NCBI GenBank assembly: GCA_965213675.1
Contig: OZ243916.1
Span: forward strand, 1,472,001-1,536,000
From: an uncultured Candidatus Binatia bacterium
GTDB taxonomy: Bacteria; Desulfobacterota; Binatia; UBA9968; JAJDTQ01
Length of the DNA: 64,000 nucleotides
Direction: 5' to 3'
Below are positions 1 to 64,000 of the stretch, one piece after another; positions within the stretch are counted from its first letter, which is position 1; each line of letters begins with the position of its first letter. Made by a program: the position numbers and the translations under genes. The notes below the pieces were generated by a model, which saw only the letters and a list, made by a program, of their open reading frames with translations, did no database searches and was not told the DNA's origin.

Positions 1-784
1 GGTAGGGGGTCGCGTCCCCCGGGCGCACCGCCACGTCCACCGCGTCGAGAAAGCCCGGCTCCACGGAGTTCCGGTTGACGTCGATGACGGTCATGCCGGG
101 CTCCAGCCAGTCCGCAAAGAACACCGGCTCGATGGCGGAGGCGCAGCAGCACACGATGTCCGCGCCGCGCACCGCCGTGCGCGCGTCCGCGGCCGGTTCC
201 ACCTCGATGCCGTGCCGTTCCCGCATCTCTTCGGCGTAGCGCAGGGCGTTGGCGGGATCGAGGCTGAAGACCGATACCCTGGATATGGGACGCACGCGCA
301 ACAGCGCGTCAAGGTAGCTTCGGGCCATGCCGCCGGAGCCGATCATCGCCACCGTGCGGCTGTCCTGCCGCGCCAGGTACCGGGCTCCCAGGCCGGCGCC
401 CGCGCCCACGCGGTCGTGCTGGAGGCGGCCGTCGTTCATCATGGCCACCGGTGTTCCGTCACGGGTGCTGAAGAGCAGCAACAGGCCGCACCAGGTACCG
501 GGCGCGCCGGCGTACTTGTTCTCGCGCCGGTGGCCCCGCTCCATGGGCCAGCTCACCATGTCCGAGATGATGCGGATGCAGGAGTAGCCGTCCTGGCGGC
601 TGCCCCCGACCATGAGAGCGAGGCGGTGATAGGGCGACTCCTTCCCCGAGGGCACGTACATGTCCATGCGCCCCATGCCCACCGCGTCACCCCTGGCCAG
701 CTCCCGGAAGAGGCTCTCCAAGGCGTCCAGGCAAAGCGGCATGTCGATGACCTGCGCGACATCGTCGTTGTTGAGAAACAGCAT
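1..784 (-). CDS. Ornithine cyclodeaminase/mu-crystallin family protein (3' end outside window)
   Basis: Not in ORF track (no stop in window). Manual translation from ATG at 784: MLFLNNDDVAQVIDMPLCLDALE...LLLLFSTRDGTPVAMMNDGRLQHDRVGAGAGLGARYLARQDSRTVAMIGSGGMA (Rossmann GxGxxA). GGAG RBS upstream. Confidence 0.85.
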   Translation of the reverse strand, partial: MLFLNNDDVAQVIDMPLCLDALESLFRELARGDAVGMGRMDMYVPSGKESPYHRLALMVGGSRQDGYSCIRIISDMVSWPMERGHRRENKYAGAPGTWCGLLLLFSTRDGTPVAMMNDGRLQHDRVGAGAGLGARYLARQDSRTVAMIGSGGMARSYLDALLRVRPISRVSVFSLDPANALRYAEEMRERHGIEVEPAADARTAVRGADIVCCCASAIEPVFFADWLEPGMTVIDVNRNSVEPGFLDAVDVAVRPGDATPY

Positions 785-915
785 GGCAAGCTCCTGGCAA
801 ACGCCGCCGAAGGGTTTGCCGCCACCGCGCGGTGGAGTATATTTGCGATGCTTCTTCACACTGGCGCTTGACGTCGGCGGCGTGGAGAAGCATCGCACCG
901 AAAGGAGAACACGTC

Positions 916-1137
916 ATGCCTCTTTACGAATTCCAGTGCAAGGGTTGCGGCCATGAATTCGAGGACCTGGTCCTGGGCTCCGCCAAGCCGGCGTGCCCGT
1001 CCTGCAACGGCCAGCAACTTGAGCGGATGCTGTCGGTTTTTGCGGTCAACGCGGCCACGGCCGACCCCATGCCGGTCGCCGGAGGCTGCGGCGCCTGCGG
1101 GGACCCCAGGGGACCCGGGGCCTGTTCGATGAACTGA
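916..1137 (+). CDS. FmdB-family zinc-ribbon protein
   Basis: MPLYEFQCKGCGHEFE...CPSC signature and Cys-rich tail; AAGGAG RBS at 902-907. Confidence 0.9.
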   Translation: MPLYEFQCKGCGHEFEDLVLGSAKPACPSCNGQQLERMLSVFAVNAATADPMPVAGGCGACGDPRGPGACSMN

Positions 1138-1262
1138 CGGATGCCGCCTTCCTCATCGGCGGGCGATGAATGGCGGCCTTCCCCGCCGTGAGCCGCCGCG
1201 CGCGGCGTGACTTTGCAAGGAAAATCGGCTAGATAATACAAGAACTCCTCAAGGGAGTCAGA

Positions 1263-1369
1263 CACCTTATCCAGAGTGGTGGAGGGGCAGGCCCGTTGAA
1301 GCCACAGCAACCGTGTTCCCGAAGGGAACGCAGGTGCTAATTCCGGCCCGCAAGGGACAGATAAGGTGA
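1263..1369 (+). ncRNA. SAM-I (S-box) riboswitch
   Basis: P1 CACCTTATC/GATAAGGTG; conserved ATCCAGAG..GGAGGG..GCCC..GAAGCC..GCAACC..GGTGCTAA.TCC core; lies upstream of sulfur amino-acid genes. Confidence 0.93.
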
Positions 1370-1373
1370 GGAG

Positions 1374-1408
1374 AAACCTCTTCTCATCTTGGAAGAGGTT
1401 TTTTTTTC
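1374..1408 (+). terminator. Intrinsic terminator (riboswitch expression platform)
   Basis: AAACCTCTTC-tcatcttg-GAAGAGGTTT followed by a T run, just after the aptamer. Confidence 0.85.
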
Positions 1409-1496
1409 GTCCAGGTGTTTCGTTCTGGCGTCGTTTTCGTTCTGGCGTCGTGTTGGGAGTGTCCCGAATCGGGAGCGCCCTTGGAGGCCGCGGTCG

Positions 1497-2279
1497 ATGC
1501 GTCTGAGTCCTGAGCAGGTTGAGCGCTACAGCCGGCAGATCATGATCCCCGACGTGGGCGGCAGCGGCCAGATCCGCCTGCGTCAGGCCAGCGTGCTCGT
1601 GGTGGGGGCGGGCGGTCTGGGATGTCCCGCCGCGTACTACCTGGCCGCGGCCGGCCTTGGGCGCCTGGGCATCGTCGACGGCGACGCCGTGGACCTGTCC
1701 AACCTGCAGCGGCAGATCCTTCACACCACGGCCGACCTGGACCGGCGCAAGGTGGAGTCGGCCCGGTCCCGGCTGCTGGCGCTCAACGCCGAGGTGGATG
1801 TGGAGGTCCACGCCACGCGCCTGACCGGCGAGAACGCGACGGAGCTGATGGCACCCTACGACTTCATCATCGACGGCAGCGACAACTTCGACACCAAGTT
1901 TCTCGTGAACGACGTGGCCGTGTCCCTGGGCAAGCCCTTCTCCCACGCGGGCATCGTCCGCCTCCAGGGACAGACCATGACCGTGGTGCCGCCGGAGAGC
2001 GCGTGTTACCGCTGCCTCTTCGAGGAGCCACCGGCGCCGGGGGAGGTGCCCGGCTGCCAGCAGGCGGGCATCCTGGGAGCGGTGGCCGGGACCATCGGCT
2101 CCATTCAGGCCACCGAGGCCGTCAAATACATTGTCGGCCTGGAGGAGCACCTGCTGGTGAACCGGATGCTAACCTACGACGCCAGGGCCATGGAAATTCG
2201 CAACGTACCCGTGGCGCCGAACCCGCGCTGCACGGCCTGCGGCGCGGGAGCGCCGGTTTCTCAAAGGAGTCACGCATGA
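1497..2279 (+). CDS. moeB: ThiF/MoeB-family sulfur-carrier adenylyltransferase
   Basis: RYSRQI, VGAGGLG, DxVDLSNLQRQ, CYRC and C-terminal CxxC; GGAGG RBS before ATG 1497. Confidence 0.9.
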   Translation: MRLSPEQVERYSRQIMIPDVGGSGQIRLRQASVLVVGAGGLGCPAAYYLAAAGLGRLGIVDGDAVDLSNLQRQILHTTADLDRRKVESARSRLLALNAEVDVEVHATRLTGENATELMAPYDFIIDGSDNFDTKFLVNDVAVSLGKPFSHAGIVRLQGQTMTVVPPESACYRCLFEEPPAPGEVPGCQQAGILGAVAGTIGSIQATEAVKYIVGLEEHLLVNRMLTYDARAMEIRNVPVAPNPRCTACGAGAPVSQRSHA

Positions 2280-3541
2280 GCTTTGTTCTAGGACTGCAAT
2301 GCCGGGAGTGCCGGCGGGACTATCCCACGGCGCCCCTGCATGTGTGCGAGGACTGCTTCGGCCCGCTGGAGGTGATGTACGACTACGACGGCATCCGCGA
2401 CAGCGTGAGCCGCGAGAAGATCGCCGCGCGCCCGCGGAACCTGTGGCGCTATCGCGAGTTGCTGCCCGTGGAGAAGGAGCCCCGGGTGGGCCTCTACTCC
2501 GGCTTCACCCCGCTCATCCGGGCCCGCCGCCTGGGGCAGGCGCTGGGCGTGCAGGAGTTGTACCTCAAGGACGACTCGGTGAACCATCCGACTTTCTCCT
2601 ACAAGGACCGGGTGGTATCGGTGGCCATCTCCAAGGCCATCGAGTTCGGCTACGAGACCGTTTCGTGCGCCTCCACCGGCAACCTCGCCAACTCGGTGTC
2701 GGCCCACGCCGCCAGCGCGGGCCTCAATTGCTACGTCTTCATTCCCGAAGGCCTCGAGGAGGGGAAGATCGTCGGCTCGGCCATCTACGGCCCGCGCACC
2801 GTGGCCATCAAGGGGACCTACGACGACGTGAACCGGCTGTGCAGCGAGATCGGCGACAAGTACCAGTGGGCCTTCGTCAACGTAAACCTTCGGCCCTACT
2901 ACTCCGAAGGCGCCAAGACCCATGCCTTCGAGGTGGCCGAGCAACTCGGCTGGAAGCTGCCGCGCCACATCGTGGTGGGCTCCGCGGGGGGCACCATCCT
3001 GCCCAAGCTGGGCAAGGGGTTCAAGGAGTTGCGCACGGTGGGGCTGGTGGACCCGGACGAGCCGTGCAGCATCTACTCCGCGCAGGCCGCCGGCTGCTCT
3101 CCCATCATCGACGCGCTCAAGCGCGGCACCGACGTCGTGGACCCGGTGAAGCCCGACACCATCGCCACATCCATCGCCATCGGCAACCCGGCCGACGGCT
3201 ACTACGTCATCCAGACGCTCCATGAAACCGGCGGCTGGGGCGAAAGCGTCACCGACGAGGAAATCCTCGACGGCATCCGCCTGCTGGCCTCCACCGAGGG
3301 CATCTTTACCGAACCCGCGGGCGGTACCGAGGTCGCAGTGACCAGGAAACTCATCGAGCAGGGACGGATCCCGCGGGACGAGTCCATCGTCATCTCCATC
3401 ACCGGGAACGGTTACAAGACCATCGAGACCGTAGCCCGCATCATCGACCGGCCCTACAGCATCGACGCCGGCCTGAACGACTTCGACGAGTTGTACGGCG
3501 CCCTGACGCGCGCGACCGAGCCGGACGCGAAGGCCGGATGA
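2276..3541 (+). CDS. Threonine synthase-like PLP enzyme (possible O-phosphohomoserine sulfhydrylase)
   Basis: N-terminal zinc ribbon (CREC..CEDC), PTFSYKDR PLP lysine, CASTGNLA; ATGA overlap with moeB stop. Confidence 0.85.
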   Translation: MSFVLGLQCRECRRDYPTAPLHVCEDCFGPLEVMYDYDGIRDSVSREKIAARPRNLWRYRELLPVEKEPRVGLYSGFTPLIRARRLGQALGVQELYLKDDSVNHPTFSYKDRVVSVAISKAIEFGYETVSCASTGNLANSVSAHAASAGLNCYVFIPEGLEEGKIVGSAIYGPRTVAIKGTYDDVNRLCSEIGDKYQWAFVNVNLRPYYSEGAKTHAFEVAEQLGWKLPRHIVVGSAGGTILPKLGKGFKELRTVGLVDPDEPCSIYSAQAAGCSPIIDALKRGTDVVDPVKPDTIATSIAIGNPADGYYVIQTLHETGGWGESVTDEEILDGIRLLASTEGIFTEPAGGTEVAVTRKLIEQGRIPRDESIVISITGNGYKTIETVARIIDRPYSIDAGLNDFDELYGALTRATEPDAKAG

Positions 3542-3663
3542 GCGGACCCCGTCCGGCCCTCGACACGGATGCCCGCTCAGCGTGGGATCGTCGTGCGCGA
3601 GCCGCGGAAGCTGTTGAAATGGTCGGGTCCGGGTTCTATCCTGATCGAGAAGGAGGTTCTTTC

Positions 3664-3942
3664 ATGAGTGTTCGTGTACGCGTACCCACGCCGCTGAGAA
3701 AATTCACCCAGGGATCGGACGAAGTCGACGTCAACGGCGGCACCGTTCTGGCCATGCTGGAGGATCTGGAGCAGAAGCATCCCGGCATCAAGGAACGCAT
3801 CATGGACGAAGGCGGCAAGGTGCGCCGGTTCGTGAACGTCTATGTCAACGGCGACGACATCCGCTTTCTGCAGAACGTCGACACCGCGTTGAAGGACGGC
3901 GACAGCATCTCCATCGTCCCCGCCATCGCCGGCGGCGTTTGA
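3664..3942 (+). CDS. MoaD/ThiS/CysO-type ubiquitin-like sulfur carrier
   Basis: MSVRVRVPTPLRK...FVNVYVNGDDIRF...PAIAGGV; AGGAGG RBS. Confidence 0.9.
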   Translation: MSVRVRVPTPLRKFTQGSDEVDVNGGTVLAMLEDLEQKHPGIKERIMDEGGKVRRFVNVYVNGDDIRFLQNVDTALKDGDSISIVPAIAGGV

Positions 3943-3969
3943 CCGTCCAACGGATTCCGCGCACGCCCC

Positions 3970-4965
3970 ATGCTCGCCGCGCTGAAACAGGACGGCGCTT
4001 CGCCGCCGCGCAAGCCACGCAAGGTCGACCGCATCGTCGAGCTTGTCGGCAACACGCCCTTGGTGCCGATCCGGCGGATCACCCGGGGACTGTCCCGGGG
4101 TGTGCGGGTGCTGGCCAAGCTGGAGGGCTTCAATCCGGGTGGGTCGGTCAAGGACCGCCCCGCCCTCAGGATGATCCGGGAAGCCATCGACACAGGGCAG
4201 CTCAGTCCCGGCCGCACCCTCATCGACTCCACTTCGGGCAACACCGGCATCGCCATCGCCATGATCGGCGCGGCGCTGGGCCATCCCGTACGGCTTGTGG
4301 TGCCCGCCAACGTGAGTGAGGAACGCAAGAACATCATTCGGTGGTTCGGCGCGGAGATCGTCTACAGCGATCCGCTGGAAGGATCCGACGGAGCCATCCG
4401 CCGCTGCCGCACCATCGTCGCGGAAGAGCCGGAACGGTACTTCAAGCCCGACCAGTACTTCAACCCGATGAACAGTCAGGCCCATTACGAGACCACCGGT
4501 CCCGAGATCCACGAACAGACCGAAGGGAGCGTCACCCACTTCATCGCCGGCATCGGCACCGGCGGCACCGTGATGGGGGTGGGACGTTTCCTGAAGGAGC
4601 GGGATTCGCGCATCCGCGTGATCGCGGCCGAGCCCGACTCGGCGCTGCACGGGCTCGAAGGGCTCAAGCACATGGCCAGCTCCATCGTTCCGGGGATCTA
4701 CCGGGAGGATGAGCTCGATCTCAAGATCCCGGTGTCCACCGAAGATGCCTACGACATGGTGTACCGGCTGAGCCAGGAGGAGGGGCTGCTGGTGGGGCAA
4801 TCCTCCGGCGCGGCCATGGTGGCGGCCATGGGTGTCGCCCGGCGGCTCACGCACGGCACCGTGGTGGTGGTGTTCCCCGACTTCGGTGCGCGTTACATGA
4901 CCACGAACCTCTGGACCACCTGGAAGGAAAGCCTTGACGTCGGCAACGTGGACTTTGCCATCTGA
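3970..4965 (+). CDS. cysM: PLP-dependent cysteine synthase (CysM-like)
   Basis: VGNTPL, NPGGSVKDR, TSGNTG and GTGGT motifs. Confidence 0.88.
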   Translation: MLAALKQDGASPPRKPRKVDRIVELVGNTPLVPIRRITRGLSRGVRVLAKLEGFNPGGSVKDRPALRMIREAIDTGQLSPGRTLIDSTSGNTGIAIAMIGAALGHPVRLVVPANVSEERKNIIRWFGAEIVYSDPLEGSDGAIRRCRTIVAEEPERYFKPDQYFNPMNSQAHYETTGPEIHEQTEGSVTHFIAGIGTGGTVMGVGRFLKERDSRIRVIAAEPDSALHGLEGLKHMASSIVPGIYREDELDLKIPVSTEDAYDMVYRLSQEEGLLVGQSSGAAMVAAMGVARRLTHGTVVVVFPDFGARYMTTNLWTTWKESLDVGNVDFAI

Positions 4966-5031
4966 CGCTCCCGCTCCGGACCGCGCCCACGGACTCCCGG
5001 GACCGGACTCTGGCGCTCGCCCCCAACGGCC

Positions 5032-6192
5032 ATGATCATTCGCTGTCCAAACTGCTCCACGACCTACAAGGTGGACGGTGGCGTCCTCGACGCGCCCAAG
5101 CCGAGTTTCCGTTGTTCCCGATGCAAGCACGTCTTCAGGGTGCAGGTGAGCTTGAAACCGGACACGACCGACGCGGACCGACTCGTGTCGGCCACGGATC
5201 CGGCTTCAACCCGTCACGCTCCGGACACGGACGCCGCGAGCCACGCGCCCGCCGCCGACCCCCAAGTTGCCGAAGATGCCGACTCCCACGGGGCTCCACA
5301 GGCGCAGTCCGACGACGACAATGCGGTGGCCGAAGTCCGTGTGGAGGAAGTCCGCGTTGAGGACATGGAGGACAAGGCGGAAACGCCGCCGGCGCCGGCC
5401 GGATCCCCCGAAGGAAATGCCGAGGAATCCGACGCGGACGGCGTGCCGCACAACCCCGAACTCCCCCACCTTGAATTCGACCCCAACCCCGCCGGGGTCC
5501 GTCTACCGGATGAAGCCGGGTTGCTTGCGTTCCAGAAGGACCACGGCCAGGACGACGCGGATGCGGAGCCCCAGCGCCCGCCGCCGGACTTCACGATCGA
5601 CGACGATTTCCTCATCCCGCCCAAACGGGAAGCACCCCCGCTGCCCCTGCCCGACGCCAAAGGCTCGGTCGTACCCTTTGTGAGTCTCATCGCGCTCATC
5701 CTGTTCGCCGCGGGCTTGGTGACGTTGATTCACATGACCCATCCCGAACCGCTGGACAATCTGTTGCGGCGGGTACCATGGTACGGCGCGGCCGTATTCG
5801 ACAACAGGCATTACAAGAGCACGCTGGTGTTCCAATCGCTGGTGTCGGGCGTGCGGCCGATTCTGAACCAGACGGAGGTCTTTGTCGTCTCCGGCAAGTT
5901 GCTCAACCGGAACGACCAGAGCGTCCGACAGGTTCAGATCGAAGCGCAACTCTTCGATGAGGGAGGAAAACAGGTAGGGCGAGAGGTGACCTTCGTGGGC
6001 AACGCCATTTCAGCCAGGATCATCGAAGACATGAGCTTCCGCGAGATCTCGCTGCTCCAAAGCCTCAAGCCTCAAAGCGCTTACCACATCCCGCCCCAAG
6101 GCTCGGCGGACTTCACCATCGTCTTCCCCAAGCCCAAGGCGGCGGTGGCCACCTTCAGTTGCCGGGTTCTGACGGCCGACGGCGCCGCTTGA
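5032..6192 (+). CDS. MJ0042 zinc-ribbon / DUF3426 membrane protein
   Basis: MIIRCPNCSTTY...RCSRCKHVF, acidic linker, one TM helix, beta-rich C-terminal domain. Confidence 0.8.
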   Translation: MIIRCPNCSTTYKVDGGVLDAPKPSFRCSRCKHVFRVQVSLKPDTTDADRLVSATDPASTRHAPDTDAASHAPAADPQVAEDADSHGAPQAQSDDDNAVAEVRVEEVRVEDMEDKAETPPAPAGSPEGNAEESDADGVPHNPELPHLEFDPNPAGVRLPDEAGLLAFQKDHGQDDADAEPQRPPPDFTIDDDFLIPPKREAPPLPLPDAKGSVVPFVSLIALILFAAGLVTLIHMTHPEPLDNLLRRVPWYGAAVFDNRHYKSTLVFQSLVSGVRPILNQTEVFVVSGKLLNRNDQSVRQVQIEAQLFDEGGKQVGREVTFVGNAISARIIEDMSFREISLLQSLKPQSAYHIPPQGSADFTIVFPKPKAAVATFSCRVLTADGAA

Positions 6193-6207
6193 CTGGGCAG
6201 CGCGCCG

Positions 6208-6402
6208 TCAGTCCTTCTTGGAGCCGTCTCCCTTGCCCTTCTCGGTGGCGGTGACGTCGATCTCGTCCGGTTCGTGGAGCGACTTGCGGAAGCTCTGAAT
6301 GCCTTTGCCGAGACCCTGACCGAGTTCCGGAAGCCGGCGGCTGAAAAGCACCATGATGATCACCAGGATGATCAGCAGTTCCCAAATTCCCAAGCCAAAC
6401 AT
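6208..6402 (-). CDS. tatA: Twin-arginine translocase subunit TatA/E
   Basis: MFGLGIWELLIILVIIMVLF..RRLPELGQGLGKGIQSFRK. Confidence 0.92.
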   Translation of the reverse strand: MFGLGIWELLIILVIIMVLFSRRLPELGQGLGKGIQSFRKSLHEPDEIDVTATEKGKGDGSKKD

Positions 6403-6526
6403 GATGCCCTCACTTCCAGTGTTGCGCTTTCAAAATCCGTGGACCCATCTGTGGGTCCCTTCTGCGTAGAGGTCTCTTTTCTGGCTTGTTTATCAATAAG
6501 TCAGAAATATTCCCGTCGGTCCGGGT

Positions 6527-6868
6527 CTACTCCGTCATACGCTTGAGCCCCGCCAACGGCTGAACCTTCACCGCCCGCGAGGCGGGCTTCGCCGCCACCG
6601 TGATCTCCTGGCCGTTGAAGGGCGAGATCATCTTGCGCGCCTTGGTCGCGGGTTTGCGCACCACCTTGATCTTCAGCAGGCCGGGGAGCGTGAACGTTCC
6701 CACCGCACGCCTCCTGACGTGACGCTCGATGACCACTCCAAGGTTGTCCAGCACCGAGGCCACGTCCTTCTTCTGGAGCCCGGTCGATTCGGCCAGGGCG
6801 TCCAGAATCTGGGCCTTGGTCATGGCCTCCTTGAGCGCCGTGTTCTTGCGATTTGCGTTTGCCGCCAT
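6527..6868 (-). CDS. HU-family DNA-binding protein
   Basis: MTKAQILDALAE..FTLPGLLKIKVVRKPATKAR..SPFNG..AKPA. Confidence 0.9.
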   Translation of the reverse strand: MAANANRKNTALKEAMTKAQILDALAESTGLQKKDVASVLDNLGVVIERHVRRRAVGTFTLPGLLKIKVVRKPATKARKMISPFNGQEITVAAKPASRAVKVQPLAGLKRMTE

Positions 6869-7050
6869 CCCGTATGTCTCCTTCCGCTGCTTGCAGCCAT
6901 TGTGGAATACGGTATCTCAAGGTAGCTGACCGGCGGTCGAAAAGCGAGTCGTTCCCCACGGGCCAAGTCCGGCCAGTGGTGGCGCGAGTATCCGCATCGT
7001 TGAAAACCAGCCGGCGCGAACGGGCGAGTCGAGACGCCGTTCCGGATTTG

Positions 7051-7140
7051 TCATGTGCTGGGCCGGTATTCGTACTTCAGGTCCCGCAGCTTTTCGATCA
7101 GCGACTCTTCAAGGTCGCGTTCGGGTGTATTCATCGCCAT
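7051..7140 (-). pseudogene. N-terminal stub of a type I restriction subunit HsdR
   Basis: Manual translation MAMNTPERDLEESLIEKLRDLKYEYRPST*, resembling HsdR N-termini; AAGGAG upstream. Confidence 0.6.
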
Positions 7141-7535
7141 TGCAGAGGCTGACTCCTTTTGGCGTTTGACGGACGAGTCGGCCTGTCTGGCGCCGAATGC
7201 GAACGCGCGCCGAAAGTGTCTTCAACGCCGCGGTTGTTGGGGGCGATTCTATTGTAGATGCCTTGGTCCATTATTCTGTTGTCGCTGCCGTGCTTGGGGG
7301 GCTACCGACGTGGCCAGTATCAGGAACTCTGGAGGATTTCCACCCTTTCGCGAGCCGACACCGTCCGAATGCAGTCACCTCCCCGACTGCCAGTCCTGCC
7401 TTGATGCGGTCATCAACGAGGTCCAGTCGTCGGGCGAATTTCCCCGCGCGAGCATCCTGGCAAAGACCGTGTACGGACGAACCGGGCACTGCAAAGCTTC
7501 TGGAGCGAAGGCAGATCGTGCAGCTTGGGCGTTGT

Positions 7536-7860
7536 TGCCCCAGTCCTTCAGGTCGCCGTTCTCATGCGCCAGCAGCGTGCGGCCCCAAACATCGAGGATA
7601 AGCCCGGGCACCGGGTCGGTCCACGCGAGGCCGCCGCCGACCTCGACCCCGAAGCCGGTCTCCGCATCGCCGCCGTCATGGCGCGCGCTGGCCGCCAGCT
7701 TCGGCGTCAGGTGCGCATCCCCCTCCATGGCGATGCGCCAGCTACCCTCCAGGCCGAGCCTGAGACGGGTCACGTCGGCGTCCCAGGCCTTGAGATCGTC
7801 CGTCTTCTCCGATGACGTCCGCGCCCACAGCACGTCCGAGGTCAGCGCCAGGGCCGGGCC
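7536..7860 (-). pseudogene. Fragment of an autotransporter-like beta-barrel
   Basis: ADVTRLRLGLEGSW..LTPKL..RHDGGDAETGFGVEVGGG..GRTLLAHE aligns with the C-terminus of the 57596-64000 protein. Confidence 0.8.
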
Positions 7861-7990
7861 GGCCACGGGCGTCATCGCGGATGAACACATCGCCTGACCC
7901 ATCAGATGTCGCGAGCCGAGCACACGCGACCGCGCCGGGGAGAACGGACATGTCCTTGACTTCATATTCGGGCAACACTATCCTGCCGCC

Positions 7991-8359
7991 ATGAACTGAC
8001 GGGTCGTTTTCCATGACGAGTTCGTGCCGGAGTTTCATGATCTCCACGTCAAGGTGCAGGATGAGGTGTACACGGTCGGCCGCTTGCTGGAGCAGTTCGG
8101 TCCGCAACTGGGTCGGCCGCAGGTGGATACGCTGAACGGGTCTCGGCACGCGAACATGAAGGAGATACGGTTCGGCGCGGCGGACGGGGAATGGCGGGTG
8201 GCCTTCGCCTTCGACCCCGCGCGTGAGGCCGTGCTTCTGGTGGCGGGCGACAAGTCGGGCGGCAGCGGGCGGCGGTTCTACCGTGCGCTCATCCGCAAAG
8301 CCGACGAGCGGTTCGACCGGCACCTTGCCCGCCTCGCCGATGAAAGGGGAACGCAATGA
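7991..8359 (+). pseudogene. RelE/HigB (Gp49-like) toxin with TGA at codon 3
   Basis: ATG AAC TGA CGG GTC..., in frame with LGRPQVDTLNGSRHANMKEIRF..WRVAFAFDP.R.AVLLVAGDKSG. Confidence 0.75.
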
Positions 8360-8682
8360 CTGTGAGCCTTGATGAAATGATGGCGGAACTCGACCCCGAG
8401 CGACGGCGCAGGATTGAGGAACGGGCGGCCGAACTGATCGCCGAGGAAATGACGCTGCGCGAACTGCGCAAGGCCCGCGCGCTGACCCAGGCGAGCGTCG
8501 CGCGTGAGCTCGGCATCAGCCAGGACGCCATCTCCCGGCTGGAGAAGCGTAGCGACCTCCTGCTGTCCACGCTGCGCAGAACGGTGGAAGCAATGGGCGG
8601 CAGCCTGTCGCTGATCGCCAGATTCCCCGACCGCCCACCGGTCGAGCTTGCCGGCATCGCCGAACGCGACGCCCGCGATTAA
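8356..8682 (+). CDS. XRE-family HTH antitoxin (HigA-like)
   Basis: LRELRKARALTQ..LGISQDAISRLEKRSDLLLSTL; ATGA-coupled to the toxin. Confidence 0.88.
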   Translation: MTVSLDEMMAELDPERRRRIEERAAELIAEEMTLRELRKARALTQASVARELGISQDAISRLEKRSDLLLSTLRRTVEAMGGSLSLIARFPDRPPVELAGIAERDARD

Positions 8683-8850
8683 CGCCGTCCTGACCGGCCG
8701 CAGGCGGTTTACATCGCGACTCTCATCCTGACTCTCATCCTACTTGTCGCGCCATACCAGCTGAGTACCTCGCACCCGTACTGTGAGGTGGTCCCGGAAA
8801 ATCGGACAGGTTGCCAAGGTGTATTCCACCGACCGAAGGAGGGATACGCA

Positions 8851-9128
8851 ATGAGCACACGACGACGGTTCAGCGGAGACTTCAAGGCGAAGCGCTGGAG
8901 GCGCTGCGCGGAGACAAGACGATCCAGGAGCTCGCGGCGCGGCACAAGGTCCATCCGAACCAAGTGAGCACGTGGAAGCAGCGTGCGGTGGAGGGGATGA
9001 AGGAGGTGTTCTCGAAGGGAGCCGAGCGGGCACGAGGAGACCACGAGGGGGAGGTCCGGGACCTGCACGCGAAGATCGGAGAGCTGACGGTGGAGCGGGA
9101 TTTTTTGGCCAAGGGGCTCAAGTGGTGA
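8851..9128 (+). pseudogene. IS3 transposase OrfA (HTH), frameshift near 8890
   Basis: MSTRRRFSGDFKAK then frame change to ALEALRGDKTIQELAARHKVHPNQVSTWK. Confidence 0.75.
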
Positions 9129-10048
9129 GCCGGGAGAAGCGCCGGGGGATGATCGAGCCCGGCCATCCCAAGCTCAGCTTGAGCCGTCAATGCCATTTGC
9201 TTCGAGTGAGCCGATCCTCTGTGTACCACAGGCCCAAGGGCGAGAGCGCGGAGAATCTGGCGTTGATGCGCCGGATCGACAAGCTGTTCCTGGAGTACCC
9301 CTTCTACGGCAGCCGCCAGATGGTCCGCCATCTGTGGCGGGAGCGAGTCCGAGTGGGTCGTCACCGGGTGCGGCGTCTGATGCGCCTGATGGGGCTCCAG
9401 GCCATCTATCAGGCGCCGCGCACCACCCAACCGCACCCCGAGCACCGGGTCTATCCCTATCTGCTCAAGGGGGTCGCCATCGAACGGCCCAATCACGCGT
9501 GGACCTCCGACATCACCTATATCCCTGTCCAGAGTGGCTTCCTGTACCTGGTGGCGGTCATGGACTGGGCCACCCGCCGGGTGCTCTCCTGGAGGCTGTC
9601 GAACACCCTCGATGCCCGCTTCTGTGTCGAGGCCCTCTCAGAGGCTCTGGAACGCTACGGCCCTCCCGAGATCTTCAACACGGACCAAGGCAGCCAGTTC
9701 ACCAGCCTGGAGTTCACCTCCGTCCTCAAAGACTCCGGCATTGCCATCTCCATGGACGGAAGGGGCCGGCGCATGGACAACATCTTCATCGAGCGCCTGT
9801 GGCGCTCCCTCAAGTACGAGGCTGTCTACCTGCACGAGCTGACCGACGGCTTCGCCGCCCAAAGGGCCATCGCCAACTGGCTCCACTTCTACAACACCCA
9901 AAGACCTCATTCCGCCCTCGCCGGCTCCACCCCGGCGGAGGCCTACGAACGAGGACTCCAGAGGCAGGCCGGACCTCACACCCCGCCCGCCCCTCTGACA
10001 GTTCCTTCGGAACACGAAGACCTGATAAACGGGACCTTGGCGGCATGA
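9125..10048 (+). CDS. IS3 transposase OrfB (rve integrase core)
   Basis: WTSDITY, NTDQGSQF, DNIFIERLWRSLKYE, YNTQRPHSAL. Confidence 0.9.
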   Translation: MSREKRRGMIEPGHPKLSLSRQCHLLRVSRSSVYHRPKGESAENLALMRRIDKLFLEYPFYGSRQMVRHLWRERVRVGRHRVRRLMRLMGLQAIYQAPRTTQPHPEHRVYPYLLKGVAIERPNHAWTSDITYIPVQSGFLYLVAVMDWATRRVLSWRLSNTLDARFCVEALSEALERYGPPEIFNTDQGSQFTSLEFTSVLKDSGIAISMDGRGRRMDNIFIERLWRSLKYEAVYLHELTDGFAAQRAIANWLHFYNTQRPHSALAGSTPAEAYERGLQRQAGPHTPPAPLTVPSEHEDLINGTLAA

Positions 10049-10111
10049 TCGATCGTCTGGAATACACCTTATCTCCGCCGCCTTCCTGTCCTACAAACCA
10101 GGACCACCTCA

Positions 10112-10341
10112 CCTACAACCCGGATTGGGCAGTCCTAATCGAGTCTGACGAGGGCGAACGCCTGTACTTCGTGGTGGAGACGAAGGCCAGCACCCTCGTT
10201 GACGACCTTCGCGGCACCGAGAACGCCAAGATCCAGTGCGGCAAGGCGCATTTCAAGGCGCTCCAACGGGGTGAGGCCCCACCCCAGTACGAGGTCGCCA
10301 CCAGTGTAGACCAAATTCTCGCGAGTATAGGCGGCGGCTAA
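10112..10341 (+). pseudogene. C-terminal stub of a type III restriction Res subunit
   Basis: YNPDWAVL..LYFVVETK..ENAKIQCGKAHF (PD-D/ExK nuclease end), cut exactly at the IS3 right end. Confidence 0.78.
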
Positions 10342-10344
10342 TTG

Positions 10345-10482
10345 AATATCGTCGAGGATCAGAAGATGGTAGCGGTCGAGCCGGGCTGGCAGGGCTTCCA
10401 GGGCGAGCTCGCGGCGTGCGACCTGCATGCGCTGCACCAGGTCGGTGGTTCGGGTGAAGAACACACGGTATCCGTTCTCGAC
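10345..10482 (-). pseudogene. istB: IS21 IstB ATPase fragment
   Basis: GYRVFFTRTTDLVQRMQVARRELALE..LDRYHLLILDDI (Walker B). Confidence 0.8.
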
Positions 10483-10779
10483 GGTCGGGCGCGAACGGCC
10501 GGGTTCCGGACCGCCCTGCCGGCATGCGCGCCACAACAGGACGCCGACACGCGACGGTCAAAGGGTAATGCGTCACTTTCTGCGCGCTGGCCGGAGCCGC
10601 CGGCGTTCGCGGTATCGCCGCTGGCGCTCGGCATGCTTGTGACGGCCTCGCCCGCTGTGCTGGTAGCGCTGCCCCGCAAGCCGCACCGACCGGCGCCGCG
10701 CCCGGTCCAACCGCGCGGCGTTGTCGAGAGAGCTCTGCCGGTACATCGGCTGGCTCAAGCCCGACGGCGGCCTCAAGGA

Positions 10780-11133
10780 CATTACTTGAGGAAGTTGCTC
10801 GAACGGCTGCCTTCTGAACTGTTGAATCGGCTCGAAGCACTATACCGCCAGGCTATCGCCGGAAGAACCGTAACTCTCGTGGCGTTTATAAGCACTCAAA
10901 GACCTGAACGTCCGAAGGGGCCTCCCAGTCGAAGGCTGGATGCCCTGAAGGACTTTTGCGCCTATCTTGATGAGGACCTCGGGCTGTGGGGCAAGCGATT
11001 TGCTTGGGAACAGCTCGATGGAGAGGGCAAGTGGCGGCACTACTTGACCGACCTCGACGGAATGCTGGACTTTCTCGACCGCTCCGAACAACTGGCCGCC
11101 GACTTGGCGAAAGAAAAGGGCCTTGTCAAGTGA
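10780..11133 (+). pseudogene. Hypothetical protein C-terminal fragment (lower GC)
   Basis: Protein-like 3' half of ORF 10342-11133 (LKDFCAYLDEDLGLWGKRFAWE..); no family recognised. Confidence 0.35.
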
Positions 11134-11337
11134 CTACCGGCGCGAGCCAGGACCATTTTTTTGGGTTTGAGGTGTGGGGTGTATGTCCGTCTTTTCAATA
11201 TGATAGGAGCGGTTCCCGAGAGCATCCACGCGGTCCGGCAAGAGCCCGACAGCCGATGTCGCTGAAACGCTGAATCATGAATGACAGGCGCGCGCTTGGG
11301 CTACACCGGCAGCGTGCTGCGTCCGGTGGCGCCGGCG

Positions 11338-14244
11338 TCACGCATACGCGGCCACGGGCGCGCAGGTGCACACCAGATTACGGTCGCCCCAGGCGTTGTC
11401 CACCCTGCCCACCGGGACCCAGAACTTGCGCTGCCGCACCCACGCCAGCGGAAACGCCGCCTTGTCCCGCGAATACGAGTGCGGCCAGTCGTCCGAGAGC
11501 AGGTGCGGCGCACTGTGAGGCGCGTTCTTGAGCACGTTGTCCCGCGGGTCCGCGGCACCGGTCTCGATCTCGCGGATCTCCTCGCGGATGGCCAGCATGG
11601 CGTCGCAGAAGCGGTCCAGTTCCTCGCGCGACTCACTCTCGGTGGGTTCGATCATCAGCGTGCCCGCCACGGGCCAGGACATGGTGGGTGCGTGGAAGCC
11701 GTAGTCCATGAGCCGCTTGGCCACGTCTTCCACGGTGACATCGGCCGACGCCTTGAACGGACGCACGTCGACAATGCATTCGTGGGCCACCATATCGTTC
11801 TTGCCCCGGTAGAGGATCCGGTAACCCGAGGACAGCCGGTGCGCGATGTAGTTGGCGTTGAGCACCGCCACCTGGGTCGCGCGGGTCAGGCCGGCGGCGC
11901 CCATCATGGCGATGTACGCCCACGATATCGGCAGGATGCCGGCGCTGCCCCAGGGAGCCGACGACACCGCGCTGATGCCCCCGGCCGGGCCGCACTCGGG
12001 CACGGTCCCGTGGCCCGGCAGATACCCCTTGAGGTGCTCGGCCACGGCCAGCGGGCCGACCCCCGGCCCGCCGCCGCCGTGGGGGATGCAGAAGGTCTTG
12101 TGCAGGTTCAGGTGGCAGACGTCCGGGCCAATGCGCCCCGGTTGGCACAGCCCCACCAGTGCGTTCAGGTTGGCGCCGTCCAGGTAGACCTGACCGCCGT
12201 GCTCGTGAACGATGCGGCAGATCCGGGTGATGCCCTCCTCGAATACGCCGTGGGTGGACGGGTAGGTGACCATCAGCGCGCCGAGTTCGCCGCTGACGCG
12301 CTCGGCCTTGGCGCGCAGGTCGTCCAGGTCGATGTTACCGTCGTCGTCGCAGTCCACCACCACCACGCGCATACCCGCCAGCACCGCGCTGGCGGGATTG
12401 GTGCCGTGGGCGGAACTGGGAATGAGGCAGACCTCGCGCCGTCCCTGACCCATGGCGGCATGATGTTGCCGGATCACCAGCAAGCCCGAGTACTCCCCCT
12501 GGGAGCCGGCGTTGGGCTGCACCGACACTGCCGCGAAACCCGTGATGGCGGCCAGCCATTCCTCCAGTTGGGCGATGAGGCGCCGGTAGCCCCGGGTCTG
12601 GTCCGCGGGCGCAAACGGGTGCATGCGCGCGAACTCGGGCCAGGTCACGGGAATCATCTCGGTGGTGGCGTTGAGCTTCATGGTGCATGATCCCAGCGGA
12701 ATCATCGACTGCACCAGGCTCAGGTCCCTGGCCTGGAGCTCCGCCATGTAGCGCAGCATCTGCGTCTCGGAGTGGTGGCGGTTGAATACCGCCGCTTCCA
12801 GATACCCGCTTTCGCGCACACAACCGCGGGGCAGGTGCGACCGAGCGTCCCGCGCCACCGCCGCCGTCAGGTCTTCGTCCGCCGCGGGCGCGCCGAACAC
12901 ATCCAGCAACGCGCCCAGATCCTCCACCGTGGTGGTCTCGTCCAGGGACACGTGCAACTGCCCTTCGGACGGACGTCCGAGATTGATGCCGCGCTCGGCC
13001 GCCGTGAGCTGGATTGCGCGGGCACGTTCCGGCCCGGCTTCAATGCGCAGCGTGTCGAAGAAATGATCGGCGGCCAGGGAAAAGCCGGCGGCGCGCAGCC
13101 GCTGCGCCAGGAAGGACGCGTGGCGATGCACCCGCTCGGCGATGTTCCTGAGACCGGCGGGGCCGTGATAGACGGCGAACATGGACGCCATGACCGCCAG
13201 CAGCACCTGTGCGGTGCAGATATTGCTGGTGGCCTTCTCGCGCCGGATGTGCTGTTCCCGGGTCTGCAGCGCCAGCCGCAGGGCGCGCGCGCCGTGGGCG
13301 TCCCGGGACACCCCCACCAAGCGTCCGGGCATCATGCGCCGGTAACGCTCGCGGGTGGCGAGGAAACCGGCATGGGGACCGCCGAAACCCATGGGCACGC
13401 CGAAACGCTGGGCGCTGCCCACCACCACGTCCGCGCCCATCTCCCCCGGCGGCTTGAGCAGGCACAGGCTCAGGAGATCGGTGGCGACGATTCCCATCTG
13501 CCCGCCCTCGCGGCAACGCCGCAGGAAGGCATCGAGATCGGGGATGGCGCCGCTGGCCGCGGGATACTGGATGAAGGCGGCGAAGGCATCCGCCGGCGGC
13601 GCGCCGGCGCCGGTCACCAACTCCACGCCTATGGGACGCGCGCGCGTACCCAACACCTCCAGGGTCTGGGGAAAGACGTCCTCGCAGACGAAGAGCTTCC
13701 TGCGCGGAGCGAGGCTGCGCGCGCGGCCCTGGTTGCCGGCGTGCAACGCCAGGAACACGGCCTCGGCGGCCGCCGTTCCCTCGTCAAGCATGGAGGCGTT
13801 GGCGATGTCCATGGCCGTCAGGTCGGTGACCAGGGTCTGGAAGTTCAGCAGCGCCTCCAGGCGCCCCTGGGAGATTTCCGGCTGGTAGGGTGTGTAGGCG
13901 GTGTACCAGCCCGGATTCTCGAGAATGTTCCGGAGGATGACAGCGGGTGTGTGGCAGTCGTAGTAGCCCATCCCGAGACAGGAACGGACAGGCCGGTTTT
14001 CCGCGGCGATGGCGCGCGCCTCGCGCACAAGCTGTTCCTCGGTCAGGGGCTCGGGCAGGTCCAACGTGTCCCGGAACCGGATGTCGTCGGGCACCGCCCG
14101 CTGCACCAGTTGTTCGAGACCATCCAGGCCCAGGACGGCGAGCATCTCCCCCACTTCCGCCGCGCCGGGGCCGATGTGCCGTGACGAAAACAGATCCCGA
14201 AACGAACTTCTGTGGTCTGTCGGCTCCACGGCGCGATCCTCCAT
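11338..14244 (-). CDS. gcvP: Glycine dehydrogenase (P protein)
   Basis: [48 protein letters not shown]; 968 aa. Confidence 0.97.
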
Positions 14245-14260
14245 GCTCCAGCGCTCTGCG

Positions 14261-14668
14261 TCAGGCGCCGTCGTCGTCCGGTTGCCCCTCGCAGTACTCC
14301 TGGTACTCCTCGTGGGTCATGAGATCGTCGAGCTCACCCACGTCCGACATGGTCACCTTGACGATCCACCCCTCGCCGTACGGATCCTCGTTGACCAGCT
14401 CCGGCGTGTCCGCCAGCGCGTCGTTGACCTCCACCACGGCGCCGCTCACCGGCGCGTAGAGATCCGACACCGCCTTCACGGATTCCACCGCGCCGAACGG
14501 ATCGTCCTTGCTGAGGTTCTCCCCCATTGCCGGCGTCTCCACGTACACCACCTCTCCCAGTTCGTTCTGGGCGAAATCGGATATGCCGATGAGGGCGCCG
14601 TCCGTGTCCTCCACCAGCACCCACTCGTGCTCCCTCGAATACCGCAGCCCCTTGGGGTACTCCATCAT
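14261..14668 (-). CDS. gcvH: Glycine cleavage H protein
   Basis: [19 protein letters not shown] lipoyl lysine. Confidence 0.97.
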
Positions 14669-14694
14669 TTCCTCCTTCGCGGCCAGCCGATGCG

Positions 14695-15783
14695 CTACCG
14701 GACGAACGGCACGCGGACGACGCGGGCGCGCGCCCGCCTGCGGCGGATTTCCACTTCCACCTCGGTGTCCAGCGCCGCCGCCTCCGGCTCCACGTAACCC
14801 AGCGCGATGGCCTTGCCCAGGGTCGGCGACAGCGTGCCGCTGGTGATGCGTCCCACCTCGCGCCCTTCGCGCCAGATCGGATACCCTTGACGGGCAATGC
14901 CCGCCTCTTCCATCATCAACCCGGTCAGGCGGCGCGTGAGCGGCTCCTTCCGCGCCAACGCCGCGGAGCCGATGAACGGCCCCTTGTCGAGCTTGGTGAC
15001 CCAGCCGAGCCGGGCTTCCGGCGGCGTCGTGGTCTCGTCCAGCTCATGCCCGTAGAGCGAGTAGCCCTTTTCCAGACGGAGGGTGTCGCGCGCGCCCAGA
15101 CCGGCGGGCTCCACGTCGCCGGACGCCGTGAGAACGTCCCACAGCGCGGCGCCGTCCGCCGCGGCGCAGTACAGCTCGAAACCGTCCTCCCCGGTGTACC
15201 CGGTGCGCGAAATGGTGCAGTGGATTCCGTGCACCGCGCCATTCACGAAATGGAACGGCTTGAGCGCCGGCAGCTCCGCCGCGGTCAACGGTTGCAGCAC
15301 GGCCGCGGCCACGGGCCCCTGAAGCGCCAGCAGCGCATAGGCGTCGCTCACGTCCTCCACGGTCACGTCGTCGTCCGCGTGATCCACGAGCCAATGGAAA
15401 TCAACGTCCGCGCGGGCGGCGTTGACGCACAGGAGATACCGCTCCTCTTCCAGCCGGAAGAGCACCAGGTCGTCGATCACCCCCGCCCGATCATTCAGCA
15501 ACAGGGTGTACTGCGCCTGCAACGGCCGCAGGCGCGCGACGTCGTTGGTGGTGACCCGCTGGCAGAAACGCGAAGCCCCTGCGCCGGCAACCTCGAACTC
15601 GCCCATATGGCTGACATCGAAAAGCCCGGCCCGGGAGCGCACGGCCGCGTGCTCGGCCTGAATGCCGCGGTACTGGACCGGCATCTCCCATCCCGCGAAC
15701 GGCACCATGCGCGCGCCCAGCGCCTTGTGCCGCCCGTGCAGCGGTGTTTTTCGGAGAACCTTGCCTTGCGCTTCGTCCGCCAT
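14695..15783 (-). CDS. gcvT: Glycine cleavage T protein (aminomethyltransferase)
   Basis: FAGWEMPVQY, FDVSHMGE, RTGYTGEDGFE, GLGARDTLRLE. Confidence 0.96.
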   Translation of the reverse strand: MADEAQGKVLRKTPLHGRHKALGARMVPFAGWEMPVQYRGIQAEHAAVRSRAGLFDVSHMGEFEVAGAGASRFCQRVTTNDVARLRPLQAQYTLLLNDRAGVIDDLVLFRLEEERYLLCVNAARADVDFHWLVDHADDDVTVEDVSDAYALLALQGPVAAAVLQPLTAAELPALKPFHFVNGAVHGIHCTISRTGYTGEDGFELYCAAADGAALWDVLTASGDVEPAGLGARDTLRLEKGYSLYGHELDETTTPPEARLGWVTKLDKGPFIGSAALARKEPLTRRLTGLMMEEAGIARQGYPIWREGREVGRITSGTLSPTLGKAIALGYVEPEAAALDTEVEVEIRRRRARARVVRVPFVR

Positions 15784-15885
15784 GGTCGAGAACCCTGGGA
15801 CGCCGTGGGGCTTGTGACGACGCTTCCGCGAGACGGCCGCCACGCCCTGCCGCCTTCATGAACCTGCGCGCCCGCCGGTGCGCGG

Positions 15886-16737
15886 TCACGCCTGCGCGGC
15901 GGAACGCTGCGCCGACAACAGGGTGTTGGACAACAGCATGCAGATGGTCATGGGGCCGACGCCGCCGGGCACCGGCGAGATCCACGACGCGCGCTCCCGC
16001 GCGGCTTCGAACTCCACGTCGCCCGCGAGCTTGCCGGTGGGCAGCCGGTTGATGCCCACGTCGATGACCACCGCGCCGGGCTTGATCCACTCGCCGCGGA
16101 TGGCGTGGGTCTTGCCCACCGCGGCCACCACCACGTCCGCCCGGCTCACCTCTCCCGCGAGATCCGCGGTGCGCGAATGACACAGCGTGACCGTGGCGTG
16201 CCGTTCCAGCAGCATCAGCGCCACGGGCTTGCCCACGATGTGGCTGCGCCCCACCACCACCGCGTTCCGGCCCTTGAGCGCGCAACCCACGGAGTCCAGC
16301 ATGCGCAGGATGCCCAGCGGCGTGCACGGCCTGAAACCCTCGCCGCCGGAGAGCAGCAGCCCCTGATTCACCGGGTGAAATCCGTCCACGTCCTTGGCCG
16401 GCGACACGGCCTCGAGGATGCGCGCGCCGGCGATGTGGTCCGGCAGCGGCAGTTGCACGAGGATGCCGTGGATGGCGCGATCCTCATTGAGACGGGCGAT
16501 CAGCTCCAGCAGCTCGCGCTCCGGCGCCGACGCCGGCAACAGATGCTCCACCGAGCGGATGCCCACCTCCGCGCACGCCTTCTCCTTGTTGCGCACGTAC
16601 ACCCGCGACGCCGGGTCGTCTCCTACCAGCACCACGCCCAGACCGGGCACCACGCCGTGGTCGTTCCTGAGCTGCTGCGCGCCCGCCCGCACTTCGCCGC
16701 GCACCTGCTGCGCCACCGCCTTGCCGTCGATGATCAT
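15886..16737 (-). CDS. folD: Methylenetetrahydrofolate dehydrogenase/cyclohydrolase
   Basis: [32 protein letters not shown]; start set at MIIDGK. Confidence 0.96.
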
Positions 16738-16956
16738 CGTGCTGTTGCCTCGATCAGGTTGAGAAAAGCGCCTCACAAAACCGGTAACACGCCCTTGAAA
16801 CGAGGTCAATAAATTGACGTGAAACCGTAGCCGGCGCTTCTTGACACTCCTGGGGTGCTCACGTACCAATTCAATCATGATCACCGGCGTCCCCAAGGAA
16901 TCGAGAATCGAAGAGTGCCGCACGTCATGGCCCCTTGCGGTGGAGGTGTGCTGCGC

Positions 16957-17892
16957 ATGAGACTCGTGACCCGGCCCGATTTCGACGGCATCGTCTGCGG
17001 CTCGCTCATCACCGCGGTGGAAGACATCGAGGCCTTCCTCTTCGTCGAGCCCAAGTTCATGCAGGACGGCGCCGTGGATATACGCGCCGGCGACGTCATC
17101 GCCAACCTCCCCTACCACCCGGCGTGCGCCCTGTGGTTCGACCATCACTTCACCAACGGGGCCGCGGGCTTTGACCGGCCCGTGGTTCCGGGCCGCGGCG
17201 CTTTCCGGCTCGCGCCAAGCGCCGCGCGGGTGGTGTTCGAATACTACACCGAGGTGCCGAGCGCGTCGGCGGCGCGCTACAGCCGGGGCCTCGACCTGAT
17301 GCGCACCAGCCGGTTCACGGCGCTGCTCGAGGACACCGACAAGATCGACGGAGGCTACCTCACGCGGGCCGACGTGCTGCACCCCTCAGGATACGTGCTC
17401 ATCTCCATGACCCTCTACGGCAAGGACGGCGCCGAGGAGCCCTACTGGCGCAGCCTGATCGAGATGATCCGCGACCGCACCCTGAAAGAGGTGCTCCGCG
17501 ATCCCGAGGTCCAGCGGCGCTGCGCGCGGGTCCTGGGCCTTCAGGAACAGCTCCGGCGGCAACTTCTGGAGCACGCGCAACTCCGCGGCAACGTCATCTA
17601 TCTCGACCTGCGCGCCGCCGAGGATCTCACCGACGCCAACCGTTTTCTGCTCTACACGCTGTTTCCGGAGGGGAACATCTCCATGAAGGTCTCGCGCGAT
17701 ACGCAGCGGGCCGACACCACGGCCATTTCGGTGGGCTACAACATCTTCAACACCACATCCAAGGTCAATGTCGGCGACCTGCTCAGCCACTACGGCGGCG
17801 GCGGCCATCGCGTCGTAGGGTCGTGCCGGGTGCCGGACACGGACGCGGAACGCGCCGTGAACGCCATCCTGCGGCACATCACCGAGGCCTGA
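16957..17892 (+). CDS. DHH/DHHA1 phosphoesterase (exopolyphosphatase/nanoRNase-like)
   Basis: [16 protein letters not shown]-terminal YGGGGH; GGAGG RBS. Confidence 0.85.
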
Positions 17893-17910
17893 CGCAGTCC
17901 GGAGCCTGTC

Positions 17911-18267
17911 ATGCCCGACCCTTCCGCCAGGGGCGTCCAGGTGCTGCGGATCGACCAGGCCCTCGCCGAACTGGCGGCCATCAACGCGGAGATTCGCCAC
18001 AAGGGCTGCATCGAGGGCGACGGCTTCAAGGTGGGGCTGGTCTCGTTCGCGGCCACCTCCACGGCAGACCCGCGGCAGATCGTTCACGACGACAAGGATG
18101 TGGTGTGTCACGTGCTTCGGGGGCGAGGGCGCCTGCGGGCCGGCGGCGCGGTGACGCCGCTGCAAGCCGGCATGCTGTGCCACATTGCCGCGGGCGTGCC
18201 CCACGATTTCGCGGCCGAGGAAGACGACTTGGTGTTGTGCTACTCACTCATCACCACCCGACCCTGA
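17911..18267 (+). CDS. Cupin-domain protein
   Basis: HDDKDVVCHVLRGRG..IAAGVPHDF cupin motifs. Confidence 0.8.
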   Translation: MPDPSARGVQVLRIDQALAELAAINAEIRHKGCIEGDGFKVGLVSFAATSTADPRQIVHDDKDVVCHVLRGRGRLRAGGAVTPLQAGMLCHIAAGVPHDFAAEEDDLVLCYSLITTRP

Positions 18268-18294
18268 CGCAGGGGAAGGAATCGGGTTTCCGAA

Positions 18295-19248
18295 ATGGCC
18301 TTCCTCTGCCTCTCGCGACAATTCGATGGACCCGGCAGGCTTCTGGCATCGTTGGCCGGGTGTGCCCTGGCGCTGCTCCTGGCGGCCGGTTGCGCGGGCA
18401 CGGAACGCACACCCGCGCCGGAACCGCGATACGCCCAGCCGGCGAACCTGGTGGAGATCGTCAGCGAGTTCCAGCGCCTCGGACGCGACGACCTGTACCG
18501 GTTCGAAATTCCCAGGGACGTCACCGGCGCCAGCGTCTTCAAGGCCACCCTGCTGCGGCTGGAGGACTTCGAGCGCAAGCACGGGAACGGCTACCGCGAC
18601 ATCGTGGGGTTCACCCGCGCCGCCGCCTACGAACGGCTGCGGGACTACCGGCGCGCGCTGCGCCACTACCGCGGCGTGGCGCGCGCCGGGGGCGAACTGG
18701 CCGAACCGGCGCGCCGCCGCATCGACGCCCTGGAGACCTTCCAGCGCATCGCCGCCACCGCCCTGCCGGTGGACGATCCCTCCGAGTACATCAAGGCGCT
18801 GGACGAGCGCGTGCGCGCATGGAACGCGTTGATCGAGCGGCACGCGGGCACGCCCCTGGAACCCCTGGCGCGGGTGGAAGCGGAACGCGTCGACCGCGCC
18901 AAGGTCGCCTTCGTGGAACTCAACCGCCGCGGCCTGAACAACGGCGACGAACTCGTCGCCCTGGCCTACAGTGAGCTTCTGTCCCGGCACCGGGAAAGCA
19001 AGAGATATCCTCGCCACGTGCTGGACTTCGCCGACTACCATGCGGGCCTGGCGCGGGAGTACGCGCTGTTGAACGAACCGGAGGGGCTCGCGTTCGACAT
19101 CAAGACCTTCGAAAACTTCGCCCGGTCGGCCATGAAACTCTACGCCGAGGTGGCGCAACAGGACGGCGCACCGGAGAAACTCGAAGCCAACGGCAAGATC
19201 GAGGGCCTGAAAGGGATGATGGAGCAGATGCGGAGGCGCAGCCAGTGA
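18295..19248 (+). CDS. Hypothetical helical-repeat lipoprotein
   Basis: Lipobox LAAGC; all-alpha TPR-like pattern. Confidence 0.65.
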   Translation: MAFLCLSRQFDGPGRLLASLAGCALALLLAAGCAGTERTPAPEPRYAQPANLVEIVSEFQRLGRDDLYRFEIPRDVTGASVFKATLLRLEDFERKHGNGYRDIVGFTRAAAYERLRDYRRALRHYRGVARAGGELAEPARRRIDALETFQRIAATALPVDDPSEYIKALDERVRAWNALIERHAGTPLEPLARVEAERVDRAKVAFVELNRRGLNNGDELVALAYSELLSRHRESKRYPRHVLDFADYHAGLAREYALLNEPEGLAFDIKTFENFARSAMKLYAEVAQQDGAPEKLEANGKIEGLKGMMEQMRRRSQ

Positions 19249-21722
19249 GGATCGCCGCAATGCTGCTGTGCCTGCTCCCGGCACTGCCGGCCGTGGGCGC
19301 GGCTCAGGTCCGGGGCGACGCGCACCCGCGGATGCTGGACCCGCTGCACGGCTTCGAGCCCTTCGTTGCCACGGCCACCGCCGCGCGCTACTTCCCCGAC
19401 GGAATCGAAAAACGCGCGCGCCGCGCGCTGCTCGACGCCCTGGGCCGGCGCGGGTCGGGGCGGAGCGCGCGCGACATCGAGGAGCGGGACCGCGAACTGG
19501 TTGCAGGCGGCGTGAGGCCGAGCGGCCTGAGCCATGCCCTCCAGAATCTGCGCCACGCCGGCCTCGCCGGCCGCGACGCCTACCGGAAGGCGCTGCAAGA
19601 GGCCCTGGAAACCGCCTCCACCGGCGCGCGGCGCCGGTTTCTCCGCGCCCGCCTCGCCGAGGACGAGTTGGAACAGGCCGACGCGCTCGTGGCCGAAAGC
19701 GACATCGGCCGCTGGAATGAACGGCTGAACCGCCTGCTCGGCTCCGTGGATCTGATCGGGTGGGTGTCGGGTTCGTATCTCACCGCCGCCGTGGACACCG
19801 CCCTGGCCGAATTGTTCCGCGGCCGCGAGCCGCGCATGCCCGCCTCCGAGCGCAAGGCCCTGGTCCTGTACAAGCGTTTCCTCGCGCGTTTCCCTGACCA
19901 TCCCCAAGGCGACGCAGTGCAGCAGAAGGTCGCCGCCCTGGAAGCCAAGAAGACCGTCGTGTGGCTCCACCGGCACGATGCCCGGGCGGCCCCGGCATTG
20001 GCGGAAGGCCGGATCGACGACGCCGCGCTCCATGCCCGGCTGGCGGCCGCGGCGGCGCCGGAGGCCGCAGCCGTGAAGGAGCGGCTCCGGGAGATCGCAG
20101 CGGCGCGGCAGGCGCGCGACAAGGCGCGCCGTCAGGTCCACGCCGTGGCCGAGACGGACGACCTTGCCGGGTTGAATGCCGGGCAACGGAAGGACATTCG
20201 CGCGCTGCTCCACGCCCTGGTCCGGAAGGACGCCGCCGCGGCGCGGAAACAGGCGGAGACAATGGCGCGGCGCTACGCCGGCGAACGCCTGGAGGCCCTC
20301 GCCCGGGACGTCGCCGCCGTGGTCCTGGAGATGGAAGGCCGGCACGCAGACGCCAAGCGTACGCTCGCGGGCATCGCGCGCGCTGCGCCTTCCCAGCGCG
20401 CCCGCGAACGCGCGCGCATCCTGCTCGACAGTCCGGAATACAACCTTCGCGGCGCCCTGGACCGGGAACACGCGCGCTACCGCCTTTCGCAGGTGCGGTT
20501 CGCGCTCCTGGGAGAGAACTTCCTGGAAAAGAACGCCTTGATCGGGGCCGCGCCCATCATCACTCACGGGATCGCCGGGGCCGCCACGCTCGGCGCCGCC
20601 AACATGCTCATGGTGACGAGCAATCTACTGGAGATGCTCAGCGGCAATCCCGTGTCCAACCAGTCCGTGGTCGACGCAGCCGCCCGCGCCGTCCGCGCCC
20701 GGCCCGAGTCCGAGGAATCGGGAGACATCTACCAAGCGCTGGGCGACGCTTACAGCAGCCAGGGGCACCCGCACAAGGCGGTCCAGTACTACCACCTTTC
20801 CGGGACGACACCGGCGGACGAGATCCGGAAACTGGAGGAACAGGCCGCACGGACATTGGTGCGCGCCGCCGAGGGGACCGACGTCAAGGCGCGCCAGCGG
20901 TCACTCTACGCGGCGGTGCTGGCACGCTACCCCGAAACGCCCGCCGGCAAGGAGGCCAAGGGCCGGCTCGCGCGCCTGGCGGCGCCGGAGAATCGCGGGC
21001 TTCGGCTCAGCAAACAGTACCTTGCGGACAACCCCCGCCTGCACGGCCCCGAGGCATTGGGACTCAAGCCGGCTCTGTTCGACGGCAGCGTCCGCAACCT
21101 GGAGTTGTCCGAAGCCGGCGTCAACATCCTGGGCCGCGACGCGATCCTGCTGCACTACGACACCCCCTGGGGCGCGCTCACCCGCACCTACCCGGTGGCG
21201 CGGTCGCGCATCGAAGGCCTGGAGACACTGCTGCGGGAGAAACGCTACGCAATGGCCGCGCGCGCGGCTGGCGCCCCGGTGGGAGCGGAGGAGGTCGGGG
21301 TTTTCCCCGAGGACCTGATGCGCTTCGCGCCGCGCGAGCCGGAGGCCGACGCCTCCGACCTGGAGTTCATCCGCGAGACCGGCCGTGTCGCCCGCGACCG
21401 TTCCGCCATCCTCGACCATGAGATCCTGAGCGCAAAGGAGATCGACCCCCAGCGCGCCTACGGCCTGCCCGCGGTGCGCGGCAGCGTCACCGCCACGGGC
21501 GTCAGCGTACGCGCCGACGCGCCCGACTCCTTCCTGGCCGACGAGCTGATGGTGGGTAACGACGCCGTCAGCCCCTACGCCGGCTTCCGTCTGCCCGTGC
21601 CCCTCATCAAGGACTTCGTCCCCGTGGACTTCCTGCTCCGCGCCCGCCCCGGCCTCCCCTCCCTCACTCCTCAGATCCGCAATCCGGACACGTCGTTGGA
21701 CGACCTCCACCTGTATCGGTAA
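19245..21722 (+). CDS. Exported TPR-like hypothetical protein
   Basis: Signal peptide; LYKRFLARFPD and LARYPETP BamD/YbgF-like motifs; GTGA-coupled to the lipoprotein. Confidence 0.65.
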   Translation: MRIAAMLLCLLPALPAVGAAQVRGDAHPRMLDPLHGFEPFVATATAARYFPDGIEKRARRALLDALGRRGSGRSARDIEERDRELVAGGVRPSGLSHALQNLRHAGLAGRDAYRKALQEALETASTGARRRFLRARLAEDELEQADALVAESDIGRWNERLNRLLGSVDLIGWVSGSYLTAAVDTALAELFRGREPRMPASERKALVLYKRFLARFPDHPQGDAVQQKVAALEAKKTVVWLHRHDARAAPALAEGRIDDAALHARLAAAAAPEAAAVKERLREIAAARQARDKARRQVHAVAETDDLAGLNAGQRKDIRALLHALVRKDAAAARKQAETMARRYAGERLEALARDVAAVVLEMEGRHADAKRTLAGIARAAPSQRARERARILLDSPEYNLRGALDREHARYRLSQVRFALLGENFLEKNALIGAAPIITHGIAGAATLGAANMLMVTSNLLEMLSGNPVSNQSVVDAAARAVRARPESEESGDIYQALGDAYSSQGHPHKAVQYYHLSGTTPADEIRKLEEQAARTLVRAAEGTDVKARQRSLYAAVLARYPETPAGKEAKGRLARLAAPENRGLRLSKQYLADNPRLHGPEALGLKPALFDGSVRNLELSEAGVNILGRDAILLHYDTPWGALTRTYPVARSRIEGLETLLREKRYAMAARAAGAPVGAEEVGVFPEDLMRFAPREPEADASDLEFIRETGRVARDRSAILDHEILSAKEIDPQRAYGLPAVRGSVTATGVSVRADAPDSFLADELMVGNDAVSPYAGFRLPVPLIKDFVPVDFLLRARPGLPSLTPQIRNPDTSLDDLHLYR

Positions 21723-21742
21723 GCTTGGCGCACCAAACGCAA

Positions 21743-21900
21743 GTGTCGTGTCCCGTAAATTACTGCGACAAGTTGCGCAGGATTTTTGTTGCGTGCAAGG
21801 CGCGATGACGAGCAGTGGCGGACACCACGCGAGGAAGCGCCACGCAGCCGACGGCGAAAAAGACCCGCAAATTATCGCGATAATTTACGGGACACGACAC
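21743..21900 (+). mobile_element. ~160-bp hairpin MITE-like element, family A copy 1
   Basis: IR GTGTCGTGTCCCGTAAATTA/TAATTTACGGGACACGACAC; core GCGCGATGACGAGCAGTGG..CCACGCGAGGAAG shared with three other copies. Confidence 0.8.
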
Positions 21901-21935
21901 CAGGACCGTTTCAGCGCAAACCGCAGGAGGAAACC

Positions 21936-22328
21936 ATGAGAACCGAAATTGCGCCCAAGAGCATTCCCGACCCCCGCCCGCGCTACACCCAGGGCATCCT
22001 GGCGGAAGGCAAGCGCCTGCTCTTCATCGCCGGCCAGACCGGGGTGGACGCCGACAACAACGTCGTCGGCAAGGGCGACGCCGGCGCCCAGGCCGAACAG
22101 GTCCTCAAGAACATGAAGGCGGTGCTCGACGAGGCCGGCGCCAGCTTTGCCGACATCGTCAAGATCACCACCTACATCACCGACCCGCGCTTTCGCGACG
22201 CCCTCACGCCGGCGCGAAGCAAGTACTTCGGCGCCAACCCGCCCGCCAGCACCCTGGTGGTGGTCAGCGGCCTCGCCAGCCCCGACTACCTCGTGGAGAT
22301 CGAAGCCATCGCGGTACTGCCGGACTGA
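21936..22328 (+). CDS. RidA/YjgF-family protein
   Basis: LFIAGQ, NMKAVL, PASTLV, LVEIEAIA; AGGAGG RBS. Confidence 0.9.
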   Translation: MRTEIAPKSIPDPRPRYTQGILAEGKRLLFIAGQTGVDADNNVVGKGDAGAQAEQVLKNMKAVLDEAGASFADIVKITTYITDPRFRDALTPARSKYFGANPPASTLVVVSGLASPDYLVEIEAIAVLPD

Positions 22329-22377
22329 TCCGCCTCCCGTCGCGGATCATTGCGGAGGTGTTGGAAAAACGGGCCGT

Positions 22378-22411
22378 GCTCCTGGATCAAGGGCAACCTT
22401 GATCCAGGAGC
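22378..22411. terminator. Perfect 15-bp hairpin between convergent genes
   Basis: GCTCCTGGATCAAGG-gcaa-CCTTGATCCAGGAGC; no T run. Confidence 0.5.
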
Positions 22412-22419
22412 CTGTCAGG

Positions 22420-23586
22420 TCACGGCTTGACGATCAGCGACGGCTCCTCCGCCGCCTCCTGCTTTTCCTGTTCCTTGAACAGGCCGACGCTGCGCATCAC
22501 GAGGGCTTCGAGCAGCGGCGCGCCAAGGTTTCCGAGGTCGCGGCGGCGGATGGCCAGGGCGACGCGCAGGGTCTGCCGGGCCTGGTCTTCCCGGCCGGAG
22601 GCGTGGAGGTGAAGGGCGGCGTCCGCAAAGCGGGCTTCGAAGACTGGCGCGGTGTCATCGGTGAGGAAGATGCCCTGGACGGCCTCCCGCAGGACCCCCC
22701 GGAAACGCTCTTCCTTCTGCATGGGGTTGAGCACGATTCGGCTCTGCTCGGTCTCGTCCAGGCGCGAGAGCCAAGGCTCCACCAGTTCCTTGTCCACGAA
22801 CCATGTGCGCAACTCCGCGTCTTCCAGGAGCTTGTCGGAGACTTCCGAGAGGGCGACGGCTTCGACACCTTGGGCGTTCATGGCATCGAAGACCGGATGG
22901 GCGCGCTCGGCGGGCTTGACGGTGGTGAGGCGGCTGCGCAGGACGGGATAGTCTGTGACCCCCTCGCCCGGCGTGTCCTTCACCTTCTGGTAGGCGTCGT
23001 GCACCAGCCAGTCGGCGTACTCCCACGGCACCGGCGTGACGGAGACGCCCACCTCGGCCTTCATCTCCTCCATCATCTGTCGCAACTCCTTGCGCCGGAT
23101 GACGGTGCCGCCCAGCCGTTCGAGTCCGCGGCGGTCGTTCAGGGCCGCCTGCAACACCATGAGTCCGCCGAGTTGCGGGCGCGCCAGCATCACCATGCGG
23201 GAGCCGGCTCCGGTGACGGAGGAAAGGTAACCCTCTATCTCCGGGGCGAGGCTGAAGGTCGTACCGGTCGCCTCCCCCTGCGCTGCCTCCGGCTCGGCCG
23301 CCGCCAGGCCGGCCTGAGCCAGCTTGAACAACGAGCGGCGGATCTCGCGCCGGACTTCCTTGTGGCCCGCGCGCGGCTCCAGAACCTTGAGCGCATCCAC
23401 CGATGCGGCGTCGCGGATGCGGCCCAAGACGTTGGCAGCCGCCAGGGAAACCGCGGGGTCGGGGCCGAACCGTTGAACCAGCGCTTCCACCACGGTCGCG
23501 TCCGGCGACTGGGTCGCCAGTCCTTCCTGCCGCAGCACGTTCATGCCGTCGCGCATGAGCTTCTGTCGCGGATTCTGCTTGGCCAT
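22420..23586 (-). CDS. Hypothetical protein with HEAT-like repeat
   Basis: AANVLGRI..KEVRREIRRSLFKL; strong GC3 codon bias; start at MAKQNP. Confidence 0.7.
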   Translation of the reverse strand: MAKQNPRQKLMRDGMNVLRQEGLATQSPDATVVEALVQRFGPDPAVSLAAANVLGRIRDAASVDALKVLEPRAGHKEVRREIRRSLFKLAQAGLAAAEPEAAQGEATGTTFSLAPEIEGYLSSVTGAGSRMVMLARPQLGGLMVLQAALNDRRGLERLGGTVIRRKELRQMMEEMKAEVGVSVTPVPWEYADWLVHDAYQKVKDTPGEGVTDYPVLRSRLTTVKPAERAHPVFDAMNAQGVEAVALSEVSDKLLEDAELRTWFVDKELVEPWLSRLDETEQSRIVLNPMQKEERFRGVLREAVQGIFLTDDTAPVFEARFADAALHLHASGREDQARQTLRVALAIRRRDLGNLGAPLLEALVMRSVGLFKEQEKQEAAEEPSLIVKP

Positions 23587-24002
23587 CGTGTACTCTTGCC
23601 ACACGGGAGCGCGTTTTCCAACGAGCGAACGCCAGGACTCGCTGGATGCCCCGGCGATCGGCAATGCGGACTCGAACACGCCCACCCTGTGCGCGATCAA
23701 GTATTGACTTGCCTTGCCCTGCCCGCTAATTCAGATGGAGCAACGGACGCAACGCAGCCCCTGATCCTTTCTTCGCGCTTCCGCAATTTCCGAGCGAGCT
23801 TCCCGAGCGGGCGCCGCGCTCGCCGCGGATGCGGTAGCAGCGCACCCGACGCCGTGACCGGCGCCATGACTCCTCCCGCCCGGTCCCAACGCATTGGGAG
23901 ACCCCAGCGGTCGGTCCAGGGCGAGCCTGCCGGCCGCGGAAGGATGCAAGGGCGGGCCAGACTCCCAGACAAACACCCTCAACGCTTTTCCAGGAGGCAC
24001 CC

Positions 24003-24791
24003 ATGGCAGACGGCACCATCGAACAGACCACCGCAGACGGCATCTCGATCATCGAGCTGAACCACCCGCCGGTCAACTCGTATACGCACGAGATGTTGCG
24101 CGAGCTGGACGACGCGCTCATCAAGGCGCGTTTCGACGACGACACCCACGTCATCGTCCTCACCGGCAAGGGCGACAAGTTCTTCTCGGCGGGGGCCGAC
24201 ATCAACATGCTCGGCAGCCAGACCCTGTCCTACAAGGCCAACTTCGCGCTGCACGGCCACGAGGTGCTGATGCGCATGGAGAACACCCCCAAGCTGGTGA
24301 TCGCGGCCATGAACGGCCACGCCATCGGCGGCGGCCTCGAAATCTCCATGGCCGCGGATATCCGCATCGCCAAACGGGACGGCGGCCGGGTGGGCCTGGC
24401 GGAAGTGAACCTGGGCGTCATGCCGGGCATGGGCGGCACCCAGCGCCTGCCGCGCCTGGTGGGCCGGGCAAAGGCCCTGGAGCTGTGCGCCACCGGCAAG
24501 CAGGTGGCTTACGATGAAGCGCTGGACATGGGCCTCGTGCATTACATCTACGAACGCGACACCTTCCTGCAGGACGTCATGGCCTACGCGAAGCAGTTCG
24601 TGCCGCCCAACAAGGCGAGCATGGCCGTGGGCAAGATCAAGCGCGCGGTCCACGCGGGAATCGATATGCCGCTGCCCGAGGGGCTGGCGTTCGAACGCGA
24701 GGTGCTCACCCAGACCTTCGCCAGCGAAGACGGCAACGAGGGCGTGGCGGCGTACCTCGCCAAACGCACGGCCAAGTTCCAGGGTCTTTAG
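24003..24791 (+). CDS. Enoyl-CoA hydratase/isomerase
   Basis: FSAGADI, GGGLE, LAEVNLG..PG.GGTQRL. Confidence 0.92.
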
Positions 24792-24954
24792 GGACACTCG
24801 CATCCATGGAAACCGCGCCTTTCGCCAAGAACGCGCCCCGTGAACACCAAGGGCGCCCATGGAGCGGAGATTCCCTGGAAGACAACAGGGTCCTCTCTCG
24901 GCGACGCGGCCAAGCGACCGGCCCACACACACAACAACCATCCGGAGGTATCGA

Positions 24955-26412
24955 ATGTCCAAGCTGTTGATCGGCGGCGAGCTCGTCGACCCCGTGAAGA
25001 AGGAAACCTACGAAGTACGCAACCCGGCCACGGGCGCATTGGTGGACCACGCGGCCAAGGGATCCGAAGAGGACGTCCGTCAAGCCGTGGACGCCGCCGA
25101 GGCGGCTTTCAGGCAATGGTCCGACACCACCGCGGAGGACCGCGGCAAGGCGCTGGAGAGCGCCTGTGAACTGATCCAGCAGCGCAGCAAGGACATCGCG
25201 CAGCTCTTGACCCAGGAGCAGGGCAAGACCCTGTTCGAGGCCGGACTGGAGATCCACCACCTGATCCATGGCCTGGAGTTCTACGCGGGGCTCGCTTCCA
25301 AGGTGCGCGGCTCCCACGTGCCGCTGCCGCAGAAGAACGCCTACGGCATGGTGGTGCGCCAACCCATCGGCGTGTGCGGCGCCATCGTGCCGTGGAACTT
25401 TCCGCTGACCCTCATGGGCACCAAGGTGGGGCCGGCGCTGGCCGCGGGCAACACCATCATCGTGAAGCCCGCCTCCACGACGCCGCTGGCCACGGCCCTG
25501 TGCATGGAGTTGATCGCGCAGGCCACCTACGCCGGCGGCAAGAAGAGCCTGCCTGCGGGCACGGTGAACTTCGTCAGCGGACCGGGCGGCTCGGTGGGCG
25601 AGGAACTGCTGGCGAACCCGCGCATCCGCCGCATCGCCTTCACCGGCTCCACCCCCATCGGGCGCCACGTCATGGAAGTGGCCGGCCGGGAGATCAAGCG
25701 GGTCACCCTGGAGCTGGGCGGCAGCGACCCCATGATCGTCATGGAAGACGCCAACGTCGACCTGGCGGTGAAGATGGCGGACATCGGACGCTACTTCAAC
25801 TGCGGCCAGATGTGCCTGGGGGTCAAGCGGTTGTTCGTGCACGAGTCCGTCGCCGACGACTTCGTCGGCAAGCTCGCCGCGGCGCTGCAGAAGAAGACCG
25901 TGGGCGACGGCATGAAGAAGGAGAGCCGCATGGGGCCGCTCCATGTCGGCTACCAGCGCACCGAGGTGGAGGAGCAGGTGGAGGACGCCAAGGCGCGCGG
26001 CGCCAAGGCGGTGGCGGGCGGCGCCCGGCCGGAAGGCGACGAGTTCCGGAACGGTCACTTCTACCTGCCGACGCTGCTCACCGACGTACCCGACGACGCG
26101 CGCATCGCCACCGAGGAGTGCTTCGGCCCGGCCCTGCCGGTGTTTACCTTCAAGGACATCGACGAGGCCATCGAGCGCGCCAACGCCTCGGAGTTCGGTC
26201 TGGGCTCGTCCATCTGGACCAGCAACATGGGCTATGCCAACAAGGCCATCGACAGGCTCGAAGCGGGCAACGTATGGGTCAATTCCCTCCACTACGGCTA
26301 TGACGAATTGCCCTTCGGCGGCGTCAAGTCCAGCGGCGTGGGCCGCGAGCACGGACCGGAGGCCCTGGACTACTACCTCGAGCCCAAGGGCGTGGTGGTG
26401 GTCAACGTCTAG
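24955..26412 (+). CDS. Aldehyde dehydrogenase
   Basis: PWNFP, FTGST, LELGG, NCGQMC, EECFGP, PFGGVKSSG. Confidence 0.94.
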   Translation: MSKLLIGGELVDPVKKETYEVRNPATGALVDHAAKGSEEDVRQAVDAAEAAFRQWSDTTAEDRGKALESACELIQQRSKDIAQLLTQEQGKTLFEAGLEIHHLIHGLEFYAGLASKVRGSHVPLPQKNAYGMVVRQPIGVCGAIVPWNFPLTLMGTKVGPALAAGNTIIVKPASTTPLATALCMELIAQATYAGGKKSLPAGTVNFVSGPGGSVGEELLANPRIRRIAFTGSTPIGRHVMEVAGREIKRVTLELGGSDPMIVMEDANVDLAVKMADIGRYFNCGQMCLGVKRLFVHESVADDFVGKLAAALQKKTVGDGMKKESRMGPLHVGYQRTEVEEQVEDAKARGAKAVAGGARPEGDEFRNGHFYLPTLLTDVPDDARIATEECFGPALPVFTFKDIDEAIERANASEFGLGSSIWTSNMGYANKAIDRLEAGNVWVNSLHYGYDELPFGGVKSSGVGREHGPEALDYYLEPKGVVVVNV

Positions 26413-26491
26413 GGACGTCCGGGTCCCGCCGCCCTGAACGGGTGCCACTGCGACGCGGCGGCACCCGTTTTCGCGTGAACGCGAGCCGCCG

Positions 26492-28276
<1,785 letters not shown>

Positions 28277-28470
28277 GCGACGCACCGACCCCGCACGGAC
28301 AGCACCTTCCAGGGTTCGAGGGGATCACCCGCCCTGCGGCCTTTTTCCAGGCTTCCGGTCATCGCGCTGCGAATTCGGAAGTCCCGGTCCGGTGAGTCTT
28401 GACACAGCCCGTTCCGCGGGCAACGGCGAACGCGGGAACGGCTGTTCCGTGTTCGTCGCGGCGCGGTGAA

Positions 28471-29832
28471 CTACGACGAAGGAGCCTCGATGGCGCGGAA
28501 CACCGCGTCGCGCACCTTGTCGTAGTCGGCGGGGACTTCGATGGGGGTATTGGGGTGCCGGGAGGTCACTTCCTCCAGGCGCCCCTCGTGGTACTTGATC
28601 TTGAACTCGGGGAATTTGAGGCCGTTGGCGGTGGAGATGACCACCACGCGGTGGTGCTTGCCGATGACGCCGCGGTCCACCAGTTTGAACAGGGCGGCCA
28701 GGGCCACGCCCGTGTGGGGACAGTTGAACAGGCCGGTGCGGTCGGCGCGGGCGGCGGCATCCGCCAACTCGTCCTCGGTGGCCTGCTCCACCACGCCATC
28801 GAAGTACTGCAGGGCGCGGATGGCCTTCCTGACGCTCACCGGGTTGCCGATCTGGATGGCGCTGGCCAGGGTGGGCCGGGCCTGCACGGGCTCGAACTCG
28901 TCGAAGCCGTTGAGATAGCTCAGATACAGCGGGTTGGCGCGCTCGGCCTGGGCGCAGGCGATGCGCGGCAGCTTGGAGATCATGCCCAGGTCGTGCATGA
29001 GCTTGAACCCCTTGCCCAGGGCGCTGACATTGCCCAGGTTGCCGCCGGGGATGATGACCCAGTCGGGCACCTGCCAGTCGAACTGCTGCGCCAACTCCAT
29101 GCTGACGGTCTTCTGGCCCTCCACCCGAAGGGAGTTCATGGAGTTGGCCAGGTAGATGTTGTGGCGCGTACACAGCTCCCGCACCAAGGCCATGCAGCCG
29201 TCGAAGTCGCTGTCGATGGCCAGGGTGACGGCGCCGTGGGCGATGGGCTGGATGAGTTGCGCCACCGAGACCTTGTTCCGGGGCAGGAACACGATGGCGC
29301 GGATGCCCGCCGCCGCGCAGTAGGCGGCCAGAGCGGCGGAGGTGTCGCCGGTGGAAGCGCAGGCCACCGCGGGGATATCCACCCCTTCCGATATCATCTG
29401 GCGCACCATGGACACGAGCACGGTCATGCCCAGGTCCTTGAAGGAGCCGGTGTGGCTGTTGCCGCACAGCTTGACCCAGAGGTCCTCGACGCCGATCTCC
29501 TGGCCCAGGCGCTCCGCCCAGAAGAGGTTGCTGCCCCCCTCCAGGGTCGATACGACGTTGGTGTCCGCCACGTCTGGACAGACCATCTCGCGCTTGCCCC
29601 AGACCGAGCTGCCATAGGGCCACTGGTTGCACATCAAGCGCTGGTCGAAGAGGTCGCGCCAGTATTGCGGCGTCTTCTTCCGCAGCAACTCCAGGTCATG
29701 GCGCACCTCCAGGAGATTGCCGCAGCGCGGGCACGCGTAGATGATCTCGGTGAGACCATAGCGGCCCGGACAGCCGGCGATGCACTGAAACCACGCCCTG
29801 TAGAGATCGGAGGAAATCGCCTGCGCCTGCAT
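28471..29832 (-). CDS. thrC: Threonine synthase
   Basis: [36 protein letters not shown] (plant/cyanobacteria-like clade). Confidence 0.9.
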
Positions 29833-29856
29833 GACTTGTCCTCTACTGCCTGCCTG

Positions 29857-30017
29857 GGAGCCTGTCGGGTTTATCGAATTGTAGCGAGAGGCAGAGAAAT
29901 GGAGGCCAGTTTCGGGCGGATTTGAGGAGAATATTGGTAATATTGGACGAAAATCCAACCGGAAATGGACCCATTTCCCTGCCTCGCAGTAGATTCTTGA
30001 TAAACCCGACAGGCTCC
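29857..30017 (+). mobile_element. ~160-bp hairpin MITE-like element, family B copy 1
   Basis: IR GGAGCCTGTCGGGTTTATC/GATAAACCCGACAGGCTCC; core GGATTT-GAGGAG-AATA..TATT-GGACGA-AAATCC. Confidence 0.78.
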
Positions 30018-30095
30018 CAGGGCCGGCGCAAGGCCACGGAGCCCATTCGACGCCCCTGGAAGCCTGCGGCGCAGGCTCCTGGGATCTGGCGCCGA

Positions 30096-31592
30096 CTACT
30101 GGCGGATGGCCGCGTTCTGCTCTGTGCTCGGAAACACCAGCGATTTGATGACCACGGGCACCGCGCCGGACGAGGGAATCAGCGCCCCCACGTCGATGTA
30201 GTCAAACTCCTGCAGGGCGATGCCGTCCACCGAGATGATGGGCTTGTCGAGCTTCATCTCCTCCTTGAAGTGCAGGCCGATGATGCCGCCGATGTCGCCG
30301 TCGTTGACCAGGAGCAGCGGATGCCCCTGCTCCAGCACCGGCTTGAGGCCCTCCACCACCGCCCCGCAGAAGCCCTGCAGCCGGGCGAAAGTCGCCGACC
30401 CTTCCCAGTGGAACGCCAGCGCCACGGGCTGGCGGCCGTCCCGCAAATCCAACCGCCTGAGCGCGTTGTCGATGGCGCCGACGACCTTGGCCGGATCGAT
30501 GTCGTCCTCCCATTCGAAATCGATGCGCACCACCGGAACGTTTCGCACCGGCACGGCATCCGCGGGGGAAATGAAAATGGTGCTGCCGCTGACCTGGATG
30601 GTGTACTGAGAAGCGCCGATGACGGTGGCGCGGATGCGCGCCGCCGGCTCCAGAATGGGAACGCCCAGGCTCTCCACCCGCCGGCGGATCTCCCGGCCCA
30701 GCATCGCGCCCATGTCGCCGAAGCCGTCGCCGGCGTGACCATAGATGAACTCGGACACGCCGCCCGAGAAGGTTACGGCGTCGATCTTGCCGCGATACGA
30801 CAGCGGCGGGAGCCGCAGCAATTCCCGGGTCTCGCCGGTCAACTCCTGCTGGTTCACCACCTCGAACAGCCGATCCGCCATCTCCGAGGCAATGGCCTCC
30901 AGGGTCTGCTCGTTCAGGACCTGGCCCAACTCCAGATCGACGCCCACCTTGGCGCCGTGACGCCGGCCCGCCTCTTCCACCCGCACCACCGTGTTGGCGC
31001 CGTCCATGGCCAGGAGCCGCGCGCCCACGTCGATGGCGCTGACCTCGCGCACACGACCGCCCGCGCACACCGCGATCTTGCTGGTGCCGCCGCCCACGTC
31101 GATGTTGAGCACCACCGCGTCCTCACTCCCCGAACGCGCCGCCGCACCGGAGCCGTGGGCGGCCATGGTGGTCTCGAGTCCGTCGCCGGCCGTCACCGAC
31201 ACGAACCGGCCCGCCTCGGCGGCGAACAACTCGGCGATGGCGCGTGAATTGCGCCGCCGCACCGCCACGCCCGTGAGGATCAGCGCACCGGTGTCCACGT
31301 CCTCGCGCTTGAGCGCCGCGCGCTCGTACTGCTGGTTGATGAAGCGCTCCAGACGCTCCATGTCGATGGTAAGGTCGTCGGTGTAGGGCGTGAGCAGAAT
31401 CTCCGATTCGCTCAGCACGGTGCGCTTCTTGACGACGTACCGGGTGCCTTCCTGGCTCAGCTCAAGGCGCGAGAACACCAGGTGGGACGTGGACGAACCG
31501 ATGTCCACGCCCACGCTGGTGAGCTTGATCTCGTCCTCGTCAACGATGTGCCTGCCGGAACCGGTGAAACCAAGGGAGCCTGCGTCCGCCAC
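30096..31592 (-). CDS. EutA-like ASKHA ATPase (reactivating-factor family)
   Basis: [39 protein letters not shown]. Confidence 0.85.
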
Positions 31593-31601
31593 GAAAGACC
31601 C

Positions 31602-32798
31602 CTAGGCAAGCGGCTGGTAGATCTCACCGGGCATCTTGGACTTCATTCCTTCCTTGGCCAGGGTCTCTTCGAACTCCTGGCGCAGGAACGGATCCTCGTC
31701 CCGATAGGCGATGGCCGTGCCGCCGTCCTTGATCTCGATGGCGCCGTAGTCGATGGCCTTCTCGCCGGGGCGGCCGCGCTCGCGTCCGGGAGCGTGGGGG
31801 CCGAACCACGCCGACAGCCGCAGGGGCTCCGCGCTCACCCCGAAGTGGGCATGGAACCAGTTGCCGCCCATGGGCGCCGCGCTCACCATGCCCACGGGCT
31901 CGTAGTCCTGCCGCCGCACCCCTTCGGCCTTGCCGTCCTTCCACGGCGTCGGACCCAGGGTGGAGGGCCAAGTGTAGGTGTAGCCCTTGCCCTTGACACA
32001 GATGAGCACCGCAGCGGAGCCGTGGGCGTGGGCCTTGGAGTAGCGGCCGGTCTCGTGCTGGCCGATCCACAGGTAGAAGCTGTTGCCCACCATGTGGGGC
32101 TCGATGCGCCGGTAGCCGGGGGAGCGGCGGTTGTCCAACGGCAACTCGCAGGTGACGATGTCCGGGATGATATTGGTCTGGCGCATGGCCAGCCCGCGCA
32201 CCGGATCGGGCTCGATCTCCTCGTTGGGCTTGTAGTAGTCCTCGGTCTCCTCGTAGCGGTCGGTGAAGACGTAGGGACAGTTGAAGATGAAGTCCGTGTT
32301 GTTGAACAGGTTCATGATGTTGGGCGCCGTGGTCCCGGCCAGCAGCAGCGCCGGACTGGAAGTAGCGTTGACGATGCGATGTGTGGCGTTCACCGGAATG
32401 GCGAACAGCGATCCCTGCTGCCACTCGAAGGTGTGTTTCCTGTTGCTGCCCTCGGCCCACACCTCCGTGGTGCCACGCCCCTCCACCACGAAATACTGCT
32501 CCTCGTACAGGTGCTTCTCCGCGTTCAGCGCGCCGGCCCCCGGAACCTCGACCACGTACGAGCCCCAAAGGCCCTCGGTCCCCAAAAGCTGGATGAAGCT
32601 GGCGTTGCCCCCGAGCTGCTTCCACATCTTCCGGGGCAGGTTCTGCACCTTCTCCACGCCGATGTCCCGGTAGATGGGAATCTCCTGCTCTTCCATGAAG
32701 CTGTCGTAGGCCGTGTTGGGCCTGAGAAACTTCCCGTAGCCCGCCTTCTGCATCTCGCCCGTGGGCTCCTGCCACTTCTCTTTTCCGTTGCCAGCCAT
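31602..32798 (-). CDS. Bicupin protein (gentisate dioxygenase-like fold)
   Basis: EKHLYEE..GRG..H and KAHAH..GKGY..WFHAH metal motifs; start at MAGNGK. Confidence 0.8.
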   Translation of the reverse strand: MAGNGKEKWQEPTGEMQKAGYGKFLRPNTAYDSFMEEQEIPIYRDIGVEKVQNLPRKMWKQLGGNASFIQLLGTEGLWGSYVVEVPGAGALNAEKHLYEEQYFVVEGRGTTEVWAEGSNRKHTFEWQQGSLFAIPVNATHRIVNATSSPALLLAGTTAPNIMNLFNNTDFIFNCPYVFTDRYEETEDYYKPNEEIEPDPVRGLAMRQTNIIPDIVTCELPLDNRRSPGYRRIEPHMVGNSFYLWIGQHETGRYSKAHAHGSAAVLICVKGKGYTYTWPSTLGPTPWKDGKAEGVRRQDYEPVGMVSAAPMGGNWFHAHFGVSAEPLRLSAWFGPHAPGRERGRPGEKAIDYGAIEIKDGGTAIAYRDEDPFLRQEFEETLAKEGMKSKMPGEIYQPLA

Positions 32799-32992
32799 AG
32801 AAATGCCTCCCTGAGATGTATGGTGAACTGACTCAGTCACTCTGTTTGGTGAGTGGCTCAATATAGACAATCGCGTTCCGAGCGTCCAGGGTCGGGGTGG
32901 GGTATCAGCGCAAGCGAGTTTCCCCCGCGAGCCAATTCCGAGGGGCTGCGGGAGCCGGTTAAGACCTCGGCCGCGAGAGTCGCGGAGAGCGG

Positions 32993-33257
32993 TCAGTCGT
33001 CGCCCGGCTCCTGCATCCAGGCAGGAATGTCCCGAGCCCCGTGAAGCACGCGCCACACATCGACCTCCGCTTCGCGCTCGACATGGAAGACCACGTATGG
33101 AAACCCCTTGACGGTACGGCACCGCAGACCGGGGATACCCAGCTCATGCGCATAGCGGGGCGAGCCGCTGGCCGGCTGAACGCCGATCTGCCGGCGAGCA
33201 TCTTCCAGCGCGTCGATGAAGTCGAGCGCAACCGTCGCTCCCGCCTCCGCCAGATAG
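32993..33257 (-). pseudogene. 5'-truncated RelE/ParE toxin
   Basis: YLAEAG..FIDALE..GSPRYAHEL..FPYVVF..VWRVLHGARDI; N-terminus replaced by an IS end. Confidence 0.7.
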
Positions 33258-33344
33258 TGGTCTTGCCTGGGTTTGGTGGACACCTGATAAGAGGCGAAGA
33301 TGGCCTCGGAGGTGACGACCATGACACGGAAGTGAGGTGGTCCC
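33258..33344 (+). mobile_element. Nested IS3-family end remnants
   Basis: TGGTCTTGCCTGGGTTTGGTGGACACC (IS3-like IRL), GGAGG, ATG ACA CGG AAG, then TGAGGTGGTCCC identical to the first 12 bp of the IS3 at 8784. Confidence 0.55.
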
Positions 33345-33468
33345 ACTTCGCGTATGAAAGCGATGCCAGGAAATCGGACGGCAGAATTCCAGCGTAGGTG
33401 GTGCGCCAGCTATCGACGTGGACTCTTGCGCGGGCGGCGGCGACCGCGTGCGCCTCTCTGATGAGCAT
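33345..33468 (-). pseudogene. GNAT acetyltransferase N-terminal stub
   Basis: MLIREA..ARVHVDSWRTTYAGILPSDFLASLS. Confidence 0.7.
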
Positions 33469-33495
33469 AACCCCGTGGACAGTCCCGTGTCAGGG

Positions 33496-33933
33496 TCAGT
33501 CGAAACAGTCCAACCCCGCGGCGGCGACTCCCACCCGGGCGATGTCCTCGTCTTCGTCGGAGGTGCCGCCGCTGACGCCCACGGCGCCCACCACGTCGTC
33601 GCCGTTTCGGATCAACAAACCGCCGGCGGCGGGGACGACCTTGCCGTCAGCCAAGGCGGTGAGGGCGGCGAGGAAGGTCGGGCGCTCGTTGAGGCGGTCG
33701 GCGATGGAGCGGCTGGAGCCGCCCATGCCCAAGGCGCCCCAGGCCTTGCCGATGGCAATCTGCGGGCGCAGGATGCTGGCGCCGTCCTCGCGCTTGAACG
33801 CCTTGAGGTGCCCGCCGTCGTCGAGCACGGCGACGGCCATGGGCCTGAGTTCCAGCCGGCGCGCTTCGGCCAGGGTCTGGTCCACGATGATCCCGGCGTT
33901 TTCAAGGCTCAGTCTCGCGCTGCTTCGTGCCAT
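33496..33933 (-). CDS. GlcG/HbpS heme-binding protein
   Basis: AVAVLDDGGHL..REDGA..IAIGKAWGA..GAVGVSG..DED. Confidence 0.88.
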   Translation of the reverse strand: MARSSARLSLENAGIIVDQTLAEARRLELRPMAVAVLDDGGHLKAFKREDGASILRPQIAIGKAWGALGMGGSSRSIADRLNERPTFLAALTALADGKVVPAAGGLLIRNGDDVVGAVGVSGGTSDEDEDIARVGVAAAGLDCFD

Positions 33934-36889
33934 GGGTCTCCTCCTGTTCCTGTGTCTCCCGGGCTTCCCGGGTTTGTGACGCGACCGCGGCCGTCGCCGG
34001 GGCGCTGCCCCGGCTCTCCACACGCAGCGGAAGCTGTCCCTCCTTGGTCTCTCCCCAGACGACGGTGCGGTACGGGAACGGGATCTCGATGCCGCGTTGG
34101 TCGAACGCCTTCTTGAGACGCCGGTTGTACTCGCGCCCGATGCTCCACTGGCGGCTGGGCCGGGTCTTGAGACGGGCGCGCACGATCACCGCGGAATCCT
34201 CGAAGCGGTCCACGCCCAGGATCTCGATGGGCTCCAGCATGTCCCAACGGAACTGCGGGTCCTGGCGCAAGGCCTCGTCCACCTCCCTCATTACCGCCAC
34301 CACGTCGTCGGTGTCCTCGCGATAGGCCACGCCCACGTCGAGCACGTAGCGGGAGTAGTCCTTGGTCTTGTTCTCCACTTGCTCGATGGTGCTGTTGGGC
34401 ACAAAGTGCACGTTGCCGCCGAGATCGCGGATGCGCACCGAACGCAAGGTGACCTTTTCCACCACGCCGGTGACCCCGCCCACGTCCACGACGTCGCCGG
34501 CGCCCACGCTCCCCTCCGTGAGGATGAACAGGCCATTGATGACGTCCTTGATGAGCGACTGGGCCGCGAAGCCCACCGCCAGGCCGAAGATGCCGACGCC
34601 CGCCAGGAGCGGCCCGGTCTCCACGCCCACGAGTTGCAGGATCAGCAACGCGCCCACCAGCACCACCAGCAGTTTGACCGACGTCTGCGCCAGTGGCGCC
34701 AAAGTCTGGAGCTTCCGCCCCGCCTCGCGGCTGCCCACCCGGTCCAGCACCCGAGGACGCAACAGGCTGAGCACCGTGGCGTTGCTCAGTTTGACGAGGG
34801 CGACCCCGGCCGCGATCACCAGCGCCATCAGCGCCGCCCGCGCCAGCGCGACCTCGCCCGCGGGCGTGCCCAGGAACTCCGACACCGAGAAGCCCCACAC
34901 CTCGAGCAAGGCGACGGCGGTCAGGAGCGCGAGCGGCAGGTCCACCAGCGCCCGCAACGGGATGCCGAGCCTGCCACCGGACACCGGGCCCTCGGACACC
35001 GGCTCGCCCCGACCGGCCGTGACGCCCTTCCACGCCGCGCGCGCCGCGCCCTTGAGGTAGAAGGACAACAACAGCGCCGCCAGGCCCAGGAGTCCGGACG
35101 TCATGATCCGCTGCCACAGAAACTGGGAAGCGTACTGGTAGCCCGTCAGGTTCAGCGCGATGGTTCCGGCCAGCACAGCCACGACCAGGACATGCACCAA
35201 GGGCCATACCGACCACAGAAAACCCTCCTGCGCGCGGCTTTCTCCGAGCACCGCCTGCATGAGGACCCCCCGGCGGCGGCCTCCCACCGCCAACAGCGCC
35301 AGCGCCACCAGCGAGAACGCGATCATGAGCAGGCGCGCCAGCGCCAGGCTCGCGGCCACATCGTCGCCCGGGGCGTTCAGCAGCAAGTGGCGCGGGACCA
35401 GCAGCACGAAAGCGGAAACGGCTCCCGTCACCACCGCGATACGGAGAACGCGGCCGGCCGCCGGCGTGAGCCCCCAACGCCGCTGGCCGTGGCCGTCCGG
35501 ATCGAAGACCGCCTTGCCGAACAGTCCCGCCCACAGGATCAGCGCGGCGAGCCGCGCCGCCTCCGCCGCCACCGGGCCCAGCGCTCCGCTCTGCAACAGC
35601 CCGAATCGCGGCGCCGCCAGAGTGATCAGGACGATGCAGGCCGGCCAAACCGCGCACTGAACGGCCAACAGCAGCGCCACCCGGTGCGCCGGCGCTTCCC
35701 TGCCACGGGCCCGTTGCACCGCCAAGCGCCGCGCCAGAAGCCGCCCGGTTCTCAGCGCCAGCCAAGGGATCAGGCCAAACAGCAGCGCCGCCGCGACCCA
35801 CGGCCCGTAGGAGGTGGCGAAACGGCTTTGGGACATCCGCCGTTCCGACTGAAAGAGCCGGTGCGCCCGGGCCAGCAGAGCGACGCCGCCGTCCAGGGCC
35901 TGCGCCAAGAGGTTCCAGTTGGGCGGCAGCAGACCCACCGGCTCGCGGTTCTGCAGCCACAGCATCTTGCCCAGAACGAACGTGTACAGGCTCTCCAACT
36001 CGTTCTCGCGCTCGCGCTTGAGGTCCGCCAGCCGGGTGGCGTAATCCGCCAGCGCGTCGAGTACCCGCTCCTGGGCCTGAAGCGCATCCCGGCGTTCCTT
36101 GAGAATCCGCTCCAGTTCCGCGCTCTCCCGCTGCGCCGGTCGCTCCGCGGCGAGCGCCCGCATGCGGTCCCGGGCGTCGGAATCCGCCCGGAACAGCAGC
36201 GTGCCCAACTCGAACAAAACCTGCCGGTATTCCCGGAGACGCCGGCGCAACGACTCCTCGCCGGTGGCCCCGGCGGCGCTCCCCTGCCCCCGATGATGGA
36301 ACTTCTCGAGCTCCACCTTGATGTGACGCGCCACCCAGTCACCGGCGCCGTAACGTTCCACCAGGTCGACGAGCCGCTGCTTGTTGCGCATGTCCTGCGC
36401 CGTGAGGCGTTCCTGCGTCGCGAGGGCGGCGCGCACGCTCTCCAATTCCCGTCGGAACGCAAGGGTCTGCTTCTGGAGCTTCAACACACCCAGTTCGATG
36501 GTGCCGAGCAGACTTTCGACCCGCGACAGGCTTTCCGTGAGCCGCCTCTCGATGAAGCCGATGCGATCATCGACCATGGCTTCTTCGAAATCGAAGTTCG
36601 GCGGCGTGTCCCGCGCCGGGGGCGCGGATTCCGCGGCAGCACCCGCGGCTCGCGCGAGCCGCGACGACCGCGCCTCCACTGCCTCGGCGGGTGCGGTCGT
36701 CTGTGCCTGACCGGCTGGAGCCGCTTGCGGCGGCGCCGTCACCGGCGAGGATTCGGGCGTCCCGGAGGGGTCCGCCACCCAACGAGGTTCGACTCCCGAA
36801 GGCGTCTGACCGAAGGCCGCCGGCGCGGCAAGCCCCGCCACGGCCACCATCACGAGCCACAAACCCGCCCGCGGCAACATCGTTCTCAT
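33902..36889 (-). CDS. Large MscS/MscK-like mechanosensitive channel
   Basis: Signal peptide, coiled coil, multiple TMs, GLAVGFAAQSLIKD..G, VPNS. Confidence 0.88.
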   Translation of the reverse strand: MRTMLPRAGLWLVMVAVAGLAAPAAFGQTPSGVEPRWVADPSGTPESSPVTAPPQAAPAGQAQTTAPAEAVEARSSRLARAAGAAAESAPPARDTPPNFDFEEAMVDDRIGFIERRLTESLSRVESLLGTIELGVLKLQKQTLAFRRELESVRAALATQERLTAQDMRNKQRLVDLVERYGAGDWVARHIKVELEKFHHRGQGSAAGATGEESLRRRLREYRQVLFELGTLLFRADSDARDRMRALAAERPAQRESAELERILKERRDALQAQERVLDALADYATRLADLKRERENELESLYTFVLGKMLWLQNREPVGLLPPNWNLLAQALDGGVALLARAHRLFQSERRMSQSRFATSYGPWVAAALLFGLIPWLALRTGRLLARRLAVQRARGREAPAHRVALLLAVQCAVWPACIVLITLAAPRFGLLQSGALGPVAAEAARLAALILWAGLFGKAVFDPDGHGQRRWGLTPAAGRVLRIAVVTGAVSAFVLLVPRHLLLNAPGDDVAASLALARLLMIAFSLVALALLAVGGRRRGVLMQAVLGESRAQEGFLWSVWPLVHVLVVAVLAGTIALNLTGYQYASQFLWQRIMTSGLLGLAALLLSFYLKGAARAAWKGVTAGRGEPVSEGPVSGGRLGIPLRALVDLPLALLTAVALLEVWGFSVSEFLGTPAGEVALARAALMALVIAAGVALVKLSNATVLSLLRPRVLDRVGSREAGRKLQTLAPLAQTSVKLLVVLVGALLILQLVGVETGPLLAGVGIFGLAVGFAAQSLIKDVINGLFILTEGSVGAGDVVDVGGVTGVVEKVTLRSVRIRDLGGNVHFVPNSTIEQVENKTKDYSRYVLDVGVAYREDTDDVVAVMREVDEALRQDPQFRWDMLEPIEILGVDRFEDSAVIVRARLKTRPSRQWSIGREYNRRLKKAFDQRGIEIPFPYRTVVWGETKEGQLPLRVESRGSAPATAAVASQTREARETQEQEETHGTKQRETEP

Positions 36890-36967
36890 TCCAGCTCTCG
36901 CGCGGAATCCGATGACAAGCGGCGTCACCGAACCTTCGCTCCTCGCACGGCATTCCTCAATCTGCTA

Positions 36968-37126
36968 GTGTCGTGTTCCACGTAAATGTTGACGAAGATG
37001 CGCAGGATTTTTCGTTGTCGGCAAGGCGCGATGACGAGCAGTGGCGGTTACCACGCGAGGAAGAGCAACGCAGCCGACGACGTAAAAGACCAGTAGGTTT
37101 GTCAACATTTACGTGGAGCACGACAC
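36968..37126 (+). mobile_element. MITE-like family A copy 2 (followed by the start of a truncated copy at 37129)
   Basis: IR GTGTCGTGTTCCACGTAAATGTTGAC/GTCAACATTTACGTGGAGCACGACAC; shared core; CTAG at left junction. Confidence 0.8.
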
Positions 37127-37181
37127 TCGTGTCGTGTCCGGTTCATCGAACTCTTACTCCACCACTCGCCTCCGATTCAAG

Positions 37182-38600
37182 ATGACATCGCGCGCCGACG
37201 CCCTGCTGCTGGGCACCGCCCTGCTGGTGACGTTTACCACCGGCACCGCCAGCCGCATCTTCGCCATCTCGCTGCCGTCCATCGCCGCGGGCCTGCACAC
37301 CGACATGATCGGCATCTCCTGGGCCTTCATCTCGTACCAGCTCGCCACCGCGGCCCTGTCGCTGGTGTTCGGGCGCGTGGGCGACGTGTACGGCCGCCTG
37401 AGCGTCTACATCTGGGGCATCGTGCTCTTTACCGCAAGTTCGTTCCTGTGCGGGTTGTCCGGGGACATCGCGCAGCTCATCTTCTATCGCGCGCTCCAGG
37501 GCATCGGCGCCGCCATGATCCAGGCCCAGGGACGGGCGCTGGCCATGGACGCGTCCTCGGTGGAGACCCAGGGGCGAGCGCAGGGCCTCATGACCACGGC
37601 GCACCACGGCGGCTTTCTGCTCGGTCCGGGTCTCGGCGGGTTCATCATCCAGTATGTCCACTGGCGCGCCGCCTTCTTTTTCCTCGTCCCTCTCGGCGTC
37701 GCCGCCACCGCCCTGGGACTGGTCTACCAGCGGGGCCGGGAGACCGGCCGCGCGCACACGGCCCGGCCCGCCATCGACTACCTGGGCGCCGCGCTCCTGG
37801 TCGCCGCGACTCTGGCGCTCATGGGGGTCCTCGACCGGCCGTTCATGGAGTGGCTCACGCCGGCGTGGCGCGTCGCCGCGGTCGCAGGGTTCGCGGTGCT
37901 GGCCGCGGGCTTCCTGTGGCGCGAGGGCCGCGCATCAAGCCCCATCCTGAGCCTGGCGCTGTTCCGCAACCGCATGTTCGCCTTCAGCACGGTGACGCTC
38001 TTGCTGGTCACCATCGTCATGACACTGACCGTGTACCTGCTGCCGTTCTACTTGCAGGACGTGCTGCGGTTGAGCCCGTCCTTCATGGGCATTCTGTTCC
38101 TCAGCGCGCCGGTTTTCGCCACCACGCTGTCACCGGCGGGCGGGGTCCTTTCCGACAAGGTCGGCCCGCGCATCCCCGCCACCGCCGGGGCGGCGCTCTT
38201 CGCGCTGTCATGCGTTCTGGGGATCTACTTCGCGCCGGACTCGCACTGGTTGCTGCCGACCTCGGTGCTGGCCCTCGGCGGACTGGGCACCGCCCTTTTC
38301 TTTCCCGCCAACCACACGGCGCTGATCTCCTCCGTGCCGCTGGAGCACCGGGGCGTGGCCACCGGCACACTCTACACCATGTTCGGGCTGGGGAACGTGT
38401 TCGGGATCACCGTGGGAAACTTTCTCATGACCGCGGCCTACCGCATGCACACCGGCATCGCCGGAGCCCTGCCCGCCGCCGAGGACACGGCCCACTTCGT
38501 GTCCGCGCTTCAGGACACGTTCTTCGTCACCACGGGCGTCGCGCTGCTGGGCGTCGCGTGTTCCGTGCTGCGGGGCGCCTCCACGCGGCGTGGCGTGTAG
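37182..38600 (+). CDS. MFS transporter (DHA2-like, ~14 TM)
   Basis: GRVGDVYGR motif A; RALQGIGAA; DYLG. Confidence 0.9.
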   Translation: MTSRADALLLGTALLVTFTTGTASRIFAISLPSIAAGLHTDMIGISWAFISYQLATAALSLVFGRVGDVYGRLSVYIWGIVLFTASSFLCGLSGDIAQLIFYRALQGIGAAMIQAQGRALAMDASSVETQGRAQGLMTTAHHGGFLLGPGLGGFIIQYVHWRAAFFFLVPLGVAATALGLVYQRGRETGRAHTARPAIDYLGAALLVAATLALMGVLDRPFMEWLTPAWRVAAVAGFAVLAAGFLWREGRASSPILSLALFRNRMFAFSTVTLLLVTIVMTLTVYLLPFYLQDVLRLSPSFMGILFLSAPVFATTLSPAGGVLSDKVGPRIPATAGAALFALSCVLGIYFAPDSHWLLPTSVLALGGLGTALFFPANHTALISSVPLEHRGVATGTLYTMFGLGNVFGITVGNFLMTAAYRMHTGIAGALPAAEDTAHFVSALQDTFFVTTGVALLGVACSVLRGASTRRGV

Positions 38601-38633
38601 CGGCTGTCGCCCCTACACGCATCAGTTCCATGA

Positions 38634-38696
38634 GGAGCGCATCGGGCTTATCGAATCTTGGCGAGCGGCAGGGGCCGGTTTCGGGCGGATTGGGGG
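38634..38696 (+). repeat. Degenerate left half of a family B element
   Basis: GGAGCgcaTCGGGcTTATCGAAT..GCGAGcGGCAG..GGCCgGTTTCGGGCGGATT aligns with 29857-29925. Confidence 0.6.
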
Positions 38697-38708
38697 ATGT
38701 CCATCCGG

Positions 38709-39791
38709 CTACAGCAACCGCTGGGGCAGGTTCACGAAAGTGCTCATTTCGTGTGGAAGGGCGGCGGGGGGCGCCTGGCACACGTGGGCCGGACGGAGTT
38801 GGTCGATGCGGGTGACGCCGATGAGGCCCATGGCGATGATGATCTCGTTTTCCAGGAGTTGCAGAGCGCGCACGAGACCCTCGTGACCCGCCGCCCCCAG
38901 GGCCCAGCCCTGGAGCTTGCCGATGGTCACGGCCTTGGCGCCCAGGGCCACGGCCTTGAGCACGTCCGTGCCCCGCAGAAAGCCGCCGTCGATGACGATC
39001 TCGGCCTTGCCGCCCACGGCCTGGACGATCTCCGGGAGCGTGTCCATCGTGCCCTGCCCGTGGTCGAGCTGGCGCCCGCCGTGGTTCGAGATGTAGATGA
39101 CGTCCACGCCGTGCTCCACCGCCATGGCGGCGTCCTCGGCGGTGGCCACGCCCTTCAGGATGAACGGCATCCCGCCGATCTCCTTGATGGCGTCCATGGT
39201 GTCCCAAGTGAGCTTGGCCTGCCACAGGCGGTCCTGGGTGGCGCGCTCCCTGCGCTTGCTGGGCGGCAGCCAACGGTTCATCATCTGCCGCTCGCGGTTG
39301 CTGTAGTGGGCGGAATCCACGGTGAGACAGAGGGCCTTGTAGCCGGACTGCTTGACCCGGCCCAGGATTCCTTCAACCCAATCCAGGCCGCCGCGGATGT
39401 AGAGCTGGAATATCTTGTCCGACGGAGTCGCCGCCGCCGTCTCTTCTAGAGCCGGCTCGGTGACCGAACTCACGAAGTTGACCGTGCCGAACTCGTTGGC
39501 CGCTTTGGCCGCGGCCACGGCGCCCTCCGGCGTGATCTGCTGGAGCGATCCGATGGGGGCCAGCATGACCGGAATGCGCAGCTTGTGGCCGAGCACGCTG
39601 GTGGACGTGTCCACTTCGGACACGTCCACCAGCACCCGCGGGCGGAAGGCCAGCGAATCCAGGGCCAGCCGGTTGCGGCGCATGGTGGTCTCCGACTCGC
39701 TGCCGCCGCTCAGGTAGTCCCAAACCGGCTGGGGCAGGTTGCGCCGCGCCTGTACGATCAGTTCCTGGTTGCTGACGAACTGTTCACTCAT
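38709..39791 (-). CDS. FMN-dependent alpha-hydroxy acid oxidase/dehydrogenase
   Basis: RPRVL, LKGV, SNHGGRQLD, DGG..RGTDVLKA. Confidence 0.92.
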   Translation of the reverse strand: MSEQFVSNQELIVQARRNLPQPVWDYLSGGSESETTMRRNRLALDSLAFRPRVLVDVSEVDTSTSVLGHKLRIPVMLAPIGSLQQITPEGAVAAAKAANEFGTVNFVSSVTEPALEETAAATPSDKIFQLYIRGGLDWVEGILGRVKQSGYKALCLTVDSAHYSNRERQMMNRWLPPSKRRERATQDRLWQAKLTWDTMDAIKEIGGMPFILKGVATAEDAAMAVEHGVDVIYISNHGGRQLDHGQGTMDTLPEIVQAVGGKAEIVIDGGFLRGTDVLKAVALGAKAVTIGKLQGWALGAAGHEGLVRALQLLENEIIIAMGLIGVTRIDQLRPAHVCQAPPAALPHEMSTFVNLPQRLL

Positions 39792-39877
39792 GTTCAAGTC
39801 CTTCCAAACTCATCCGCGCGGCGCCTGCTGCCCCTGGGAGACCGCGCCGCAGGCTCCCAGGGGCAGCACATTCCCGA

Positions 39878-40882
39878 CTACTTCGCCCGCTTCGGGAACA
39901 GCTTCGGCAGGAACTCGTTGGTGTAGACCTCCTCCACCGCCGTCTTTTTCGGAAGCTTCATGTGCTTGGTGATGAGATCGTTGGTGAACACCATGCGATC
40001 CCGGGTCATGTGGCCGATGCCTTCCTTCAAGGCATTGGCGGACAGAAGCGAGTCCACCGCGATGTCGAAGTGCTTCCGCGCCAGGTCCGGGCTGATGGCC
40101 GGGTTGTGCTTGATGAAGATGTCCACGGCCTCCTGCGGGTTCTCCACCGACCAGGCGATGCCCTTGTAGGTGGCCGCCAGGAAGCGTTTCACCAGGTCCG
40201 GCTTGTTCTTGAGGGTATTCTCGGACACCAGCAGCCCGTTGCCGTACGTGGCCATGCCGTGGTCGGCGTAGAGCATGTACAGCGGCGTTTTGCCGACCTT
40301 CTTGGAGGCCGCGTCCACCGTCGGCTTCTCGGTGTAGAAGATCAGGATGGCGTCCACGCGTCCGGCCAGGAGACTCGGCGTGGTGGCCGGCACCGTCATG
40401 TTGACCCAGGTGACCTTCTTGTCATCGAACTTGTTGATGTTGGCGAAGGCCGGAAAGATGACCCGCGAGGCATTGGCCTCGGGCGAGCCGATCTTCTTCC
40501 CCACGAGGTCGGACGGCTTGGTGATCTTGTTCCCCACCAGCGTGGCCACGGTCTCCAGGGTCTTGTCGTGGATCATGCCGACCATCTTGAGCTCGGCGCC
40601 CCGCGACCTGGCCGCGATCATGTTGCCCACCGACGCGAAGCCGAAGTCGTCGGTGCCCGAGGCGATCCGCTTCACGGTGTCGCCGGAGCCGAAGCCCCGG
40701 GTCATCTGCACGTCGAGGCCCGCTTCCTTCCAGAACCCCTTGTCGATGTTCACGTAGAACATGGCGTGCTTGCCGTAGGGGATCCAGTCCAGCGCGAACT
40801 TGACCTTGTCCGCAGCCGATGCGCTGCCGGCGGCGAACAGGTAGACCAGTAAAATCGCAAGGGCGATGGTTATGCGTCTCAT
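39878..40882 (-). CDS. NitT/TauT ABC substrate-binding protein (NMT1/THI5-like)
   Basis: Signal peptide; LDW.P.G.H..KGF..GLDV..G.GS. Confidence 0.88.
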   Translation of the reverse strand: MRRITIALAILLVYLFAAGSASAADKVKFALDWIPYGKHAMFYVNIDKGFWKEAGLDVQMTRGFGSGDTVKRIASGTDDFGFASVGNMIAARSRGAELKMVGMIHDKTLETVATLVGNKITKPSDLVGKKIGSPEANASRVIFPAFANINKFDDKKVTWVNMTVPATTPSLLAGRVDAILIFYTEKPTVDAASKKVGKTPLYMLYADHGMATYGNGLLVSENTLKNKPDLVKRFLAATYKGIAWSVENPQEAVDIFIKHNPAISPDLARKHFDIAVDSLLSANALKEGIGHMTRDRMVFTNDLITKHMKLPKKTAVEEVYTNEFLPKLFPKRAK

Positions 40883-40922
40883 TTCGTGTACCTCCCGATT
40901 TAGAGTTTCTTTTACGACCTCA

Positions 40923-41711
40923 TTACAGATACTGCAGCCCGATGGTCTTCCCCACCTCCCTCACACATTCGGTGAACTCCGCCGACAGCCGCATCTCCGG
41001 GGTCCGGGGCCGCGGCAGTCCGATGTCGATGATGTCGGTGATGCGGCCTGGCCGGGGCGTCATCACCATGACCCGGTCCGCCAGGAAAACCGCTTCCGGG
41101 ATGCTGTGGGTGATGAGCAGGCTGGTCTTTTTCTTTTCGCTCCAGATGCGCTGAAGCTCCATGTTCATCTCGCCCCGGGTCATGGCGTCCAGGGCGCCAA
41201 AGGGCTCGTCCAGCAACAGCAGCGAGGGGTCGTGCACCAGCGCCCGGCTGATGGACGCGCGCTGCTGCATGCCGCCGGACAGCTCCCGCGGGTACTTGTC
41301 CTTGAACTCCGTGAGACCGGTCAGCTCCAGCAACTCCAGGGCCTTGGGATAGTATTCCTCCCTGGACAGGCCCAGTATCTCCACCGGCAACAGGACATTG
41401 TCGATGACCGTGCGCCACTGGAACAGCACCGGGGTCTGGAACACGATGCCGGTGCTCGACTTGGGCCCGGTCACCGGGGCGCCGTTCACCAGCACCTCGC
41501 CGCGGGTCTTGTCGAGCAGACCCGCGATGATCTTCATGATGGTGGTCTTGCCGCAGCCGCTGTGACCGACCAGGGATATGAACTCCTGCTCGTAGACCTC
41601 GAACGAGGCGTCCTCCAACGCGACGATGGGGGCATCCTTGGAAGGATACACCTTGGTGAGGTTCCTGACCTCGATGGCTTTCCCGGTTTCCGTCATCGAT
41701 TTCGGTTCCAA
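40923..41711 (-). CDS. NitT/TauT ABC ATP-binding protein
   Basis: GHSGCGKT, LSGGMQQR, LLDEPFGALD. Confidence 0.93.
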   Translation of the reverse strand: MEPKSMTETGKAIEVRNLTKVYPSKDAPIVALEDASFEVYEQEFISLVGHSGCGKTTIMKIIAGLLDKTRGEVLVNGAPVTGPKSSTGIVFQTPVLFQWRTVIDNVLLPVEILGLSREEYYPKALELLELTGLTEFKDKYPRELSGGMQQRASISRALVHDPSLLLLDEPFGALDAMTRGEMNMELQRIWSEKKKTSLLITHSIPEAVFLADRVMVMTPRPGRITDIIDIGLPRPRTPEMRLSAEFTECVREVGKTIGLQYL

Positions 41712-41762
41712 ACTCGATACGCCGCAATCTGGCTGGATACCTCCCGTCCGCCCGCAGCCGGC

Positions 41763-42548
41763 CTACATGCCAAAGCCCGTCATCCCCTGCTCATCCTCGC
41801 CAATGCTCCACGGGATCAGCCAGATCTCCAGCAGCACCAGAACGCCGTAAAGGACCAGACCCAGGGCCGACAGCACGACGAGAGCCGCGAACATGAACGG
41901 CGTATTGACCTCGTAGTTGGCGACCATGACCAGGTACCCGAGGCCGGTGTTGCCACCCACGAACTCGCCGATGATGGCGCCGATGACCGCCAGCGTGATG
42001 GCGATCTTGAGGCCGCCGAAAAACTGCGGCAACGCGTTCGGCAGCCGGACCTTGGTGAAGATCTGCCAGTTCGAGGCCTGGAGCGACTTGACGAGGTCCA
42101 GCATCTCGGGCTGCACCATGCGCATACCCTGGACCGTGGTGACGATGATGGGGAACCATGAGACCAGGAACGCGATGAGCACCTTGGACATCTCGCCGTA
42201 ACCCACCCAGATCAGCAGCAGCGGCGCGATGGCCACCTTGGGAACGATCTGGGCCACGAGGATCAGCGGGTAGAGAAGATTCTGAAGCAACCGGGAGTAG
42301 ACGATCATGACGGCGGAGACCACCCCCAGCACGAGCCCCATGAGAAACCCGTAGATGGTTTCCCGGAAGGTCACGAGGCAGTTCTGCATGAGGGGAAGGA
42401 ACTTTTCGTGGATGGTCAGGGCCACCACCGACGGCGCGGGCAGCAGAAACTCGGAAACCGACAACAACCTCACCGACACCTCCCAAAGCAGCGTGAAGAG
42501 GATGAGACTGAAGGCGATGGTGCCAATCTCCTTGAAACGTTCGACCAT
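41763..42548 (-). CDS. NitT/TauT ABC permease
   Basis: LPAPS, PKVAIAPL, AIIGEF..GLG; start at MVERFK. Confidence 0.92.
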   Translation of the reverse strand: MVERFKEIGTIAFSLILFTLLWEVSVRLLSVSEFLLPAPSVVALTIHEKFLPLMQNCLVTFRETIYGFLMGLVLGVVSAVMIVYSRLLQNLLYPLILVAQIVPKVAIAPLLLIWVGYGEMSKVLIAFLVSWFPIIVTTVQGMRMVQPEMLDLVKSLQASNWQIFTKVRLPNALPQFFGGLKIAITLAVIGAIIGEFVGGNTGLGYLVMVANYEVNTPFMFAALVVLSALGLVLYGVLVLLEIWLIPWSIGEDEQGMTGFGM

Positions 42549-42854
42549 GCTTGTCCTCGCTCTTGCCCTCGACCTTTCCCTCACGCGACCGTGGGTCCCC
42601 GGGCAGGCCCTCGGAACCGGGTTCAGGACGCTTCATAACACAAGCTCGCGCTCACACAACCCCCGAGTCATGTCCAATGAAGGACTCAATGACAAAGGAG
42701 CCTGAAAGGCTGTGGGAATCCAGCAAAAAATGCGTTTGAATTCCAGGGATGCGTGTGCCGCGAATTCGTGCGACAAGTGGCGCAGGAATTGCCATTCGCC
42801 GGATTTGTCGTTAGCCGTAAGGGAACAGCGCATCTTCTTGGGAAAGGACCCGGC

Positions 42855-43079
42855 ATGGCGGACAAGGTGCTGATCTTCGGGCACGACTTCTGACCCTACA
42901 CGTCGAGTGCCCGTGCGGACTACTCGGACCGAAACTACACCGTCGCTTACGTCAATGTGCAGGAAGACGAAGACGGCCTCAGGCGCATGCTCGCCCTGAA
43001 TGAAGGCAACCGGGACATCCCGGTGATCGTGGAGGGAGACAGGGTCACCGTCGGATTCGGTGGGAGCTGAGCCGTGTAG
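42855..43079 (+). CDS. Glutaredoxin-like UXX-star selenoprotein with two Sec codons
   Basis: AAGGA RBS; MADKVLIFGHDF-U-PYTSSAR...RDIPVIVEGDRVTVGFGGS-U-AV*; UGA at 42891 and 43068, each followed by a hairpin about 10 nt downstream. Confidence 0.85.
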
Positions 43080-43158
43080 CGGCCGCGGTCGCGGCCCCGG
43101 AATGAACAGCCCGGAAGCCTTCAGCAACCTTCAGGAGCGCGCGCATGCAACCGTCACG

Positions 43159-45018
43159 ATGAAACTGTTCAGATTTCGTCCCGAGCGCCGCGCGCAGTTG
43201 TACGTGTTCGTACGCGCCGCTCTCCAAACCGCCTGCTGCCTGGCGGTCGCCGCTTGCGCGGTGCCGGAGCCTCCGGCGCCCTCCGTCGTGCCAGCGCCCG
43301 AACTCGCAGTGGCCTACGAAGTCGTCCTGGAAGGCTCGCCGTCGGACAAGATCCGGGAACTCGCGGGCCGCACCCTCATGACCTACCGGTTCAAGGACGA
43401 CGGCGCCCCCAGCGCGCACTTCCTCCTGCGCCGCGCCCAGGAGGACGAGGCCAGACTGGTTGCGATCCTGCACTCGCAGGGCCATTACACAGCGTCGGCG
43501 AAGGCGCGCGTGGAAGCGCCGGCGGGACGCGCCACCGTGACCTTTTCCATCGAAGCCGGACCCGTGTTCACGCTGGCGGAGCACGTATTCCTTCTGGAAG
43601 GCGGCGGCACGGGGGAGGCAATCGCGCTGGACGCGCGGGAGATGGGCTCTCCGCTGGGCGGCGCAGCCCTGTCGGCCCGAATCGTGGACGCGGAGCGGGC
43701 CGCGGTGGAGACGCTCCATCGCCGGGGGTTCCCCTACGCGGCCTTCGTCAAGCGATCGGGATCCGCCAAGCCGGCGACAAACACCCTGACGGTGACGAGC
43801 GCCATCGCCACCGGGCCGGCTTGCCTGTTCGGGCCGGTGACCTTCACGGGCCTGGAATCCGTTACGGAGGACTACGTCCTTACGTATCTGCCGTGGAAAC
43901 CCGGACAATCCGTGGACGCCGATGCGCTCACGGAATACCAGCGCCGCCTGGCGTCCACCGAACTCTTCAAATCGGTCTCGGTGGACATTCCCGCGGCCCC
44001 GCCCGGCGACCGGGGAACAGCCGTGTTGCCCGTGCAAGTGGTTCTTGAAGAGGGCGTGAGGCGGCGCATCGCGGGCGGTTTGCGCTACGACACCGACGCC
44101 GGGCCATCCGCGCAGGCCAGCTTCCGCCACCGGAACATCTTCGGGGCCAACGAGATGCTGCTCCTCTCGGGAGAGGGGGGGCGTGTGGAACAGAGCCTGG
44201 AAGTGGAGTTGCGCAAGCCTCAATACCTCCGTCCGGGCCAGGAGTTGCGCACCAGCCTGAGCGTGGAGCAAAAGGACGAAGAGGCCTTCGAGGCGCTCAC
44301 CGGCATCGGTTTCCTGGGGCTCTCGCGGCGACTGGACCGCAAGTGGGAGATAGGCGGCGGCGGCGAACTGGAACTCGGCACGGTGCGAGACGCCGGCGAC
44401 GACGTGGAGACCCGGCTGATTGCCGCGCCGGTGTTCGCCATCTACGACAGTACCGGCGACCTTCTCGATCCCAAGAGGGGCAGGCGCTTCCGGCTGGATG
44501 CCGTGCCGCACGCGGGGCTCCTCGACAAGTCGTGGACGTCTTTCCTCACCCTCGACGCCACCGCGTCCGCCTATTCCCGCCTCGGCGGGGACGCCCGCTA
44601 CGTGGCGGCGGCGCGGGGGCGCGGCGCATTGATCGTTTCCGAGGGGCTCCACTCGGTGCCGGCGAACCGGCGGCTGTATGCCGGGGGCGGCGAATCCATC
44701 CGGGGCTACGGGCGTTACACCATCGGACCGCTCGACGACGACCACAAGCCCGTGGGAGGCCGCATGGCGCTGGAGGCCGATGGCGAGTTGCGCTGGCGCC
44801 TCACCGACAGCTTCGGCACCGTCGGCTTTCTCGCCGCGGGCGCGGTTTCCCGGAACGTCAGCGGCCATGTCTTCGACGACGTCCTGTGGGCCGCCGGCCT
44901 CGGCCTCCGCTACTTCTCCGCCGCCGGCCCCATCCGGCTCGACGTCGCCGTCCCCCTGAACGCACGGCCCGTGGACGATGACTTTCATCTCTATCTTTCC
45001 ATGGGACAGGCTTTCTGA
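43159..45018 (+). CDS. tamA: TamA/Omp85 outer-membrane protein
   Basis: POTRA-like N-terminus; RLYAGGGESIRGY; GLRY..GPIRLDVA..MGQAF; start uncertain. Confidence 0.9.
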   Translation: MKLFRFRPERRAQLYVFVRAALQTACCLAVAACAVPEPPAPSVVPAPELAVAYEVVLEGSPSDKIRELAGRTLMTYRFKDDGAPSAHFLLRRAQEDEARLVAILHSQGHYTASAKARVEAPAGRATVTFSIEAGPVFTLAEHVFLLEGGGTGEAIALDAREMGSPLGGAALSARIVDAERAAVETLHRRGFPYAAFVKRSGSAKPATNTLTVTSAIATGPACLFGPVTFTGLESVTEDYVLTYLPWKPGQSVDADALTEYQRRLASTELFKSVSVDIPAAPPGDRGTAVLPVQVVLEEGVRRRIAGGLRYDTDAGPSAQASFRHRNIFGANEMLLLSGEGGRVEQSLEVELRKPQYLRPGQELRTSLSVEQKDEEAFEALTGIGFLGLSRRLDRKWEIGGGGELELGTVRDAGDDVETRLIAAPVFAIYDSTGDLLDPKRGRRFRLDAVPHAGLLDKSWTSFLTLDATASAYSRLGGDARYVAAARGRGALIVSEGLHSVPANRRLYAGGGESIRGYGRYTIGPLDDDHKPVGGRMALEADGELRWRLTDSFGTVGFLAAGAVSRNVSGHVFDDVLWAAGLGLRYFSAAGPIRLDVAVPLNARPVDDDFHLYLSMGQAF

Positions 45019-47600
45019 TGCGCCGCGTTCTGTGGATAGCCGTTCTCCTGGCAGGCCTCCTGTGGCCGTGCGCCGGCCCGCAGGCACAGATTCAGTTTCA
45101 CACCATCCGGAACAAGCTCATCCGGCTGGCACTGGACCAGATCAGCTCGCCGGGCTCGTTCGAGATACAGGCGCATTCCATCGAGGGCGGCGACGACGGC
45201 CTGACCAGTCTCGTGGGCGTGGAGGTCTCGGACGGCACGGGCGTGTGGATGGACATTGAGCGCGTGAACTTCGCATGGGAACCCCAGAAGCTCCTCGACG
45301 GCGAGTTGGCCATCCGGCGCCTGGAGTTCGTCGGCGTCAACGTGACGCGCAAGCCGTCCGAACGCGCCGAGTTGCCGCGGTTGAAGCCCCAGCCCCGCTG
45401 GCGGCGCGGCCCGTTTGACTGGCCGCGGGCACCCATCGCGCTTTCGCTCGAAGGAATCCGGCTCCAGCGCGTGTCCATCGCCAAGGGCGTGCTGCCGCAG
45501 CCCATCCGGTTCGACGCGGAAGGACGGGCGTCGGACAAGGACGACCTTCAGGAGATCATGCTGCGCCTGCGCCGCACGGACGCGGTGGAAGGGCAAATTG
45601 CCCTGCGGCTCCGGCGCGACTTTGCCGCGCGCACGGCGCGCCTCCACGCCGTCGCCGAGGAGGCGGCCGGCGGCATGGTTGCGGCGCTGACGGGCTTGCC
45701 GAAAGACGCCCCTACCCGTCTCGTGCTCAGCGCGGACGGACCGCCGGAGGACTGGCGCCTCCATTTCGACGCAACCGCCAAGGGAACCTTCGCCGCCGAG
45801 GGCCGCGCCACCGTTTCGCATACCGGCGGAGAGGAGATCAAGGTCGTCGTGGATTCGGTGGACGCCCGGTTCGCGTCCGAGACGGTCCGGCTCGGGAAAC
45901 CGATGAACGTGCGCGTCGGTATCGACGGGTTCGAGGTCTCCGGGTTCGACCTGAGGCCCGGGTCTGGCGGCGCCATCACCGGAACCCTTCGCGGTACGGA
46001 GAAGGGACTGGCCGGCCGCCTGTCCGCAAAGAACTTGTCCATGGCCGCGGCGAGCAGGCTGGCGGGCACGCCCGCCATCACCGGAACCCTGGACCTCGAC
46101 GCCGCTTTCGACACGCAACCACCCAAGCCGAACGCGCGCGTCAAGGCCCGTGGCCGGGATGTCGTCTTCGTGGGATTCGAGGATGGCGGCGTCACCCAGG
46201 TGGACCTGGATGGAGCCTGGGACGGCGCGCAACTGACGACGTGGTCGGAGATCAGAGGCGCCTTCGACACGCCGGTGCGCGCGCGGCTCGCCATGGCCGC
46301 CGGCGCCGGCGAGAACGGCCTGCCCATATTCTCCAGGGACGCGGAACTGAAGGGTTCCCTGACCTGGCGCGGCCGCCTCGAACGAATATGGGCGCTCGTT
46401 CCAACCACGCGGCACCAGTTCGATGGCGCCGTGGACATCGACGTCCATGTCGCCGGTTCCCTGGCGACGCCGCGGCTTTCCGGGCACGGCAGCGTCACCG
46501 GCGGGGAATACCGCAGCGTGGACGCGGGCACGGTGCTGACGGATCTCGCGATTCAGGCCCAGCTCGCGGGCAACGACCGCATCGGCCTGACCGCGGCGGC
46601 GTCGGATCAGGGCGACGGCAAGCTCAACGCCAGCGGCGCGATCCACTTGGGACGCAGCGTGGACCTGAATCTCCGCATCGACGAAGCCACACTGATTCGC
46701 CGTGACGACCTCACCGCGCGCCTGAGCGGCGCCGCGGCGCTCAACGGCACCTTCGAGCACCTGGCGCTAAGCGGCGACCTGGAGGTGGACCGGGCCGAGT
46801 ACCGCCTTGAAGACGCAACGCCCCGCGAAGTGGTGGAGCTTGAGGGCATCCGCATCGAGGGGGCGCCCGAGGATACGCAAAAGGACGCGCCGGCGGTCCT
46901 GTCCCTGGACCTCAGGCTGCGAGCCGGTCGCCGGGTGTTCATCAGGGGACGCGGCGTCGATTCCGAATGGAGCATGGCACTGAGGACCACGGGAACGCCT
47001 ACGGCGCCCATGCTCGCGGGCACGCTTCAGAGGGTGCGCGGCGAGCTCGAGTTCCTTGGCAAACCCTTCGACCTGGTGCAGGGCCAGATCATTTTCGACC
47101 AGGGCCGCGAGCTGGAACCCCGGATCGACGTGAGACTGGAGCGAAGCGCGAACACGCATCAAGGGGGACTCCACCTGAGCGGCCGCGCCACGAAGCCGAG
47201 GATCCGGTTCGTCTCACAGTCGGGACTGCCCGAGGAGGAGGTGATGCCGCAGCTCCTGTTCGGCGCCTCCCGGCAGTCGCTCACCGTGGCGCAGGCGATC
47301 CAGCTCTCCGTCGCTCTCGCCAACCTGTTCGGCGAAGGCGTCGTCTTCGGGCTGCAGGAGAACCTGCGCACGGCGGCGCGGCTCGACAACCTGCAACTGT
47401 CGGGCACGGACGCCGACTCCGTGTCCGTGACCCTTGGCAAGAACCTCGGCGATGTCTTCGTAGGCGCCAGACAGAGCCTTCTCGGCAGACGATCCTCCAT
47501 CGTGGTCGAGTTCGAAGTTTCCGACAACGTGCTGCTGGACAGCGAATTCACCCACGAACGGGGTTCGAACATCGGTGTCCAATGGCACATGGACTTCTGA
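45018..47600 (+). CDS. tamB: TamB translocation/assembly module protein
   Basis: Coupled to tamA; DUF490-like C-terminus (RGRGVDSEW..LPEEEVMPQLLFG..WHMDF). Confidence 0.85.
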   Translation: MRRVLWIAVLLAGLLWPCAGPQAQIQFHTIRNKLIRLALDQISSPGSFEIQAHSIEGGDDGLTSLVGVEVSDGTGVWMDIERVNFAWEPQKLLDGELAIRRLEFVGVNVTRKPSERAELPRLKPQPRWRRGPFDWPRAPIALSLEGIRLQRVSIAKGVLPQPIRFDAEGRASDKDDLQEIMLRLRRTDAVEGQIALRLRRDFAARTARLHAVAEEAAGGMVAALTGLPKDAPTRLVLSADGPPEDWRLHFDATAKGTFAAEGRATVSHTGGEEIKVVVDSVDARFASETVRLGKPMNVRVGIDGFEVSGFDLRPGSGGAITGTLRGTEKGLAGRLSAKNLSMAAASRLAGTPAITGTLDLDAAFDTQPPKPNARVKARGRDVVFVGFEDGGVTQVDLDGAWDGAQLTTWSEIRGAFDTPVRARLAMAAGAGENGLPIFSRDAELKGSLTWRGRLERIWALVPTTRHQFDGAVDIDVHVAGSLATPRLSGHGSVTGGEYRSVDAGTVLTDLAIQAQLAGNDRIGLTAAASDQGDGKLNASGAIHLGRSVDLNLRIDEATLIRRDDLTARLSGAAALNGTFEHLALSGDLEVDRAEYRLEDATPREVVELEGIRIEGAPEDTQKDAPAVLSLDLRLRAGRRVFIRGRGVDSEWSMALRTTGTPTAPMLAGTLQRVRGELEFLGKPFDLVQGQIIFDQGRELEPRIDVRLERSANTHQGGLHLSGRATKPRIRFVSQSGLPEEEVMPQLLFGASRQSLTVAQAIQLSVALANLFGEGVVFGLQENLRTAARLDNLQLSGTDADSVSVTLGKNLGDVFVGARQSLLGRRSSIVVEFEVSDNVLLDSEFTHERGSNIGVQWHMDF

Positions 47601-47735
47601 CTCCGCCCATTGCCAGCGCTTCGCCCCCCGCACCGTGGCCGGCGCCGCCAGAATAAATTGACTTGCGTCAGCCTCTTCGGATATTCTCCACCCCGACAGC
47701 CAGACCGTTTTACCGGAACCGTTCGGAGGTGAACG

Positions 47736-48698
47736 ATGATCAAGCACGTCGTTCTCGTCAAGCTGAAGCCCGAGGCGTCCCCCCAGCAGATCGGCCGCAT
47801 GATCGCCGGCTACAATTCCATGAAGGACTCCATCCCGGACCTGCTGGGTTGGTCCATGGGGCCGAACCTGCGCCGCGACGGTGACTACGACTTTGCCATG
47901 GTCGCCGTTTGCGAGGACGCGGAGAGCCTGCAGCGCTACGTCGACCATCCGCTGCACCGGCAGGTGGCAACGGAATTGGGGCGGCCCCTTTTCGAGAGAC
48001 GCGAGATCGCGGATTTCGAGTTCGATCCCGAAGAGGAGATGTGGGAACCGCAGGTGCAGGAAGTATGGACCGAACTGTCGGACACGGTGAAGCCCGCGCA
48101 CACGGCCTTGGTGGTCATCGACGTGCAGAACGATTTCTGCGCTCCCGGGGGCGCGCGCATGAAGGGAGACCTGAGCTTCGTCGAGGCCATGCGCGAGCCC
48201 CTGCGGCTCATGGTGGATGCGGCCCGGGCCGCCGGCATTCCGGTCATCTACACACAGACTTCCAACGACAACGAGCACGACAACGGCCCGATCCTGGCGC
48301 GGCGCGCCCGGGTGGGGCTGGCCAACGCCAAATATACCGTGCCTGGAACCCCGGGATGGGATGTCTGCGACTTCGTCGCCCCGGCTCCCGGCGACGTCCG
48401 CATCAAGAAGTGGCACCACAGCGGCTTCACCAATCCCAGGATGGACGCCACCCTGGAGCGATTCGGCATCAAGACGCTGCTCTTCACCGGCGCCGCCACC
48501 AACGGCTGCGTCGAGGCCACCGTGCGGGACGCCTTTGCCCGTGGCTACTACAACGTGGTGCTGGAGGACTGCGTGGCCGCCTACGACGCCGAACTGCAGC
48601 GTTATTCGCTCAAGAACATGGCCACGCATTTCGCGCTGGTGAGCACCAGCCGCGAGGTGCAGCGCGCCTGGGCGGAGCAAGGCGCGCTGGCAGGGTAG
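47736..48698 (+). CDS. Dabb (stress A/B barrel) - isochorismatase/cysteine hydrolase fusion
   Basis: MIKHVVLVKLK..YVDHPLH; then VIDVQNDF, KKWHHSGF, TNGCVEAT (D-K-C triad). Confidence 0.85.
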   Translation: MIKHVVLVKLKPEASPQQIGRMIAGYNSMKDSIPDLLGWSMGPNLRRDGDYDFAMVAVCEDAESLQRYVDHPLHRQVATELGRPLFERREIADFEFDPEEEMWEPQVQEVWTELSDTVKPAHTALVVIDVQNDFCAPGGARMKGDLSFVEAMREPLRLMVDAARAAGIPVIYTQTSNDNEHDNGPILARRARVGLANAKYTVPGTPGWDVCDFVAPAPGDVRIKKWHHSGFTNPRMDATLERFGIKTLLFTGAATNGCVEATVRDAFARGYYNVVLEDCVAAYDAELQRYSLKNMATHFALVSTSREVQRAWAEQGALAG

Positions 48699-48789
48699 CA
48701 GCCGTCCGAGGCATTGGATTGTCACAATGGCAGGGGTGACCGGCGGTCCCCCTTGCCGGAATCAACCTCAACCTTCAAGGAGACCCGAC

Positions 48790-49623
48790 ATGGCCACAGC
48801 AACTGCCGAGAACCTCGAAGATGTCGTCGAAGCGACATTCCACTACATGGTCCACAGCGGTCCCAGGCCCGTCTCCGATTTCAACACGCCCAGCCTGGGA
48901 TTTCCGCGGGGCGAACGGCAGTACGAGGCGCATCCGGCGCTGGTTCGGAACGGCCGCCAGTGTCCGGACATCGCCATTGAGCACCACGGCTTCGCCCTGC
49001 GCCCGATGCCCACGAAGATGACCGACTTCTTCGACGAGGACGAGATTCGGGCGGTCTACTACCCGGAGATCGAGGCGCTCATCAAGGAGAGCACCGGCGC
49101 GTACCGGGTGCTGATCTTCGACCACACCCTGCGTTCCGGCGACGAGGCCACCCGGGAAGCCAGGGGCGTCAAGGGGCCGGTCCAGAGCGTGCACAACGAC
49201 TACACCGAGTGGTCCGGGCCGGAGCGGGTGCGAGACCTCCTGCCGGACGAAGCCGAGGACCTGTTCAAACGCCGCTTCGCGGTGGTGCAGGTGTGGCGCG
49301 GCATGCTCAACCCGGTGGTGCGCTCACCCCTGGCCATGTGCGACGCCCAGAGCATCGCCACCGAGGACCTCATCCCCACCGTGCGCCCGCATTCCAACCG
49401 GCTCGGTGAGACCTATCACCTGACGTACAACCCGGCGCACCGCTTCTACTACTTCCCCGAGATGCAGCCGGACGAGGCCATTGTCTTCAAGTGCTACGAC
49501 TCCAAGACGGACGGCCGCGCGCGCTTCTCCGCGCACTCCGCCTTTGAGCACCCCGGCACCCCGGCGGACGCGCCGCCGCGACAGAGCATCGAGATGCGCA
49601 CGCTGGCGTTTTTCGACGATTAA
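48790..49623 (+). CDS. CmcJ/NvfI/AsaB-family oxidoreductase
   Basis: HGF, YYPE, FDHTLR, VHNDYT, PLAMCDA, HSAF, RQSIEMR; AAGGAG RBS. Confidence 0.85.
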   Translation: MATATAENLEDVVEATFHYMVHSGPRPVSDFNTPSLGFPRGERQYEAHPALVRNGRQCPDIAIEHHGFALRPMPTKMTDFFDEDEIRAVYYPEIEALIKESTGAYRVLIFDHTLRSGDEATREARGVKGPVQSVHNDYTEWSGPERVRDLLPDEAEDLFKRRFAVVQVWRGMLNPVVRSPLAMCDAQSIATEDLIPTVRPHSNRLGETYHLTYNPAHRFYYFPEMQPDEAIVFKCYDSKTDGRARFSAHSAFEHPGTPADAPPRQSIEMRTLAFFDD

Positions 49624-49678
49624 CCCGCAATGTTGCAAAAAGTTCGTCGAGGTTGATTCGAAACACGGCCTGCGAAGC

Positions 49679-49797
49679 GTCATTGGCGTGAAAGCTTGCC
49701 CTCGACCCCGATCGGGGGCGGGAATCCAGGCGGGGCGGGGGCGGGGACACCGCCAGTGGGGTCCCTCTCTCTGGATTCCCGCCTTCGCGGGAATGAC
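49679..49797. repeat. REP doublet (REPIN-like)
   Basis: ..GGGAATCCAG and CTGGATTCCCGCCTTCGCGGGAATGAC inverted; left arm carries a CCCCGATCGGGG insert. Confidence 0.75.
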
Positions 49798-50060
49798 GCT
49801 TCGTAAAACTTCCCATGACCCTACTCTGCCGCTCAACCTCACCTACAGCGACATTCCCCAACAACCCCCTACCTGCAAATCCCATCCCACTTGCCTCCCC
49901 ATCCTCTCCTCGCCTCCAGCTTCCGCAACATTGGGGTAACGGCTCGGGAAGAATCGGATCAGGGGCTGCCAAGCAAGGATGGCGCCCTTCGGCATCCTGT
50001 CAAGGGGCACGGTCAACCTGACCCACACCGGTCTGTACACCCGCCGTGGGGCCGCCCGCG

Positions 50061-50441
50061 TCAGGACTCGTCGTCGAAGCCGCGCTTGAAGCGCCGCCGC
50101 CAGTAGGCGTCCAGCGCCTCGTACAGGCCAGGGTCCGCCCTCTTGTTCTTGACGAACCAGTCGCCGAGGATGTCGATGCTGTGATCCACGTCCACCACCG
50201 GGTTGGATGCGAACAGCACCATCTGGGCCAACGCCTTGCGGCTGGCGTTCTTCTCCAGCGCGTTCCCCAACCCGATGAGAAACACGTCCCGTTCATTCTC
50301 CCGAAGGCGGTTGTAGAGGCTCCATAGCACGGACGCGGCGCCGTAACGCTCCACATCGGCGGCGGTCTCAGGGTCGAGCCCCAGGGTGATGCGGACGATC
50401 AGGCGCTCGTAGCCCCTTATGTCGTAGTAGTCGTGCGGCAT
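50061..50441 (-). CDS. Hypothetical protein
   Basis: 126-aa ORF with coding-like GC3 bias; no family recognised. Confidence 0.55.
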   Translation of the reverse strand: MPHDYYDIRGYERLIVRITLGLDPETAADVERYGAASVLWSLYNRLRENERDVFLIGLGNALEKNASRKALAQMVLFASNPVVDVDHSIDILGDWFVKNKRADPGLYEALDAYWRRRFKRGFDDES

Positions 50442-50534
50442 TGCCGTTGATTTCGGGATGCGCCAGCGCCCCGATCATCATCCCTGCCCCCGCCGTCATT
50501 CCCGCGGGCTCGCTGCCATTCCCTCTGTCCCTCC

Positions 50535-50823
50535 GTGATTCCCACCACCCCTGCGTCATTCCCACCACCCCTGCGTCATTCCCACCACCCCCGTCATTCC
50601 CACCACCCCTGCGTCATTCCCACCACCCCTGCGTCATTCCCACCACCCCTGCGTCATTCCCACCACCCCTGCGTCACTCCCACCACCCCTGCGTCACTCC
50701 CACCACCCTGCGTCACTCCCACCACCCTGCGTCATTCCCACCACCCCTGCGTCACTCCCACCACCCTGCGTCACTCCCACCACCCTGCGTCACTCCCACC
50801 ACCCTGCGTCACTCCCACCGACT
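50535..50823 (+). repeat. Minisatellite, ~15 x 18-20 nt GTCAYTCCCACCACCC(C)TGC
   Basis: Directly visible tandem units without spacers. Confidence 0.95.
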
Positions 50824-50919
50824 GTCATTCCCGCGAAAGCGGGAATCCAGGTGGGGTTGGGCGGGGAAGCACGTCCGTTTGCCCCTCCGCCCCTGGATTC
50901 CCGCTTTCGCGGGAATGAC
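50824..50919. repeat. REP doublet (perfect IR)
   Basis: GTCATTCCCGCGAAAGCGGGAATCCAG...CTGGATTCCCGCTTTCGCGGGAATGAC. Confidence 0.9.
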
Positions 50920-51150
50920 AGTCGGTGGGAGTGAGACAGTCGGGGGAAGTGAGAAGGACGGGGGAAGTGAGAAGGACGGCGGTAGTGAAAGGACAGCGGG
51001 AGTGAGAAGGACGGCGGGAGTGAAAGGACAGCGGGAGTGAAAAGGACAGCGGGAGTGAAAAGGACAGCGGGAGTGAAAGGACAACGGTAGTAAAAGGACA
51101 GCGGCGGTGGAAGGACAGCGGGAGTGAAACGGACGGTGGGGTTGGAAGGA
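50920..51150 (+). repeat. Minisatellite, ~13 x 17-18 nt GCGGGAGTGAAA(A)GGACA
   Basis: Degenerate tandem units. Confidence 0.88.
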
Positions 51151-51196
51151 CGGCGGGGGGCATGGCGGATTCGAAGTGTTGAAGGCCGAGGGGCTC

Positions 51197-51355
51197 GTGT
51201 CGTGTCCCCTAAATTCCTGCGACAAGTTGCGCAGGATTTCTTGCTGTCGGCAGGGCGCGATGACGAGCAGTGGCGGGCGCCACGCGAGGAAGAACAACGC
51301 AGCCGACAGCGAAATAGACCCGCAAGTTATCGCAGGAATTTACGGGACACGACAC
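51197..51355 (+). mobile_element. MITE-like family A copy 3
   Basis: IR GTGTCGTGTCCCcTAAATTCCTGCGA/TCGCAGGAATTTAcGGGACACGACAC; shared core. Confidence 0.8.
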
Positions 51356-51357
51356 TA

Positions 51358-51515
51358 GGAGCGTGTCCGAGTATTCGCGTCCTGAACCACGGATAACGCT
51401 GTAGCATATTGAGAACATTGAACTTTTTGAACTCGATCCGACTTGCTTGGATTACTCAAAAGTCAATGACATCAACAAGTTGGCCATATGGGACGGGAAT
51501 ACTCGGACAAGCTCC
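51358..51515. mobile_element. ~158-bp AT-rich hairpin MITE-like element, family C
   Basis: IR GGAGCgTGTCCGAGTATTCgCGTCC/GGACGgGAATACTCGGACAaGCTCC; inner pairings CATTGA/TCAATG and TTTTGA/TCAAAA. Confidence 0.72.
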
Positions 51516-51517
51516 CA

Positions 51518-51678
51518 GGAGCCTGCGCCGCAGGAGTTCACGGCTGTAAATCCGCTCTCATCCGTCCCTTCAGCCGCTCGATTTCGTCAAATATGACCTG
51601 ATATTCTCCTCAATCGACCGGCCGAAAGGACGGCGATAGCGAATTTTCGCTTTCGCGAATTCCTCCGGCGCAGGCGCC
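51518..51678 (-). mobile_element. MITE-like family B copy 2
   Basis: IR GGAGCCTGCGCCGcAGGA/TCCTcCGGCGCAGGCgCC; minus-strand core TCGATT-GAGGAG-AATAT..ATATT-TGACGA-AATCGA. Confidence 0.75.
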
Positions 51679-51696
51679 CAGGCCGGCACTGCCCGT

Positions 51697-53481
51697 TCAG
51701 CGCCGCTGGGTAATGGTGTCCACCAGCGCCGGCTTGCCCTGCTTGACCTGGGCGATGGCGCGTTCGAGAGCCGGCTTCACGTCGTCGCCGTTCTCGATGG
51801 GGCCCTCGGCGTACCAGCCCATGGAGCGGGCGAGGCCGGCGAAGTCGGGGTCCGGGCCGAAGAGATCCATGCCGATGTGGGCGCGCTCCGGATCGGTGCC
51901 GCGGTTCCGCGCCATGACGATCTGATGGTTCCAATCGTTGTAGTAGGCGCGGTTGTTGTACATGACGATGAGCATGGGGATCTTATACTTGGCGGCGATC
52001 CACAGGCTGCCGGCGTCGAACATGAGGTCGCCGTCGGGTTGGAGGTCCACCACCAGCCGCCCGGCGTCCCTGTGAGCCAGGGCCACGCCCAAAGCCGTGC
52101 CGATCTGCGTGCCCGTGCCCAGCTCGCGGCCGCCGTGGCGGTAGGGCTTGTCGAAGTCCCACAGCCGCCGCGCCCAGTCGTGCAGGGTGCCCGAGGTCAG
52201 CACCCAGTCCTCGTCCTTGATGGCCTCCCACACCTCCAGCGCCAGCCGCGGCACGGTCATGGGCACCGCGTCCCAGCGATCCTCCCGCGCCTGCCGCATC
52301 CATTCGCCGCGCACCTGGGCGTGGCGCTGGCCCACCTCGTCCGTACGCCTGGCGATCTTCTCCGCCAAGCCCGGCGTGCGCGCAATGCGCTCCTTCAACA
52401 GATTGGTCAGCGCGGGGCACGCGGTCACCGGGTCCGCGGTCATGCGCTGGTGGGCGTAGAATGGCCGGGCGTAGGTCATGGCCCACTTGCTGATCTCCAC
52501 GTCGGTGTAGCCGATGTCGATCCAGGTGGCGTCTTCGGGCACCATGCTCACCACCGTGCGGGTGGCGATGTCGCGCACGTGGGTGGGCTTCTCGAAGTCG
52601 GCGATGTCCAGCGTCAGCACCACGTCCGCACCCTTGTAACAGCCCTCGCTGTCCATGCTCAGGTTGAGCGGATGCTCGCTCGGGAAGTTGAGCCGCGAGT
52701 CGCAGTCCCACACCGCCGCCCCCAGGGTCTCGGCCAGTGCCACCACGTGGTCCCAGCCGTGAGGCGGGCGCGCCGCGAAGTCGGCCACGATCACCGGGCG
52801 CTCGGCCGCGGCCAAGGTGTCGGCGGCCTTCTCCAGCGCCGCCGGGTCGGCCATGGCCTGCGCCGGCACCTGCATGTTGTCCAGCGGCGGCATGGCCACG
52901 TCGTGGTCCAGCGCCGCCTCCTGCAGGCCGGCGTCGTAGCACATGTAGATGGGTCCCTGCTTGCCGCTCATCATCACCGAGTAGGCGCGCGCGAAGGCGC
53001 CCGGGACGCCGTCGATGGTGGTGGGCTGGGAATCCCACTTCACGTAGTGGCGGATGGCCTCGCCCTGAACGCTCGCGGAATGGATCCAGTCGATGAACGG
53101 ACGCCGCTTGGGCTCTTCCATGGGCCCGGTGGCGCCGATGATGAAAACCGGAGCGCGGTCGAGATACGCATAGTAGATCCCCATGGGCGCGTGCAGCAGC
53201 CCCACCAGGTTATGCACGATGGCGATCATGGGCTTGCCGCTGGCGCGGGCGTAGCCGTGGGCGATCTGCACCGCGATCTTCTCATGGTTGCACAGCAGCA
53301 TGGGCGGGTTGTTCTCGCCGTAGTTCACCAGCGAGTCGTGCAGCCCCCGGTAGCTGGCGCCGGGGTTGAGCGCGATGTACTCGAACCCGTAGCGCTTGAT
53401 CATGTCCACGATGACGTCCGACTGCCACTTGCGGTCGGACTTCTTGATCTCGACCGCCTCTATCTTCTCCACCTTGCTCAT
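51697..53481 (-). CDS. Thiamine diphosphate-dependent enzyme (ALS/BFD-like), paralog 1
   Basis: NPGASYRGLHDS, HEKIA catalytic Glu, PDGDLMF..NNRAY. Confidence 0.88.
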   Translation of the reverse strand: MSKVEKIEAVEIKKSDRKWQSDVIVDMIKRYGFEYIALNPGASYRGLHDSLVNYGENNPPMLLCNHEKIAVQIAHGYARASGKPMIAIVHNLVGLLHAPMGIYYAYLDRAPVFIIGATGPMEEPKRRPFIDWIHSASVQGEAIRHYVKWDSQPTTIDGVPGAFARAYSVMMSGKQGPIYMCYDAGLQEAALDHDVAMPPLDNMQVPAQAMADPAALEKAADTLAAAERPVIVADFAARPPHGWDHVVALAETLGAAVWDCDSRLNFPSEHPLNLSMDSEGCYKGADVVLTLDIADFEKPTHVRDIATRTVVSMVPEDATWIDIGYTDVEISKWAMTYARPFYAHQRMTADPVTACPALTNLLKERIARTPGLAEKIARRTDEVGQRHAQVRGEWMRQAREDRWDAVPMTVPRLALEVWEAIKDEDWVLTSGTLHDWARRLWDFDKPYRHGGRELGTGTQIGTALGVALAHRDAGRLVVDLQPDGDLMFDAGSLWIAAKYKIPMLIVMYNNRAYYNDWNHQIVMARNRGTDPERAHIGMDLFGPDPDFAGLARSMGWYAEGPIENGDDVKPALERAIAQVKQGKPALVDTITQRR

Positions 53482-53499
53482 GCCTTTTCCTCCAGAAAT

Positions 53500-53702
53500 G
53501 TCATGCCCGCAACAGCTTGCCCTCGACCCCGATCGAGGGTGGGAATCCAGGCTATTCCTCCGGAAACGTCATTCCCGCAACAGCCGAAGTCGTCATCGGG
53601 AATCCCGGGGTGGGGACGCGTGGATGGGAGTCCCTCACCGCCCCGCGCCGCCTGGATTCCCGCCCCCGATCGGGGTCGAGGGCGAGCTTTCGCGGGCATG
53701 AC
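53500..53702. repeat. Composite REP/REPIN cluster
   Basis: GTCATGCCCGC..CCCCGATCGAGG..GGGAATCCAG, a central GTCATTCCCGC..GGGAATCC, and inverted CTGGATTCCC..GCGGGCATGAC. Confidence 0.75.
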
Positions 53703-53801
53703 AGTGTGACGGTGCGGGGCGGTAATTGCCAAGGAACCGACGGCCACCGAGGAATCGACGGCCGTCAGGGAACCGCCGGCGCTCACGTGTTGATGCGGCG
53801 C

Positions 53802-55568
53802 TCACGTGTTGATGTCCCGGCGCCAGACGATGGGGTCCACCAGGGCCGGCTTGCCGGCCTTGACCTGCTCGATGGCCCGGCGCACTGCCGGCGCCACCTC
53901 CGCGGGGTCCTCGATGGGGCCTTCCGCGTACCAGCCCATGCCCCGGGCGATGTGGGCGAAGTCCGGCGGCGGCGCCTCCAGGTCCATGCCGATGTAGGCC
54001 CGGGCCGGGTCGGTGCCGCGCTGGTGCGCCATGTGGATCTGGTGCGCCCAATCGTTGTAGTAGGCGCGGTTGTTGTACATGATGACCAGCATGGGGATGT
54101 CGTACTTGATGGGCATCCACAGCGCGCCCAAGTCGAACATGAGGTCGCCGTCGGGCTGGAGGTCCACCACCAGCCTCCCCTGCCCCTTGTGGGCCAGCGC
54201 CACGCCGATGGACATGCCGATCTGCGTGCCGGTGCCCAGTTCCCGGCCCGGATGGCGGTAGGGCTTGTCGAAGTCCCAGATCTTCTGCACCCAGTCCTTG
54301 AGCGTCCCCGCGGTCAGCACCCAATCCTCGTCCTGGATGACCTGCCACACGTCCCAGGCGAGCCGGGACTCGGTCATGGGCCGCTGGTCCATGTCCGCCT
54401 CCACCTGTTTCTGCCACTTCGCCCACTGCTGCGCGTGCTTCGCCGCCAGAGCGTTCTTGCGTTCGTCCACCCGCGACTTCAATGCCGGGTCCGTGTCGAC
54501 GAGCGCGCGGCACGCCTTGGTCAGTTCGGGAATCGTGATGGCGGTGTCGCCCATCACCCGCAGGTCCCAGTTGTTGTGCTTGTTGTAGTCGGTGGCCCAC
54601 TTGCTGATCTCGATGTCGGCGAAGCCAGCGTCCACCCATTTGCAGTCCGGCGCCGTCATCACCGTGACCTCGCGGGTCTGGGTGTTGAGCTTGTGAGAAC
54701 CCCGGGTCCAGTCCACCACATCGAGGGCCATCACCACGTCCACGCCCGCGAAGGCGTCGGGGTTGAAGCTCATGTTCAAGGGGTGGCGGTTGGGGAAGCC
54801 CAGCCGCTTGCAAACGTCGAAGACCGACGCGCCGACCGTTTCGGCCAACTCCACGGTGGGCTCGTAGCCCACGGGCATGCGCGCGGCGTACTCGGTGAGC
54901 AAGAGCGGGTTGTCGGCCTTCACCAGCATCTCCGCGGCCTCGGTCACCACCGACGGCTCCGGGGCGATGCGCGACGGCACCTTGACGGCGGACGCCGGTG
55001 GAATCGGCACGTCCTCGGTGAGGGGGCTTTCCTGCAGCGCCGAGTCGTAGCACATGTAGATGGGCCCCTGGGGCTCGCTCATCATGATGGAGTAGGCGCG
55101 CGCAAAGGAATCCGGCACGCCGTGGATGCTGCCGGGCTGATAGTCCCACTTGGTGAAGCTTCGCACCGCGTCACCCTGGGCGAAGGCCGTGTGGATCCAA
55201 TCGATGAACGGGCGCCGGTACTTCTCGTCCATGGGGCCGGTGGCGCCGATGATGAACACCGGGCAGCGGTCGATGTAGGCGTAATAGATGCCCATGGGCG
55301 CGTGCAGCAGCCCCACCACGTTGTGCACAATGGCGATCATGGGCTTGCCCGACGCCTTGGCGTAGCCGTGGGCGATCTGCACCGCGATCTTCTCGTGGTT
55401 GCACAGGAGCATCTCGGGATCGTTCTCGCCGTAGTTCACCATGGAGTCGTGGAGTCCCCGGTAGCTCGCCCCCGGATTCAGGGCGACGTAGGGGATATCG
55501 TAGAGCTTCATGAGATCGACGATGACGTCCGACTGCCAGCGTTGTTCCGATTTCTTGATTTCCGACAT
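53802..55568 (-). CDS. Thiamine diphosphate-dependent enzyme, paralog 2
   Basis: Same motifs as paralog 1; start at MSEIKK. Confidence 0.88.
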   Translation of the reverse strand: MSEIKKSEQRWQSDVIVDLMKLYDIPYVALNPGASYRGLHDSMVNYGENDPEMLLCNHEKIAVQIAHGYAKASGKPMIAIVHNVVGLLHAPMGIYYAYIDRCPVFIIGATGPMDEKYRRPFIDWIHTAFAQGDAVRSFTKWDYQPGSIHGVPDSFARAYSIMMSEPQGPIYMCYDSALQESPLTEDVPIPPASAVKVPSRIAPEPSVVTEAAEMLVKADNPLLLTEYAARMPVGYEPTVELAETVGASVFDVCKRLGFPNRHPLNMSFNPDAFAGVDVVMALDVVDWTRGSHKLNTQTREVTVMTAPDCKWVDAGFADIEISKWATDYNKHNNWDLRVMGDTAITIPELTKACRALVDTDPALKSRVDERKNALAAKHAQQWAKWQKQVEADMDQRPMTESRLAWDVWQVIQDEDWVLTAGTLKDWVQKIWDFDKPYRHPGRELGTGTQIGMSIGVALAHKGQGRLVVDLQPDGDLMFDLGALWMPIKYDIPMLVIMYNNRAYYNDWAHQIHMAHQRGTDPARAYIGMDLEAPPPDFAHIARGMGWYAEGPIEDPAEVAPAVRRAIEQVKAGKPALVDPIVWRRDINT

Positions 55569-55716
55569 GCGTATGCCTTTCTCCCACCCGGAAGGTCGGG
55601 TCTTCAAGATCGACTCTTGATCGATTCTTGACGACCGGATCGAGGCCCTTTGATACGGTGTGGGTGACGGTGATTGGAACGCCAAGTCCCGCGAGCACAA
55701 GATCTCGCGAAACCTA

Positions 55717-55875
55717 GTGTGTTGTCTGGTTAATACGCGTCATAATCTGCGGGTCTTTTTCGCCGTCGGCTGCGTTGCTCTTCCTCGCGTGGTACCCACC
55801 ACTGCTCGTCATCGCGCCTTGCCGACAACAATAAATCCTCCGCAGATTATGACGCGTATTAACCAGACACCACAC
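55717..55875 (-). mobile_element. MITE-like family A copy 4 (reverse)
   Basis: CTAG at both junctions; IR GTGTGtTGTCTGGTTAATACGCGTCATAATCTGCGG/CCGCAGATTATGACGCGTATTAACCAGACAcCACAC; core on the minus strand. Confidence 0.82.
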
Positions 55876-56133
55876 TAGGTCATCCTGATTGCCATGTCAA
55901 TTTGGCGAGAAAACCCATCAACCTGCGGCGCAAGCTCCGAGGTCCGGATGAAGATCGTTCCAGTCCTTGCGAATCCTCGTTTCGTCGGAAGGACGCCGTC
56001 CGAACCTACGACTCCCGTGCGAATCGGCAGCGTGGGACGCTCCTGCGGGTTTGCAAAGCATGATCGCTGTTGGTAGTGTCAGCATCACGTTAGACATGTC
56101 AGTTTCACGTCACTTCAGCGGAAAGGAAATCGG

Positions 56134-56559
56134 ATGATGAAAAGGCTCGGACTTGCACTGGTTTCGGGTGTGGCGTTTCTTGTAGTCGCAGGGTTGGCGG
56201 GTTTCGCGGCGGCGCAGGATCCGCGCGTCTTCTTCGTCGAACCCAAGGACGGGGCGGAAGTCGTGAGCCCGGTGAAGGTGGTCATGGGCGTGGAAGGGAT
56301 CACTGTCAAGCCTTCCGGCGCCGTGGTCGAGGGCACGGGGCACCACCACATCCTCATCAATCAGGGCCCCATGCGCGGCGGCAAGGTGATCCCGACGGAC
56401 AAGATCCACCTGCACTACGGCAAGGGCCAGACCGAAGCCGAGATCAAGCTCGAGCCCGGGGACTACACCCTGACCATGCAGTTCGCCGACGGCCTCCACC
56501 GCTCCTTCGGCAAGAAGCTGGCGCACACCGTCAAGATCAAGGTCGTGCCCGCGCAGTGA
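56134..56559 (+). CDS. DUF4399 exported protein
   Basis: Signal peptide; GTGHHHILIN..HYGKGQTE..LTMQFADG.H. Confidence 0.88.
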   Translation: MMKRLGLALVSGVAFLVVAGLAGFAAAQDPRVFFVEPKDGAEVVSPVKVVMGVEGITVKPSGAVVEGTGHHHILINQGPMRGGKVIPTDKIHLHYGKGQTEAEIKLEPGDYTLTMQFADGLHRSFGKKLAHTVKIKVVPAQ

Positions 56560-56642
56560 CCGATCTAGTTCGGGCCGCCCCGGCGGGGTGGACCGGGCGG
56601 CCGGTTTGACCACGAGGCAGCTGGCGGACCAAGCTGCGTTTC

Positions 56643-57521
56643 GTGGGACTCGGCGTCATCTACGCCCTCGCCGGGGGCATCGTGTGGGGGCTGGTGCCGC
56701 CGCTGGTGAAGCGCGGCCTCGTACACTCGGACGTGGACGCCGCCGTGACCATCCAGCAGGCGGCGATGGTGCCATTCCTGGCACTGGTCTGGATCGTCGT
56801 CTACGACGCCGGCGGGTTCCCGGTCCCCTTCCCCGCGGTCGCCACCTTCGTGGTCCTGGGCGCGGTGGGAGCGTTTTTCGGCCGGGTCTTCCTGCTGCGG
56901 GCCATTGACCAGGTCGGCGCCTCCCGCGCTCAGTCCATCAAGAACGCCTCGCCGCTCCTCACCACCATTATCGGAGTCACCCTGCTGGGCGAGAGCGCCA
57001 CCCCCGGGACCTTGGGCGGCGTGATCGCCATCGTCGCGGGCATCCTCCTGATCACCCACGTCAAGAGTTCCGGGGCCGTTCCGTCCGCCCCGCTGATGGG
57101 GTTCGTCAACGCTTTCCTGTCCTTCGCCTTCTACAGCCTGGGCCCCATACTCAAGCGCCTGGGCGTGCTCCTGGGCGGCGACCCCATCGCCGGCGCACTC
57201 ATTACCCAGATCACCGGTCTGGCCATGATCTTCCTGCTGGGCAAGGTGCTGCGCATCCGCATCGTCTTCCGCGGCGTGCCCCTGGCCGCCACCTTGTGCT
57301 TCGCCGCTTCCGGCGTGATCCACGCCATTGGCACGATCCTGACGTTCCTGGCCGTGGTCCACGCCCCCGCGGTGATCGTGGGACCCATCTGGAACATCCA
57401 GCCCCTGGTGACCTTCGCGCTGGCCCACTTCACCCTCAAGGGAATCGAGATCGTACGGTTCCAGGACGGCGTGGGCGCCGCCCTGATCGTCGCCGGTGTG
57501 TTCATCCTGGCGTGGATGTGA
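56643..57521 (+). CDS. EamA/DMT transporter
   Basis: About 10 TM helices in two EamA-like repeats. Confidence 0.82.
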   Translation: MGLGVIYALAGGIVWGLVPPLVKRGLVHSDVDAAVTIQQAAMVPFLALVWIVVYDAGGFPVPFPAVATFVVLGAVGAFFGRVFLLRAIDQVGASRAQSIKNASPLLTTIIGVTLLGESATPGTLGGVIAIVAGILLITHVKSSGAVPSAPLMGFVNAFLSFAFYSLGPILKRLGVLLGGDPIAGALITQITGLAMIFLLGKVLRIRIVFRGVPLAATLCFAASGVIHAIGTILTFLAVVHAPAVIVGPIWNIQPLVTFALAHFTLKGIEIVRFQDGVGAALIVAGVFILAWM

Positions 57522-57595
57522 CCAGGAGCCCGTCCGTCGCACGCGGACAACACCTGCCCAAGCCCCACCAGGAGCTTGCGCTGCGCCCCGGCGCC

Positions 57596-60500
57596 TTACC
57601 AGCGGGTGCGGATTTCGAGTCCGAAGCGGTGCTCCGCGGGGGCGTGGTCGCTGTCGCGCCGGGTGGTCTTGATTCCGAGGGAGAAGTCTGGGCCGTTGGG
57701 CGCGGGCTCCAGGCGCCAGCCGAGGGTGTATTCGCGGCCGTTGGGGGCCAGGCCGTAGCCGACGTGCGGACTGCCGGTGTACAGACCAGAGAAAGCCGGG
57801 AGTCCCCACGCGGCTTCCGCGGTCCACCGGGGCATGAGCTCACTGCCGGGGCGCTCTCCGATGGACTCCGCGTCGAACAGCGCGTCGAGTCCGCCGGAAG
57901 CCTGTCCGCCCAGTTCGTGGCGCAGCGTGAACGACAACCCGCGTTGGCTGGCCGGGTCGGGGTCGTAGGCGACGGCGCCGGAAAACCCCCGGTCCCTGCG
58001 CCCGTCCGCCTCATGCGACAGCAGCGTACGGCCCCGCACGTCGATGTCGAGGCCGTACCGCGGGACGATCCAGGTGACGCCGCCGCCCAGTTCGATGCCG
58101 AACCCGGTCTCGGCATCGCCGCCATCGTGACGCACACCCGCCTCCAGCCTGGGCGTAAGCGCGCCCCCGCCCCAGGCAGAGCTTGATTCAAGTGTTCCAG
58201 GCGCCAGCGTCCAGCTTCCCTTCAAACCCAACCGGAACCGGGTCACGTCCGCCTCCGACGCCGCCAACTCCCCATTCCTGTCCGAGGTCGTGCGCACCCA
58301 CATGCCGTCCGACACCACCGCCCACGCCAAGCCGCTGGCGAAGGACGGCGCCGGCAGGTCGCCGCGCAACCCCGTCGCGGCCAGCCGCCAGCCCGTGTCC
58401 GCCTTCAACGCGGAACCCAACTGCGCCCCGGTGAAGTTCTCCTCCGGCTCGTACGTCACCCGACCCTGACCGTAGCCCGCCGCGCCCCACAGTTTCAGCC
58501 GCTCCGTCGCCTGCACCGCGCCGTAGGGGATGGCCGCGGTCAGGGTGGAATCGAGCTTGCCCGAACCCGTGCCCGGGTCGTTGTAGCCGCCGTCGCCCCA
58601 GCCCTGCACAAGCGCGAGTCCCAGGAGCCACCGGTCGCGCGCATAATCGGCGCCCAGCATGGCCGCGGTGACCTCGCCGTCGAGACTCAGTGCCTTCTCC
58701 TTGCCGTCGAATCTCGTGTACGCGCCCCGGCCCCAGAACGCCACCGCACCGTCCTTCGCGTCCGGGTCACCGGTCAGGGTGAACGCGCTCCCCGCCAGCA
58801 ACTCCCTGCCCCTCATCATCCGCCCTGCGCCATGAGGCCCGGGCACGCCCGGACCGTATCCGAGAGTGCCGGGATCAGGAACCGGTCCAGCCCGGTTTCC
58901 GGTTGGGCGAGCGTAACTGCCCGTCCCCGGCGCGGCCGTCACCGGTTCCTGACCGCTACCGGCCACTTCGCGGCCCCCAAGAGCGTGGCCGCCCACCCTG
59001 CCCTGAAGACCCGGCGTCCGGGATGCCTCCATGCGGGCTGTGATGCCGTCGAGCGCCTGCTCGGCCACCGTGCGGCCGAAACGGGCGAGCCAGGCGTCGG
59101 GCAGCGGGTCGGAGTTCTTGATCGTGCCCGTCCCCTCGCCGTCGTCGATGGTCGCGTTCTCGGGGTAGTACAGGATGACGGTGAAGGTCTCATCGCCCTC
59201 GTCGTGGGCGTCGTCGAAGGTCGGTATCCAGATCTCAAACCGTTCGCTGCCGGGGTAGATGGTGGCGTTATTGCTGGTGAAGGGATAATCCTCCGATTGA
59301 CGGGCGTTGCCGTAATTCTGGCCGTCAAGGGTCCCCGATTCGGTGCTGTAGGTGAAGCTCACCTTGTGGGCTACGGGTTTCGACAGCGTTACCTGGAAGT
59401 AGACCTCGTCACCTTCCTCCGCCGAACCGTCGCTGATGGAGAGTGTTGGCAGGCCGTCGTTGTCGTGAATGGTGGCCTCGGCTTCGTTCCTGGGCGCCGC
59501 CGCCACGGTGTAGCCGGTGCCTGACTGCACCGTAGTGGTTACGGTGGCGCTGGAGGGGTCTTCCTCAATGCTGTCGTCGATGGTTCGCACGCTCAGCGTC
59601 GCTTGTTCCTGGCGCGCCGGGATCGTCACCTGGCGAGTGCCGGCATCGGCGCTGTTCACGAACGCGTTGCCCGGTTCGGCGACCTGAACCGTCACCTCGA
59701 GATCCGCCTCGGGGGCAACATCGGCGTGTAGGGTGAATTTCAGCGTGGTGCCCTCGAAGTCGGGTGAGTTCGGGAAAGCCGGACGCGTCGCCTGCTCCGA
59801 GGTCACGCGAATCTCAGGCACCGGCACGTCGTCGTCGGTTACCGACACGCTCGCCTCGTTCGTGGACGCCACCCGGTAGTGCGAGCGCGAGACGACTCGC
59901 GCCGTCACCGTGCCGTCGCGCTCGTCGCTGTCGTCGTCGACGGTGGCCACCGTGTGGGTCGCCGTGGCCGTGTTGGCGGAGAAGGTCACCGTCTTCTCGC
60001 CGGTGGTGCCCTCGGCGGCGAAATCCCCGCGCTGGGAGATGTCGAGGTGTACCACTAGATCCGCCGTCGGGGTGGGGCTGGCGCTCAGGGTGAAGCTCGC
60101 GGCCTGGCCTTCGCCCACCGAGGCGGCGTCGCGACTGATGCTGATCTGCGGCAGCGGCTCGTCGTCGTCGTTGACCGTCACCGAATACGAGCCGCTCTGG
60201 CTGTGCACGGTGTAGCCCGTACCGCTTCGTACCGCCGCGCTGATGCTGCCATTGGGTTCGTCGGTGCTGTCGTTGTTGGTGGTGACGCTGAAGGTCGCCG
60301 TGCCGCTGCCGCCAATGGTGATGCGCCGGGTGCCGGTCTGGCCGCCGCGAGCGAAATTGCCGCTCTGGGTCACATCGACGTTGACGCTGATGCTGCCCTG
60401 CGGCGCGGGCGAGGCGGAAAGCGTGAAGGTGGCCGTGCCGCCCTCGGTGATGGCGCCGCCACCGGAAATGCTGACCGCCGGTGTGGGCGGCGGCAGATCG

Positions 60501-63500
60501 TCGTCGTTGACCGCAATCGACGCCGAACCGCTGCTGCTCGACGGCGAGTAACCCTGGCCGCTGGCGATGGTGGCGGTGAGGCTGCCGTCCGGCTCGTCGG
60601 TGGTGTCGTTGTCGGTGGTGACGGTGAGGGTGCCGCTGCCGCCGGTGCCGATGGTGACCTGGCGTGATCCGGACTGGCCGCTATTGGCAAAACTGCCGCT
60701 GTCCACCACGTCGATGTTCACCGTGATCTGGCTTTGCGGCGCCGGGGTCGCGCTCAGGTTGAAGGTGGCCGTGCCGCCCTCGGTAATGGTGCCGCTACCG
60801 CTGATGCTCACCACCGGCGTCGCCGGGGGCGGGTCGTCGTTGTCGGTGATGGTGAGGGTGTGGACGGTTTGGCCGCCGAGCTGGTAGCCGCTGCCGCTGC
60901 CGCTGGTAAGGCTCAGTCGCACGGTTTCGTTGGGCTCATCCCTGCTGTCGTCGATGATCGAGACGGGAATGCTCGCGCTGCTTGCGCCGGCGGAGACCTG
61001 CAGGCTGCCGGCGCCGGAAATGCTGTAGTCGTTGCCGCCGCCCGTGGCGTTGCCGCTGACGTCGTAGCGCAGCGTGATGCCGGTCGTCAGCGCCGGGTCG
61101 AAATCGACTTGGATGTTGCGGGTGCCCGCGCCTTCGCCGGCGGTCGATGACGATGCGGTGAAGCTCGCCTCCGGCCGCGTCGCGTCATCGTTGTCCTGCA
61201 CCGTAATCGAGGCGGAGTCGAACACCGCGTCGGGGTCGTAGCCGTTGCCGGGGTCGACGGTCGCCGTGATGGTGCCGTTGGCCTCATCGTCGCTGTCGTT
61301 ATCGGTGGTGACGTGGAGGAAGCCGGTCCTGCCGCCGTTGCCAATGGTGACCGTTCTGGCGCCGGTCTGTCCGCTGTCGGCGAAGTCGCCGCTTTCGGCG
61401 ACGGTCACGTTTACGTCGATGCTGCCGCTCGGCGCCGGGGTGGCGATCACCCGGAAGCGGGCCGTGCTGCCTTCGGTGATCGCCCTTCCGGAGTCGGGGT
61501 AGATCGAAATCAGCGGCTGCACCTCGGTGTCGTCGTCGGTGATCACGACCACCATCTGTTCCGCGGTCACGTTCGCATACTCGCCTGTTCCCCGCACCTC
61601 GTGGTCGATGCGCACGACATGGTCGTGGGTGTCGGAATCCTGCATCGCGGTCACGGAGACGGGCTGTGGCTCGTTCCAGTTCCCGGGCGTGAAGGTGAGC
61701 GTGGTCTGGCGCGCCGGGGCATCCTGGCCGCTGTGTACCTGGGCCCTGCGCTCGTTCTGGCTGGTCGCGATCACCGTCACGTTCGCCGCCGGCGCACGGT
61801 TGAGCACCAGGCGATAGTCCTGGGGCTGGCCGCCTTCGGTGACGGGCAGGCTGACGGGGCGGACGGTGACGCCGGCCTGCGCTTCCTCGTCGTCACGAAT
61901 GGTGATCGTGGTCGTGGCCGGCGGAGGACCGTGGAGTTTCGTCCCATGGATATTGGTTCGAACGTTGCTTCCTCCCCGCGTCGTGTACTCCCGGGCGTAC
62001 CGAACCTCCAGACGGAAGGTCTCGTCCCGTTCGTAGTGGTCGTCCTGCGAGATGGGAACCGATACCGACAGCCGCGTTTGCCCGGGTTCGAACCAACTGA
62101 ATATCTCACTGTCAAACTGGGTGTCCCTTCTGCCGGCGGACTCGTATTCGTAATCGAAGACGCCAATGACCCAGCCTTCGAGCTCCTGGGAGAGCACAAG
62201 GACCACATCCAAGGTGCCGCCCTCGGTCACTTCGTAGTTGTCCCGCTCGAAGGCGATCGTGGGTATTTCGCTCAGGTTGAAGTCCACCGAGCCGCTACTC
62301 AACCCGCTGCCGGAGGCGCCGCCGTCGAGATTGGTGCCGGAATTGGCGTCGAGGGTACCGAGGCTCACCGTCACCGATTCGCTGCCTTCCTCGACGTTGT
62401 CCTCGATGCCGGTGATGGTCAGGGTCGCGGTGGCCGAGGCATTGGCGCCGCCGGTGAAGGTGACGCTCGCGTTACCGCTGTTGAGGTTGTTGCACTGCAC
62501 GCCCTGGGCGCTGGCGCAGGCGACCGTGTATTCGCTGTTGCGGTTGGCGACGCCGCCGAAATTGAGCGGCACCGTCAGCACTTCGGGGCTGACGAGGGCC
62601 CGGCCAAGCCCCAGGGTGAGGGTCTTGGTCCCGCCGTTTTCGGAGACGCTGCCCGTTGGCGCCGACAGCGTCACCAGGGTCGGGTCCTTGTCCACGATGG
62701 TGACGGTGGCGGTTGACTTCGCCGAATCGACACTGAGGCCCGCAATCGCACTCGGCAACGACAGCGTGGCGGTGAAGGTCTCCCGGGGCTCGTCGAGCAC
62801 GCTCTGGTCGATGCCGGGGCTCACCTGCTTACTCGACGCGCCGGAGCCGATGCTCGGGTCGGCGTTGTTGCCGCCGCTGCCGGTGCAGCGGGAGGTGCTG
62901 CGGACGACGCCGGTGAAATCGTCGCCGAAGGTGGCGCTCTCGCCCGCGAGGCAGACGCGGAAGCTGACCGGGCCGGTGCCTTCGGACAGCTCGGCGTTCA
63001 GGTTCACCGCGTTCGAACTCTCGTTCACGGTGACGGCGGTGGTCTGCCAGCCGATGGTGCGGCCATCGTTGATGGTGAGGTTGAAGCTGTTGTTGCTGCC
63101 GTGGGGGTCGGCGCCGCCGCCGACGTTGGTGGCGAGGGTCGAACGGTCGAAGCCGTTGGCGCCGCTGCCGTCGGGGCCGAGGGCGAGGGTCAGGGTCTCG
63201 CCGCCGCTCTCGGTGGTGCCATCCACGGTGGCGGTGAGTTCCAGGGTCGCCACCCGGGCGCCGGCGCCCGTGAAGCGCACATTCGGATTTTGCCCCGTCA
63301 CGTTGCTGAGCGACACGCCGGTGTTGGCTGCGCCGGCTTTCTTCGCGAGGTTCCAGTCGCCGGTGGTGATGTTGGTGCCGCTAGTGCTGAGCGGCACGTC
63401 GATGATTTCGCCGGCGACCAGCGCCCGCCCCAGGGTGACGGTGAACTCGGCCTTGCCCGCCTCGTAGATGGCGCCGCTGCCGACCCGGGCGAGGCTGACC

Positions 63501-64000
63501 ACGGTGGGGTCGTCGTCAACGATGGTGGCGGTCACCGTGGTCTTCGAAGTGTCGAGGCTGAGGCCGGTGACGGCGCTCGGCAGCGACAGCGTGGCGGTGA
63601 AGGTCTCATCGGGCTCATCGGTGGTGTCGCCGTTGACGGTGAAGGTCACCGCCTTGCTCGACTGACCGGACGCGATCTCGAGATCGGCGTTCGAGCCGCC
63701 GCTGCCGGTGCAGGCGGCGTTGCTGCTCGTGCCGAAGCCGCGGTAGTCGGCGGAAGCGCCGCGGCTGGCGCTGCCGTCGGCGAGGCAGACGCGGAAGGTG
63801 ACGGGGCCGTTGCCGGTGGAGAGGCTGGCGTTGACGCTGCCGGTAGTCTGCCCGGCATCGGTCTCGTTGATGCTGAGCGCGGTGGCGGACCAGCCGATGC
63901 TGCGCGGGTCGTTCACCAGCACCGTGAAGCGGTTGTTCGTGCCGTGGGGGTCGGCGCCGCCGCCGACGTTGGTGTCCGCGTCGTTGTCGAACTGCGTGTT
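57596..64000 (-). CDS. Giant Calx-beta repeat adhesin with C-terminal beta-barrel (5' end outside window)
   Basis: Frame stays open to 64000; repeated DxxDEPDETF..T.TI.DDD modules; AWLARFGRTVA helix, then barrel ending in TRW. Confidence 0.9.
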   Translation of the reverse strand, partial: NTQFDNDADTNVGGGADPHGTNNRFTVLVNDPRSIGWSATALSINETDAGQTTGSVNASLSTGNGPVTFRVCLADGSASRGASADYRGFGTSSNAACTGSGGSNADLEIASGQSSKAVTFTVNGDTTDEPDETFTATLSLPSAVTGLSLDTSKTTVTATIVDDDPTVVSLARVGSGAIYEAGKAEFTVTLGRALVAGEIIDVPLSTSGTNITTGDWNLAKKAGAANTGVSLSNVTGQNPNVRFTGAGARVATLELTATVDGTTESGGETLTLALGPDGSGANGFDRSTLATNVGGGADPHGSNNSFNLTINDGRTIGWQTTAVTVNESSNAVNLNAELSEGTGPVSFRVCLAGESATFGDDFTGVVRSTSRCTGSGGNNADPSIGSGASSKQVSPGIDQSVLDEPRETFTATLSLPSAIAGLSVDSAKSTATVTIVDKDPTLVTLSAPTGSVSENGGTKTLTLGLGRALVSPEVLTVPLNFGGVANRNSEYTVACASAQGVQCNNLNSGNASVTFTGGANASATATLTITGIEDNVEEGSESVTVSLGTLDANSGTNLDGGASGSGLSSGSVDFNLSEIPTIAFERDNYEVTEGGTLDVVLVLSQELEGWVIGVFDYEYESAGRRDTQFDSEIFSWFEPGQTRLSVSVPISQDDHYERDETFRLEVRYAREYTTRGGSNVRTNIHGTKLHGPPPATTTITIRDDEEAQAGVTVRPVSLPVTEGGQPQDYRLVLNRAPAANVTVIATSQNERRAQVHSGQDAPARQTTLTFTPGNWNEPQPVSVTAMQDSDTHDHVVRIDHEVRGTGEYANVTAEQMVVVITDDDTEVQPLISIYPDSGRAITEGSTARFRVIATPAPSGSIDVNVTVAESGDFADSGQTGARTVTIGNGGRTGFLHVTTDNDSDDEANGTITATVDPGNGYDPDAVFDSASITVQDNDDATRPEASFTASSSTAGEGAGTRNIQVDFDPALTTGITLRYDVSGNATGGGNDYSISGAGSLQVSAGASSASIPVSIIDDSRDEPNETVRLSLTSGSGSGYQLGGQTVHTLTITDNDDPPPATPVVSISGSGTITEGGTATFNLSATPAPQSQITVNIDVVDSGSFANSGQSGSRQVTIGTGGSGTLTVTTDNDTTDEPDGSLTATIASGQGYSPSSSSGSASIAVNDDDLPPPTPAVSISGGGAITEGGTATFTLSASPAPQGSISVNVDVTQSGNFARGGQTGTRRITIGGSGTATFSVTTNNDSTDEPNGSISAAVRSGTGYTVHSQSGSYSVTVNDDDEPLPQISISRDAASVGEGQAASFTLSASPTPTADLVVHLDISQRGDFAAEGTTGEKTVTFSANTATATHTVATVDDDSDERDGTVTARVVSRSHYRVASTNEASVSVTDDDVPVPEIRVTSEQATRPAFPNSPDFEGTTLKFTLHADVAPEADLEVTVQVAEPGNAFVNSADAGTRQVTIPARQEQATLSVRTIDDSIEEDPSSATVTTTVQSGTGYTVAAAPRNEAEATIHDNDGLPTLSISDGSAEEGDEVYFQVTLSKPVAHKVSFTYSTESGTLDGQNYGNARQSEDYPFTSNNATIYPGSERFEIWIPTFDDAHDEGDETFTVILYYPENATIDDGEGTGTIKNSDPLPDAWLARFGRTVAEQALDGITARMEASRTPGLQGRVGGHALGGREVAGSGQEPVTAAPGTGSYARPTGNRAGPVPDPGTLGYGPGVPGPHGAGRMMRGRELLAGSAFTLTGDPDAKDGAVAFWGRGAYTRFDGKEKALSLDGEVTAAMLGADYARDRWLLGLALVQGWGDGGYNDPGTGSGKLDSTLTAAIPYGAVQATERLKLWGAAGYGQGRVTYEPEENFTGAQLGSALKADTGWRLAATGLRGDLPAPSFASGLAWAVVSDGMWVRTTSDRNGELAASEADVTRFRLGLKGSWTLAPGTLESSSAWGGGALTPRLEAGVRHDGGDAETGFGIELGGGVTWIVPRYGLDIDVRGRTLLSHEADGRRDRGFSGAVAYDPDPASQRGLSFTLRHELGGQASGGLDALFDAESIGERPGSELMPRWTAEAAWGLPAFSGLYTGSPHVGYGLAPNGREYTLGWRLEPAPNGPDFSLGIKTTRRDSDHAPAEHRFGLEIRTRW

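Follow-up and report, generated by a model that had tools for sequence, protein, structure and literature searches.

Between the genes of a 64-kb stretch of Candidatus Binatia DNA (the window, i.e. the whole stretch that was analysed) one long hairpin recurs four times, which raises the question what kind of element this is and why its centre stays constant while its arms do not. The preliminary description had proposed that the folded single strand is under selection, either as the substrate of a mobiliser that recognises single-stranded DNA or RNA or as an undescribed structured RNA. Our analysis indicates that the repeats, termed Family A, probably represent a non-autonomous transposon (MITE) of the IS630/Tc1-mariner superfamily which is resident in genomes of Candidatus Binatia, a class within the candidate phylum Binatota.

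The four intergenic copies of 158-159 nt that had been reported in the window are real, related to each other and all located between called genes, with genes being called heuristically as open reading frames of at least 80 amino acids and a GC3 above 0.75. A 17-mer taken from the centre has exactly four matches in the window compared to 0.46 expected, and a 41-nt pattern that spans the apex likewise had four in the window versus none in 100 shuffled sequences. A covariance model (R1) derived from 91 copies identified these four copies only when it was run on the 64-kb window (Table 1). Each of them forms a single long hairpin, the z-scores relative to dinucleotide shuffles ranging from -9.0 to -13.7. 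Copy 1 lies 3' of a plus-strand gene that ends at about 21722 and 5' of a RidA/L-PSP-like gene (ATG at 21937). Copy 2 occupies the divergent region between an MscS-like gene (minus strand, start at 36928) and a plus-strand MFS transporter gene. Copy 3 is situated in a 1.25-kb gap with a minus-strand gene on either side and is antisense to both, and copy 4 is found 17 nt upstream of the start of a minus-strand TPP-enzyme gene (55700). At the far end of the window, on the minus strand at 57599-64000, an open reading frame of more than 2134 amino acids with Calx-beta repeats runs off the window.

Table 1. Positions of Family A copies, their parts, candidate mobile elements and copies carrying other hairpin repeats. 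Positions without a locus name refer to the window.
Feature	Position	Strand	Size or parts	Basis or remark
Copy 1	21743..21900	+	158 nt	R1, 155.4 bits
Centre of copy 1, variant	21791..21852	+		by reading and column counts
Copy 2	36968..37126	+	159 nt	R1, 184 bits
Centre of copy 2	37017..37078	+		by reading and fold
Centre of copy 2, 5' half		+	GTCGGC 37017-37022; GATGACGAG 37030-37038; GTGG 37041-37044; loop 37045-37050	
Centre of copy 2, 3' half		+	CCAC 37051-37054; GAGGAAGAG 37057-37065; GCCGAC 37073-37078	
Solo left-end fragment of a second element	37129..37143	+	GTGTCGTGTCCGGTT	abuts copy 2
Copy 3	51197..51355	+	159 nt; centre 51246-51307	R1, 165.2 bits
Copy 4	55717..55875	- (G.A strand)	159 nt; centre 55765-55826	R1, 184.1 bits
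IS3-family element	8783-10112		28-nt imperfect terminal repeats; ORF 8972-10045	NF033516, 272 bits
IS630-family element, complete	L063:1617-2767		1.15 kb	adjoins a canonical Family A copy, one TA in common
Transposase ORF of the IS630-family element	L063:1668-2765		365 aa	NF033545 IS630 family transposase, 254.8 bits (cutoff 100)
Nested-repeat copies	L004, L067, L072, L100, L101			OZ244869
Nested-repeat copies	L046, L093			OZ253480
Copies with REP-like apex	L062:2228-2422; L062:2416-2606; L080:1588-1708; L090:185-247; L072:7-158; L003			

Relatives were collected from a genome collection with a pattern of the centre in which the apical stem and one closing helix were fixed and the G.A columns were left free. 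At least 102 loci carry this pattern. The matches listed come from 16 metagenome-assembled genomes, which are titled Candidatus Binatia (9), Thermodesulfobacteriota (2), Deltaproteobacteria (2), Syntrophobacterales (2) and Solirubrobacteraceae (1), and they comprise 106 distinct pattern matches, 95 of which have the canonical 5' strand. The 11 non-canonical ones are seven copies with a nested repeat (see below), one copy at a contig end (L040), one with loss of the left arm, copy 1 of the window, and the match in Solirubrobacteraceae (L054), where the remainder of the element is missing and which was treated as a chance match. For alignment A2 we used 91 full-length copies, leaving out the seven nested-repeat copies, L071, L054 and the contig-end copies L040, L047 and L102, as well as L003, L024 and L017:2274-2448, which were truncated or chimeric. 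The sampling of copies was sparse and conditioned on the centre. With the exception of one orthologous pair the flanking sequences are unique among 103 copies, and at least 15 genomes contain copies, which occupy many different sites. Family A is small (158-159 nt), non-coding, multi-copy (4 copies per 64 kb, at least 102 loci) and dispersed.

The element reads TA/GTGT...ACAC/TA, slashes marking its boundaries. GTGT..TGTC and the flanking TA are conserved to at least 90%, and the terminal inverted repeats follow GTGTnnnGTCyCnCAAATA. Drifting ends had been ascribed to the family, which is correct for most of the arm, but the outer four bases, the TGTC and an AAT-like block are conserved. TA is present on both sides of most copies, abutting elements have one TA in common, and the boundary is CTAG on the left of 73 and on the right of 69 of the 103 copies. 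From these flanks we infer a 2-bp duplication of TA on insertion. Flank pairs of the type TTAG...CTAA fit the duplication of a TA within TTAA and thus argue against a 4-bp direct repeat; these pairs and the IS630 partner described below also speak against a 4-bp duplication of CTAG as in IS5 or IS3/IS407, which was rejected. In copy 1 of the window the flanks are CAAG and CCAG, which means that TA is degraded at both its boundaries. In L011, L020, L031 and L058 the flanking dinucleotides were changed complementarily (TG...CA or CA...TG) and not directly. This is not predicted by plain target duplication; it looks as if a process that keeps the hairpin reached into the duplicated TA.

CTAG is a rare target. 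The window contains 12 CTAG compared to 198.5 expected from base composition, i.e. an about 16-fold under-representation. Of these 12, four form boundaries of elements and another two are stop codons. Among the 76 elements with enough flanking sequence the boundary TAG is the stop codon of the neighbouring open reading frame in 24 cases, the first G of the element rebuilding the stop codon. The rarity of CTAG, together with the fact that free CTAG often are TAG stops, would explain why many insertions fall exactly on stop codons. As to other tetranucleotides of the window, TTAA, CTAA and TTAG are, like CTAG, depleted 10- to 25-fold versus base composition, and GATC and CATG are enriched about 1.6-fold.

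A transposase gene flanked by ends of this kind, for which the preliminary description had advised to search, was found in L063 and belongs to the IS630 family (Table 1). Its product contains DDE_3 and HTH domains according to Pfam, the HTH domains being N-terminal. The reading frame crosses the right inverted repeat (IRR) and stops at a TAG made up of the flanking TA and the next base. The ends of this insertion sequence, GTGTCGCGTCCCGCAAATA and GTGTACTGTCCCACAAATA, each have a CTAG flank and display the Family A end pattern. The consensus end of the MITE agrees with the IRR in 17 of 19 bases, and the rows L002 and L052 of a sub-family that occurs in the L063 genome agree in 19 of 19 by reading. 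According to the cited sections of one study, insertion of IS630 elements takes place at TA and duplicates these 2 bp, and no more than about 24-30 bp at either end are required (PMC2170065). Judged by its ends, Family A most likely has an ordinary DDE transposase as its mobiliser. The L063-type transposase or its relatives would move the element in trans, by cut-and-paste into TA. Two observations count against this assignment: only one copy of the insertion sequence was present in about 310 kb, and several sub-families, e.g. GTGTCCTGTCCGGTTAATT, differ from the L063 ends at presumed binding positions. Because of the end pattern, the TA within CTAG, the L063 element and the precedent of RUP (see below) we filed Family A as a new IS630-type MITE family.

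Local alignment of the MITE interior with the L063 insertion sequence gave a score of 13 versus 10.2 ± 1.9, and 55 of 500 shuffles reached 13. Since there is no significant interior similarity, descent of the MITE from that insertion sequence is not shown. A collinearity seen by eye between the left half plus centre of the MITE and the end of the insertion sequence antisense to the transposase C-terminus was dropped, as the alignment did not support it, and an exact GAGGAAGAG about 100 nt from the left end of the L063 element was treated as coincidence. The IS3-family element of the window was rejected as a partner because its ends differ (TGTGAGGTGGTCC...) and its flank is TAC.

With terminal inverted repeats, TA within CTAG and an IS630 DDE transposase with like ends, there is no need for a mobiliser that recognises single-stranded DNA or RNA, contrary to what had been proposed. 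If folded single-stranded DNA were the transposition substrate of an HUH/Y1 enzyme such as TnpA of IS200/IS605 or RAYT, this would agree with the strand asymmetry and the compensated arm changes reported below and with the complementary flank changes in four copies; the repeated nesting of two other hairpin repeats in the apex might likewise mean single-strand exposure. Yet the terminal repeats and the symmetric TA flanks set Family A apart from IS200/IS605 and REP/RAYT elements, as does the DDE partner. Furthermore, no HUH domain was detected among 37 proteins of the window, and the orientation of copies along three chromosomes (17, 13 and 12 copies) did not show a two-block replichore pattern by eye. 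We regard such a substrate as highly improbable.

The arms were analysed in alignment A2. There, 98.5% of the cells are in a standard pair, compared to 83.1% after shuffling and 32-50% when the partner was slid by 1-3 columns. The covariation score of 0.416 likewise exceeded those of shuffled (0.123) and slid (0.05-0.09) alignments, and none of 500 shuffles scored as high. The arms thus diverge between copies yet remain complementary within each copy, as had been noted for the four window copies, with a covariation far above chance in 91 copies. Both sides have changed in 29 of the 33 pairs of the arm helix; many of these pairs exist as three or four types and are seldom broken. By their arms the copies group into 24 clusters, of which the larger ones are common to up to 8 genomes, and within one sub-family copies are nearly identical across genomes. 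Compensated double changes account for 47 of the 99 distinct variant states within arm clusters, and many of the compensated changes are transversions seen in single copies. The MITE arms are complementary even at end positions 5-7, where the two ends of the IS630 element itself differ. The orthologous pair L028/L098 has flank identities of 196/227 and 221/249 (11-14% different). The two elements show 11 differences, all in the arms, of which 8 make up 4 compensated pairs, and the central 100 nt or so are free of changes. As a side observation, the left and right arms of L067 belong to different sub-families and are non-complementary; this copy looks recombinant via the common centre.

Arm covariation alone is no proof of an RNA, because template switching in a palindrome can give a like signal. 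In the cited part of the literature, quasipalindrome template switching is reported to perfect inverted repeats mutationally and without selection (PMC7202029). The complementarity of the Family A arms would arise from intrastrand templating on fold-back, by quasipalindrome template switching or hairpin repair, from selection for the hairpin, or from both. That such a process would have left the mismatches of the centre untouched points to purifying selection on the centre or to conversion among copies.

The fold of the centre comprises a GUCGGC/GCCGAC helix, three GA/GA doublets spaced by single U-A and C-G pairs, GC/GC, a bulged A, and a GUGG/CCAC stem with a hexaloop. This is the fold originally put forward, with the restriction that copy 1 of the window deviates from it. 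There the 5' closing helix reads GCGTGC in place of GTCGGC, the outermost 3' doublet is GC, and two intact GA/GA doublets are retained instead of three, with the 5' strand GATGACGAG at 21804-21812. Copy 1 is a slightly degraded variant of Family A. The near-invariance of the G.A positions extended to the larger sample: they are conserved in 89-91 of the 91 copies, in contrast to the loop, whose columns lie 4-8 nt away and are free to vary. Doublets 1 and 2 are separated by U-A in 84 and by C-G in 7 of the 91 copies, and this pair is broken in none; the seven copies with C-G may have a single common origin. One open frame runs through the centre and both covarying changes are synonymous in it. 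Yet a coding explanation was rejected because all three codon positions are invariant in the centre and TAG precedes the element.

How much of this constancy is due to sampling had to be considered, because the large sample, in which the centre is nearly invariant, was selected by an exact pattern of 23 bases from the centre. A purely selfish young family, whose centre is frozen by recent descent from few masters and by the 23-base search and whose sole function is transposition, would account for the near-identity of sub-family copies across genomes. It would also agree with the about ten further copies that were found without the pattern, as most of them are damaged: one is intact, five have a REP-like hairpin (GTAGGGGCG...) in the apex and four have lost the centre. 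On the other hand, representatives of the 24 arm clusters differ on average by 40% in the left arm and 37% in the loop, compared to 4.4% in the centre columns that were left free by the pattern. The central 60 nt are about 10 times more conserved than arms or loop. The lack of central changes in L028/L098 in the face of 11-14% divergent flanks and the intact centre in all four window copies, which are an unconditioned sample, also speak against a young family, and we consider this explanation unlikely.

Of the two strands, the one that carries the G.A doublets is the better-folding one in 87 (RNA parameters) and 90 (DNA parameters) of the 91 copies. For the whole element the RNA energy of the G.A strand was -102.1 compared to -91.0 kcal/mol for the complement, a difference of 11 kcal/mol that comes mostly from conserved G.U pairs. 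For the centre alone, nearest-neighbour calculations yielded a strand difference of about 1.3 (RNA) and 0.8 (DNA) kcal/mol. Among closely related copies, one-sided transitions that create G.U were more frequent than those that create A.C (40 vs 14, p 0.0005). The excess of G.U could be due to strand-biased C-to-T mutation or deamination instead of selection. The earlier statement that only one strand can form the structure thus holds in so far as there is a strand-specific constraint, but the energy gap of the centre alone amounts to only about 1 kcal/mol. Selection on the folded strand, as had been suggested, is in line with this real one-strand constraint; covariation alone does not prove it.

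The orientation to genes was asymmetric, too. Where a gene 3' end is at most 30 nt away, the G.A strand is sense in 35 and antisense in 15 cases (p 0.007), and where the boundary TAG serves as stop codon the ratio is 20 to 4 (p 0.0015). Gene 5' ends did not show an orientation bias (7 vs 8). Because insertion of an IS630 element into a palindromic target is expected to be unoriented, the bias at 3' ends looks like sorting after insertion. A U-tract 3' of the hairpin was not found. On the basis of the sequence data we tentatively suggest that the centre might function at the RNA level, as a stable 3'-UTR hairpin in transcripts of the G.A strand, a role that we consider possible, if short of probable. 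Such a hairpin would protect the 3' end or be a terminator without a U-tract, and would make insertions behind genes tolerated or useful. It is doubtful whether Family A might, beyond this, constitute a transposon-packaged structured RNA module set behind hundreds of Binatia genes and acting in the sense transcript. This module would consist of a helix of three G.A/A.G doublets alternating with single Watson-Crick pairs, and of a closing stem of free sequence. It could serve as a stabiliser, U-less terminator or protein platform, i.e. as a mobile 3'-UTR element, and would account for the contrast between a frozen centre and arms that turn over by way of compensated changes.

The main rival to a 3'-UTR hairpin is a protein-binding site in duplex DNA. 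The centre would then be bound by a host bending protein or be an internal transposase enhancer and would help to bring together ends 159 bp apart, resembling the IHF site of the 155-bp Correia element, and its pairing potential would be incidental. Conservation of the centre at nearly every position, paired or not, the small computed energy asymmetry of the centre alone, and an element length that is almost constant across sub-families (180 alignment columns with very few gaps) are all compatible with such a site. Moreover, the cited sections on the Correia element include the proposal that its central IHF site aids transposition (PMC2229807). A duplex site leaves unexplained, however, the double change from U-A to C-G (7 of 91, none broken), the excess of G.U over A.C and the orientation bias at 3' ends. 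By eye, the centre did not contain a convincing match to the IHF consensus. Thus a duplex site appears rather unlikely, and we keep to the 3'-UTR hairpin as the tentative role of the centre.

Alternatively, the element could be the gene of a free-standing structured RNA with a G.A-rich centre that binds a protein, mobility being secondary. In favour of this, RNAs that bind proteins are typically built like the element, with a conserved centre closed by a variable, covarying stem. Yet by reading of the A2 alignment there is neither a conserved promoter nor a conserved terminator nor a three-base bulge as in a kink-turn, and copies occur in all gene contexts. With Rfam 15 at the gathering threshold the whole window gave a SAM riboswitch at 1264-1367 alone, the elements being unmatched, and a scan of L010, L012 and L028 at E up to 1 left the elements in these three loci without a match as well. 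Hence a free-standing RNA is very unlikely, and the term undescribed, used from the outset for a possible RNA, stands because the elements match no Rfam family. The riboswitch itself is a SAM-I riboswitch (80.1 bits) upstream of genes for a PLP-enzyme, a ThiS-like protein and a PLP-enzyme (1622-4962). A blastn search against plasmids and phages did not match the element. Among the publications listed by a literature search on repetitive elements and MITEs of Binatia or Binatota none contained a Binatia term, and a 2024 review on prokaryotic MITEs mentions neither IS630 nor CTAG nor covariation.

Some Family A copies harbour other repeats. A second hairpin repeat, GTCCTTCGAC...CTCAGGAC, in forms of 28 nt or 57 nt, is nested in the 5' G.A strand of seven copies (Table 1). 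It is located at a constant spot, where it replaces 3-4 bases, and the seven copies, which have at least four types of arms, occupy distinct loci. Either mobility does not require an intact zipper or the spot is repeatedly targeted. Sequence similar to this repeat is also present outside of elements, in the flank of L015. In further copies (Table 1) the apex is interrupted by, or has given way to, a REP-like hairpin whose head is GTAG (TGTAGGGGCGACCGGCGGTCGCCCCTA). Other hairpin repeats apparently enter Family A preferentially at the apex. Core-less derivatives were observed as a 41-nt mini hairpin in L097, as a copy of about 70 nt without centre at L087:154-230 and, in the flanks of L004 and L022, as two micro-elements with 10-18 nt between two TAs (e.g. 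CTAGTGTCCTGACACTAG); they may be deletion products or footprints.

The safe part of these findings is a high-copy MITE family with a likely IS630 partner in a candidate phylum that is known from metagenomes only; its copies can be masked or annotated with the covariance model. The arms provide a clean natural case of paired evolution in a palindrome, with about half of the recent variants being compensated, and they warn that covariation does not by itself establish an RNA where DNA repeats are palindromic. If the centre acts in RNA, a transposon would spread a ready-made 3'-UTR module via a 16-fold depleted target that contains a stop codon.

Finally, we compared Family A with known systems. 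REPINs and REP elements, which are moved by RAYT, are hairpin repeats in the 3' regions of genes whose arm changes tend to be matched; they carry a GTAG head, lack TA flanks and have a partner of the HUH/Y1 type. Family A differs by its terminal repeats, TA flanks and DDE partner, and REP-like hairpins are nested in some of its copies. With sheared G.A motifs, i.e. kink-turn, C/D box and hammerhead core, Family A has in common doublets beside a Watson-Crick stem and a 5' GAUGA; it differs in having three doublets in register one pair apart and no three-base bulge. In a kink-turn a three-base bulge is followed by two sheared G.A pairs, and in box C/D RNAs the C box RUGAUGA goes with the D box CUGA. 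Reading of A2 against these definitions revealed a single bulged A and no CUGA partner, so that kink-turn and box C/D were rejected. A hammerhead was rejected because C3, U4 and A15.1 of the consensus are absent by reading and Rfam did not report a match; SRP-like and sigma-54 readings of the centre were discarded by reading and Rfam.

Like ISY100 and other IS630/Tc1-mariner elements in the cited sections of PMC2170065, the L063 element has a single gene for an HTH and DDE transposase, imperfect terminal repeats and TA flanks. In contrast, Family A has no gene, and its arms are complementary over about 60 nt compared to the about 24 bp protected by transposases of this kind. The Correia element or NEMIS of Neisseria, as portrayed in the cited part of PMC2229807, has about 155 bp and TA termini, and its long-hairpin transcript affects neighbouring mRNAs. 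It resembles Family A in length, TA termini, hairpin and a conserved central motif, the IHF site (PMC2229807). By that partial description the two are set apart by the 24-26-bp terminal repeats that Correia conserves, as most of the Family A arm varies. The centre of Family A, moreover, is a quasi-palindrome with G.A and G.U instead of an IHF site, and a likely transposase partner was found for Family A. RUP of pneumococcus, with 107 bp and 9-bp terminal repeats, is proposed in the cited sections to be moved by IS630-Spn1 (PMC2229807). A conserved asymmetric centre or covarying arms are not described for RUP in these sections, and its host belongs to a different phylum (PMC2229807). Both are small and non-coding with IS630-like ends and many intergenic copies. 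RUP inserts at TA, as is likely for Family A, and is thought to be moved in trans, as proposed here for Family A; as far as described in these sections, RUP is thus the precedent for a MITE mobilised by an IS630 element (PMC2229807).
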